From Isurus oxyrinchus (taxonomy: Eukaryota): DNA of 64,000 nt. The stretch spans positions 35,402,001-35,466,000 of the forward strand of contig JANJGN010000026.1 in the NCBI GenBank assembly GCA_026770705.1. The letters run 5' to 3'. This document shows, in pieces, positions 1-64,000 of the stretch. Position numbers and translations under genes: made by a program. Position 1 is the first letter of the stretch. Each line of letters begins with the position of its first letter. The notes below the pieces were generated by a model. That model ran no database searches. It saw only the letters and a program-made list of their open reading frames with translations, and was not told the DNA's origin.

Positions 1-390
1 CATTGACAAACAACCGCCCCTTTGCAGCCTCTCGATAGCTTAATTTCCACCATAGCTCTGCATAATCAGAAAGCCTGGAAACATTATATCTGTTCCTTCT
101 CCATCTTGATAACGTCCAGTTGGACTCCATCGGATCAGGAAGGATTTCTTCCCCAATCCTGCACTGTAAATCCGAATCGATTCCCTCTGTAAGGATAGTG
201 AGTGTAATCCAGGTCAAGGCGCTTCGAGTTACTCTCTGCTCTCTCAAAACCTGGCGTTCTCGGCTCACCACAGGGGACACAGGAAGTGAGGTGTGAACAT
301 CCTGAGACAGAGCAACAGATTATCGAGGGCGGGGATTAGAAAGGGTGTCTTCAAATATCGAGCAGCCGTTTGGCAGGGCGGACAGCGACA

Positions 391-858
391 ATGCGGCTAC
401 TCAGCATCTGGGCTGTGTGGACAGCGATTCTGACAGGTAAACGTGAAGGGAATACACTTCATCTTTTCTCTCTTTTCTCAGGCATGTTTTCAATCAGATT
501 TCAATAAGCTATCGGTCTTAACTTTACTGTTTTAATACATCTTTTCCAGGCGGGACTCATGGAGATTCTGTCACTCAGCCACTCTCATCAGATGTTAAGA
601 CCGAAGGCGAAGAGGTGACTTTGAAATGTAACTATGATACTACAAGTGACAGCTATACGTTATACTGGTACCGGCAACACCCAGACACACAGCCCCAGTT
701 TGTACTGTACAAGGATGATTATGGCAGTGAGAATAAAGCAGAATTTGCGAAAAGTCGTTTCTCTGTAAAGCTCCAGATCTCCACTAAATTCACCAGTTTA
801 ACCATCTCGAGTCTGCAGCTGACTGACGCCGCCGTCTATTACTGCGCTTTCTGGGACG
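391..858 (+). CDS. TCR alpha/delta V segment, apparently functional (leader exon 391-436, V exon 550-858)
   Basis: Leader MRLLSIWAVWTAILT with G|GTAAAC donor; TTCCAG acceptor at 549; open frame GGTHGDSVTQP...VTLKC...LYWYRQHP...DAAVYYCAFWD with C23/W41/C104; followed by RSS. Confidence 0.95.
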
Positions 859-897
859 CACAGTGATGAAAATCAGTCTCACCCCTGTACAAAAACT
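859..897 (+). promoter_or_regulatory. 23-RSS of the first V
   Basis: CACAGTG (859-865), 23-nt spacer, ACAAAAACT (889-897). Confidence 0.97.
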
Positions 898-1239
898 GCC
901 TATGCACTGTTAGTGGGAACTCCAGTCTGTTGGGGTCTGTGTCGAATCTCGGGTAGATGAAGTGACAATGCTCAGCGGCGTTGCCAGCCGCTCAGACACA
1001 TAGCGACGCGAAACCACATTAACCTCGGATCAAACTGCCGCCCAACTGTTCCCAGGAGCGGCCCAGAAAATCAAACAAACTGCAGAATCCGATCGGGCAG
1101 ACAGACATGGAAGGGAATTTGACCTGACGTCCGATCCTCATTCGTTGTTCATTATCACCAGTAAATCAAGGTTAATGGAGGATGAGGGAGACATCTGCAA
1201 ACAGAATGCAAACCGAGGGCGATCTATGCTTGGTTCAGT

Positions 1240-1620
1240 AATCACAGGGCTGGACTGCACTAGCCATATAAATACTGTGGCTACAAGAGCTGGTCAGTGG
1301 CTAGGAATCCTGCGACGAGTAATTCACTCCCCTATTCACTAAAGTCTATCCACCTTCTGCAAGGTAAAAATCAGGAGTGTGATGGAATACTCCTCACTCG
1401 CCTGGATCGGTGCAGCTCCCAAAACACTCCAGAAGCTGGACACCGTTCAGGACAAAGCAGTCCGTTTAATTGGCACCACATTCACAAACATTCACTCCCT
1501 CCACCACCAAAGCACCGTCGCAGCAGTGTGTACCATATACAAGATGCACGGCAGGAATTCACGGAGGCTCATTCGACAGCACCTTCCGATAACAGATGGA
1601 TGGGAATACCAGCAAAAGTA
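1240..1620 (+). mobile_element. Non-LTR retrotransposon (CR1/L2 group) ORF2 3' fragment
   Basis: HINTVATRAGQWLGILRR / MEYSSLAW...KLDTVQDKAVRLIG...AVCTIYKMH; same family recurs at ~59860-60370 and its tail at ~50990-51200. Confidence 0.75.
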
Positions 1621-2772
1621 GGACAGCAAAAGGTAAAAAAAAGATATAGAGACATTTCTGAAATTCAAGTTCGGTTTATATTGTGAGTTGAAATAAACTA
1701 CTCTAAATCCGGTACTGATTGTCACCTGTATTGAAAGGGAAAAATATAGATAAAGGAGTAGAGACTGGTTTCAAGGGAAGGCATCCCTGAAATTCATCGT
1801 GGAGCCTGAATTCTTCCTCCTCCTCATTGGTGTGAAGGAGCCCTCTTATGCGCACTGACTGGAATTCTCAGTGTGAGGCTTTCTACAGGCTCCTGGAAGA
1901 CATGTTCAATTGTTATTCATTCATGGGATATGGGCTTCGCTGGCTGGGCCAGCATTTATGACCTATGTGTAATTGCATTAGAAGTTGGTGGTAAGCTATC
2001 TTCTTGAACCGCTGAAGTTCATGTGGTGCAGGTTCAGCCACAGTGCTGTTCGGGAGGGAGTTCCAAGATTTTAACCCAGCGACAGGGAAGGAATTTCATG
2101 CAGTGAATAATACATGTGTCACAATTGAATTTGGAGCATCTCAGATTGCAACCGTTGTGTAGATAGTTTAAGTACAGTTGCGCTGGCTCACTGTCTGTAA
2201 AGGCCACGTTGACATGTTTATAATATTCATTGACTGCATTGAAGCACTTCATGATCTATTTGGAAAACTGTAATATGATTTCATTTTTTGTGATGACCAC
2301 TTTGAAACGCTTTGAACTGTTCTTTCAGATATTTTATGAATAAAGTATATTTTACCTAAAATAAACTGGATCACAGGAGGCAGACTCACTGATGGGAATG
2401 GTATAATTACTGATTGATTTAGTGACTTGGTTCATTTATTACTATCATCTTAGCAAGATGCGTGGAAGACAATAAGTGATACCATAGGTAAAAGTTAGAA
2501 ATGGTGGAAAATACTATCTGGAATGTGCAGGGACAAGAATTAAACGCTACTCCCACTGGGGGCGAGTACTGTCACTGATAATGTATCTATTCTTTTAGCT
2601 GGGAGGTCTCCTCTAGATCTGATCTGTTCACTGCACTTTGTCTTGTGCTACATGCGACTGCCGAATTGTCACCACAGCCGTTTCGGGTCAGTGCCCATCT
2701 GAGAGGCTTTGAAGAGTAACTCTGTCCCGCTGAATGGAAGGAGAAATTGCCCGGGTGAAAGTTTGATTTCCT

Positions 2773-2786
2773 CCACCAGGTGGCAG
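2773..2786 (+). promoter_or_regulatory. Candidate CTCF site
   Basis: CCACCAGGTGGCAG matches the CTCF core CCASYAGRKGGCR; motif match only. Confidence 0.6.
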
Positions 2787-3779
2787 ACGAAGCCTAGATA
2801 TCGCCCAGCTCTCTGCCTGGAGCAGCCCTCAGCCGCCGACCAGCCTTGGAATTGTCTATCAATCAATCTGTGCTTATAAATCCCATTTCGCTCCTGGAAT
2901 CCACTCCAACTGAACGCATGGCATTCACCTGTCTGCTGGGTAACGGGAGTCGCTGTCCCACTCGCTGGTCCACGGGAAAAGCAGTGGAGAGTTCAGTTAC
3001 TTTTACTGACTTCGCATCCATTCTGTCAATGCTTCCTCAGTCAATTCTAAGGGAGGTCAATGGCAGAGTAATTAATGCTGCTGAGTCCGCGCAATCACCA
3101 CCACACATCTGATACAACAACAACCCTCAAACCCCCTCCGCCCCCACCTTCCCTTCTGAAGCAAATGTGGCTCTTTCTCATTTTGTGGCTCTATTTGAAT
3201 GGAGACGAATGGCAGCCGGAAAGCATCTGATGTGTTCCTGCTCCATCTCAGAAGATGGATCTCGCTCCTTTAGACTTCTGGGTCTCAAGCCAAACGCCAC
3301 AGGGTGAAAGGTCAGCCTGTGCCCCAATGGCCAACTTAATGGCTTGTCATAGACAAGAGGCCCTCTGCGAACTCGGCTGAGGCCGAGCGGACTGCGGCTT
3401 CGTGAAGATCCTGGAACAAAGATCTGACTCACCCAAATCACAGCTATGTGCAAAGCAGCAGAAAGCATGAGAGCATTGGGTCCTGAAATGCGATGAAATG
3501 CCACCAGAGTGCGTGTCTGCTTCAATTAGGCTTCAACATGGCAGTGTGACCTGAATATTCGGATAAGTATAAGAGAGACTTGCATTCAGACCCGGCAGAA
3601 AATGGCATCAGCGATTGCAATCGGAATTATCCCAACTGATTGAAACTCAGTGCAGTGCAAACACCATCGGTACGGGGGCTACCACTGGTGCAGACAAGTA
3701 CAAAATCGCGGCCCAGAATTCATAACATTAGTGACCGCAATACTGACGGGGCCGTACAGGCTTTATTTGCACCGTAGGA

Positions 3780-6075
3780 GAACAAAGAACAAACAACAAA
3801 GAAAAGTACAGCACAGAAACAGGCCCTTCGGCCTTCCAAGCCTGCGCCGATCATAGAGATCGTAACTAAAACATTTTGCACTTCCCGGGTCCGTATCTTT
3901 CTATTCCCATCCTATTCATGTATTTGTCAAGCTGCCTCTTAAACACCACTATTGTACATGCTTCCACCGCCTCCTCTGGCAGCGAATTCCAGACACTCAC
4001 TACCCTCTGCTTAAAAAAAACTTGCCCCGCACATATCCTCTATAGTTTTCTCCTCTCACCTTAAATCTATGTCCCCTATTAATTGAATCTTCCACCCTGG
4101 GAAAAAGCTTCTGACTATCTACTCTGCCCATGCCACTCATAATTTTGTAAACTTCTATCAAGTCGCCTCTCAATCTCCGTTGCTCTAGTGAGAACAATCC
4201 GAGTTTCTCCAAACTCTCCTCATAGCTAATAACCTCCAGAGCAGGCAGCATCCTGCTAAACCTCCTCTGTACCCTCTCCAACGCCTCTATATCCTTTGTT
4301 AATGTGGCGACCAGAATTACACGCAATATTCCAAGTGTGGCCTAATCAAGGTTCTATACAGCTGCAGCATGACTTCTCAGTTTTTATACTCAATACTCCT
4401 GCCAATGAAGGGAAACATGCCGTATGCCTTCCTGACTACCTTATCCACCTGCGTTGCCACTTTCAGTGATCCGTTGACATTTAGACCCAGATCCGTCTGC
4501 CCGTCGATGCACTTAAGAGTTCTGCCATTTGCTGTATAATTCCTGCCCGTATTAGACCTTCCAAAATGCATTACCTCACATTTGTCCGGAGTAAACTCCA
4601 TCTGCCATTTCTTCGCCCAAGTCTGCAACTGATTTATATGCCGTTGTATCATTTGACAATCCTTCTTTATTATCTGCAACTCTCCAACCTTAGTGTCTTC
4701 TGTAAATTTACTAATTAGACCAGTTACATATTCCTCCAAATCAGTTACGTATGCAACAAACAGCAAAGGTCCCAGCACTGATCCCTGCGGAACTCCACGA
4801 GTCGCAGCTCTCCATTCTGAAAAGCATCCTGCCAATGCTACCCTCTGGCTTCTATGACCAAGCCAATTCTGTATCCACCTTGCCAGCTTACCTTTGATCC
4901 CGTGCAACTTTACCTTCTGTATACGTCTGCCATGAGGGACCTTGTCAAAGGCCTTGCTGAAATCCATGTAGATAACATCCACTGCCCTTCCATCATCGAC
5001 CATCTTTGTCACTTTCTCGAAAAACTCGATCAAGTTAGTGAGACCCGACCTCCCTTTCACAAAACCATGCTGCCTCTCACTAATACGCCCATTTGCTTCC
5101 AAATGGTAGTAAATCCCGTCACAAAGAATCTTCTCCAATAATTTTCCTACCACTGATGTAAGGATCACCAGCCTGTAATTTCCTGGATTATCCCTGCTAC
5201 TCTTCTTAAACAATGGAACAACATTGGCCATTCTGCAGTCCTCTAGGACCTCTTCCGTAGCCAGTGAGGATACAAAGATTTCTGTCAAGGCCCCAGAAAT
5301 CTCCTCCCTTGCCTCCCTCAGTACTCTGGGGTAGATCCCATCTGGTCCTGGGGATTTATCCACCTTAATATTCTTCAACACGCCTAACACCTCCTCTTTT
5401 TTGATCTCCACATGATCCAGGCTATCTACACACTCTTCCCTAGGCAAATCGACTGCTAAGTCCTTCTCTTTGGTGAATACTGATGAGATGTATTCATTTA
5501 GTATCTCTCCCATTTCTTCTGGCTCCACACACAGATTCCCACCTCTGTCCCTGTGTGGGCCAACCCTTTCCCTGGCTACCTTCTTGCTTTTTACATATGT
5601 TTTAAAGGCCTTGGGGATTTTCCTTAATCCTAGTTGCCAGTGACTTTTCATGACCCCTTTTAGCCCTCCTGACTCCTTGCTTAAGTTTCTTAGTACTTTC
5701 TTTATATTCTCCAGGGTCTTCATCTGTTCCCAGCCTTTTAGCCCTTATGAATGCTTCCCTTTTCTTTTTGACTAATCTCACAATATCCATCGTTATCCAC
5801 GGTTCCTGAAACTTGCCATGCTTATCCTTCATCCTATCAGGAACTTGCCGGTCCTGAACTCTTATCAACTGACGTTTGAAAGCCCCCGACATGTCCATTG
5901 TTGATTTGCCCTCAAACATCCGCCTGCAGTCTAGATTCCTCAGCTCCTGTCTAATATTGCTCTAATTAGCCTTCCCCCAATTAAGCACCTTAACCCGATG
6001 ACTCCTGTTATCCTTATCCACTAGTACCTTGAAACCTATTGAATTATGGTCAGCTTTCCCGAAATGCTCCTCTAA
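3780..6075 (-). mobile_element. CR1-type LINE, 5'-truncated ORF2 (reverse transcriptase)
   Basis: ORF 4377-5723 with KSPGPDGIYP, VVPLFKK, QHGFVKGRS, DFSKAFDKVPH, GVPQGSVLGP; C-terminal LERVQRRF...RRLRGDLIEVYKI; frameshifts between ORFs. Confidence 0.93.
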
Positions 6076-6891
6076 TGTTATGTACTGACATAACTAGAAG
6101 TTATGACATTCTCAGTATTGAGGGAATCGCGGCGTCAGACGTTGGAGTGTTGGGTGTACAGTGAGACATGGTGGGGCCGAGACCAAGTGGGCCCATACAA
6201 TACCCGCTGCGGGTTCCCATCAGCCAGCCCCTACACAGGTACTATTATGTGGGCTCCTTTCAACAGGCTTCACCCATCCTATAAGGAAAGGATAACTAGA
6301 TTATCCTGAATGTGCTGACTCCCTTGGTAGGTAGAGTATCATCGACCCCGCCCATTCCCCCGGGAAAGGGGATTAGAGATCATGGTGAGTGTTTTACTTG
6401 TTTTGTTACACACAAGTCCACAGGCTCCACACATTATGTAAGGACATGGCTCCCTGGGCTGTCCTGATGGCGTTAAATGTTTACTGAGTTACAGCACCTC
6501 GGGAGTTCACTCATTCTGTAAGGGTTGTTTTCCACTGCATTTGAACATCCAGTGTCAGGCTGGTCGCTTGTGAGAATGATTCTCATAAAGAGATGTGCTT
6601 CCCCTCACTTCCCTCCTCGCGGAGCAGAAGAAGCTGCTGGTCTTCAGACAACTGTTAGGTTCAGAGCTGAACCGCGGGGGAAATGAGCAGCGGGCTAACA
6701 AACCACCTCCTTATATCCGGTGAACAATATCAATTTCAAGCCAATAAGGAGCGGGAAAAATAAACACGTGACCGAGATATTGCATATCCATCATTGACTT
6801 TAAACAGCCAACATTTTAATCTCTTCACCCGATTCATTTTCTTCTGTTATGAGCTGCCTCCTATTATTGTATTGACATTCTCATAGCAACC

Positions 6892-7367
6892 ATGTGTTGT
6901 GTCGCCCCGTTAAAGCTATTATCCGTCATCCTGGCGATCCGAACAGGGAGGTACAGGACAGGTACCCAATAACCAAGAGTGAGTTTTTCATTACTCATCT
7001 CGTTTTTCCAGTTTTTCATACCCTGAATACTTCTGCAGGTCGATGTCTCTCGAACCGTGTCCTTCAATCTCCCGCTTCGAAAACAGTCCAGAGCGGGGAT
7101 TCGCTGCAGATGGACTGCAGCTACGAGGTGTCCGACTTTTAGGCGATGCGTTGGTATAGACTGCAATACGGCCAGGGACTGCAGTGGATTATAAGGCGAG
7201 CATAGATTGGCAAATAGAGACGCAGGCGATATGAACTGAAACTTTCCGAGTCGGAGAAACGCGGCAAACCGCTCATTGAAGGCACTGAGGACGCCAATGT
7301 CACGGTTTATTAATGTGCGGCTGAGCCCCACACTGAGACAAAACCGGGCAGCCACTGTCCAAAAACC
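6892..7367 (+). pseudogene. TCR V pseudogene with 23-RSS
   Basis: Leader-like ATG at 6892; acceptor 7038; RVLQSPASKTVQSGDSLQMDCSYEVSDF*AMRWYRLQ...TVY*CAAEP with four in-frame stops; CACACTG(7329-7335)-23-CCAAAAACC(7359-7367). Confidence 0.85.
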
Positions 7368-8394
7368 TCGCTCCTGGGCACAGTTCCGGAAGAGAGGCAG
7401 CAATCTCGTTGATAACAGAAGGCGGGCCAGGCGGCTCAGAGCATGAGCGGCTAACGACAGAGACGGGCAGGGGTGCCACTGGTTGCCTAGTAAATCCAGG
7501 GCTGCCGCGGATTGTCTAGTAAATCCTACTGGAGAGGATCTTTCATCAGAGATACTGATGGTCACAGCAGAGAGTGTCGGACTGTGGATGCAGTTAGTCA
7601 GTGCGGTCTTTCCTACGTGGGGAGCTCCATTGTCTGATTGTGTCCCAGGGAACCGAGAGGGATCCTGAGTGTTTAATTTATGCCGTTGTGTGATGATTCT
7701 TAAAGAACATTAAGATAATCATACAGTAAAATCCGTGCTTAAATTTGCCCCAAATTATGACCAAACAGTTATCTGAAAGAATGTGCTTGCGATTGTCCTG
7801 CGGATGATATTTTACCGACCCTCACCCCCCTCTTCTATCTCGCAGGAAAATATTAACCAAATTCGAAACAAAAACAGAAAATGCTGCAAACACAACCAGA
7901 AACAGTATGAAGGCTCCAGTCTGTGACCTTTCACCAAAAATCAGCAACTCCTCAAACTGAGTTCAGGTGGAATGTCGCGGACGTGAAACCTTATATCTTA
8001 TTCTCCCTGCAGCAATGTTTTCCGACTTGCCGAGTATGGCAAGAATTACCTGTTTTTGCCCCCAAATGTATTTGAATGGGAGCATAAAGCTGCTGATGAC
8101 AGAGCCCTACCAAGTGAGAGGCAGCAGCCATCATTAGTTGTAACTAGCTGTGGGTCAGAGTCCCACGCACGGCAAGACATTTGTAAGCCAGATGGGTTTT
8201 CGTGACAATTGTTTTTTTTCCTGTAGATAATTAGACAAAGTTATTAAACTCAAGTTTTACCATTTGTCGTGGTGGGATTCGAACACTGGACATTGTACAA
8301 TGTTGTTGGATTACTAGCTCATCGATAATTCCCCGACACCCCTGTAGCACACTGCCTTAACGCAAAAGCAGAAAGGTTAAGGAGTATGATTCCG

Positions 8395-8735
8395 CCAGTG
8401 TTCAGCAGAGGGTAGATTGCTAAAGTTGTCTGGGTGTGATTATGACACTGCACAGCAAAGGGTAGATTTTTAAAGGTGTGTGTGTGTGTGTATGTGTTTG
8501 TGTATGTGTGTGATTATGACATTGTCCAGCAGAGGGTAGATTGCTTAAGATGTGTGGGTGGGTGTGCGTGTTTGTCATGATCACAGTGCCCAGCAGAGGG
8601 TAGATTGCTCAAGGGCTGTCTGTGTGTGGATGTGGTAATGACAGTGTCCAGCAGAGGGTAGATTTCTAATGTTGTGTGTGCGTGTGTGTGATTCAGGCAG
8701 TGTCCATCAGAGGGTCGATTGCGAAAGGTGTGCGC

Positions 8736-8819
<84 letters not shown>

Positions 8820-8825
8820 TTCTGG
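8395..8825 (+). repeat. Minisatellite (CAGAGGGTAGATT...GTGTGATT, about six units) ending in a long (GT)n
   Basis: Repeated core visible at ~8406, 8455, 8528, 8592, 8650, 8707. Confidence 0.9.
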
Positions 8826-10438
8826 CACAGCACAACAGCAAACGGCAAAGACGAATTGAAGGGCCACATCAATACTAAGGGAACGGTTTCATTATCTTTG
8901 TGTCAAACAGCAGATGCCATGACTGGGACATGTGAAAACATAGGCCCTGTCACCGAGCTCCAATACTCAGTGAACATCTCAGAGCTTCCAAGCGATTTTG
9001 GAGGTGGTAAAACAGAATTGACGGAGTTGGCGAGTAACGACAGTTCAGAGATATCCAGGAAAATTCACAACCCCTTCATTCTGAAAGATGCTCAGAACCT
9101 GAATCTTCGCCATTTCTTCCTGAATGACATAGGTAGAATATTTCGAAAGAAAGGAAGTAACCCTGGAAAACACGCTGACTCACCAAACCTGGATTCACTG
9201 TGCAATATCTATTCTCCTAATAATCTGGATTTGCAAGTCTGATGATGACCACGGAATCATTGCCAGTTGCAGTGAACAAACCCATATGTTTCACTAATGT
9301 GCTTTAGGGAGGGAAATCTGGCGCCTTTACCTGGTCTGGCCTACATCTGACTCCAGGCCGACATTTATGTGGTTGGCTCTTAAATGCCCTTGAACAAGGG
9401 CAATTAGAGCAGGACAATAAATGCTGGCCAACGTCCTACTAAGGAATAAAACAAATGTTAAAAACATCAATTTTTCCCCAGTCTCTTGGTGCGAAGAGTT
9501 TCCACCCGTGCAGTGGCCAACGAACACGAGGCAATGGAATTGATAAAAGCTAATCAGCACAGCTCAGAGCCAGGTTAAACATAGCAAGGGTTCAATTCCA
9601 ATCCCACATGATGGAATAATCGAATGCCGAGAACCATAAATGCTGCAAATCTGAAATAAAAGAACAGAACATTCTGGAAAAGTAAAGGATAGCTGGTTAG
9701 GATGCCTTTCAGTGGAGAGCTAACGTTTCAGATTGATGAAATTTTATCCCAACTGGAAATGCTGGAAGTGACGTAAGTCTTCTTCAATGATTTGGTGGGA
9801 TATAGTGTGTTTCATTGCATGGGACCTGGTTAACTTTTGCAGCCAGTGTGGGGTCCATGGCGTAAGGTGTTGGCGGACGATAGTTCCCATGGATAATTAA
9901 AGCAAACCTTGTGATTTCGTTTTGCAAAACATCAGATACCTTGTCTGGGGTCACAAGAACCAGGTAACATTCTCTGGAATACTGGGGTAAGAGCGGGACA
10001 GGAGGATTCTCTCGGTGTCCTGGGACCACATTCCACCTTTAACAAACACCACCCAATGCAAACACATGCACCGACCTCCCAGTTTATCACTGTGGGGAAA
10101 GGAATGCAACAGCACAACTGGCAGAAAGAAAAGCTCCCTTCCCCCACCCCTGTACCCCAGAGTATTGTGGGAGGGGCTTTCACATCCTGATCACAATCCA
10201 AATATAGAGTCAGAAAATTGCAGCCTCCTTTTATAAACCTGTCTCTTATTCACACAGCACTTAGCCACCTATCGGGGAACCATGCGGCCCATCAATGATC
10301 TCAGCGAAACTGCCCTGTGCAAATAAACTCGATCCCCCTAAAATATTTCAGTCCAGCTCTGAGGTCCGGTTTCCCAGTGCATCCAGGGCTGCAGTCTCCA
10401 GCTCCCCGTCATATAAACCCTCAGTTCCAGGCAGCAGA

Positions 10439-10921
10439 ATGATGGGAATCTTTCTTGTTTTCACCCTGTGTGTATGTTTACCCAGTGAGTACCAATCAAA
10501 CAAACCGACATTGTGTGGATTTAATAGTAAGCTGCCCGAGCCCATCCCAATTACAGACAATGTCTGGGGTTTAACCCCGTTCTGTGAATCTGCTGTGATG
10601 CTCCATTAAACTCTCTCTGTTTAATTTCCAGGCTATTTCAGTCAGTCATTGACACAGACCCCGGCAGCGGTGACCAGGAAGGAGTGTCAGTCTCTCACCA
10701 TTACCTGTGTTTTCTATGGTGGTTTTTACGCTCGACATTTGACGGGCGGGGATTTCTTCAGAAAAACCCAGACCGGGACAGAGCGGGAGCGGATCTCCAG
10801 CGGAGGAAGATTTGTTGAGTCGTTGAATAAAGCACAAAATACATTTTCGCTGGAAATTCGGGATGTGAGAGTTGAAGACACCGCCACCTATTTCTGTAAA
10901 GCTCAGTACGAGTACGAAGAA
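10439..10921 (+). CDS. NAR-TCR V segment, copy 1 (IgNAR-like V; leader 10439-10484, V exon 10632-10921), open frame
   Basis: TATA at ~10411; leader MMGIFLVFTLCVCLP with GTGAGT donor; SQSLTQTPAAVTRKECQSLTITC...ERISSGGRFVESLNKAQNTFSLEIRDVRVEDTATYFCKA resembles VNAR (short CDR2 region) and has a non-canonical FR1 Cys. Confidence 0.9.
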
Positions 10922-10959
10922 CACGGCGACGGGTCTCGGTTTCCCGCGATATAAAAACT
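10922..10959 (+). promoter_or_regulatory. V 3' RSS with 22-nt spacer
   Basis: CACGGCG (10922-10928), 22 nt, ATAAAAACT (10951-10959). Confidence 0.8.
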
Positions 10960-11287
10960 CTCACTGCAGATTATTACAGAATCAAATAAAAAAACGGAGT
11001 TAATCTGCAGTTAAACCCCCCACGGCTCCGCCTCACACCGCCTGTCCCACAGTCTAGTGTATAATGAGATTGGATTATTGCCGTTAACATCTTGAGTTTT
11101 ATAAATGTCGAGTGTGTGCGGATGGCGATGTCTTTGCCGGGATTGGTGTCAGTGAATGGGGATTGGGAATGACTAATCCCAGTTACAAACCTCTAACACC
11201 AGATGTGATCCTGGTCTAACAGCTGGAACCGGGAACCGCAGTCCCAGCTGTTTACCTAGTATCCCAACAGCGCACCAAGTCCCCAGG

Positions 11288-11360
11288 GGATTTCATGCTG
11301 ACTTGGAACACTGTGTGTTTGGATGGGGAAGTCACAGTGGAAGAGACTTGAGCAAATATC
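11288..11360 (+). other. NAR-TCR D segment (core 11316-11332 TGTTTGGATGGGGAAGT) flanked by 12/12 RSS
   Basis: GGATTTCAT-12-CACTGTG | D | CACAGTG-12-GCAAATATC. Confidence 0.85.
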
Positions 11361-11676
11361 TCTCCACAATCACAATATAAATTCTCCAGTCCCGGACAGT
11401 GAATTGTCGGGTTGATGTTATTGTTGCTATAATCTGGTTACATTTCATTGTAATTTCCACCATTCAGTTATCTTTCTTTAATCATTTTTCTCGGTTTATA
11501 TGAAGAGAACATTTCGTTCCTGGGACCATTTACTCAGAGCTCAGGGCCTCACAAAGAACAGTTTGAACAGACAGAGACTTTAAAATATTGAATATTGTTT
11601 ATTTATTTATATCCGCTGAATAATTGGGCAGTTTCTACTGTCTGATGATGATTCCCCAATAGTTTGAGTTGTCGGT

Positions 11677-11759
11677 GGTTGTTGTACCGGGGACACTGAG
11701 AGTGGTGTCACTGTGGTGGGTTACTAAATATTATTCTGTGGATGGACCCAGGAAAGCTG
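11677..11759 (+). pseudogene. NAR-TCR J segment, copy 1 (23-RSS; FR4 shortened by 15 nt)
   Basis: GGTTGTTGT-23-CACTGTG(11709-11715); coding WVTKYYSVDGPRKA G|GTAAT versus YVDGSGTVVTVTA in copy 2. Confidence 0.8.
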
Positions 11760-12639
11760 GTAATAACTCCAAACCTCGCCGGGTTACCGACTGTCCCTTG
11801 TAATGTTCACTGTCAGTTTATTATTGATATCGGTTGGGTTTGGGGGGATGTGGGAGTTGAAGGAATCTGGACCATTATTGGTTTAACGGGCACATTGGGG
11901 ACAACATCAACATCTCGGACTCTCACACTTTGAATCGCTTTTAATGAGAGCAGATTGTCAGCAATCCGGACTCCACTCCCGGTGTTAATTGTGACCGAGG
12001 GAGCTCTGCCTGTCCCTTAGAGCTGGGGAGCGGGGTGACAGATCTCTCTCCTGGGCAGCAGTTTGCAGTCTGAGCTGCACAATGTGAATGAGGAACCGGG
12101 TGAATAAACTCAACATAACTGCGGCCATTTCGGATACCTGACCCGGGAGTAAAACAAGCAAGTGACACAATGGACTTCAGATATAAGAGGTCCTGATGTG
12201 GGTCTACATGGAATTTTATTATTGGATAATCAGTGACTGAAATTAGTGACAATGCCCCCGCCGTTTGTTTCAATTGTCTTCAGAAAACCAATTACTTTCC
12301 TCCCTTTCTGACCTCAGACCGAAATGTGAAAGTTTGGAACTGCAGACACTTTATTATCTTGAATGTAGATGTTTGAGAGATGGGATTGCTGTAATTTTTC
12401 TGTATCCCTGATTACTGTTAATGGAAACAACAAAATGCAGTGAGATAGTGAGGATAATGCATTAATCTTATAAAGGAGAACAAGAACATAGGGAACAATT
12501 ATAAACTGGGGCCATGTTCATTTAGAACCAGCAAGAAATAGCTCAGCGAAAGGGGATGAAGGATTATTTGACCTCTGGGCGCCTTCCAAAGTACAATCCG
12601 ACCACGTGGTGGGTGAGCTTTATGGAGGGAAGGACTGAA

Positions 12640-13200
12640 ATAGACTGAAATGCTGTGTAACGTTTTGGTCTCATTACTGAAGAGAGAACCATCTGCTTTG
12701 GAAGGAGTGCAACAAAGCCTCACCAGACTGATTCCTAAGATGAAGAGGTTGTCCATTGTGAAATGATTTAGTAGTCTGGGCCTGTATTCCCTAGAGTTTA
12801 GGAGAATGAGAGGTGATCTAATGAAAACATATAATATTCTTCAGGGAACTTGACTGGGCAGATACTGGGTCGCAGTTTCTCCAGGCTGAGGAGTATAGAA
12901 CTCAGGGTCACAGCTTCAGAAGAAAGGGTCATCCATTAGAACTGAGAAACGGAAAATAATCTTGAGAAGAACTATTGTTGCGAACCTGTGGCATTCTGTA
13001 ACTCAGAGAGCGGTGGGTGTTCAGTATCACCGTGTATGCAAGGCAATATTCGACAGATTTTTGGATACTAACAGAGTCAGGGGATATTGGGAGAATGCGG
13101 GAATGTGATGTTGAGGTGGAAAATCAGCAACCATATTACTGAATGGCTGAGCAGGTTTGAAAGGTGATCTGGCGCCTCCTGCTTCTATTCGATTCTCTAC
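12640..13200 (+). mobile_element. CR1 LINE 3' fragment in the J-supporting V intron (inverted counterpart at ~25560-26090)
   Basis: AGAATGAGAGGTGATCTAATGAAAACATATAA-type CR1 ORF2 tail at the same relative position in both cassettes. Confidence 0.75.
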
Positions 13201-14608
13201 TTTGATTTCCTATAGGCCTGAGAAAAGAAATCAGCAGCATTCCACATCTCTCTGGGAAGTTGAAGCCGGCAGGGCCTCTTTTTTCTGGACAAAAGGGAAA
13301 CACTGGGAAAATTAATAGAAACCTTTCAAACAATGAGCGGTTTTAGTCTGGTGAAATTGTTTATTTGTGGCTGAGTCCAAAGCAATGGACTATCAAAATA
13401 TTAACAGGACAAAGAAGAATATTAAGACAAATAAATTTTAACAAAGACAAGTCAGAGTATGGAACTTGCTGTCCAAGGGAGTGCGTGCAGATATTACTGA
13501 TATATTTACGGCACAGACCGACCCAGGGAGCTGGATGGAAATGGTCAGTTAAGTTTCGGTGGGGATTAGGTTGGAATTGAGTCTATGCACAGGTTGAATG
13601 GCCCATTCCTCTTTTGCGTTCTTTTTCCTCCATAATGTAAAATTGAGGGAAAACTCCGCCCAGTGAACCCGGGAAAGAATCAGTTAACGTACGGAAAGAA
13701 TTGAAATTGTTAGAGAGCCGGAAGAGGCAGTTCCCAGTGAGTAACAGTAAAACCACTGCGGAAACTGAACAGACTGAACCCAACAGACAACTGAGAGAGT
13801 TTGGGACAAGTTCCCACGATTGCAAAAAGGGCAAACAGCACAAAGTAAATGTGAAAAAAGGAAATGTGAAATAAAGTAAATAAAATAAAATTAATTGTAA
13901 ATATTTCAAATGAACTAAACTACAGAAAATTGGACCCTATTGATAAAACTTAGAGAAATAGAGCACCAGGCCGAGAGAAATTCCCGAGCACTTATAAGCC
14001 GCAGGAAATGATTGACCTTTGGCCACTGATGTTTACTCTCGCTTTGGCCCAATTGGTGCTGATGATTCCCATCGGTTTGTGTTGGGTCTTGCTGTGATGC
14101 CACACAGCTGTATTTCTCTCTAACAAACATTTTTTTTTGGAAATCGGTTGCCTCATTGATCATAAAATATTCCCTCGGGTTTGTGTCTCACTAGGGATAA
14201 TACACACAGGGATGTAATTTTATTCATAGAATTATCCGGCCCGTCGTGTATGCGCCGACGCATTAGAAGTGCAAACCAATTGTTCCCACGGCCCATTAAC
14301 TTTCTCCATCGCTCTATATTTTTATTTACATTTCCAGTACAGATCCATTACCTGCTTCAAAGTTACAATGGAATCTGTTCCCACCACCAATTCAAACGGT
14401 GCATTATTCATGAGGAGAATTCGCTATGGAAAAAAAAAATCACTTCATTCCCTACTTTATCATAGTTTAATAACAGTGAATACGGTTCAAACAGGCTTCA
14501 AAAAAATAAAATTACCACAAAAAGCAGAGCTATTCAAGCGATCGACAATTTCTCCTGGACAAACAGTGGATAAACAAAAAGATAATGTTCATTTTTTTGA
14601 TTCTCCAG

Positions 14609-14951
14609 ATTCCAGTTCCATGATTTCCCGAGATCTGCCAGTACAAACCTCTGCTGCCTGTGACACCGTTACTTTAAACTGCGAATATTCAGGGTTCTGT
14701 CCGTACACAGTACACTGGTATCGTCTGTCGCCCGGAAAGGCTCCGGAATATCTGCTTCAGAGACACACTTCAGGAGAGGAGAATAAAGAAAACGCCGTCG
14801 AGGGGAGAATTTCTGCTTCTATCGAATCTGTCGAGAAAATCAGCCGGTTAAAGATCTCCAATCTACAATGGAGCAACTCCGCTGTCTTACTGTGCACTGA
14901 GTCGGCGTGCAGCACAGTGATACAGAGAATGGAGAGAGCTGTAGAAAAGCC
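14609..14951 (+). other. Leaderless supporting TCR-delta V of NAR-TCR, copy 1, with 23-RSS (YYC changed to LLC by a 2-nt deletion)
   Basis: Acceptor TTCTCCAG at 14608, no leader exon seen; DSSSMISRD...VTLNCEYSGFCPYTVHWYR...SAVLLC with CDR1 Cys; CACAGTG(14913-14919)-23-AGAAAAGCC. Confidence 0.88.
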
Positions 14952-16777
14952 TGAACATGGTGGGATTACAGAAGGACCAACAGTAGCTGAATCTCCTTCA
15001 ACACTCGTGCAATAGCCTACGGGATGGTACCAACTGCTCTCAACACACAGCCCCCCTCCCTCCTCCCCACCCCGTGATGTTAACCTGGGTCCACCCGACA
15101 TCACCACCCCCACAGCCTCCCGGCCCGGGACCCTTACCCCCTTTCCCATTCTGTCAATATCGCCCTGTTTTCTCCTCCTGGATATTCAGGGATTTGTACC
15201 CTCCCCAATGCACCCAGCACCACATAATAAAGTCACGTCCTGTGTATTCACCGGCCTGATCCATCTCCCAGACAAGGGAGCAGCTTTGCCCAGAGATGGG
15301 GAGGGGGTGGGTAACATGGATCTTGTGATCGGGTTTAACCACGTGCAACACACGGAACAACGGGACAAGGTTGATTGTGGAAACCAGTAATTCGGTCATT
15401 GTGGATCATTCCACATCTTTTATTTATTTAATTTTCATTCTCTTTCCCTCCTCTGAACTGACTTAGATGTTAAGCCACGGAGTTAATTCATGTGTCAGTG
15501 ATGTAAACGGGATTTGGGGTGAGGAGCTGTCGTTGCGGGTCGGATGGGGGTGGGTGCGAGGGAGGGGGTGCCGATTGATTGGATCTATCCCAGAAAGTAG
15601 ATGCCAAACCTTGTGCATCGCGATTCCAATGGTCCCCCCCCCCACTCCCCCAAGGCTTTAACAGGCCTTTAATCACCAAGTCAGGCATTATTGAATGTGT
15701 GTCCGTGTATGCGTGTGTGTCTGTGTGTGCGTGTGCGTGTGTGTGTGTGTGTCTGTCTGTCTGTCTGTCAGTGTGTGTATGCACTAGCGGGGGAAGTTTC
15801 ACTTGAGCTGGGGGGTTGTGCACTGCACTGGTTAAGGGCTCCAGTCTCGAAATATTCGAAGCTTCAATGTCCCCAAAGTACAGGGTCAGTCAGGGTTCGG
15901 TGTTGGGGTCGTGGGATGGTACAGCCTGGACGGTGGGAACCATTAAGGACATAATAAATAGGAGCAGCATTGAGCAGTTCAATAAGATCATGACTGAGAT
16001 TTGACCTCAATGTCCTCTTGGCCTGTCCCAATATCATTGATCCCTTTAGCGCCACCTCCCAAAATATCTATCCATCACCAACTGAAAATCCAACAATCAC
16101 CATTTTGAATATGGGCAACTGCTGAACATCTTGAACCCTCTGGGCTGGAGAATTGCAAAGGCCTGCAGCCCTCTGAGTGAAGGGATATCTCAACTTAAGC
16201 CAAAATGGCCGACTTTTAACCCTGAGACGAGGACCAGAGTATTTAAAGTGCCATTTGAAGGTGTTAGTTGTTTTGTGTGTGTATGCGTGTGCCTGTGTCT
16301 GAATTCTAATGTTAAGGAGACTCCGTGAAATTAGAAGTCATGTTTATGTTGCATTGTGTAATGTGGCCCAAAACCCTATGCTCCATTAACCCAGGCAGCC
16401 ATATATTGCATCAAATATCGCAGTGTCGAGGAACAGTTGCCGATGGTGGGGTGGGGGATGTACATTGTCTTTGCTTCCAATTCTACTGAAACCCCACTTG
16501 CAGCATATTTGTAATGCGTTGAGAATTTCGTTTGAAAGTAAAAAAGAGGATTCTCCCCACCCTCTGCCTCGCTTGGATTTGTCAATTGGGAAATCGCGGC
16601 CATGATTTCTTATGGTGCGAAATGGAAGGAGAGCTGCGAATCATCTCCAAGATTGCAGGGTTTGAGGATTAACTGTTTAACCCAAGCAAACTGCAGAAAA
16701 TAACATTATGTGGTGGGACTTGGTGATCTGGCCAGAAGAGTGCCGAATGCCATTTGAAGTTTATTGGCGTGTCATTG

Positions 16778-16866
16778 AGTTTTCAGATGGAGTTTTGTCA
16801 TTGTGTATTCGAGTGTTTTTAGACCATTAATATTCGGAACAGGAACCAAACTGACCGAGGAACTTA
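16778..16866 (+). other. Isolated TCR J segment (J-delta/alpha-like) with 12-RSS
   Basis: AGTTTTCAG-12-CATTGTG(16799-16805); YSSVFRPLIFGTGTKLTEEL with FGxG motif; phase-1 donor A|GTGAGT. Confidence 0.85.
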
Positions 16867-16979
16867 GTGAGTATAACCTGTTGGTATCTATTTGAGAAGA
16901 CTCATTCGGCAAACAGAAATTATTGCAAAAAGTGGGGGCGGGGGGCAGTGAATTTCAAACTGCCGTCCAGAATGATGAG

Positions 16980-17850
16980 CCTGGGGAATTTATTTGCAGG
17001 GTGGGGGGGGGGGGGGGGTGGTAATTTGTGGAGGGGAGAATTTGGGCCTGGGGGGTAAATTTGCGGGGGGTAAATTTGCATGGTGTGGAATTTGCAGGGT
17101 GACAGAATCTGCAGGGGGAATTTACACAGGTGGAAAATTGCGGGGAGAGAGAATTTGCACGGGGGGAAACTTGCACATGGGGGAAATTTGCATGGGTTGA
17201 ATTTGTGGGTGTGGAATTTGCACAGGAGGGAATTTGCCGGGCGGGAAGACATTTGTACAAGGAGAAATTTAAGGTGGGGGAAATTTTCACAGCAGAAAAT
17301 TTGTGAGGGGGGAGTTTGCACAGAGGGAAAATCGCACTAGGGAATTTGCAGCGGGGAGATAATCTGGAGGGGTAAATTTGCAGTGGCAAACTTGCAAGTT
17401 GGGAAATTTGCAGGGGGAAATTTTTCAGGGGGAGTAAATTTGCATGGGGGAGAAATTTGCGGGAGGTGGAAATTTGCACAGGGCCAATTTGCGGGGAGAG
17501 AATTTTTCATGGGGGGAAACTGTGGTGCTGGAAAGGAGAATAGAACCTACAGGGGCTGAATATGCGGAGGGGAATTTGTGGGGAAGTAAGTTTGCACAGT
17601 TTGTAATTTGCACAGAGCGGAATGTGCGGGAGGAGGTCGAAATTGTGGATGTGGTATTTGCACATGAGGGAATTTGCATAGGGTGGAAGTTGCAGGTGGG
17701 GGAAATTTGCACATGGAGGATTTTGCCGGGGGGGAGGGTGGATTTGTGGGGTGGAAAGAACCTGCAAGGGGGATTTTGCACTGGTGGAAAACTGCGGGGA
17801 GGGGGACTTTGCAAGGGCGAGAATTTGCAGGGGCGTAAATCTGTGGGAGA
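16980..17850 (+). repeat. G-rich degenerate tandem array (GGGGAAATTTGCA units)
   Basis: Dozens of G-run/AATTTGC(A/G) units. Confidence 0.9.
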
Positions 17851-18570
17851 GAAAGAAAAAATAGAGATAGAAGAAAGAGGAAAAGAGACATAGAAGGAGA
17901 GACAGAGAAAGAAGAAAGAGAAAGAGAGAGACAGAGAGAAAGGGAGAGAGAGACAGAGAGAAAGAAAGAGAGAGACAGAGGAAAAGAGACAGAGAGAGAA
18001 GATGCTCAATTGAAAGAGAGAGAAAGAAGCAGAAAGGCAGAGAAAACTATAGACATGTCCTGAAATAGACGTGCATCTGACGAATGAGGGCTTGTGGTGT
18101 GACCAGCAAGAGGGTTAGGGTGTGACAAACGGAATAATAAATTAGGTGGGTTGTCGGAAGGATAAGTTGTTGGATGAACAGATGGGCAGAAGGATGGACA
18201 GAAGGATGGATGGACGGACGGGTGGATGGACGGATGGATGGACGGATGGATGGATGGATGGGTGGATGGATGGATGGATGGATGGATGGATCGATGCACG
18301 ATGGATGGCCGGATGGATGCATGCACAGATGGATGTATGGGCGGATGGACTTATGGATGGGTGGGCGGGTGGACAGATGGACTGAAGGAAGGAGGGACAG
18401 GTGGATGGGCGGATGGATGGATGGATGGAGAGGAGGATGGATGGATGGGTGGATGAATGAAAGGGGAGATGGATAGAAGGGCGGCCTGATGCATTAATGG
18501 ATGGCTGGATGTGCGGGCGGATGCAAAGGGGTGAAAGTGAATGACGGCTGGATAGATGGATGGACCTAAT
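17850..18570 (+). repeat. (AG)-rich tract followed by (GGAT)n microsatellite
   Basis: Direct inspection. Confidence 0.9.
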
Positions 18571-18699
18571 TAATTGTTCATTTTAATTTAGATGAAGCTT
18601 ACAACTGCTTTCCTTAAACTTCGGTACTTGGGCCAGTGATGTATGCATAATAATTATTTGTAAACCGTAATCCAATAAGCATATTAATGTAATAACTTA

Positions 18700-19590
18700 T
18701 CCCTGGTATAGCTGGTTCAGGCTTTGCAGATGACGGGGATCTCGCTTTGTAATAAACAATGGGGCAAATGTAACAAACTTCAGGAGGACATGGACATTTC
18801 AATTTGCCTGGACTGTATCAGATGGTATTTGTGAAATGATGCATTTTGGTGGGAATAATGAGGATATCCGATATAAACTAAATGATACAATTTGATCAGA
18901 GCTGTAGGAACAGAGAGATGGATACGGTGCAATGTGCTCAAAACTTTGAAGTTGGCAGTGATGGCTGAGAATCCTGTAAAGAACATTTTAAGTTCTTGCT
19001 TTTATCAAGAGGAAAAAGATGCTCTGCTAAACATTTCTACAAAGCTGGTAAGGTCTCAGTTGGACTGTTATCTACGAATATCTGAACCACACACGATAAA
19101 TGATTTGAGGGTCTTGGAGAAGGTGCGGGAGTGATTTACTTGGAAGGCACAACTGATGAGGGGCTTTAGCTTTGTGGTGAGACTGGAGAATCTGTGGCTG
19201 TTCTCTGTACAACATAAAAGATTGGGAGGAGATTTGTTTGCGATATTGACGATTATTAACTGTTTTAGTTGAATAAATGAGGGAAGTTGCATCTAGTGGT
19301 GGAAAGCTCCATAATCAGAGGACTTGGATTTAAGTTCATTTACAAAAGAATCAGAGGGAATCCGAGCAGCCATGTATTTGCACTCTGAGTTGTTGTGCTG
19401 CGGAATAAGCTGCTGGATAAGTTGGTGGAAGCAGCTTCAATATCAAATGTCAAAAACATAATTGGGTAACTGCTTGAAATGGGAAACTTTGCAAGGCAAA
19501 GGGGAGCAAACAGTGGAGTGGGAACAATTTGGTGCCCCTACCAAAGAGGCTACATAGACATGATGTGCTGTATGGCCTCATTCGATGATG
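18700..19590 (+). mobile_element. Degenerate CR1 LINE 3' part
   Basis: GCTTTGCAGATGAC (FADD), TGTGAAATGATGCATTTTGG, GGTCTTGGAGAAGGTGCGG; stops and frameshifts. Confidence 0.7.
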
Positions 19591-19675
19591 GTGCGATGAA
19601 GGAAACGAACAAGCATTCATTGATGTCTCTAGGACCTAAACATCCATTTGTATTCTGTTCATTGAATATTCGAAG

Positions 19676-20019
19676 GTCTGTGATGCTCAAATATAATTAA
19701 GCAACCTGCATCATCAGTATTATGTATAGTGGAAGGACATATGGTGTTGTCCTGTTCATACTACACGGACAGCCGCTGATATGATCTGTTCTAGTACAGA
19801 CAAAGAACGGGGGAGGCGCCGGTGCTTTGAATCAAAATGAATTCTGAGGGAGGGCAGAAAGCAGGGCGTGTTGGAGGCCGAGTCTATTCAATACCCCGAG
19901 TATCTGACCGTTTTTTCAGCTTACCCCTGACAGATGTTGAGCTGAGTGCCAGTGGGATTTACTACTGTGTGCTGAATATTCGCAGTGATACAAACTAATA
20001 CAGGCCCTGTACGGAAACT
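19676..20019 (+). pseudogene. TCR V pseudogene (no leader found) with mutated 23-RSS
   Basis: IKQPASSVLCIVEGHMVLSCSYYTDSR*YDLF*YRQRTGEAPVL*...SGIYYCVLNI; CGCAGTG(19981-19987)-23-ACGGAAACT. Confidence 0.85.
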
Positions 20020-22497
20020 ATCGGCGGGTTGCCATACAACCTCAATGATGGGAGTTCAGTGTGTGAACTCTGAATCTTCGCCTCTGAAAGAACCAGTAAC
20101 TTCCGATTGGAAACAGTGAAAGTAGAGCCTGTTATAGGGAAAGCGAAAGTCAAGGAAAGTAGAAAGAAAGAGAAAAAGTGAGAGACAGAGAGAGAGAAAG
20201 AGAGGAAAATATGCCGAGACACTGAAAGATACAGAGGATGGAGACAAAGATTGACGCAGAGAGCAGAAAGTGTGTGAATGAGAGAGAGAAAGAGAGAGGG
20301 AGGGTGAGACTGCGAGAGACAACGGAGGGAGGCACAGGCAAAGCCAGACATTTAAATGGGGAAGGAGAAAGCAATTGACAAAGCGTGAGAGGGGCAGACA
20401 GAGAAAGGGACAGATATAGAAAGATATAGAGGCAGAAAGAAACAGACAGACAAGGAGAGAGAGAGAGTCCGCAGCTTATTCTATAAAACCCTCAGGTTCA
20501 GTTATTGATTTCCAGCTAATTGTGCTTTAATTTTGTCCCATTGTGTGATTTCAATGTGACTAAATCCGGTTCTACTGATCAACGGACATCGAGCTGTCGG
20601 CAACCGCACTGCAGAAACCACTCGTTTTACTGTGATGTTTGAAATAAGGAAACTGAACAGTGAAAACGGTTAAAAGCTGCACGTTTCTCAGGCACTGGGG
20701 TTAGAAGGTTAGAAAAGTGTGTTATTGAGAGCGGCAGTTTCTAGCATTCCCCCTCACCTCCTTTTATTTATTAGTTGTTGTTATTGAACTATGAGAAAAT
20801 GGGGAGATGTAACACAGAAATAGAAGGGGTTCATACACTCGCCCATTTTATGTCATTGCTTTGTTAAACACTACTGTATTTAATGTTTTTAATCAATTGC
20901 CTTCAATTAAATCCCATTTGTCTTCAAACACCAATTTTCCAAGATTGCCTTTTAAACCCCTCAACTCATCCCTCATTGTCACACACTCTGCCAAAATGTC
21001 TTTGTTTACATAAATTGCTCGTTATTTCCCTGTCAGTCCAACATTCTCTCTTTCTGTGTATCTGAATCTCTCCCTCTCGGCATCTCTCTCCATCGGAAAA
21101 ACCTATCTCTGCATCTGAAGACATTATATTCCTGTATAGGAACAGGAGGAGGCCATTCAGCCCCTCCAGTCTGCTCGACATTTACTAAGAGAATCTTTGA
21201 TCTGCCCAAGAACTTCAGTACCTTACCTCCATTTTCCTTAATCAACAAAAGTGGGAGCAGCACTGGTAAAGAAACTCGCAGAAATGGAGTTCAAACGCAC
21301 ATGAGCATTCATGTATTCAATTTTATGTTAATTTTCTCAATCACTGGACCATCCTGCTTCACTGGAATTACCTGCCCAGCGTTCAGTCAACTAGATGATT
21401 AGTTGGTTTCAAAACTTATTCTACCCCTAACCCCATCTCAAAGCATTACTACGTTATGGTCAGCAATGCCCAGATGTTCTTCTGGCTTTACTTCTCACCC
21501 TAATTTGTTTCACTCCCCGTTACCTTGCTGTTCTTCGTTTTTTGCATTTTGCTTTATAAAGACAACAGTGCACCCTGTGGGAACTCTATTCCCTTAGCCC
21601 CTTTACATACTTCTGGTGAAGTAATACTAGGTAGTGCACGCACTATTATTAATATTCTGTTTACTATATTCCTTAATTTGTCTGCATATTTCTTTCTTCA
21701 ACTCCCTTCAAGACGCAAATCAATTCAGAGATAGAGATATGGAAATAAAGAGCTACAGAGTGACACAAAGACACTCAAAGAGAGCGAGAAAAATGGAAAA
21801 GGAGAGAGAGAGAGAGACACTGAGAGAGAGAAGGTCCAAATACTGAGTTTTAATATAACAGTTAACACTGCGCTCAGGTTGCGAATTCAGTCCCATCTTC
21901 CGGCTCTGATTTGCAATAGAGAAAGAAAAAAAGCATGCATTTATAAAGCGCCTTTCATGACATCAGAACTTTACAAAACACTTAACAGTCAAAAAAGGCT
22001 CTAGAGTGTCTTTATGTGGGAAACATGACAGGCAATTTACACACGGAAAGCTTCCATAAACAACAAGGTGAGAATGACCTGGTGATCTACTTCTGTGATG
22101 TTGATTTGGGGGCGGGGGTGGTGTTGGTTGGGTAGGAGGGGGGGGGATGAAAATTGATATACAACCTGTCAGTCAGTCATCGAAGCTACCATTTCCACTC
22201 ATGCCTCGCAGAGATGTAAATTCCTGCGCATGTTTCAGATGGTTCCCTCATGTAACTCGACTGTTCACGCGGAGGGTGTGTTGTGTCCCATACTATGTGG
22301 TCCAGGATTTATGAAGTTACTGTTGTGGGCCTGAGACTCTGTTGTTATTGTGTTTCTTATTTTGATAACATGTTGCCTTACCTGTTTGACACCGATATTC
22401 ATGACCATTCAACCCACTGAGGAAATGGGGCCCTTGTTTCAGGATCCACCGGGCATCATGGTGAGTTATGGAGGCAGTGTAATCCCCACCATGTTCA

Positions 22498-22835
22498 TGT
22501 ATTTGTACAGATGTCTCCATGCTCTGTATCACCGCGCTATGCGTCGACTCAGTGCACAGTAATACACAGCGGAGTCGCTCAGTTGTAGTTTGGAGATCAT
22601 TAACTGGTTACTTTTCTCGGCCGAATTGATAGAAGCAGAAATTTTCCCCTGGCAGCGTTTTCTTTCTTCTCCTCTCCTGAAATGTGTCGCTCAAGCAGGT
22701 ATTCCTGTCCTGGAGATTGACAGTACCAGTGTACTGTGTACCGACAGAACCCTGAGTATTCACAGTTTAAAGTAACGGGGTCACCGGCAGCAGAGGCTTG
22801 GAAATGCGGACTCTGGGATACCAGAGAACTGGAAT
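22498..22835 (-). pseudogene. Supporting TCR-delta V, copy 2 (pseudogene)
   Basis: Acceptor TACAG before 22835; DSSSLVSQSPHFQ...LNCEYSGFCRYTVHWYC; 6-nt deletion in FR2 and 1-nt frameshift in FR3; DSAVYYCALS; heptamer mutated to CGCGGTG-23-ACAAATACA. Confidence 0.9.
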
Positions 22836-25800
22836 CTGTAGGGTCAAAAATAAACATTATTTGTCAGCGTAACCACTGTTTGCCCGGGGGAATTTGTTAA
22901 TAGCTCTTGATTTTGCGGTTTTCTTCACTTGGTGCCTGTTCGAACTGTATTCACGGTTATTAAATGTGGTCAAGATGATACATGAGGATGATAATTTATT
23001 TTGCAGAGCAAGTTATTCACATCTGGAATGCACGGTGAAAATGTGTGATAGGAGCAGATTCAACAGTAACTTTCAAAAGGATGATGGATCTGTGCTGGAA
23101 CAGGGATAAATGCATGTCTACGGGGAAAATGTCTGGTTAACGGGGACAATTGGATTGCACTTTTAAAGGGGCAGCCAATGCGCAAGTGCCTGAATGTCAT
23201 CCTTCCGTGTTGGATGTTTCTGTGATGTATATTAAATTTCTGTTTGTATTTTCTTTGGTGAGAGACAAACCCGAAGGAATGTCTTATTATCAATGACGTA
23301 ATCAATTACCAAAAATAGTTAATCGGTAGCGACACAGCTGCGTTGCATCACTGCACACAGCAAGTTCCAACAAAAAGCGATGAGCTTAATGATCCGATTG
23401 GGCCAAACTGATAGTGAACATCAATGGTCAAAGGTCAATTATTTACTGCAGTTTAACACTGCTCTGGAGTTTCAATCTGCCGTTCCTTCCATTTCCCTAT
23501 TTTCATCCATCAACAGGGTCTAATTTATTCCATTTCCATTTAACTTGACATCTTTACATTCAGTTCCCCTTCATTTTTACATTTCCATTGTGCTGTTCGC
23601 GCTTCTTACAATCGTGGGAACTTGTCCCAAAGTCTCTCAGTTGTCGGTTTGTTTCAGTCTGTTCAGTTTCCACAGTGGTTTTACTGTTACTCACTGGGAA
23701 CTGCTTCTTCCGGCTCTCTGACAATTTAAGTTCTTTCCGCCCATTGACTGATTCTGTCCCGGGAGCTCTGGGCAGAGATTTCACTAGGTTTTACATTGTA
23801 CAGGATATGCAGAAGATGAAAACGCTATTCGGTCCAACTGAGTAATGGTGAAATGATGATTCCAGCAAGCAATGTTTGATTTCCAGGTCTGGATAATTCA
23901 GAGTTTCCAGTTCCAGTGATAAAACATGAAGCCACACTCAGAGGGACAATGAAATGGGTGTGGACACTGTGTTTGGGACATGGTTTAAAGTTCACACTCA
24001 CTGCCTTGGTGAAATCTTGTCATTGTGTATAAACTGCCCTGGATCAAACAACACGTTCTGTTGAAATAAGCCTTGCTCCTGGAAACTGAAGGGGAGTAGG
24101 ACATGTGGCTGCTGAATAATCCAGGCAGCTACCCAAAGGGCAGAAAATGGCCTAGGAACGACTTCAGGAGCACAGGCCTCACACGGTTTCGGCCGAACGT
24201 ACATCACTCAAACGTGGTCGATTGTTGAATCGACCTTTGAGTAGCTCCCGATGAGCTGCCGCTGATCCCCGATGTGCAATCGGAGACATAAACCTCATCT
24301 GATTCATCGGAAAAGAAAAGAAAGATCTACAAAGACCTTTCTGCTTCATACACAAGTTTTGCACGTTAAATATTGTCCAAATTCTTTCCGATTTTGAATA
24401 CTACTGCCCTGAAACAGCGCAGAACAGCGCATGACATAAACATGTTTTGCCTCAGATCTACCACAAATACAATTTGTATTTTAAAACACATTTAACCAAA
24501 TGAGATGTCCCTTCAGCAGGTAGTGGCAGTGATCTGCGTGCAACATGAATTCTGAGAGGCCGATGTGGCCGATTACACGAGTCATCGTCTGCAATGTGGG
24601 AACACTGATACATATTGCTATCATTATTACTAATACTCAGATTGTGGTAGCTTAAATTTAGGAGACCAAGGTTCTGTAAAAGTAATCGTACGGTGAAGGA
24701 TTAATTGAATGATTTTCAATCAGTATTTGTTTGCAAAACAAGAACATAATTTCTTCTATCAACAGGTTTCATTTTTCTCCTTTACCTGTATTTTTATATA
24801 TTTACATTTAGTTTCATTTTATTTTTCCATTTCCTTTGTACTGTTTGCACATCTTGCATGGGAAGGTAGCAATCGTGGGAACTTGTCCCAAATTCTTTCA
24901 GTTGTCGGTTGGATTCAGTCTGTTCAGTTTCTGCAGTGGTTTTACTGTTACTTACTGGGAACTGCCTCGTCCGCCCTTCGGACAATTGCAAATTTCTTCC
25001 GCCCATTGACTGATTGACGGGCTGTCTGATTGGAGTTTTCCCTAAGTTTTACTTTACACAGAATCTGCCTGAAGAGGAATAATCCATTCGGCTCAAATGA
25101 TTTATCCCTGTGTATTTACTGCAGACCAGCCCCCATCTGCCTGAAATCTAATTGTCAAATTCTAGTCAGCTCCCAGTGCCAGTCTGTTCCGTTCTCCCTT
25201 CTGTATTTTCAAGTATTCCCATAATTGTATCAATACTATTTGCTCCAACCACTCCCTGAGCAGCAAGTTCCACATTTTGATCTGCCTGTTTTTACACATC
25301 TTTTTCATCGTGTCTTTATTTGTTCTGTTTTTGACTATCTTATGTTAATGGCACTAGCTTCACCCACAATAAACGGCTATTCCACAAATACTCCAATGAA
25401 CCCGTCCATTGCTTAAACAATTTCTATGAATTCTCCTCCTATTTCTCTGTTCTCCAGATACAAGAGACCCGGCCTGTTCAACCTCTGCACAAAGAGGTGG
25501 ATTGTTCCTGATTTCTTTTCTCAGAGGTGTAACAGATCAAAGCAGTTAATATAACAAACAGAAGCACGAGCGACCATGTTACCTTTCAAAACTTTTCCAC
25601 CATTCAGTAATAGCCTGACTCATTCTCGATCTCAACATCGTTTTGGCGCAATGTCCCCATATCCATTGATTCTTTTAGCATCCCAAAATTCATTGAACAC
25701 TTCCTTTAATACACTCAACTACAGCTCTCTGAGGTAGAGAATGTCACAGATTCACAACAATGATTTCACTGAATAAATTTCTCTTCTTCTCATTTCTCAT

Positions 25801-26989
25801 GGCCGAATACTTACTCTGAAACTGTAACTCGTAGTTATGGACTTAACACCCTGGGGAAATACCCACCAAGAATCTATACTGTCCTGGAAGTTAAATGTTC
25901 CAATGAAATTACATGTCATTCCTCTAAACTCTTGGGAACATAGGCCCAGGCTACTCAACCTCCTCTTACAGGACAATCCCTTTATCTCACGAATCAGGCT
26001 GATGAACCTTTGTTGCACTAGCTCCAAGACAAGGAGGTCCTTCCTTAAGTAAAGAGATCATAACTTTACACAACATTCCAAACTGGAGTCCATTTCAGTC
26101 ATTCCTCCATGCACCTCACCAACTAACATGGGCTCGGATTGTAATTTGAATGGGCCAGAGATCCTCCAATCCTTCTCTCCCTTTCGATTAATTATTTCTT
26201 GCTGCTTCGAAATGAACATTCCCCCAGATTGTCAATGTTTCCTAAGGTCCCTGTTCTCCTTTATAAGATTAATACACAATCCTCAGTCTCTCAGTGCGCT
26301 GTGCTGTTTTAATTAACAGTAATCAGGGACACAGATAAATTACAGCAATCCCATTTCTCAAACATTTACATTCAATATAGAGAAATGTCTGCAATTCCAA
26401 ACCTGCACATCTGACAGCGGAAAAGGAGGAAATTGATTGGTTATATGATGGCAATTGAGAGAAGTGGCGGGGTCAATATCACTAATTTTAGTCACTGGTT
26501 GCCCAATCATAAAATTCCATCTGGACCCACATCAGGGTCTTATATCTGAAGTCCCTTGTGTCACTCTCCCATTTCTCTCCTGCGTCAGGTATTGAACGAG
26601 CCGCTGCAGGTATATGAACTGGCCATAGTTGTGTTGAGTTTATTCACTCGGTACCTCATTCACATTGCTCAGGTCGGACTGCAATCTGCTGCCCAGTAGA
26701 GAGATCTATGACCTCGCTTCCGGGCTCTAAGGGACAGACAGAGAGCCCTCGGTCACAGTTAACACCAGGAGTGGAGTCCGGATTGTCGACAATCTGCTCT
26801 CATTAAAAACGATTCAGAGTGTGAGTGTCCGTGATGTTGATGTTGTCCCCGATGTGCCCATTAAACCAATAATGGTCCAGATTCTGTCAACTCCCACATC
26901 TCACCCAAACTCCACTGATATCAATAATAAACTGACGGTGAACATTACCCGAGACAGGCTGTAACCCGGCGGGGTTTGGAGTCACTTAC

Positions 26990-27081
26990 CGGCTGTGACA
27001 GTCACCACCGTCCCGGATCCATCCACATAATCTTATTTTCAGCACAGTGATCCCGCTCTCAGTCTCTCCGGTACAACAATC
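26990..27081 (-). other. NAR-TCR J segment, copy 2, with 23-RSS
   Basis: GATTGTTGT-23-CACTGTG; ...DYVDGSGTVVTVTA G|GTAAGT (VNAR-type DGxG motif); in-frame TGA and TAA within the first 10 nt. Confidence 0.88.
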
Positions 27082-27394
27082 ATTGACACCTCAAACTGCA
27101 GGGAAATCATCATCAGACAGTAGAAACTGCCCAGTTATTGAGCGGATTAAAATAAGTGTAAAATATTCAATGTTTCGAAGCTTCTGTCGGTTCAAACTGT
27201 TCTTTGTGAGGCCCTGAGCTCTGAGTAAATGGCCCAGGGAAGGAGATGTTTGCTTCATATAAACCGAGAAATTATCAAAGAAAGATAACTGAATGGTGGA
27301 AATTACAAGAAATATAACCAGATTACAGTGATAATAACATCAACCCGACAATTTCCTATCCGGGCCCAGAGAATTTAAACAGTGATCATACAGA

Positions 27395-27905
27395 GATATT
27401 TGCTCCGGTCTGCCCCACTCTGACTGTACCGCATGCTGTACATATACAGAGCTTTACAGTAATAGGTGGTGGTGTTTCCAACTCTCAGATCCCTAATTTC
27501 CAGCGAAAATGTATTTTCTGCTTTATTCACCGACACAACAAATCTCCCCTCGCTGGAGATCCGCTCCCGGTCTGGGTTTGTCTGAAGAAATCCCCACCCG
27601 TCAAAGGACGAGAGAAAAAGCCACCATAGAAAACGCAGGTGATGGTGAGAGACTGACGCTCCTTCCTGGTCACCGCTGCCGGGGTCTGTACCACTGACTG
27701 ACTGAAAGAGCCTGGAAATTAAACAGAGAGAGTTTAATGGACCATCAGAGCCGAACCACAGAGCGGGGTCAAAACCCCGGACATTGTCTGGAGTTGGGAT
27801 GGACTCGGGCAGCTTTATATTAAACAAACACAATGTCGGTTTGTTTGATCGGTACTCACGGGGTAAACGGACACACAGGGTGAAAAGAAAGAGAACTCCA
27901 ATCGT
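27395..27905 (-). pseudogene. NAR-TCR V copy 2, fused to D and the D 3' 12-RSS (pseudogene)
   Basis: Leader 27905-27860 with ATG ATG changed to ACG ATT; V exon from 27711; KEC changed to KER; 10-nt frameshifting deletion; YYCKALYMYSMRYS then CAGAGTG-12-GCAAATATC and flank homologous to the copy-1 D 3' flank. Confidence 0.88.
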
Positions 27906-29228
27906 TCTGCTGCCTGGAGCTGAGGGTTTATATGACGGTGCGCTGGAGACTGTAGGCCCGGACTGCACTGGGAGACCGGACCTCAGAGCTGGACCTAAAT
28001 ATTTAAGTGGGTGCTGAGTTGATTTGCACAGGACAGTCCCGCTCTGATCATTGATGGGCCGCTGGCTAAGTCTGTGACTAAGAGACAGGTTTATAAAAGG
28101 AGACTGCAATTTTTTGACTCTTCATTTGGATTGTGATCCGGATGTGAAAGGTCCTCCTGCAATACTCTGGGGTACAGAGGTGGGGGAGGGGAGCTTTTCT
28201 TTCTGCCAGTTACGCTGCCGCCTTCAAATCCCCGCAATAATGAACTGGGAGGTCGGTGCGTGTGTTTGTATCGGGTGGTGTTTGAGAGATGGCGCTTCCC
28301 GTCAGTCCCTCAGCCTGACCAGTAAAGCCAATGAGTTCGAGGGGCTGAACGGTGACCCGGCACTACACCAAGGAGGCAGGAACACCCGGGAGACTTTAAT
28401 CCAACGAACCTTCAGTTAATCCCACACAAATGGGTTTGCAAGCCAGCATTACCTGGCGCATTCGTATGCAGCACTTTAGTGCGACATCTGTCACTTCATC
28501 AGCTGCAACAAGGGGCTTTGGACACAAATCTAAATATCCACTCAAACACAAATGACAGGTCTGTGAAACATACAAATGCAGCACAAAGGAGCCACCCTCA
28601 GTCATAGAAATACATGTGGATTTTATTTTGATCCATCATCTGGTCCAACAAATTTGCCTCATATTTCCTTTCCATTCCCGTGCAGTTTTTCTCTACAGCG
28701 CTGTCCCCATGGCCTCTGATCACGATGGTCTTATTGGATGAGGCAAACAGAAACTACATTTATTGATTTACTTTAAGTCCGATATAAATGCGAAAACTCC
28801 AAAGCAACTTTCACGACGCCTGGAGGTGTTTAGGCGTCATTGCTTGCTCACCGATTTGTCCTATTCTGTCTTCACTCCCAATTTAACGTATTTATTTCCA
28901 CGTGTTTTACTGCGGTGGGAGTGTTTACTTCGAGGAGAGATTTACCCAGCAGAGAGACATCAAGGCAAAGGGACAGACAAGCTAAGAAGGTCAGAGCGAG
29001 GGAGGGGGAACCAACCAGTGAATTAAACTATCCGCAGCTCACATTCATTGGTGCGTAGCTGTCATCAGCTCGGACAGACAAGTGAATCTTCTCCGTGGGA
29101 AACGCCCCTCTCTGCCTCAATAAGTGGAGCCCGATCCTGTTTTGGGTTTCACTTTAATATCAGACTAGAGGGACCAACATATTAAGAAGAACCTGTGATT
29201 TTTTTTGTCGAGCTCGAAACCAGATACC

Positions 29229-29694
29229 ATGAGCTCACCATATCCCTTACTGCCAATAATTGCCTTGCTGCCTGGTAAGTCTATGTCTACATAGTCACTG
29301 TGTTTACGGGGGTTGTATTTCCTCGCCGGCTTTGAACCATTCTTTATATGTGTTACAGAGTCGAATGGCACAGGTTCAATGTCCCAGGATCCGTCTGCAT
29401 TAATGATAATGGAAGGACAATGCATAATACTGGGCTGCAGTTACTCGCCAGCCGGCCCTGTCACAACTCTGTTCTGGTATGTCCAGTATCCCGGGGAAGC
29501 TGCGAGGCATTTACTGAAGCTTGGGGAATGAAGAAAGGCTTCCAAGCTAACCAGACAGATTTTCTGGTTATTTCCACAAAGGAAATATAGCGTCTCCTTT
29601 AAATATCGCCGGGGAACTTCTCTCCGAAAGCGCCGTGTATTTCTGTGCCCTGGAGCTCAGTGCTGCGGAGATATTGCCGATCCCGTGCTGAAAT
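29229..29694 (+). pseudogene. TCR V-alpha-like pseudogene
   Basis: Leader MSSPYPLLPIIALLP G|GTAAGT (29229-29274); exon from 29359 MSQDPSAL...LGCSYS...LFWYVQYPGEA, frameshift/stop, then DRFSG...ESAVYFCALE; degenerate heptamer CTCAGTG at 29656. Confidence 0.85.
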
Positions 29695-29718
29695 CTCACT
29701 GAGAGGTACAGTTAGTGC

Positions 29719-29732
29719 CCACCAGAGGGCGC
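29719..29732 (+). promoter_or_regulatory. Candidate CTCF site just 3' of the V RSS
   Basis: CCACCAGAGGGCGC, near-perfect core; motif match only. Confidence 0.65.
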
Positions 29733-29949
29733 TCTCACACCGATAAACATAAGCAATAAAGCAGCCGCCACAGTGAGGGCCACAGAAAGATTCAAAACAC
29801 ATCAAACACGAAGAGCTGAGGAACACTTGCGCAATTATATTAATCAATTTCAACTCACGTCTGTACCATAATCGACATTCCTAAATCGATTTGATCGCTT
29901 TCATATATTTATTGCCGTTTGACACAGTTTCAGTGCCTGTTTGAGATAT

Positions 29950-30130
29950 TGAACAACCAGATGATCGGCTGAAGCCTCGTCCACGCACAGAACACGTGTG
30001 CGGTTTCTCTCTGCTGTGAATGGTGCTTTCTCCTTCCATGTTCAAAATCCGATGATATTCAGGTTACGATAAATTGGGTAACTCTTGACAGATCCTGATG
30101 TGATGCTTGGTTTGAGTTTCCGGACTCGAA
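29950..30130 (-). pseudogene. C2H2 zinc-finger exon 5' remnant
   Basis: Reverse complement reads HSREKPHTCSVRGRGFSRSS; inverted homology to ~39875-40050. Confidence 0.7.
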
Positions 30131-30579
30131 ATCCTACCCGTCTAAAAACCTGTCAAAATGTTTTAAAATAGAAAAAAGTGAGAGAGACCCCACAAAAACA
30201 CAAAGACAGGTTGTGAAATTGAGCTGAATGAATCTGGTGATTTGTGGGGCCGAGACTAGGAAAAAGTGACCATGAAAACTGCTGGACTGTCGTAAAACCC
30301 CAACTGGTTCACTAATGTGCTTCAGGGAAGGAAACATGCCACCCAGTCTGGTCCTACACAAGACTCTGTAATATGGGGGGAATAAGAGTGAAAGAGAGCT
30401 GGGAGCAGAAGCAGAGAAGGAGAGGAATATTATTTATATTTGTGCAAATCGACCAGAACTTTGACAGAATCTCATGAATCCTCAATCTCCACCACCTAGA
30501 AGGACCAGGGTAGCGGGTGTATGTGAACACCATCACCTCCAGGTTCTCCTCCAAGTCACACACCATCCTGACCTGCCCA

Positions 30580-31040
30580 ACACCCAGCACTGGATGAGGA
30601 GAATTTTCCTCCATTTAAATATTGAGAAGGCTGAAGCCGTTGACTTCAGTCCCCAGTACAAACTCCACTCCCTAGGCACCGACTTCAGCCCCCTCCCTGT
30701 CAACTGCCTGAGGCTGAAGGAGATCCTTCAAAACATTGGTGTCATATTTGACCCCAAGACAAGCTCCACCCACATACCTGCATCATCATGAAGACTGGAT
30801 TCCACTTTAGTAACATCGCCAGACTCCACCCCAGTCTCAGCTCATCTGCTGCTGAAACCATCATCCATTCCTTTGTTCCCTCTGAGATGTCTGGACTCTA
30901 CTTCTGACTTCCTGACAATTCCTGATTTCATTTGCTCCACATTTGGTACCTGTAGCTGCCAAGGCCATAAACTCTGGGAACTCATTACTAATCCTGTCCA
31001 CCTCTCTATCTTCCTTTCCTCCTTTAAGATACTCCTTTAA
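30580..31040 (+). mobile_element. L2-like LINE fragment
   Basis: QHWMRRIFLHLNIEKAEAV...NIGVIFDPK; related fragments at ~33860-34010, ~35210-35740 and ~38490-39350 (-). Confidence 0.7.
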
Positions 31041-31614
31041 AAAGACCTCTGCTTCCGGTACCCCATGAGTTCATAGAAGCAATCACTATCAGTCCAGGAT
31101 TGAAATTCAGAGGAGACTAATATTTTCTTGCTTTGAGTTTGCTGTGCATAAATCCTCCCCTTCTAACCCCCTGTAAAAGGAGTTTCCAAAATCCACCCCA
31201 GCATAGAAATTCACAGCATTCTCTCCTCCTCCTTCCTCGTCCAGGATGACCTCACATGTGTCCTCTGCACATTGTCCCTCGTTGTCATCAGCAGTCCCTC
31301 GATTAGAAGGTGATGTCTACTCAGGGTTGTGAGTTTCTGCCATCGGTCTTCATGTGACTGAACAGACACGCAGATCTTTGGACACATGGGGCAGGTCATC
31401 TATGAGGTAGTGAGATCAGGAGAGCAGGATTTTCTTCCTTTTCTTGCCTTCTCTGCTGCTGCTTTGCCTCATCAATAAGACATTATTGATCAGCTCAAAG
31501 GTTAATACAGCTTGATGGACAAGTTGTCATCATTTTGAACAATGGGTAACAAGCTCCTCGCAGTCATTACAACATTGGCCCCCTACAAAGATGCTAGTCA
31601 TGCACGTGGCCATT

Positions 31615-31930
31615 GTGGTGACATAGTAGCATTGTGATGTACTCGTATTCAAGAGACCCAGGGTAATGCTCTGGGGACGTGGGTTCAATCCCCACCACAG
31701 TAGATGGTGAAATTTGAATTCAATAAAAATCTGGAATTAAAAATCTAAAGATGACCATGAAACCATTGTCGATTGTTATAAAAATCCTTACCTGGTCTGG
31801 CCTATCTGTGACCCCAGACCCTGCAGCAATGTGATGATTCATAACTGCCCTCTGAACAAGGACACTTAGGAATGGCCAGTAACTGCTGGCCCAGCCACTG
31901 ATACCCACATTCCAGGAATGAATAAAAAAT
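31615..31930 (+). mobile_element. tRNA-headed SINE
   Basis: B-box GGGTTCAATCCC, body GATGACCATGAAACCATTGTCGATTG, LINE-like tail; related copies at ~9240-9450, ~33260-33430 (-) and ~46000-46330. Confidence 0.65.
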
Positions 31931-32296
31931 GATGGGGCCTTTAGCCTGAGCTGAACACGGCTGCGGGTTTACACAACATGTCTCTGTCCATTGCGCGCTC
32001 CGCCCTGCCATCCTCCCCCCGCCTTCACCCATTGTAGACCCCCCTTATCCGCACTGTACATGCTTCAGTCAGCCCCGCCTCCTCAATGGTTGCAGGGCCA
32101 GCCTCTCGCGTGCACGTGTCCCCCAGTCCCGCCCCCTTTTCCTATTGGTCCGGAGCAACGGTCAATTGTGACGGTTTCAGACGCTGAAAACGGCCACAGA
32201 CTCAGCCTGACTTGCTGACTTGGCAGCATTTTCTGTTTGGGAATTAGAGCTAGAGATGGATGGTCAGTTCCCCTCTGTCCGGGGGGATTCACACTC

Positions 32297-32366
32297 ATTT
32301 CCCAGTGCAGTGATTATCACATTTACTTTACATGAGAGAGACCCCGGTTCAATCCCGGCCGAAACT
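32297..32366 (+). pseudogene. tRNA-Val(TAC)-like pseudogene
   Basis: CAGTGCAGTGATTATCACATTTACTTTACATGAGAGAGACCCCGGTTCAATCCCGGCCGAAAC resembles vertebrate tRNA-Val with broken stems. Confidence 0.65.
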
Positions 32367-34009
32367 TTGTGTTTAAAATTATTACCGATGAGGAATTAAC
32401 AATTAGTTTAGTTTCATGGCGAACAGGGTGACAATTACTAAAACAAAAACAAAAATACCTGGAAAAACTCAGCAGGTCTGGCAGCATTTGTGGAGAGGAG
32501 CACAGTTAATGTTTCGAGTCCCAATGACCCTTCAAGACAATTACTGCTGTCTCGTTCTTTAAAAGCTCTTCTTCACCTTTATACAGGTAACGATAAGTGA
32601 GAGAAATCACAGTGACCCCAAAAAAAGATACTGCAGATGCTAGAAATCCAACCTCAAAACAGAAAATGTTGGAAATACTCAGCAGGTCAAGCAGTATCTA
32701 TGGAGAGGTAAACAGAGTGAATGTTTCACATCGGTGACCCTTCATCCAAACAGGAAAGAGTGAAAGATTTAATACTTTTCCAGCAAATATAGGGTCAGGT
32801 AAAAGAGAGGGGGAGAGGAGGAAAGAACAAATGGTCTGCGATAGGATGGAAGACTGAGTAAATGGTCAAGGGGATGATGATTCAAAGCAAAAGTGAAGAC
32901 TGCGGTTGAATACAATTCTGCTGCTGCTGATGGCTCACAGCACCTCATGGTTGCATGATCTGTTTGAGATCTAGGGTTGTAGTACCAGACAACACAATGG
33001 AGGGTATCCTCAATGTGACGAGGAGACTTTGTCTCCACAAGATCTATGGTTCTGTGAATATGAGTATGTCAGGCTGTTGCTTAACTCCTCTGTGAGACAG
33101 CTCCCTCATTCTTGGTACCAGCCTGCAGATGACTTCATCGGGTTGACAGGGCTGAGTTTGCCTTTGTCGCTTCTGGTGCCTGGGCCGATGCCGGGTGGTC
33201 TGGTTTCATTCCTTAATCATTTTCCGGTCGTGGTTTGATACAACTGAGGGCATTTCAGAGTCAACCACATTCTTGTGGGTCGGGAGTCACATGTAGGCCA
33301 GACCAGGTAAGGATGGCAGATTTCCTCCCCTAAAGGACATTAGTGAACTAGATGGGCTTTTACGACTATCGACAATGGTTTTGTTGCCAACATTAGACTT
33401 TTCATTGAAATTTAATTCCACCATCTATCTTGTAAAATGTTTTTTTCACTCCTGGTCTTCGCTGGCTGGGCCAGAATTTATTTCCCATTCCTAGTTTCCC
33501 TTGAGAAGATGGGGTGAGCTGCCTTCTTGAACCGCTGCAGTCCATGTGGTGTAGGTACACCCACAGTGCTGTTACGAAGGGAGTTCCAGGATTTTGACCC
33601 AGTGACAGTGAAGAAACGGCAATATATTTCCAAGTCAGGATGGTGATTTTCTTGGAGGGGAACCTCCAGGTGGTGGTGTTCCCATCTATCTGCTGCCCTT
33701 GTCCTCCTAGGTAGTTGTGGGTTTGGAAGGTGCTGTGTAAGGTGTCTTGGTGAAAGCCTGATGTTTTGGCGGGATTTGAACCTGGGTCCCTCAAGCATTA
33801 CCCTGATCTCTGGATTACTTGTCCAGTGACAAGACCACTATGCCAATGTCTCCCCGATAACTGAAACCATTGTCTTCAGTCCCTTCTCCACTCCACAGCC
33901 ACTGACTCCATCATCTTCCCAGCAACTGTCTGAGGCTGAATCAGACTTTTCACAACATCGGTGTCATGTTTCACCCCAAACTCATCTTCAAACCACATAT
34001 CCGCATCAT

Positions 34010-35200
34010 GCGAACATGCAAAATAGGAGAATAACTAGGTCATTCAGCCCCTTGAGCCCTCTCCGCCATTCAATATAATCGTGACTGATTACTTGCATTT
34101 CAAATTCCACATTCCCATCTACCCCCGATAAACTTTGATTCCTGTGCCTAACAAGAATCTATCTACCTCTGCCTTAAAAATATTTAATGACTCTACCACC
34201 ACTGACTTCTGAGGCAGGGAGTTCCAGAGTCCTCAGGGAAAAAGAAATCTCCTCATCTCTGTCCTAAAAGGGTGCCTCCTAATTTCAAAACAATGCCCCT
34301 AGTTCTGGACTCACCCACAAGAGGAAACATCCTTTGCATATCCAACTTTTCAAGACCATTCAGGATCTTATATACTTCAATTAAGTCACCCCTCCCTTTT
34401 CTAAATTCCAGTGGAAACAAGCCCAGCCTGTCCAACCTATCCTCAAAAGACAACCCGCTCATCCAGGTATCAATCTAGTATATCTCCTTTGAACCACCTC
34501 CAATGCATTTACATCTTTCTTTAAATAAGGGGACCAAAAACTGCACACTGTATTCGATATGTGCTCTCACCAATGCCCTGTATAACTGAAGCATAACATC
34601 CTTGCTTTGATGTTCAATTCCTCTCGTAATATAGAAAATCATTCCCTTAACGTTCTTAACTACTTGCTGTACCTGCATACTAACTTTTTGTGCCTCATGC
34701 ACTAGAACACCTAGATCCCTCTGCACCTTGGAATTCTGCAGTCATTCTCCATTTAAGTAACACTCTGCTTTTTTATTCTTCCTGCCAAAGTGAACAACTT
34801 CACATTTTCCCACATTATACTCCATTTGCCAGATCTCTGCCCAATCACTCAGCCTATGTATATGCATCTGCAACCTCCTTATGTCCTCTTCACAACATAC
34901 ATTCCTACATATCTTCATGTCATCTGCAAATTTAGCCACAATGGCTTCTCTCCCCTCATCTAACTCATTGATATCAATTGTAAGAAGTTGAGGTGCCAGC
35001 ACAGATCCTGTGGGACTCCACTCATCACATCCTGCCAATCAGACAAAGAACAATTTATGCATACTCTCTGTTTTCTGCCAGCCAGCCAATATTTTATCCA
35101 TACTAACATGTTACATCCTACACCATGAGCTTTTATTTGTTGCGATAACCTTTGATGTGGCATTTTATCAAATGCCTTCTGGAAATCCAAGTACAGTATG
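34010..35200 (-). mobile_element. CR1 LINE 3' part
   Basis: DFQKAFDKMPH, AKFADDMK, WQMEYNVGKCEVVHFG, RLGLFPLEFRKGRGDLIEVYKI. Confidence 0.9.
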
Positions 35201-38200
35201 TCTACAGGCCCCCTTTATCATCACCAAGACTGCCCATTTCCACCTCAGTATCATCCAACTCCATCCTAGTTTCAGTTGCTCTGAGGCTGAAATTCTTATC
35301 TATTCATTTGTTAACTATAGACTTAACTATCCTAACGCAAACCCAGCCGGCCTCCCAGTTGAAACCTCCCTGTGAGCTTGTGGTCATTCAAAACTCTGCT
35401 GCCCATGTGCTTACTCCACCAAGTCTTGTTCACTCATCACCATTGTGCTTGCTGAGGTACAAAGTTTCCAGGCTAAGAAGCACTTAAATTTTAAATTTAT
35501 CATTTTTGTTTTCAAATCTCTTCATGATATTGCTCCTTCCTATCTCTGTGATCTTCTCCAGCCTCATACCCTCCAAGATAATTCTTAAAACCTATCTCTG
35601 ACCAAACTTTTGGTCATCTGCCAAAACATTTCCTTCTGTGGGCTCAGTGGCAAAAGTTGCTTCATAAAACTCCTGTGAAACACTTTGGAGTTTTCTATTA
35701 AACGAAAGGCGCCATATAAACACAAGTTATTGTTGTTGATTTGGACATGTCACCATTCCTTCATCATCACTGAGTGAAATTCCTGTAACTCCTTATCTCA
35801 CAGAAATGTGGGAGCAGTTTCACCACACAGACTGCAAAGGTTCAAGGTCAAGCATCATCTTCACTGGTAACAGTATTATACAATTCTATGACTCAATGAT
35901 ACTTTACAGACATTCTCTGTTCATCAGCATGTTCCCTTGCTTTTTAAGCACTCCATGCTCAGTCATTATTTCCTTCATTTGCAGACATTTCCTGACAATC
36001 ACCATTTTTAGAGACGCTTCCTAACCTTTATCACTTTCTCTCCATTTACAGACGCTTCCTGAATGAGCTGACATTGCACATGCGCTGGGCCTCGCCGGAC
36101 TCATTCCTAAGTCAGACCTGAGCGGGAGAAACCGGGAAGTCAGGGATAATGTTTACGGTTTCTAGTCGCGTCCTAAGTAGAAAATGTTGCTTGTTTTATT
36201 TTGGGCTTTGGATCCGCACTCGGTCTTTGTAAACCCTCCATTTTAAACCCACTCTCTCCAGCACTCTTACCGTCCGTCGCCATGACCTGCGCATGCTCAG
36301 ATCACAATGCCCGAGACTGATTGACGGCAACTCGGGACCAATAGGAAGAGGGGGCGGGACTGGATGACCAAGCGAAAGTGGCTAGTCTTCCAACCAGTTG
36401 GAGTGAATGAGGGGCGGGGCTGAGTCCGGATCTCCCTCATTGCCAGAAACTGCATCATTTTGAAAGCTGATTTGTCTCAAACTCCAGGAGAAAACTGGAC
36501 CTTTCTGTTTGTGGCTTTAAACAGATGAACCTGTCCACACCTGTGGGTGTGGAGCAAATATTTCAACATTTGTTCCTGAACTGGATTCAGTCAGGACAGG
36601 CAGCAGGAATTATTTCGGGAAATGACAGGGCGTAGTGATTGTTTCTCTTTGAATTTGGAGAAAAGTGTGAATTAGTGGAAGAATTCGCAGGCTGCTTAAC
36701 TCCCCTTCTGGGTTTGGAGCCATTTAATTTCAGCCGATTTGTTGTTCCGGCATTAGCCGAGAGAGTTTGATCAGCTCACACAATGGGAGAGAACAGTCAG
36801 AACCGCCGGATACACCTATCCTGCCTGATGTCAACTCAGAATGAGCTGGAGAGCCGTCTTCACTCACCAGGTGTCTGCAGAGGAGTTTCTGGCTCAGAGG
36901 CGGGAATGTTTCATTTTTATTAATAACCCTAAATCCCTCAAGTTCCATTGAACTGGCAGGGCCTTTTCATTTCTATATCCATTTCATTGCTTAAATAAAG
37001 CCTTGATTTTATGTTTGCAGCTTAATGGTGACACTTACATAATCTAAACACCTCCTTCCTTGTGGGAGTGCAGAACTACAGTAGCTGCAGAAGCCACACC
37101 CTTTGTCTATTCTCTACCAAGCCTCTCCTCAACCCCTCAGAATCAAACTATTCCTATCTTTGTCCAGTATTTTCATTATCCTACAATGAAAGGCCTCTGT
37201 TTATAATGCTTAGTTATTGTGAATCTAATAAAGCTGCTCCAATAGTGATTCTAATTCAGTTTGCATTATGTTTAATCTTGGGCTATTATGTCTGCCGCTA
37301 TTTCTGTTTCATCTTCATGTTCAGTCTGGCTTCCCTGGAATGAACTTTCTGTGGTCGTCTGTGTGTATTCTCTCAGTGCCCAAGTGCCTGTGTTAGTTGA
37401 TGTTTAATACTTCGTCTGCAGCCTCTCAATTCAAGGATGACATCTCCTCAGGGTGGTGAGTTTCTGCCATGGGTCTTCTTGTGAATGAACAGACTGATTC
37501 TTGACCTGCAGATATTTGGACTCATGGGGCAGGACATCCATGAAGTATTGGGATCTGGACCACAACATTTGATTCCACTTCTCTGCTGCTGCTGTGCCTC
37601 ATCATGAAAACACTGTGACTAAGAGTGTGATGCAGCTTGATGGATAAGTTGTCGCCATTCTGACCAGTTGGTAGAAAGCTCCTCCAGGTCATTAAAGTCA
37701 ATGCTGCTGCACTTCAAGGTGAACAGGCTGCAGAAAATTGGTTTGTATTTCATGAAATATTGAAATTTCAGGGGTGATATGATGCTGTTTTTTAAAATGA
37801 CCAATGTGTTTGTGAGGGTAGATACAGGGAAAACATTTGCTCTGCAGGCAATTCGAGAACAAGGGGGCAGAATCAAAACAGTAGAACCTGGAGAGAAATC
37901 AGGAACAACGTGTTCAGACAAGCGTTGTGGGAATCAGGACCAACCTCCCCAAAAAGCTGTGAATGCTGGAGGTCAATTGAATTCTTCAAGACATGAATAG
38001 TTTGTATTTTGTTAAGCAAAGATATAAAAGTAATTTGATCAAAGATGGGAAAAGGGAGTTGTGTGAATAGAATGGTGGAGCAGGTTTGAGGGGCTGAATG
38101 GCCTGCTTCTGTTCCTATGTGCTGGTTGCTACGCCTCTAGCAATGAGTACCCAAGAAAGGTGGCAGTTTGTAATGTCCATGTGGGCTGCAGTGTGTTTAG

Positions 38201-39488
38201 CCATCTGACTGTGAGCTGCCTCCTCTCATCCAGCTCTCGGGAGCAGTCACTTTCCTCTCGGATGGAGTTTAAAGGAAGGACCGCCCCATTTGACACAGGT
38301 GATCCTTGAGATTTCAATGCCACTAACAAGACCAGCAATGGATATTGCCCATCCCCATTTACCTGTGGGCAAGATGATGTTTGACCTTCTTGAACCTCTG
38401 CAACCCGTGTGAAGGTGCTCCCACAATGTTGTTAGAAAGGAACCTTTCACCCTGTGGTGATTAAGGAACAGTAATATATATCCAAACCAACAATAATTTA
38501 TATTTATACAGCATCTTTCATGTAACTGAATGTTCCAAAGCGTTTTGTAGAAATATTACAAAACAACATTTGACACCGAGCCACATAAGGAGATATTAGG
38601 GCAGGTGACCAAAACTTTGTGAAAGAGTAAGGCTAAGGAGTATCTTAAAGGAAGAAAGTGAATAGAGATGTGGGGAGGTTTAGGGAAGAAATTTCAGAGC
38701 TTGGGACCTCGGAAAATTAAAGAACGGCAACCAGTGGTGGAATGATTAATTGAGGATGGTTGAGAGATCAGGATTAGATCAGCAGAGAGATCCCGAAGGG
38801 TTGAGGGCTTGGAGGAGATCACAGAGAAAGGGGTGATTGCAGCCACAGTGGGATTTGAAAACAAGGATGAGAATTTTAAAATTTTGGTGCTTCTTAAACG
38901 TGAGCCTTTATAGGTCAGCGAGCACAGAGGTGATGAGTGAGCAAGACTTACTGCAAACAAACACATGGGTAGCAGAGTGTTACATCACCTCAAGTTTACT
39001 GGGGACGTGAATGTGGGAGGCTGGCCTGGGGTGCGTAGGGTAGTTAAGTCTAGAGATAATAAAGGAATGGATGAGAGTTTCAGAATTGGATGAGCTGAGA
39101 CTAGGACAGGGTTCGGTGATGTTACTGAGGTGGGAATCAGCGGTCTTGGTGATGATGCAGATATGTTTGAAGCATGACATCAAGTTTGAGAAGAATCTGG
39201 TTCAGCCTCAGACAATTGCCGGGGAGCAGGGAGGAGCGAATGGCTAAGGAGTGACGTTTGTAGGGGGGACTAAAGACAATGGTTTTAATTTTTCCAATAT
39301 TTAATTGGAGGACATTTCTGTTCATGCAGCACTGGATGCCAGACAAGTCAGGATGGTGTGTGCATTCACATACACCTGTTACCCTGTTCCTTCTAGCTGG
39401 TGTAGATTCAGGGCTCGGGACGTTCTGTCAAAGTTCTGGTCGAGTTGATATGAATTCCCTCTCTTTCACCCCTGCCACTCACACCTCG

Positions 39489-39528
<40 letters not shown>

Positions 39529-39874
39529 ATCTCTCTCTCCCACTTTTTCCCTCTGAACCTTACCCTCTCACGTAACTCTCTGTCGCTCCTTTTGCATATC
39601 TCCCTTATTTTCTCTCTCTATCTCCATCTTTATCTCCCCCTTTCTCCTCCTATAGAGGTCTTGTGTAGGCCCAGACTGACTCTGATGAACATTAGTGAAC
39701 CAGTTGAATTGTTTTATCAATCCAACAGCTTTGAATGTCTTTTTCCCTCGTGTCAGTCCCAGAAATTTCCAACATTTCTGTTCAATTTTACAACCTGCCT
39801 TTGTGTTTCTGTGGGTTCGCTCTCACTCCCTTTTTTCTGTTTTACATCATTTTCACAGCGTATTAAGAGGGGAA

Positions 39875-40290
39875 GATTTGCAGTCAGGAAACTCAAACCA
39901 ACATCACACTAGGATCTAACTGAGTCATCCAATTTATCGTAGCCTGAATATCATCAGAGTTTGAACATGGAAGGAAAAAAGCAACGTTCACAGTGGGGAG
40001 AAACCATACGTGTGTTCTGTGTGTGGACGAAGATTCAAGGGATCATCTGACCTGTCGAAATACAAGTGTAGTTACACTGACGAGAATCTGTGGAAATGTG
40101 GGGAATGGGAGGAAGAATTGAGCCACCCATCCTAGCTGGAAATTCACTAATGCAGTCACACTTGGGGGAAGTTATTAACCTGCTCCATTTGTGGGAAGGG
40201 ATTCACTCATACATCCATCGGCTGAGACACCAACAAATTCACACTGGGGAGAGGCCATTAACCTGCTCCGAGTGTGGGAAGGGAAAACAT
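39875..40290 (+). pseudogene. C2H2 zinc-finger gene remnant (3-4 degenerate fingers)
   Basis: HSGEKPYVCSVCGRRF..., [19 protein letters not shown]; stops and frameshifts. Confidence 0.8.
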
Positions 40291-41188
40291 CACAGCAAGT
40301 TAACTGTCTAAATGCAATGGGAGAGAAGGGAATTGACCACCAGAAACCCAAGGGTCCAATGCTTTCCCATCAAACATCAATAACATCATTCACAGATTCC
40401 ATTTCTTCCAAACATTGTGATCTATTTTCCTCAGGATGTGTTCCTGGATTTAATATTGACCTGCTTTGTAACCTCATTCTGAAATGAGATTCACTTCAAT
40501 CTCCAACACAAATTGAGTTACAAACCTGACAGACAAACAATGGAAAACAAGTCAGTCGGTAACACAAATCCCATGGTGCTCATTTTCAGATTCACAACAG
40601 TCAACTTTTAAATAAAAAGATGATATTTCAGTGAAAAGATTTTGAAAGTTGTTGTTTTTATTTGTGACTCCCTCACTCGGGTATTCTGTGAATGCTGCTC
40701 GGAGGTTTAGTGACCGGGATATAATCTACCAGTGTTTTCCTGAGTCTATGCTCGGTGTATAGGGAGGTTTAGCCCGTGTTGGAGTATCTTGCATCCCAGT
40801 GATGGGCAGTAACCTGCTGATTGAAGCTGCTGACGCCACTTTCTGCTGGCAGCGGGTGATCGGAGAGTGTGGGGCCGGAATATTGCTGCTTCCCCGCCCT
40901 TCCCTGTCCCACTCACTGTGGAGCTGAGGAAGACAGAATCACTGATGGGTTTGTTTGAATCTCAAAACTTCATATATTTCCAATGGGTTATATAGAGGTA
41001 CATGGCAGGTCTGATCATTTTCTCTTTACATCTTAAATATTTGTAAGAATGCAACTCTTCGTGTGGGATCACTGAATAACAAAAGCACAAGCCTCGATTG
41101 TAGATTATTTGCTTGAAGCCAATATCCACATTGACAACCTAGAGCTGTGGGGTGATGAATATGATGGGCTGACAAACAGTGAAATCTT

Positions 41189-41262
41189 CATCCCCGGGTG
41201 GTCTCGAACCACCAACCTTCCAGTTAACAGCCGAACAAGCTGACCAATTGTGCCACAGAAAA
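41189..41262 (-). pseudogene. tRNA-Asn(GTT)-like pseudogene
   Basis: Reverse complement TTTCTGTGGCACAATTGGTCAGCTTGTTCGGCTGTTAACTGGAAGGTTGGTGGTTCGAGACCACCCGGGGATG. Confidence 0.75.
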
Positions 41263-43032
41263 AGTCGCAAGATCGATCCTTAAAGGTTCAGATGCTGCTA
41301 TCAGAATGATCATTGTTCTCTCCGAGTTTTACTTTTCCAAAATAAAGGGTGAAACATTGATTTGGATACATGGAAACAGTCTGATCCCACCCACTGCAGC
41401 TACATTCATGTCACTAGGAGCCAGCTCTCCTACAGCCGGTGCCATCTCCCTTCGAGCTTTTTGGTGCCTTGTCTGTCACCAAGTACTCTGATTGTCCCGA
41501 AACCAATATTCAGATTAAATTGCTGATGTGCAGTATGGAGAATCCTTTCAATGTCTCAGATCAGTTAATTTCAATGATAGCATCAGAGTCATTGTTCTAG
41601 TGCCTTAAAGAAGGGAACGGTACCTTGAACGGTCAGTCGGACATTCTCCTCTGATCCCAGTTCCCAAAGAGTTTTGACAGATTCGCAAAGCTGGAGACTG
41701 GGTTTTCTGCTTTGGTTCCTTTTCCATCTTCCCAACTGCCAGCTGGCAATATTTTCTAAAATCTCATTGCAATTTTCCACCTTACATCATGTCCATAGAT
41801 GAGGAAATTCAGTTTTGTGGAGATATTATAGAGGCCGCGATTGTTCCTTTTCGAGCAAAGGAGGTTAAACAAAGATTTCATGGAGCTTTTGAAAGTTATA
41901 GAACAATATTGAAAGAGGTGCAGGAGTTTTGCAGTGCCCATGCGCACTGTGTGATCATTAATAAAGTTTCCTTGACCCAATGACATCAAGAGTTGGGCTT
42001 CAGGTTACGATATAGTTTTTGAACCATAAATGTATTTATGTTGCTGATTTCATACCGAACTTTCCAAAGAGATTGATTCAGATCAAGCATGTCCTCGTTT
42101 TTCTCAGTCGCGCTATACAATCTAATTCCTCTTGCTGTACACCCTGTGACAGAGACTGTTATAGAAAAGACGGAAAGATTTGCTACAGCGATGAAAAGCC
42201 CTGGTTAGATCACACCTGGAGGACTGTGGATAGTTCTGGGAACGGCATCTTATAAAGGATCAATATTTGCCTTGAAAGTTTCAGAGGAGCAGCATTGATT
42301 GTGTTGGTGGGTTTGGAAATTGAAAGTTGTCCATCCGCAGCTTGTGGCATTATTTCCCCTCAATGTTCACTTCATGTTCATGTTGAACACACTCGAGGCT
42401 GTTATTGGCTGAACAAGTCTTCTGTGTTATAACTAAACAGGCTGTCATCCGGCGCTCCTGCTCCTGCCGCCCGGGTTTGGCCTTCATCAGGGAATGTTGT
42501 TTTCTTGTTGCTGTGTGAACTGTCACAATGAACTGATCCTGGAGTCCCTTTCCCCCAGGATCTAGAAAACCCGTCACTTCTCTTCCTTCATTCTCATTCT
42601 TTCATTCCCAGCTTGAGTCGGTTCTCCTTTCGGGCTCTTTAACAAATCCATTTGGATAGACAAGTGGCAGCTGAAATTTAATGGAAGGAAATGTGAAATG
42701 ATTCATTTTGGTCGGAGAGGAGAGGAAACAGAAAATAATGTTACAATTTTAAAGGGGCTCCTGTGTTGCACAGTGAGTGGTTCGGATCAGGAATGTATCA
42801 ACTCGGCTCAGTTCCACGAGGGGATGGATGCATTTTTACCATCGCAAACTTCATTCACATTAGTTGTGTAGCTTCACATTAAAAAGGTTCAGGGAGAAAA
42901 AGCAGGCTGGGAAGATGCAAGAGGAGATTATTTCTTTCTGTATGTTTTTACACTGGAGGCCGTTCAGTTACTGAGCGTTACAAAGTGGACGGCGATTGAA
43001 ATTTCCAGTTAAGGCAATGCGAATTTTTAGAC

Positions 43033-43114
43033 GTGGCAGTGGCCGAGCGGTCTAAGGCACTGGATTTAAGTTTCAGTCTGTATGGAGGCGTGGGTTGAAA
43101 TCCCATCGCTGCCA
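43033..43114 (+). pseudogene. tRNA-Leu-like pseudogene
   Basis: GTGGCCGAGCGGTCTAAGGCACTGGATTTAAG...GGAGGCGTGGGTTGAAATCCCATCGCTGCCA with long variable arm. Confidence 0.75.
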
Positions 43115-44128
43115 GAGTTTCAGACTGTCTGTATTTTCAATCAATTTTGCCACATCCTTCAGTCATTGAGGTGGAGAGGGCTGCAGCACAGGAAAAGGCC
43201 CTTCGGCCCATCGAGTCTGCGCCGGTCAAACAAATACCGAACTATTCCAATCCAAATACTTCTTAAAAGTTATGGGGGTTTCTGCCTCTACCACTCTTTA
43301 AGGCAGTGAGTTCCAGATTCCCACCACCCTCTGGGTGCGAAAATTCTTCCTCGCATCCCCTCTAAACTTCCTAACCTTTACCCTAAAATCTGTCCACCAA
43401 GGGGAAAAGTTCGTTCCTCTGTGCCCTATCATGCCCCTCATAATTTTATGCACCTCAATCATGTCCCCCTGTGTGCACTCGGTGCTCAGTGCTCCATACT
43501 GGCGCGAAGTTCGAGAAGAGGAAGCAGAAATTGCAGGACAGCCAGGAATAGATGGGGCTGCATTTCTTCATTCCCTTCTGTAACCACTCTGTCATTTTAT
43601 GTACTGAACATTAAAAGGTACATGGCGACGATATACGGAACTGACTTGCTTATAAAATGGGTTTGAAACCCTTTAGAGTTTCCTGATACAGTTGAAAATC
43701 CGACAATTTGAACCTGCAATCTACATTTAGTAGTTTACATTTCTCACTGTTCCTGTTTTAAGAATGAGTTACAGAATTAATTATCTATTAAATGGACTAA
43801 AAAAACTTTCAAACGCTTCCCTGTATTTTTCATTTCCGTTCATCTGTTGGCATTCACCAAATTTGCAGTTGGAAATGGAACAAAAACGGAGCCAATTTGG
43901 TGACATCCTTGCTTTCTGGATGTTTGTCTCTCCTTAGGCTGCTGCCACCTATCGGTGTCAATGTCTGTGTGTGTTCCTCTCCGTGTGTCAATGTGATTCA
44001 GTTCCCTGAGGGGGATGAATGCATTTTTACCATCATAAACTTTACTCACTTTCATTGTGCATCTTCATGGTAAATGGCACAGAGAATAACAGTAGGTTTA
44101 AAAGCTGGAAGAGGACTTTAACCTTTCT

Positions 44129-44207
44129 GGCGCGGTTGGCGTAACCTGTGGTTAAAATAGTGGACTTATCAAGCTAGATGCCGTGAGTTCGATCCCTGCT
44201 GGTGCCT
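44129..44207 (+). pseudogene. Degenerate tRNA (Thr-like) pseudogene
   Basis: GGCGCGGT...TGGTTAAA...GAGTTCGATCCCTGCTGGTGCCT; A/B-box remnants. Confidence 0.45.
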
Positions 44208-44399
44208 GTGGATAAACTTTAGCAGATGGAAGCGGTGGAAATGTAAACTGTGGGGAGGAGTATCTCGGCTGTGAAGAGATTTAGGCACGTCAGGTGAACA
44301 AGGATAGAACATGGGAGAATACTTTCCAGATGTGCAAAGCTATTACGAACGTCTGACAGAAATTGAAAAAGTGCTGAACCATTTAGGCACCACAAGGAA

Positions 44400-45030
44400 A
44401 ACTAATAGAACGTGATCATTTGCTGTGAGGGGGAATTGAAGTAAGAAGGTTATACTTCAGTTGTACAGGACAGTGATATCAGGAGTACAGTGTACAGTAT
44501 TGGCCTCCTTATTTAAGGAAAATGTAAATGTGTTAGAAGCAATTCAGAGAAGGCTTACTGAACTAATACCAAGAATGGGCGGCTTGTCTTGTGAGGAAAG
44601 GTGGCAGGTTAGGCCTGCATCCACTGGAGTTTAGAAGGCTAAGAGGCGACTTGATCAAAATCTTTCAGATCCCGAGGGGTCTTGACAGGGTGGATGCGGA
44701 GAGGATCTTGCGTCTTGTGGGAGAATTTAGAACTAGGGGTCACTGTTTAAAAATAAGGGGTCGCTCATTTAAGACAGAGATGAGAGAAGTGTTTTTTCTC
44801 AGAGGGTCGTGAGTACTTGTAACTCTTTCTTTCAAAAGGCAGTGGAAGCAGAGTATTTGAATATTTTTAAGGCAGAGCTAGATTGATTCTTTATCAACAA
44901 GATGGTGAAAGGTTATCGGGGTAAGCAGCAGGTTTCAATCAGATCAGCTGTGATCTTATTGAATGGCGGAGAAGGCTTGAAGGGCCGAGTGTCCTACTCC
45001 TGCTCCGAGTTCATATGTTCACATGTTCTT
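44400..45030 (+). mobile_element. CR1 LINE 3' end
   Basis: RLGLHPLEFRRLRGDLIKIF...RTRGHCLKIRGRSFKTEMR. Confidence 0.85.
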
Positions 45031-45427
45031 TGAGTCCAGACTTCTTCCTGGCTCAGTGCGCAAAGGCCAAAAAGTCAATGATGATTGAAATTTTCACTGA
45101 GCAACATGTAAACTGACAGTGGATTCACTCGATGCGATGATGTGTTCCAGTTCAAAATGTGCAATCATAGAATCAATTCATATTTGTTGTTTTGAACCCA
45201 ATATTTCTAATGGGCTGGATGTAATGCACATGTTTGATCTAATTTATACCATTTACAAAAATAAATATTCGAAAACTATTTGTGTGGGAAGTTACTGGAT
45301 AACAGCAGGTCTGGAAATGGAGCAGAGAGAGAGGATCCCTGGGGTGATGTTCAGTGAGTTTGGAAGAAAGGTATGAGAGGGAATGGGGCAGGGAGAAAGG
45401 ATCCCTGGGGCGATGTTCCATGAATTC

Positions 45428-45670
45428 AAAACAAAAACAGAATTACCTGGAAAAACTCAGGAGGTCTGGCAGCATCGGCAGAGAAGAAAAGAGTTGACAT
45501 TTCGAGTCCTCATGAACCTTCAACAGACCTAATCATAGTTCTGTTGAAGGGTCATGAGGACTCGAAACGTCAACTCTTTTCTTCTCCGCCGATGCTGCCA
45601 GACCTGCTGAGTTTTTCCAGGTAATTCTGTTTTTGTTTTGGATTTCCAGCATCCGCAGTTTTTTGGTTTT
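45428..45670. mobile_element. Palindromic repeat (~100-bp inverted arms), probably Penelope-derived
   Basis: 45428-45526 is the near-perfect reverse complement of ~45541-45639; half copies at ~32440-32535, ~32630-32750 and ~46660-46760. Confidence 0.7.
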
Positions 45671-47355
45671 TATTTCCGTGAATTTAGTTGTTTATTGCGC
45701 CTGGCAGGCCGCAGGGCCTGGGAATTTCCACGATTTGTGCTCCCTGGTGTTCCTAATAAGCCCCAAACTGTCGTAATAATTTGCAGGATTACTGCTCGAT
45801 AACGTGTCTGTGTCAGATCGGCCCTAGTCTCTAGGAATCTTCCCATGGTTTGGGTCAACGGTTCAGTCTGCGGTATTTGTGTATTTTTTGTTATTCATTT
45901 ATGTGATGTGGGTGTGGCTGTCTGGGCCAGCATTTATTGCCCATCCCTAATTGCCTTGAGAAGGTGGATTGTGACGGCTCTGCCTTGTGAGTGTTTAATT
46001 GGACAAGGTACAGAGAGTCCAGGCGAATGCTCTGGGCGCATGGATTCAAATCCCAACGTGACAGCTGCTGGAATGTGAATTCAATTATTAAAACCTGAGA
46101 TTGAAAACTAGCCTCAGTAATGGTGACCGTGACAACTATCACCGATTGTCATAAAAATCCATCTGCTGCACTAATGTCCTTTAGTGAAGGAAATCTGCTA
46201 CCCCTACCCGGCCTGGCCGACATGTGATTCCAGGTCGACAGCAATGTGACTGACACTTAACTGCCCTCTTAAATGGCCTCGGAAGCTGGGCTGTTCTGGG
46301 CGGTCTTGCCAGCGACACCCATACCTCATGAAAGGGTAAAGAGATGAAACAAAACCTTTTACCCCCTATCTAACCCCCTGCTGCACCGACGCTGGGAGTG
46401 TTTGATGGGACAGTGTAAAGGAAACTTTCGTCCTCCATATACTGCCCTGTATGGGCCTCTGATGAAGCAGATCACTGCTGTTTACAATTACTTGACTTGT
46501 GACTGTGACAGACCTGAGTATGAGTGAAATCGCCGAGGCTCCCCTCGCTGTGCAATCATCCTGGCTCTGGGGTTTGCCATAAAAAGGCAGAGGTAAAGGC
46601 ATGTTAACGCTGATGTGTCGCTGGATGGCGCAGTGACTCTTTCACTGAAGGACATTGGGCTCTGCAGAAGAGTCATGAGGACTCGAAACGTTAACTCTTT
46701 TTTTCCTCCACAGATGCTGTTGGGCCTGCTGAGGTTTTTCAGCATCTTCTGTTTTTGATTCTCATCCCAAAAAGGAAAGATTAAAAACACCTGCCTGGGA
46801 GAGGGGAGGAATCAGTGTAATAGGGGTATAAATGGAACGATGTCGATGGGCCTAGGGGAAAGAAGCTCAGCAAAGTCAGTTCGTTTCACAATCATGATTT
46901 ATTGACAATTTCGGAGAACATTTTCCAGAAAAGTTTATTTTAAAGTCAACTGGACTGAATATGATGACTGAGAGTCACACTGAGAACAGAACACATTCGC
47001 TCTGAGTTGCCAACTGTATGTACAGCTGTAACAGAGACCAGAAAGAGAAAACAGGAGCTCAACATAAAGGGAAGGGAATAATTGTGAATGAGGAATGAGA
47101 AAATCTACTTATTTACACATGGAATTCAAACTACTGGGGAATTATAAGCTACAATTACAACACAGCCATAATTATCTCGCACATTTCAAACAGAGAAACG
47201 GAAATACCGTCCATGACTGTCTTAGCTAAAAATACTGAAACATGAACTGAAGGTGTTTCATTTTTAGATTCACTGAGAGGACATATTTTAAATTCATAAT
47301 ACAGAGATCTCAATAAAGAGCTGAGGAAAATCTACGGTGTCCAAAATTCAACCGG

Positions 47356-47364
47356 TCACTTGAT
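47356..47364 (-). CDS. IGHM: IgM TM2 exon (IK-stop)
   Basis: TTGCAG|ATC AAG TGA; AATAAA at 46903-46898. Confidence 0.85.
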   Translation of the reverse strand: MK

Positions 47365-47502
47365 CTGCAAAAGAGGATAAAATAATGAAGCAGATGTTTA
47401 GAATGTGGGACATTTATGTTAGTGTCTTAATCAATGAAACATTGACAGATTTTTCAAACCGCTTCTGTCAGTTTGAAGTGTGAGTGGATTGAATCTTCTC
47501 AC

Positions 47503-47630
47503 CTTCGCCAGAGTGACGGCAGTGCTGTAGAAAATGCTCAGGAAGAACAGGATGATGAATGTGGAAGCGGTTGTCCAGATGTTGCCGTTATCATCCTCAG
47601 AGTCTTCAATCCAGGTGTGGTCTGTGGAAT
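47503..47630 (-). CDS. IGHM: IgM TM1 exon
   Basis: DSTDHTWIEDSEDDNGNIWTTASTFIILFFLSIFYSTAVTLAK|GTGAGA with the conserved antigen-receptor TM motif. Confidence 0.95.
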
Positions 47631-48199
47631 CTACGGGGATATAACCGAGCGGATAGAATTAGATTGTTTATTAATCTAGGATATCTTTTAAAAAATATTC
47701 TCTTTACTCTTTCCTAAGTTATTAATGTATTCTCTAATTTAATGTTCAATGTATATCTACTTTTAAGCTCGTGAATTTCAGCAACCTATCTCTGTAACTA
47801 TCTCCACAGCTGTTCTTCCTTTACAATCCTCATACAGTCAGAGTCGCAAAATATGGAAAATTATCTCCAGTATCAGTTCTTTTTCGACCAATTTTGTACG
47901 ATCTATTATTGGAGAATGTTATGATGGATAGCGAGAGAGATTCACTGAGCAACTTATTTGGAAACTGTGGACGTTGCTTTTTAAAATCTCGGCCGTGATT
48001 TCCCATCTTGTTTCTTTATTTGTTTTGGAAATGTTTGGTGCGTCATTAACTTAAATCAGTTTCTCAGTAAGAACATTGTTTCAGTGTGCTTTTTGCATCA
48101 TTATGTAATAGGGACAACTTCCGGAGGATAAGTCGGTTAAAAAAGTACATTTGAGTTATACTTTGTTCAATAGCCTGGCGTTTGTGTCATGCTTTAGCT

Positions 48200-49156
48200 T
48201 TTGTGTGTGTGTGCATGAGTATATCGTGCCTTGCATCACTCTTTGTTTCTGTGTCCATATGTGTGTATGAGTATTGAGGTGTGTTCATTTGCCAATGAAT
48301 GCTGACTTGTGCATTTTTGTGTTTGCGTCTGCATGTATATTTTGTTTTTTGTCAATATGTATATATGAGTGTGTTATTGTGTGTGTTTATGCATTGATAT
48401 CTAGGTTTATTTATTACTATCTGTGTCAATACGTGTTTATGCGTTCTTGTCTGCTAATATGAGAGTTAATGTTTCTTTTTGTGTTCCACGTATGTGTCAG
48501 CATATTAATGTCTGTGTCACAGCGTGTGTGGGTGTGAGTGTGTGTGTGTGCGTGTGAACGTGTGTGTGAGAGAGAGTTTTTATGTGTGCATTTGTGTGTT
48601 GATGGATATTTAGAACTATGTATCAATGTGTGTTTATGTTTTCATAGGTATTAACGTGTGTTTTTTGTGTTCTCCTGTGTATAAGCATGTTTCTTGTTTG
48701 TGTCTACATCTGTGCCTGTGAATGTGTTAGTCTCTTCCTCCATCTGTTTGTCTGTCTGGTTGTCGTCTGCTCATGTGTGTGCATGTGTCCATGTGTATCG
48801 ATGAACTTGTCTCAATCTGAATGATAGTGTGTGTCTTTTTGTCTATATTTCTGTCATTATGAATGTGTGATTATGCATATTTGTGTCCTTATATGAGTCT
48901 GCTTGTCTGGTTTTATCTGTTTGTGTGTGCGTGATTGTGTATGTGTGTGTGTGTGTGTGTGTATGTGTGCGTGCGCGTGTGTGTATTTGTGTGTGTGTGT
49001 GCAATTGTGTATGTGTGTTCCTGTGCCTGCATTTGTGTGTGTATTTGTGTTTGTGTGTGATTGTGTGCATGTGTGATTGTGTGTGTGTGTTTGTCTGTTT
49101 GCCTGTGTTTGTGTGTATGTCTGTGCCTGTGTGTGTGTGTGTGTGCCTATGTATGT

Positions 49157-49195
<39 letters not shown>

Positions 49196-49270
49196 CTGTC
49201 TGTACTGTGTGTGTTTGTGTCTGCGTGTCTATGCCTATGTGTGTATGTATGTTTGTGTGCGTTCATTTGT
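48200..49270 (+). repeat. (GT)n-rich low-complexity tract in the CH4-TM1 intron
   Basis: Direct inspection. Confidence 0.9.
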
Positions 49271-49879
49271 ATCCCTTGTGTGCATTTTTACTATTTTTCC
49301 GAGGTTCATCGGGTCCCAACGATCGAGTCTGTCCCTGATAGTGAAAATTATATTTTCAATGTTCTGTATAAACGTGTTTTCTGTGAGATGCAAGGTGATA
49401 TCAGGTGAACGAATGCAAACAATCAACCATCTGCCTCATAAAATTCAGGGGCAGAACCGTAAACAACCCAGGGAGGATTTAATAACCAGTTTAGATTCAG
49501 ATGATGGAAAATCAATCTTAGCATAAGGTTAACAGGAACAAGAGTGTTAAAACTTCTTAAAATTATGTTGCATAAATATATATTTTACAACATTTCAAGC
49601 ATGATGGGACTTTAAAACCTGTGACCAGTAAGCTAGAAGCTGATTTCTGCTGTTGGTAACTGAGTCCTTACAGTAGAGACCTGTTCCTTTCCAGATTCTC
49701 TGCTCGGGGACTGAGAGTCCAGTGAGTTAATAGTTTTGCTCCGTCTGGTTGGCTAAGCAATTTCCTTTTCGGTTCTCTGTGCTGAGAAGGTGGAGACACA
49801 CTGGGTTTACCTATGATCTTCCTTGTCTTTTTGTTTAGCGAGTGGAGGTAAAATTGGCTAAAAACTTTCCTTTCACTTT

Positions 49880-50040
49880 TCTCTGTTGGGAAAGTGGGGT
49901 ACAGTGGGTTAACAATTTCTCCTCCCCCTCTCTCTGTTGGGGAAGTGGGTGTACAGTGGGTTAACAATTTCCCTTCTCCCTCTCTCTGTTGGGGAAGTGG
50001 GGGGTATAGTGGGTTAACAATTTTCCTTCCCCCTCTCTCT
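49880..50040 (+). repeat. Three ~45-50 bp tandem repeats
   Basis: CTCTGTTGGG(G)AAGTGGG...AGTGGGTTAACAATTT three times. Confidence 0.85.
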
Positions 50041-50478
50041 GATGGAGGATTATTGGGACTTGTTTCTGTGTGACCCTCACTTCAATTCCCAGTGGGTGTG
50101 ATGCAGCAGCTTAAAGCTGGCATCCACTTTAAAGGAATGGACAATAAGAGAAGCAGGAACACCGAGATCTCAACGTGCTGAGTTTGTTTGTGAGAAATGG
50201 GAATGGTCAGATTTCTCCTCAGTGGGAGGTGATGTTACTTTGCAGAGCCCCGTAATGAATGAACTTTACTCTGTCTCTAACCCAGGGTGCATCTGAGCTG
50301 GGAGCATGGATGTACAAGTCTTGGTTCTGAGCCCTGGAAATATCCGATTTTAACTGAATAGGTCTAACATTAGCAAAAGTGGAAAACAACATTAATTAAG
50401 GAACCTTGCATTTAAATCACGATTGGAGAAAAGGACTTTATTTTTTTTATTGAAGTTTGAAATGTAACCAAGAGACTC

Positions 50479-50870
50479 TCATTGACATGAATTAACGGTG
50501 TCCATCAGTGCAAGAGAAATATTCACAAAACTCGGTTTACCGCTGGATTTATCAACCGTTCTGTTGATGATCTTCAAGGGAATCGCTTCATGTCCCACCA
50601 CACAGGAGTAAGAAGCGCCGCTGGCCCACTCCTCCGCTGCAATGGATAACAGGCTGTACATGAAGAAGGAGCGATTGCCGTTCTCCGCCACCACCTCGGT
50701 GTTCTTGTAGTTTCCGGGATTCACCGGCTTGTCATTGACGGTCCACTTGACGAAGATCTCTCGGGGGGAGAAACCTCTCACTAAGCAGCTGAGGGAGACG
50801 AACCTCTGAGCGGAGACATCTTCTGCCGAGGGCAGGAGGACAGACACGGATGGTTCCTGCGGATTTTTGT
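50479..50870 (-). CDS. IGHM: IgM CH4 plus secretory tail
   Basis: [43 protein letters not shown]...[43 protein letters not shown]; internal G|GTAAA donor at 50541 for TM splicing; tail has an NIS sequon and penultimate Cys; AATAAA at ~50437-50451. Confidence 0.97.
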
Positions 50871-51577
50871 CTGCAGAAAATGTACAATAAATGTCAATAA
50901 ACTGGATAATTTCGGAGACAATGAAACCACTGGTTACGGTGAGGGAAGTGTTTTTGAGTTGAATAGTAAAGGTTTACATTATCCACTTCTAGGAAATATA
51001 TCGCCATTCCTTTACTGTCGCTGAGGCAAAATCCTGGAACTCCCTCCCTGACAACACTGTGCATGTACCTACACCACAGGGATTGCAGCGATTCAAGAAG
51101 TCAGCACACCACCACCTTCTCAAAGGCAATTAGGGATGGACAATAAACTCTGGCCCAGCCAGCGACGCACACATCCCATTAATTAATGAATAAAAATCTT
51201 TGGGATCTGATCGGTTTTCCAGCTCGGAGCAGAGGTGGATACAATTCTTTTCCCTGAGAACTTATGGGGTTGGACTAGAAAGTTTCTCAAAGTTTACAGC
51301 ACAGAACAGGCCATTCGGCCCAACTGGTCTGTGTTGGTGTTTAAGCTCCACACCAGGCTCCTCCCATCTTTCTTCATCGAAATCCAAAAGCACAGCCTTC
51401 AATTCATTGCTCATTCATCTACTTATCAATTTCCTCCTTGAAGTCTGCAGGCCCAGAGCGTTTAGCTAGTGGAATTGCCAATCCGGGTAGACCATGAACA
51501 CACTGAATAGTAAATATTGACCCTTACACTGGAAATAGACACAATGACTCACTTATTGTTTCAATCTCACCGCTCAC

Positions 51578-51886
51578 CTTGTTCCTTGTGGATGGAACTC
51601 CTTAAAGGAGTCGGCAGATCCTGATTGCTCACCACGCAGTAGAACTCAGCCCCACTCAGCCAGGCTTGTGTCGAGATGTTTACGTTGCTGACCACGCTGC
51701 CGGGATGCTCTCCCGGTTGGATGGCAATCTCTGATTTCAAAGGCTTCTTTTCTTGGGTCCAGGACACGAGTACTGGTTGATGAGCATCAGAAACAATGCA
51801 GGTTAAGGTCACGGTCGCTTCCAGCAAGACCTGTTCTATTGGCGGTGGCAGTAGAGTAATTGTGGCATCTCTGCAGTTGGAACATT
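51578..51886 (-). CDS. IGHM: IgM CH3
   Basis: [30 protein letters not shown]...W...[22 protein letters not shown]; AG/GT boundaries, phase 1. Confidence 0.95.
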
Positions 51887-52238
51887 CTGTGAGACAGAAA
51901 TGAAAATCAACCAAAGTTTCACCATGAGAATCAGGACAGCAGTATTTCGTCTTCACTCTCCAGAGGACATTCGACATATCAACCTCTAACTATCGTCTGT
52001 AATCGTCTTTACACAATGCAAAACCAGCTTGGTCTGTGTAAATTGTTCTCATAATTTCAGTCGTTTAGCCCTGGAAACATTCTAGCAAACCTGTGTTGCC
52101 CCAGTCCCAATACAAATACACCATTCCCGGGCCCTGGAATGCAGTACTGAATGCCGCTTTATGAATAGGGTGGATGCACTTTCCAGCACTTTATTCCGAA
52201 GCTATTACCAGTTACTTTAATGGGTTTGTATCTCTTAC

Positions 52239-52526
52239 CAGACCCGGTGGTGTTTCGACTTAGGGTGACCCCTTGATGAGTGACCTGACAGGTATAGACC
52301 GCGCCGGTGAACAATTCCCCAGCGGAGACTTTCAGCCGACTGGTCACCGAGAAGTTCCCGTTCATTTCAAAGACGGGAGAGGTGACAATTCCTGAATTGA
52401 TGGGTTGTCCATTCTTCAGCCACTTCACGGTGATTGGCTTTGGATGGAAATCGATGACTGAACAGACTACGGTATCTTCCCGGCAGCTTATGGTTAGGAG
52501 AACAGCTGGAGGGGGCATGTCAGTAC
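52239..52526 (-). CDS. IGHM: IgM CH2
   Basis: [39 protein letters not shown]...[20 protein letters not shown]; AG/GT boundaries. Confidence 0.93.
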
Positions 52527-52739
52527 CTTAAAAAAACACAGGTTAAACATTTCTTGCAGAAGAAATTGATAACAGATACAATGAGGTCCTATATTTTAAC
52601 AGGCTTTTTCCGTTAACAGACAATAACCTGGATTTTTCAGGGATCAAAACTATGCAGAGCACTATAAATGCGTTACAACCAAGGCCCCATACAGGTTAGT
52701 CACAGCGTTTCTGTTTCTTAGAGGTTCCTCAACACTTAC

Positions 52740-53036
52740 ATGGCATTTCAATGCTCTTGTCTGAGCCGCTGTGTCGAACCTCACAGTTGATATCGCATCC
52801 CCCCTCTGACTCGGTGATGGTTAACTGGCTGCTCAGGGTCAAGGTTCCCTTCTGGTTTCTCACTGACGGGTATGTCTGAAATCCAGTGGTGATCTGCTGC
52901 CCATCTTTCTTCCAGATCAGGCTGGTGATTTCTGGGGAGTAATCCATCGCCAAACAGCCGTAGGTGATGGAGCCGTCGGTGTTGTGTTGCTGACAGGAGG
53001 AGACCAGGCTGTAGAGAGTGGGCGAAGACGGTGTCG
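52740..53036 (-). CDS. IGHM: IgM CH1
   Basis: [45 protein letters not shown]...[17 protein letters not shown]; Cys at the expected light-chain-linking position. Confidence 0.95.
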
Positions 53037-53399
53037 CTGGGAAAGAATGGCCGATCGAACACGTTAGACTCTGTGATTTGTGATCATTAAGTAAGCAAAC
53101 AACTCAAAAATTGACGATTAGTATAAACATATCCAAATATATTCCAACTAAAACCCACACCTACATTTGATCATTTATTATTTCCATCATTTGGTGACCC
53201 TCACCTGTCGGTTCCCTCTTTCGAAACCCACACCTCTTTATCCACTTCTATCCAATTTCTGGAAGGCCCCTCCCCTCTCCACGTCCCCCAAAACAAAGAA
53301 TATCAACGGCCCTTCGAAAGTACCTTTGTAATGGTACCTATATAATGACCATAGAACTCTAAATTGAATACTAGTAACAGTTAGTAAGACATTTTCCAA

Positions 53400-54930
53400 T
53401 CGTATGTACATATGAACATGCGGATCAGTAGCAGCCATTCGGCCTCTGGGGCCTCCTCCACCATTCACTCCAGTCATAGCTGATCTGATTGTGGCGTGAA
53501 CTCCACGTTCCCTCCAACTCTCCACTAACCTTTGACTCCCTTGTCAATGAAGAATCTCTCTACCTCTGCCTTGAAATATTAATGACTCATCCTCCATCGC
53601 TCTCCGGGGAAGGGAGTTCCAAAGTTTCGCAACCCTTTGAGAGAAAAATAAAATCTCCTCATTTCCATCTGAAATGAGAGACCTCTTCTTTTTAAACCGT
53701 GTTCCCTATCGTTAGTCTGTCCCCAAGGGGAAACATCCTTTCAGCATCCACCCTGTCAATTTCCCTCAGGATCTTATATGTTTTAATAAAATCAGCTCTC
53801 ATTCTTCTAAACTCTAATGGATACAGGCCCAGCCTATCGAAACTTCCCTCATGAGAGATCCGATGACACCTCTCAGTATCATTTGAACGAACATTCTCTG
53901 AACAGCTTCTAATGCTTTTATATCCTTTCTTAAAGAAGACCAAATATGTACACAGTAATTCAGACAAGGTCTCATCAATGCCTTATTAAACTGTAGCAAA
54001 ACATCTTTACTTTTATATTCTATTCCCCTTGTAATAAATGCCAACACTCCCTTTGCCTTCCTCATCACTTGCTGTTCCTGCATTATAACTTTTTGTGATT
54101 CATGCACCAAGGGATCCACATCCCTCTGTACCTCAGGGTTCTGCAATCTCTCTCCTTTTCAATAATATGCTGCTTTTGTATTCTTCCTGCCAAAGTGAAC
54201 AAGTTTATATTTTGCCACATTATACTCCATCTGTCATTTTTTTACCCACTCACTGAACCTATCGATATCCCTTTGCTGACCCTTTATCCCCTTTTCACCA
54301 GTTACTTCCCTATCTGTCTTTGTGTCATCAGCAAATTTAGCAAATTCATTCAGTCCTTTCATTCAAGTCATTGATATAAATTGTAAATAGTTGAGGCCGT
54401 AGCATTGATCCCTGTTGCACTCCACTTGTCACATCTTGCCAACCTAAAATAACCAATTTATCCATGCTCTGTTTCCTGTTAGCTAACCAAACTTCTACCC
54501 ATGCCTAAAATATTACTGCTGACACCATTATATTGTGCAGTAATCTTTGATGTGCCACTTTGTCAAATGCCTTCTGGAAGCCCAAATACAGCACACCCAC
54601 AGGTTCTCCTTTATTCATGTTCCTTGTTACTTCCTCTAGAGGCCTCAAATAAGTCAGCCAGACATGATTTTCCTTTCACAAAATCATGACGGGTTTGCAT
54701 AATTGCATTTGAATTTTCTAAGTGACCCGTGATAGATTCCTTAATAATCGATTCCAGCATTTTTGCTCGGACAGATGTTAAGTTAACTGGCCTGCAGGTT
54801 CTTGCTTTCCCTTTCCCTCCTTTATTTAATATAAAAGCCTCATTCTCTATTTCCAATCTGATCAGACCTTTCCAGAATCTAGGGAAGTTTGGAAAATTAA
54901 AACCAATGCCTCTGCTATTTTAGTAACCAC
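53400..54930 (-). mobile_element. Degenerate CR1 LINE in the J-C intron
   Basis: RPVNLTSV, HDFVKGKSCL, RLGLYPLEFRRMRADFIKTYKI. Confidence 0.85.
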
Positions 54931-55454
54931 CTCATTAAGGCCAAAATATTTGTCCAGCTTCTCTGCCCATTTCCTTATTTGCCATTTTTACGGGCTTTTC
55001 CAATCCATGTCACGTGGCTGGACTGTGGCCCCCCCCGAAGCCCCTCTATATGGCCCCCGGAGCCGTTGTTCAAAATGCTGGTAAGGCGGGTAAGTGGAAT
55101 TGAAGATTTCAGTGAGGAGCTGCTCCTCCATTCACAGGCTGGTCTTCTACCCCGTTAGCTGCTGATAGGCTGAATAGCAGATCAGCAGTAAAAGTGGGAG
55201 ACAAACAGGTTTGTGATTGGAGAGGCAGCGAACACCCGCTGGAGAAAGGCGCAGGGAAATGGGGGGAAGCGCACAGAGACATTATCTCCCTTCTATCCCA
55301 GGCACTGAGTGCCTTTCCCTTGGAATGGAAAGGATTTCAGGAGGGGGAGAGACAATGAAGGAGAGAGGGAGAGAGAGAGAGTGGGGCCCAGGGCATCTGG
55401 AGCCTCTGCTCACAACTGCTTTCGCCTGGCTCTCCCTGCTATAAACCGGCTCTC

Positions 55455-57060
55455 AGCCCTTTCCCCCCCTCTGCCTCTCCGCTCTCCCACTTCCCTGCCC
55501 TTTCCCCCACCCATCTCTCTGCCCATTCCCCCTCCCGCCTCTGTGCCCTTTCCCCCTCCCACCTCTCTGCCCATTCCCTCTCCCGCCCCTCTGCCCTTTC
55601 CCCTCTCTGCCTCTCCGCTCTCCCACTTCCCTGCCCTTTCCTCCACCCACCTCTCTGCCCATTCCCCCTCCCGCCTCCCTGTCCTTTCCCCCTCCCGCCT
55701 CTCTGTCATTCCCCCTCCCACCTGTCTGCCCTTTCCCCCTCCCACCTCTCTGCACACCCCACCCCCTGCTTCTCTGCATTGCCGCTTTGCCCTTCCCCAC
55801 CCACCGCTCTGTCCTTCACCCCCACCTCTCTTCCCTTTCCCTCCTGCCTCTCTACCCTTTCCCCCCTTGCATCTGTGCCCTTTCCCCCCTCCTCTCTGCC
55901 CTTCCCCCCACCACCTCTCTGCCCTTACCTCCCGCCTCTCTGCCCTTTATCCGTCACCTCTCTGCCCTTTCTCCCCCAGCTCTCTACGCACACTCCACTG
56001 CTCTTTGTGCTTTCTTCTGGCTCTCTTACCTTTTCCACTTGTCCTTTGCCTGTTCTCCCAGCTTGCTGCCCTTTCCATCCCCTGCCTCTCTGCCCTTTCT
56101 TGCCCCCCCCCCGCCTCTCTGCCCTTTCTCCCCTCTGTCTCTCTGCTCTCCCGCCTCCCTGCCCTTTCCCCCACTCACCTCTGTGCTCTTTCTCCTTCCC
56201 ACCTCTCAGCCCTTACCTCCCGCCTCTCTGCCCTTACCCCCTCGCCTCTCTGCTCTCCCGCCTCCCTGCCCTTTCCCCCACTCACCTCTGTGCTCTTTCT
56301 CCCTCCTGCCTCTCTGCCCTTACCCCCTCGCCTCTCTGGCCTTTTCCAAGCTCACTGCCCTTCCCGTTGACTCTCTGCCCTTTCCGTCACCTCTCTGCCC
56401 TTCCCCCCTCTGCCTCTCTGCCCTTCCCCCTCTGTCTCTTTGCCCACCCTCCTCTCTGTCCTCCCCACCTCTGCCTTTCTACCCTGCCTCCTCTCTGCCC
56501 TTTCCCCTTCCCACCTCTCTGCCCTTTCCCCCACCCACCTCTCTGTCCTTTACCCCTACTGCCTTACTGCCCTCCCTCCTCTCTGCCTTTCCCCCACCCA
56601 CCTTCCTGCCCTTTCCCCCACTGCCTCTCTGCCATTTCGCCTCGTCACTCTGCCCGCGCCACCCCCAGTTTCTCTGCCCTGTCACCCCTCCACCTCTCTG
56701 CCCTCCCGCCTCTCTGCCCTTTCCCCCTCCCACCTCTCTGCTCTTCCCCCCCACTTCTCTGCTTTTTCTCGTCCAGCTCTCTGCACTTAATGCAGGACTC
56801 CCTGTGCTTTCATCCGGCTCTCTGACCTTTCCCACTTGCTCTCTGCCTGTTCCCTGGATTGCTGACCTTTCCCCCTGCTCATTGACCTTTGCCCCATCCC
56901 AATGCACTTTCCGCTGGATCCCTGCCCTTTTCCACCTCCCGGCTCTCTACCCTTCCCCCCCAACGCCCCCTCCCCTGGCTCTGTGCCATTTCCCTCGCCT
57001 CCCTGCCCTTTCCCCCAGGCTCTCCGAGCATTCCCCCCGCCTCACTGCCCTTTCTAATAA
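55455..57060 (-). repeat. Purine/G-rich degenerate tandem array (GGGAAAGGGCAGAGAGG on the IgM sense strand)
   Basis: CCTCTCTGCCCTTTCCCC units on the + strand over ~1.6 kb. Confidence 0.9.
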
Positions 57061-58017
57061 AACTCATCGCTCCCTTCAGCCATGCTCCACTTTCCAGCAC
57101 TGCTAGGCCTCAGGCCTCGCTTCCAGGTCTCTCTTCCCCACAGTTCCCACCTTCCCACACATCGATTTATGAAAAGTGATCGAGTGAGTGAGCGTGTGCA
57201 TGATTGACAAAGTGAGAGTGGCTGAGTGACAGAGTGAGGGCGGGTAGCTGGGTGAGTGAGGATGCGTAGGTGAGTGAGGGTGGGTGATGAGTGGGCGTGG
57301 GTGAGGGTGTGAGATTGAGTACCTGTGAGTGAGTGAGGGTTGGCGAGTGAGGGTGATTGAGTGTGAGTGAGGGTGAGTGAGTGAGATTGAGTGAGGGTGA
57401 GCGATTGTGGGTAGTGAGGGTGAGTGAGTGAGTGAGGGTGAGTGATTTTGGGTAGTGAGGGTGCCCAGGTGCTGCAGGCTCATCAAGGCAATGTTTCTCT
57501 GGATGATTTTCTGCTCCGACTCAGCTTTCCGTTGCCAGTTGTCCACAGCCGAGCTGGGGGCTCCTCCATTCGGCTCCACCACCTCCACCTCCTCCTCTTC
57601 CTCTCCATAGATCCTGTCCTGATTCTCCATATTGATCAGCTTTCAGTAACACCGGCTGTGTAAAGTCTGGCAGCAGTGTAGATCACTGGCCGGCTGCTTT
57701 AATGCTGATGCCTTTCTTTGAGAAACCCGTGTCAGTGCGTGAATAGGCAGACTGAGGGGGCTGGAGGGGAAGGTTACAGCAAAACCAAGATGGGCCGTGC
57801 AGGCACTTGCACCAAGTGTGCACCAGTATTGGGGATCCAGGTGGCTGTGGTCTCCACCCTCCCTTTTTCTTGTTTCTTTGTGTTTGGTTCAACACTTGGA
57901 AATTCTGCACATATATAGTGATGTCACCTGTGTAATTTCATTTTACACAAAAAGGCATCGGAAATGGAACAATGAACATGCCTGCAGCTTAACGGATCTT
58001 CTTTCTGAAATTAGCAT

Positions 58018-58229
58018 NNNNNNNNNNNNNNNNNNNNNNNNNNNNNNNNNNNNNNNNNNNNNNNNNNNNNNNNNNNNNNNNNNNNNNNNNNNNNNNNNNN
58101 NNNNNNNNNNNNNNNNNNNNNNNNNNNNNNNNNNNNNNNNNNNNNNNNNNNNNNNNNNNNNNNNNNNNNNNNNNNNNNNNNNNNNNNNNNNNNNNNNNNN
58201 NNNNNNNNNNNNNNNNNNNNNNNNNNNNN
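58018..58229. other. Assembly gap (212 N), followed by GT/GA microsatellite to ~59010
   Basis: Run of n. Confidence 0.99.
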
Positions 58230-61200
58230 AAGTGTCATAGGGAGTATAAGCGTGAGAGTGTCTGAGGGACAGAGCATGTGTGAGAGAGAGAGAGTGAATG
58301 TGTTTGTGTGTGTGTGAGAGAGAGAGTGTAGGGGTGTGAGTGATATGTAGTATAAGTGTGTGAGAGAATGTGCGTGTGGGAGAGAAAGAGTGTGTGAAAG
58401 AGAGAGCCAGTGTGTGTGTCAGAGAGAGAGTGTGTGTGTGCATGAGAGAGAGAGAGAGAATGAGAGTGAGTATGTGTGTGAGAGGAACAGTGTGTGTGTG
58501 TGTGTTTGTGTTAGGGAATGTGTTTGTGTTTCTGTGTGCGTCAGAGAGAGAGAGAATGAGGATGTGTGTGTGTGTGTGAGAGAGTGTTTTGTGTCTGTGT
58601 GTGAGACAGCGGGGGAACTGAGAGTGTGTATGTGTGTGTGAGAGAGAGAATGCATGTGTGAGAGTGCATGTGTGAGAAAGAAAGATTGCATGTATGTGTG
58701 TGGGAGAAAGTGTGCACGTGTGTGCGCAGTTGAGAGAGTATGTGTATGAGAGAATGTGAGCGTCTGTGTGAGAATGTGTGTGAAATAGAAAGGCCATGTG
58801 TGAGAGACAGAGTGTGTGCGTGTTAAAGGGAGTTTGTGTGTGAGAGAGCGAATGTGAGTGTGTGTGTGTGTGTGTGTGTGTGACAGAGAGAGAAAGAGAG
58901 AGTGTGTGTCTGCCACAGAGAGTGCATGAGAGAGTGTGTGTGCATGTGTATGAGAGAGAGCCTGTGTGACAGAGAGAGTGAGCTAGTGAGGGTGTGTGGT
59001 AAAGAAACTGAGTGTATCGAGATAGATCAGCCATGATCTTGCTGAATGACGGGCAGGATCGAAGGGCCGAATGTCCTCCTCATGCTCTCATTTCTGTAAT
59101 TCATTCCTCTCCCTGCAGGCGGCAATCCAGTGGCTCAGTTTTTGATGGTGGCTCCTTTTCCCCAAATCCCCCGTGGCTGGTTATTTGGAGCGGGAGTCTG
59201 GTCATTGTCCATTCCAATTGTTCAAATATCTCACAGCCTCTGATCCAATCAGAACCGGCGCTGCTTTCTGGAGCCTCACTGTCACTCCCGGATTCTGTTT
59301 GTTCTGAAATTGTGCTCAAGTTCAGCTCACTCACGTTCAATGGTTTTCTGATACTCAAAATGCTTAAACATAATTAATTTATTAAAATTTATGCATGTTC
59401 TCTCCAGAAATATTGTTAAAAATAATTAACGTGTGTTATTTCAACTGAGCAATGGAACAACTTATTTTCACAGATCCGGCTCGAAAAACCATGGCCAGTT
59501 AGTTCGATGCTGATTCAGTTTGTCTGACCTCTGCAGGGAGAAGACTCCCAGGTCAGGAACAGGACAAGTTAAGATATGGATTAAATTCCCCACTCCTCCC
59601 CCAGTACACTCCTGTCACCAGCTGCAAGGGTGGGATTCAACAGAAAGCCAACTCTCCACTGAACTGTCAAACACTCCGGGGCAGGTGCAGCACTGGTTTG
59701 ACATAAAATAAAACTCTCTCTACATTGTTCCATCAAATATGCCCAGGAGATAGTTCAATCCGATTTTGATATCAGTGCTGTGCTGCAGGAGCCGGTCAGA
59801 GGCTGGGAATTCTGTGGCGAGTAATTCAACTCTTATTGCCCAAAGAAAACTGACCATCCACAAGGCTCAAGTCAGGACTGGGATTGAATAGTTTCCGCTT
59901 GCCTCAATGTGTGAAACTTAAAAAAAAACCCAAGAAACTCGATACTATCCAGGACAAAGCAGCCCACAGAATTGGTACCCCATCCACTACCTTAAACATT
60001 CCCTCCCTCCCCCACCAACGCACAGTGACTGCAGTGTGTACCATATACAAGATGCACTGCAGCAACTCGCCAAGACTCCTTCAAAACCCGCAACCTCTCC
60101 CAACTAGAAGGACAAGGGCAGCATGTGCTTGAAACACCGCCACCTGCATGTTCCCCTCCAAGACACTGAACATCCTGACTTGGAACAATATCACTGTTCC
60201 TTCACTGTCAATGGGTCAAAATCCTGGAACTCCCGACCTGACAGAACTGTGAGTGAACCTGCAGCTATTCAAGGAGGTGGCATTTCAACACTTCCAAGGA
60301 TGGGCAATTAGGATGGGCAACAAATGCTGGCCTCGCCAGCGACCCTAACATCCTATGATAGGATTAAAAATAAGATTTCTTCCTCCGCCTTGTCCAACCA
60401 AATAGGTCAAGGACTGCTACAGCACGGATTAAAATAGGATAAAACTCTCTCTGTATTGCCTAACTGAACACTCCCAAAACAGAAACATCACTGGCTTGAA
60501 ATCAACCAAATCTCCTTCGACAGTCTGTCTGTCATTTCTGAATTGTCCTTTCTGACTGTCACAATGGGTTGGGCATCTCATTTCTGAGGTGCCTGGTCAA
60601 AAAGTCAAACTTTCACATCTCTCACAAATACAAGATTTGTGAAGAAATAAGTCGAACTGCACTTCCCGAAATATAGGAGAGTGAAGGTTAACAACCAGTC
60701 AGGAAGATTCCTGGTCCCAGCACAGTGACCACGCACACAGAAACAGAACAGACACAAATGGTGCAACATTCGAGTTCCCAGCAGATAGATCTGTTCAATC
60801 TGTCCATTTCACTCAAGCTGTTTGATTCTAATTGATCAATGGTCCATTTGTTACAATTATTCTATAACTTCTTTGAAATTAAACTGATTTTCATTTCAAA
60901 ACTCCCTTTGAATTCCATTTAATTCTCCGTCTGACTCAAATCTCCAAACAATGTACGATTTAAGTTACCCTGAAAATGAGCACAGCAAATACTACAGATT
61001 CAGGATATTTGGTTGTCCGTAATAAAGACTCAATGACAGAGTAAGAATTAAACAAATCAGGAAACATTCACATTGAAAACTGATTACCTACTGATTTCAT
61101 TTGATTTTAGCTATAAATATATCCAATCAAAACATCAACACATTATCGAGCTGAGCACAGCTGAATAAGAAAAGTATTCTTTTCTGAATTCATTTTGGAT

Positions 61201-63650
61201 ACAATTCAAAATTCTCTCCACCCTTTGAGATTTTGCATTCACTATAATGTCCAATATACTATTTAATTGTTGGACTTCATATATGTTGAATTAATTATCA
61301 CTAATATTATATTGTAAGTTAATTATCTTGTTATTGTCAATTCATTTTCTTGTTAGCTGATTTCTACTTTATAATAAAAATAATTTTCAATGATTGAAAA
61401 TTTGTTTCTCCTTGGTACTTTGTGAAATAATTGAGGTTTATTTAAATCAACCTGACACTGAAACAATGTTAAACAATATACTTCAAATTACTAGATGGTA
61501 ACATTCAGGGAAGTATATCAATTTTACTTAAATCTGATCAATATTTACTATTTTATTTTTACTTCTCATGCTCTGTTTTAACAGACAAAATTATAAACTA
61601 TGCGTTTCTGAACAAATTAAGAAATCATAAATTCCATCTATTCTCATCAAGCAATTCACATGACGAATTTATGAGTTGAATATTTGAAACACTTTCAACT
61701 CTGACCGGGGTCACATCGCATTAACTGTCGATGAGGTGTAATATCACCTGTTTGCTGAATTAAACTTGCCTTAACTCCAAGCTATATGTAAACAAATCTT
61801 CCTGGCAGTTACTTATTATCAATAAAATTGCTTCCTAGATAACAATCCCTATAATTTATTGTTAATTATATTGTTCACTGAAAGAAGATCCAAATTGATC
61901 AGTATAAAACTTGATGAGAACAATTCATTCAGATCATCTGCACCACTAAAATATAACATGCAAATTGATTCCAGATTTTGTCCTTCAATTTAATATTTAA
62001 TAAGAATTAAGCATGAATCTCAGATATAATCTGTTCTTCTCCTATAATTCTATTCTGTGTACAGCACAGCAATGGGAGACAGGATGTTGTTGTTAAGTAC
62101 AAAACTAATACTAATGTTTGCAATTAATCTGTTCGAATTTCAAGCTTTTACTTGTCAATCTCTATTTATCTGCTGTCTGCACCTTCTTACAGTTTAAAAA
62201 AATGCAAGAACAATTCCTTTACTGCCAGCGAATTATACCCCCCATTAAACTGTTTAAAATTAGATTAGTGACAATTATCTCGCTATTCAAATCCCAATGA
62301 CATTGAAGGAATAATGTGGTTACGGCTGCACAGAAAGAATGTGATAACCGAAAAGACATATTGCCAAACTGCAATAACAAACTCATCTAAGTCAAGGCAA
62401 ATGTTATCAGGGACATAAAAAAGTAATTCAAAATCTCGTCTGAAACTGAACAATTCTGTAGAATCAGTATATTCTTACTGAGATTTTTTCATGCATAATC
62501 ACAAAATGTTTCCAGCCTAAAAACTTTCCCGATCATGTTAATTGTGCGCAGAGCACAGCAGAATTGTGAAAGCCGATTAATGATCAATTAGGTTAATATG
62601 AAAGCTGCTCCATCAATATGGAGAAATATTAACACATTATAATCGTTTGAATTGTATTAACTTTACTGTACAATTTGAAAACTTGGCAATTGTATAGTTT
62701 CTAAATGCAGTAACGAATTATGTTCTGAATGAGCGTCATAATCCATGGTTTAGTTTATTCTGCAATTACACTTAAAATAAAGACAAAATGTGCTAACACA
62801 TCTGTAAATGCTTTTTTTGCCCATTTCTGAAACCTGTCTGTTTTCTGCCTACAATCGCGCTTCATGCAGATACAAACGCATAGGCTGCTTCGATTCAATC
62901 GCAAAACGTGTAACCGCTCAATGTGACCGAGTTTAAACAAAGCAGAACCGCCAAACCTTTTCATAAATTCAACTAATTCAAAGTCACCCAGACACACAAT
63001 CTCCTCAGCAGAAAAACACCAAATCACGTCACGGAGGGGCTGAAACCCTCAAGGAGAAGCAGTTCAATTCTACAAACACTTCCAACAGAATTCATTGCAA
63101 CATTGCAAGAAAATCTCAATGTCGAATCCAGGCAATCCGCTCGTCAGCAAATGTATGAATTATTAAACTAAACAGAAATATGGAATAATGTCAACAGCAT
63201 TGTGAGTAGGCGGAACATATTCAATGAATTTATATTGAAATTTAAGCACATTTTGTTAATATTGGGTTTGATTTCAAACCTATTTAAACCCTTGTGCAAC
63301 AGATGGTAAAACCCGCAGCCATTAGATGTTACCGAGATTAAACATTGCAGAAACGTCAAACTGTTCTAACAAACGTTAGATATTTTAAGTAGCCCGACCA
63401 CACATTATCCTCAGCAGATAAACACCAAATCACAACAACCAGGGACCGAATCCCTCAGCAGCGCTATTTATCAAGACACAGCGGAATCATATAATTCAAT
63501 TTAAGCAGAATCACATGAAATATTGTAAAAAATTCTGCATACAGAATCCACCAAACCCAGGTTTCATTGGCTGAATTAATTATTAAAATAGACAAAAAAC
63601 AAAGCAAAGACTCAAATAAAACAGTTAGTAAATAAATGTGTAGTTCTTAC

Positions 63651-63737
63651 CGGCAGTCACCGTCATCATGGTCCCTTGGCCCCAGTAGCCCATACCGTCA
63701 CAGTGTTACATTCCCTGGGCTGTGCCATACAATAACT
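63651..63737 (-). other. IGHJ: IgH J segment (coding 63698-63651) with 23-RSS
   Basis: AGTTATTGT-23-CACTGTG; GMGYWGQGTMMTVTA G|GTAAGA. Confidence 0.95.
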
Positions 63738-64000
63738 GTCCCTGCAGCAAAAAGACAGAAATCCGCCATTATTTTAAATATTCATAAGTCAGAGGCAAAG
63801 CGAGGTCACGATGAATCTTCACGAAATTATATTTGCGTTTGTAGATATCTTTGGCTATTCATCAATGATCCTCATCTTTTATAATTCACAGAATAACACA
63901 TGAACATGTTATTGAATTCACCAACTGAAGAATGGGTAATTATCACAGCTTTTCCATCTTAAACCATGTTTTTGTGGGCATTGCTGGACAGAAATAATAC

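What the first reader, a model, noticed from the sequence alone, without database searches (positions are those of the whole stretch)
27395..27460. Germline-joined V-D in a NAR-TCR cassette: apparent fossil RAG coding joint in a T-cell receptor locus
Seen: copy 1 reads V (...TGT AAA GCT CAG TAC GAG TAC GAA GAA), 22-RSS, interval, 12-RSS, D (TGTTTGGATGGGGAAGT), CACAGTG-12-GCAAATATC. Copy 2 reads ...TGT AAA GCT CTG TAT ATG TAC AGC ATG CGG TAC AGT straight into CAGAGTG-12-GCAAATATC and the homologous D-J flank. The lost segment corresponds to the V-RSS through the D 5' RSS (10922-11315, 394 bp). Copy 2 keeps 27 nt of coding ends versus 35 nt (18 V + 17 D) in copy 1, i.e. modest trimming, and ATGCGGTACAGT resembles the D end ATGGGGAAGT. 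Established: germline-joined Ig genes (VD, VDJ, VJ) occur in cartilaginous fishes, and opossum TCR-mu has a pre-joined V. Inference: RAG acted in the germline on a TCR-associated cassette. I do not recall this being described for NAR-TCR. The retained leader intron argues against retroposition.
Basis: partly seen in the sequence, partly recalled or inferred. Interest (0 to 1): 0.9.

Follow-up and report, generated by a model that had tools for sequence, protein, structure and literature searches.

The report
Germline V-D fusion in dead NAR-TCR cassette
One of two shark NAR-TCR gene cassettes in this window has its V and D segments already fused in inherited DNA, most likely by the RAG recombinase acting in germ cells, but the cassette is now a broken pseudogene, so it is a fossil and not a working receptor gene.

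Summary
Copy 2 (minus strand, 27905 to 26990) is homologous to copy 1 (plus strand, 10439 to 11759). It lacks exactly the 394 bp from the V 23-RSS through the D 5' 12-RSS. Its V end runs 36 nt from the Cys codon straight into the homologous D 3' 12-RSS.

Both breakpoints lie on the coding side of the two RSS borders. A random deletion would do this about 1.4e-4 of the time. The leader intron is kept.

Short contigs from two other samples cross the identical junction, so a somatic or assembly origin is very unlikely.

RAG-mediated germline V-to-D joining is the best reading (about 0.72), but it is inferred. No closer unjoined paralog was available. The claimed likeness of the junction tail to the copy 1 D is not above chance.

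- no leader ATG
- a 10-nt frameshift in V
- the a-b loop Cys lost
- a CAGAGTG heptamer
- a frameshifted supporting V with a ruined RSS

Copy 1 also looks defective.

Germline joining is well known for shark Ig genes. I found no paper describing it for NAR-TCR. Unchecked first-stage notes of this scan report similar joins elsewhere in this genome.

Interest is moderate: a new member of a known kind.

The parts
27860..27905 (-). Copy 2 leader exon remnant. The two ATG codons of copy 1 read ACG ATT here, and no other ATG follows the TATA-like box.
27712..27859 (-). Copy 2 leader intron, retained (GTGAGT donor, CAG acceptor), 88% identical to the copy 1 intron.
27423..27711 (-). Copy 2 fused V-D exon. 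The body is a NAR-type V with a 10-nt deletion between CGGGA direct repeats near 27565-27568. That deletion shifts the frame between FR2 and FR3. The a-b loop Cys is changed to Arg.
27423..27458 (-). The junction: 36 nt from the Cys codon to the heptamer border. The first 21 nt align with the copy 1 V end. The 15-nt tail AGCATGCGGTACAGT holds whatever remains of the V end, the D and any added bases.
27395..27422 (-). Copy 2 D 3' 12-RSS: heptamer CAGAGTG (third base mutated), 12-nt spacer, nonamer GCAAATATC identical to copy 1.
27043..27081 (-). Copy 2 J 23-RSS (GATTGTTGT nonamer, 23-nt spacer, CACTGTG).
26990..27042 (-). Copy 2 NAR J. It encodes ..DYVDGSGTVVTVTA, then a phase-1 GTAAGT donor. 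Two in-frame stops lie at its 5' end.
22537..22835 (-). Copy 2 leaderless supporting V. It has a 6-nt deletion and a 1-nt deletion (frameshift). The heptamer is degraded to CGCGGTG (22530-22536).
10439..10484 (+). Copy 1 leader exon with ATG ATG.
10632..10921 (+). Copy 1 NAR-type V exon, open. It has the a-b loop Cys (KECQSL) and FFRK in place of WYRK.
10922..11315 (+). The 394 bp absent from copy 2: the V 22/23-RSS (10922-10959), the interval, and the D 5' 12-RSS (11288-11315).
11316..11360 (+). Copy 1 D (17 nt, 11316-11332) and its 3' 12-RSS (11333-11360).
11677..11759 (+). Copy 1 J 23-RSS (11677-11715) and J (11716-11759). The J is 15 nt shorter than the copy 2 J and reads ..DGPRKA, without the GxGT..VTV motif.
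14609..14951 (+). Copy 1 leaderless supporting V (14609-14912) and its 23-RSS (14913-14951). It has the CDR1 Cys and a phase-1 acceptor. A 2-nt deletion turns YYC into LLC.

Best explanation
Copy 2 is a NAR-TCR cassette of the form leader, NAR V, D, J, then a leaderless supporting V. In it, the V 23-RSS and the D 5' 12-RSS were cut and the two coding ends joined in a germ-line cell by ordinary deletional V(D)J recombination. The 394-bp interval was lost as a signal-joint circle.

The product was a VD-J cassette, still legal under the 12/23 rule: a VD end with a 12-RSS facing a J with a 23-RSS. It was then inherited.

The cassette is now dead. The order of joining and inactivation is unknown.

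Shown: the structure, the breakpoints, the retained intron, the same junction in other samples, and the disabling lesions. Inferred: that RAG made the cut, and that it happened in germ cells.
For: 1. The alignment gap equals the stretch from the V heptamer to the D 5' heptamer (10922-11315). Homology is 88-90% before the gap and 85% after it.
2. Both breakpoints lie on the coding side. The 5' one is within the last 6 nt of V and the 3' one within the 17-nt D. Both RSSs are removed whole. A random deletion within the cassette would do this about 1.4e-4 of the time.
3. The 13-15 nt ahead of the D 3' heptamer match copy 1 at only 5 positions, although the flanks are 85-90% identical. The binomial probability is 1.6e-4 to 8e-6. 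This is what end processing or added bases would give. A clean deletion would not.
4. The leader intron is kept, so there was no cDNA route.
5. Contigs of two other samples cross the junction without a gap. X3 record 14 covers 27395-27556 with 1 mismatch. X6 record 20 covers 27279-27524 with 4 mismatches and carries a different organism label. No insertion or joint is listed at the junction. Somatic joins differ from clone to clone and would not be the assembled form in three data sets.
6. The same process is documented for shark Ig genes, where it is attributed to RAG-like activity with hairpin intermediates (PMC2193156).
7. Copy 1 shows usable RSSs of the right spacer classes: 22/23 at V, 12 on both sides of D, 23 at J.
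Against: - Only one split relative is available, and it is 10-15% diverged. The progenitor coding ends, the trimming and any P/N bases cannot be defined.
- The tail's likeness to the copy 1 D is at chance level.
- The cassette is a pseudogene, so a deletion of any kind would have been tolerated.
- All runs are Logan contigs of unknown tissue, and no raw reads were available.
- The independence of X3 from the assembly's individual is likely (different sample and study) but not proven.
Confidence: 0.72

Rival explanations
1. Ordinary deletion in a decaying pseudogene. A break-repair or replication-slippage event, with about 10-15 nt of filler, removed some 400 bp and happened to end near the two RSS borders.
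For: - Copy 2 carries other small deletions. One is a 10-nt deletion between CGGGA direct repeats, which is typical of slippage.
- The supporting V has a 6-nt and a 1-nt deletion.
- The junction tail is not demonstrably D-derived. It partly repeats the preceding bases (ATGTACAG / ATGCGGTACAG), as templated filler can.
Against: - Both endpoints would have to fall within a few bases of the two RSS/coding borders, on the coding sides. The chance is about 1.4e-4.
- I see no microhomology in copy 1 that reproduces the junction. For example, GAAG occurs in both V and D, but a deletion between the two copies would give a 26-nt end, not 36.
Confidence: 0.15
2. Non-RAG recombination between the V heptamer and the D 3' heptamer (both begin with CAC), within one cassette or between two. 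This would delete the D altogether, and the 36 nt would be nothing more than a long V end.
For: - Both heptamers start with CAC.
- V ends vary among relatives. Translations of P0002 and P0003 end differently.
Against: - In the three V ends that can be read through the heptamer, the distance from Cys to heptamer is 27 nt: copy 1, P0001 and P0004. That is 9 nt less than here.
- Three bases of homology are very little for such an event.
Confidence: 0.06
3. The joined form is ancestral, and the copy 1 lineage gained the RSS-flanked interval by insertion of a signal-ended fragment.
For: RAG can transpose signal-ended DNA. Lee et al. raised and tested this question for shark light chains.
Against: - No 3-5 bp target-site duplication flanks the interval in copy 1. 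It reads ..GAAGAA before and TGTTTGG.. after.
- The relatives P0001 and P0004 show the split V end.
- The nurse shark NAR-TCR V domain is reported to be made by its own VDJ rearrangement (PMC1845163).
Confidence: 0.03
4. Somatic rearrangement or an assembly error captured in the reference.
For: The tissue of origin of the assembly and of the runs is unknown.
Against: - The identical junction stands in contigs from two other samples and studies, one of them a different haplotype with 4 mismatches in 246 nt.
- No alternative split form or joint is listed at this place (tables 4 and 5).
Confidence: 0.02

Closest known systems
Germline-joined immunoglobulin genes of cartilaginous fishes (VD-J, VD-DJ and VDJ heavy-chain clusters; fused VJ light chains; Lee et al. 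2000, PMC2193156; review PMC5192425)
   Same: - It is a mini-cluster type cassette in a shark.
- RSSs and intervening DNA are lost at the coding borders, and the leader intron is kept.
- A partial VD-J state is a known outcome.
- It is inherited.
   Different: - The cassette is a NAR-TCR unit feeding a TCR-delta type chain, not an Ig cluster with its own C exons.
- This copy is a pseudogene.
- The junction signature (P bases, trimming) could not be established here as it was for the NS4 genes.
NAR-TCR (doubly rearranging TCR-delta of cartilaginous fishes; Criscitiello et al. 2006, as described in PMC1845163 and PMC12227049)
   Same: - The V is NAR-type, with a leader, an a-b loop Cys and no Trp in the WYRK motif.
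- It has its own D and J.
- The J has a phase-1 donor.
- The supporting V is leaderless and has a CDR1 Cys.
- It sits in the TCR alpha/delta and IgH complex.
   Different: - The described genes rearrange V, D and J somatically. Here V and D are already fused.
- Copy 2 has lost the start codon, the reading frame and the a-b loop Cys.
TCR-mu of marsupials, with a germline-joined V exon (PMC7615758, PMC2275272)
   Same: It is a two-V-domain TCR chain in which one V has been joined in the germ line.
   Different: - From my own knowledge of that literature, the TCR-mu pre-joined V is the C-proximal domain, is fully joined and is expressed.
- Here the membrane-distal NAR V is only V-D joined, and it is dead.
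Germline-integrated rearranged TCR alpha and beta genes of channel catfish (PMC6170632)
   Same: Rearranged TCR segments are present in inherited DNA of a fish.
   Different: - The catfish sequences are reported as complete V(D)J rearrangements that are expressed. I read only the abstract.
- This one is a partial join in a NAR-TCR cassette with no sign of expression.

Membership tests
NAR-TCR cassette | N-terminal V of the NAR type with its own leader exon | tested here: met
   The best solved relatives of the copy 1 V are VNARs, with E down to 4.9e-18. Pfam gives V-set. Copy 1 has a leader with ATG. Copy 2 has the homologous leader exon and intron but no ATG.
NAR-TCR cassette | Cys in the a-b loop and no Trp in the WYRK motif (features listed in PMC1845163) | tested here: met
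   Copy 1 reads KECQSL and DFFRK. Copy 2 reads KERQSL, with the Cys lost, and DFFRQ. The feature is met in copy 1 and degraded in copy 2.
NAR-TCR cassette | Own D and J with RSSs obeying the 12/23 rule | tested here: met
   Copy 1 has V 22/23-RSS, D with 12-RSS on both sides, and J 23-RSS. Copy 2 has VD with a 12-RSS and J with a 23-RSS.
NAR-TCR cassette | J spliced to a leaderless supporting TCR-delta V that carries a CDR1 Cys | tested here: met
   There are phase-1 donors after both J segments. A phase-1 acceptor lies at 14609 with no leader exon. CDR1 reads SGFCPY (copy 1) and SGFCRY (copy 2), and a 23-RSS follows the V. Assignment to delta rather than to another V type was not resolved, because the PDB hits are dominated by antibodies.
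NAR-TCR cassette | Expressed as a three-domain delta chain | not tested
   No listed holder is on record as RNA. The lesions make it unlikely for copy 2.
RAG-mediated germline-joined antigen receptor gene | Both RSSs and the interval are absent, with coding ends retained up to the heptamer borders | tested here: met
RAG-mediated germline-joined antigen receptor gene | Intron retained (not a processed copy) | tested here: met
   The leader intron at 27712-27859 is 88% identical to that of copy 1.
RAG-mediated germline-joined antigen receptor gene | Present in germ-line or non-lymphoid DNA of several individuals | tested here: inconclusive
   The same junction appears in contigs of X3 and X6, which are different samples and studies from the best holder X1. 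Tissue is unknown and raw reads were not available.
RAG-mediated germline-joined antigen receptor gene | Junction signature (trimming, P bases) relative to the nearest split gene | tested here: inconclusive
   There is a net loss of 8 nt against copy 1, and a GCATGC palindrome lies in the tail. The only split relative is too diverged, and the tail-to-D similarity is at chance.
RAG-mediated germline-joined antigen receptor gene | Phylogenetic derivation from split genes | not testable with these tools
The protein searches returned four V relatives and nothing further.
TCR-mu-like pre-joined supporting V | The joined V is the C-proximal domain, is fully joined and is open | tested here: not met
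   Here the joined V is the N-terminal NAR V. It is only V-D joined, is frameshifted and lacks a start codon.

The most novel reading that the evidence does not exclude
NAR-TCR cassettes in this shark are repeated targets of RAG activity in germ cells. This would give a series of VD-J and VDJ pre-joined NAR V exons, some still functional, as a shark parallel to the route that produced the invariant V of marsupial TCR-mu. This dead cassette would be one dated record of that process. The only support beyond this window is unchecked first-stage notes from other parts of the genome.
Probability: 0.3. Interest if true: 0.7.

Novelty: new member of a known kind. Interest (0 to 1): 0.45.

Why it matters
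Germline joining is the main evidence that RAG still reshapes inherited antigen-receptor genes in cartilaginous fishes. So far that evidence comes from Ig clusters.

A join inside a NAR-TCR cassette would extend it to a TCR-linked unit in the combined TCR alpha/delta and IgH complex. It would also give a concrete intermediate for how a rearranging V domain can become a fixed one, as in TCR-mu.

This copy is a pseudogene. Its value is therefore as a marker of the process and as a datable event, not as a receptor.

Tried and rejected
- **D-likeness of the junction tail.** Local alignment against the copy 1 D gave shuffle p = 0.23, and 11% of the 17-mers in the copy 1 region (window 10000-13000) scored as well. 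I dropped it as evidence.
- **Other sources of the tail in the window.** There was only the self match and one 3-mismatch hit, which is at the chance level.
- **More cassettes for a closer split paralog.**
  - The window holds only these two NAR V copies.
  - Protein searches with the copy 1 V and with the copy 2 FR3-junction stretch found 4 and 2 relatives, all split or uninformative.
  - A by-sequence look-up in the scan's notes was blank.
- **Coding constraint.** V exon identity (90%) is the same as intron identity (88%) and close to the D-J interval (85%). There is no sign of selection on the pair.
- **RNA evidence.** No listed holder is on record as RNA.
- **Literature.** Six full-text searches found no description of a germline-joined NAR-TCR. 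PMC1458790 and PMC7909615 are not held, and the elephant shark supplement is not held. Absence from the literature is therefore not proven.
- **Supporting V type.** The PDB search returned mainly antibody VH chains and did not settle TCR-delta identity.

Full report
**What is in the sequence**

The window holds two homologous cassettes in convergent orientation: 10043-14970 on the plus strand and 28284-22478 on the minus strand.

Copy 1 has the full layout:
- leader exon with ATG ATG (10439-10484) and intron
- V exon (10632-10921)
- V RSS: CACGGCG, 22-nt spacer, ATAAAAACT (10922-10959)
- D 5' 12-RSS (11288-11315)
- a 17-nt D (11316-11332)
- D 3' 12-RSS (11333-11360)
- J 23-RSS (11677-11715)
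- J (11716-11759) with a phase-1 donor
- about 2.9 kb further on, a leaderless V exon with a phase-1 acceptor (14609-14912) and a 23-RSS (14913-14951)

The first V is of the NAR type.
- Its best solved relatives are VNARs, with E down to 4.9e-18.
- It has the a-b loop Cys.
- It has FFRK where other V domains have WYRK.
- The downstream V has the CDR1 Cys.

These are the features listed for NAR-TCR V and its supporting V in PMC1845163.

The setting also fits.
- A TCR alpha/delta type V with a canonical 23-RSS lies at about 560-868.
- Four IgM constant exons lie on the minus strand at 50479-53060.

By C-mu4 identity the animal is a shark. It is 93% identical to a Carcharhinus plumbeus fragment and 84% to Chiloscyllium punctatum.

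**The observation**

The alignment of the two copies shows one large gap in copy 2, equal to copy 1 positions 10922-11315. These 394 bp are exactly the V RSS, the interval and the D 5' RSS.

Copy 2 runs for 36 nt from its Cys codon (27458) to 27423. It then enters CAGAGTG-12-GCAAATATC (27422-27395) and the homologous D-J flank.

Identity to copy 1 by region:

| Region | Identity |
|---|---|
| leader intron | 88% |
| V body | 90% |
| D-J interval | 85% |
| V end | 74% |
| stretch aligned to the D | 5 of 13 positions |

**Is it a RAG coding joint?**

The positional argument is strong. The 5' breakpoint lies within the last 6 nt of V and the 3' breakpoint within the 17-nt D. Both are on the coding side, and both RSSs are removed whole. 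Two random breakpoints in the 1.3-kb cassette would land this way about 1.4e-4 of the time.

The low identity of the last 13-15 nt is itself informative. The flanks are 85-90% identical, and the binomial probability of so few matches is 1.6e-4 to 8e-6. A clean deletion would leave flank-level identity up to the breakpoints. Processed ends with added bases would not.

The tail contains a GCATGC palindrome, which is compatible with P bases. It also partly repeats the bases before it. Neither feature can be interpreted without the progenitor.

The retained intron excludes a cDNA route.

The result, a VD end with a 12-RSS facing a J with a 23-RSS, is a legal intermediate. It is the same VD-J state known from shark IgM clusters (PMC5192425).

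Lee et al. set out the reference criteria for germline joining by RAG-like activity (PMC2193156):
- a junction compared with the closest split gene
- presence in non-lymphoid DNA of many individuals
- no target-site duplication in the split genes

I could test the last criterion here, and it is met: copy 1 has no such duplication. The second is partly met. The first I could not test.

**Germline or somatic?**

All available runs are Logan contigs, with coded names and unknown tissue. Two contigs cross the junction without a gap:
- X3 record 14: 162 nt, 27395-27556, 1 mismatch. It is from a sample and study different from the best holder.
- X6 record 20: 246 nt, 27279-27524, 4 mismatches. It carries another organism label.

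No insertion or joint is listed at the junction in any of the four runs.

Somatic V-D joints differ from cell to cell and would not be the assembled form in three data sets. I therefore take the join to be inherited. The depth figures are inflated by paralogs laid at 90% likeness, and I did not use them.

Copy 2 is dead throughout.
- The leader has ACG ATT in place of ATG ATG, with no other start codon.
- A 10-nt deletion between CGGGA direct repeats shifts the frame between FR2 and FR3.
- The a-b loop Cys is Arg.
- The D 3' heptamer has G at its critical third position.
- The J has two in-frame stops at its 5' end.
- The supporting V has a frameshift, and its heptamer reads CGCGGTG.

Copy 1 is not healthy either.
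- Its J has lost 15 nt and with them the GxGT..VTV motif.
- Its supporting V has a 2-nt deletion that turns YYC into LLC.

The whole inverted pair looks like a decaying segment. Exon and intron have diverged equally.

**Rivals**

- *An ordinary deletion with filler in a pseudogene* is the main alternative (about 0.15). The cassette does carry slippage-type deletions, but the coincidence of both endpoints with the RSS borders argues against it.
- *Recombination between the two CAC heptamers*, with a long V end (about 0.06), conflicts with the 27-nt V ends of copy 1, P0001 and P0004.
- *Insertion into the copy 1 lineage* (about 0.03) lacks a target-site duplication.
- *A somatic or assembly origin* (about 0.02) is contradicted.

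**Comparison with what is known, and novelty**

Related cases are established:
- germline joining in shark Ig genes
- a germline-joined V in marsupial TCR-mu (PMC7615758)
- rearranged TCR genes in the catfish germ line (PMC6170632, abstract only)

Six full-text searches found no description of a germline-joined NAR-TCR. The primary NAR-TCR genomic papers are not in the library, so I cannot exclude a prior report.

First-stage notes of this scan report similar V-D and V-D-J joins in NAR-TCR cassettes elsewhere in the same genome. None of those listed shows a follow-up, and I could not read those sequences. I did not count them as evidence.

I class this as a new member of a known kind, of moderate interest. 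It is a credible fossil of germline recombination in a TCR-linked cassette, but it has no present function.

**Limits**

- Only contigs were available, not raw reads.
- The rest of the genome was out of reach.

Noticed in passing
window 11716-11759 and 14609-14912: Copy 1, the 'intact' cassette, also looks non-functional. Its J has a 15-nt in-frame loss that removes the GxGT..VTV motif and reads ..DGPRKA. Its supporting V has a 2-nt deletion just before the second Cys, reading SAVLLC instead of SAVYYC.
   Followed up: partly
window 50479-53060 (minus strand): A complete set of IgM constant exons, C-mu1 to C-mu4 with the secretory tail, lies about 22 kb from the NAR-TCR cassette. C-mu4 is 93% identical to a sandbar shark fragment. 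[quoted passage not shown] The VH-D-J part was not looked for.
   Followed up: partly
window ~560-906 (plus strand): A TCR alpha/delta type V exon (..YWYRQ..AVYYCAF) with a canonical CACAGTG-23-ACAAAAACT RSS. It appears open.
   Followed up: partly
window ~16790-16866 (plus strand): A TCR-type J (..FGTGTKLT..) with a GTGAGT donor lies 1.9 kb behind the copy 1 supporting V. Its RSS looks poor.
   Followed up: no
window 27565-27568 (copy 2) = 10774-10783 (copy 1): The 10-nt frameshifting deletion in the copy 2 V lies between CGGGA direct repeats. Contigs of paralogs that still carry the 10 nt appear as loose ends at this spot in runs X1 and X3.
   Followed up: partly
window 27423-27445 (minus strand): The junction contains a near-repeat (ATGTACAG, then ATGCGGTACAG) and a GCATGC palindrome. 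It could reflect P bases, templated filler or chance, and it is unexplained.
   Followed up: partly
window 4377-5723 (minus strand): A 448-aa ORF with a reverse transcriptase domain (RVT_1, E 6.8e-29), presumably a LINE-type retroelement. Related fragments lie at 34.0-35.2 kb, 44.4-45.0 kb and 53.4-54.6 kb.
   Followed up: no
window 55300-57100 and 58018-58229: A GC-rich tandem-repeat block with long spurious Pro/Ser/Leu ORFs, followed by a 212-N gap.
   Followed up: no
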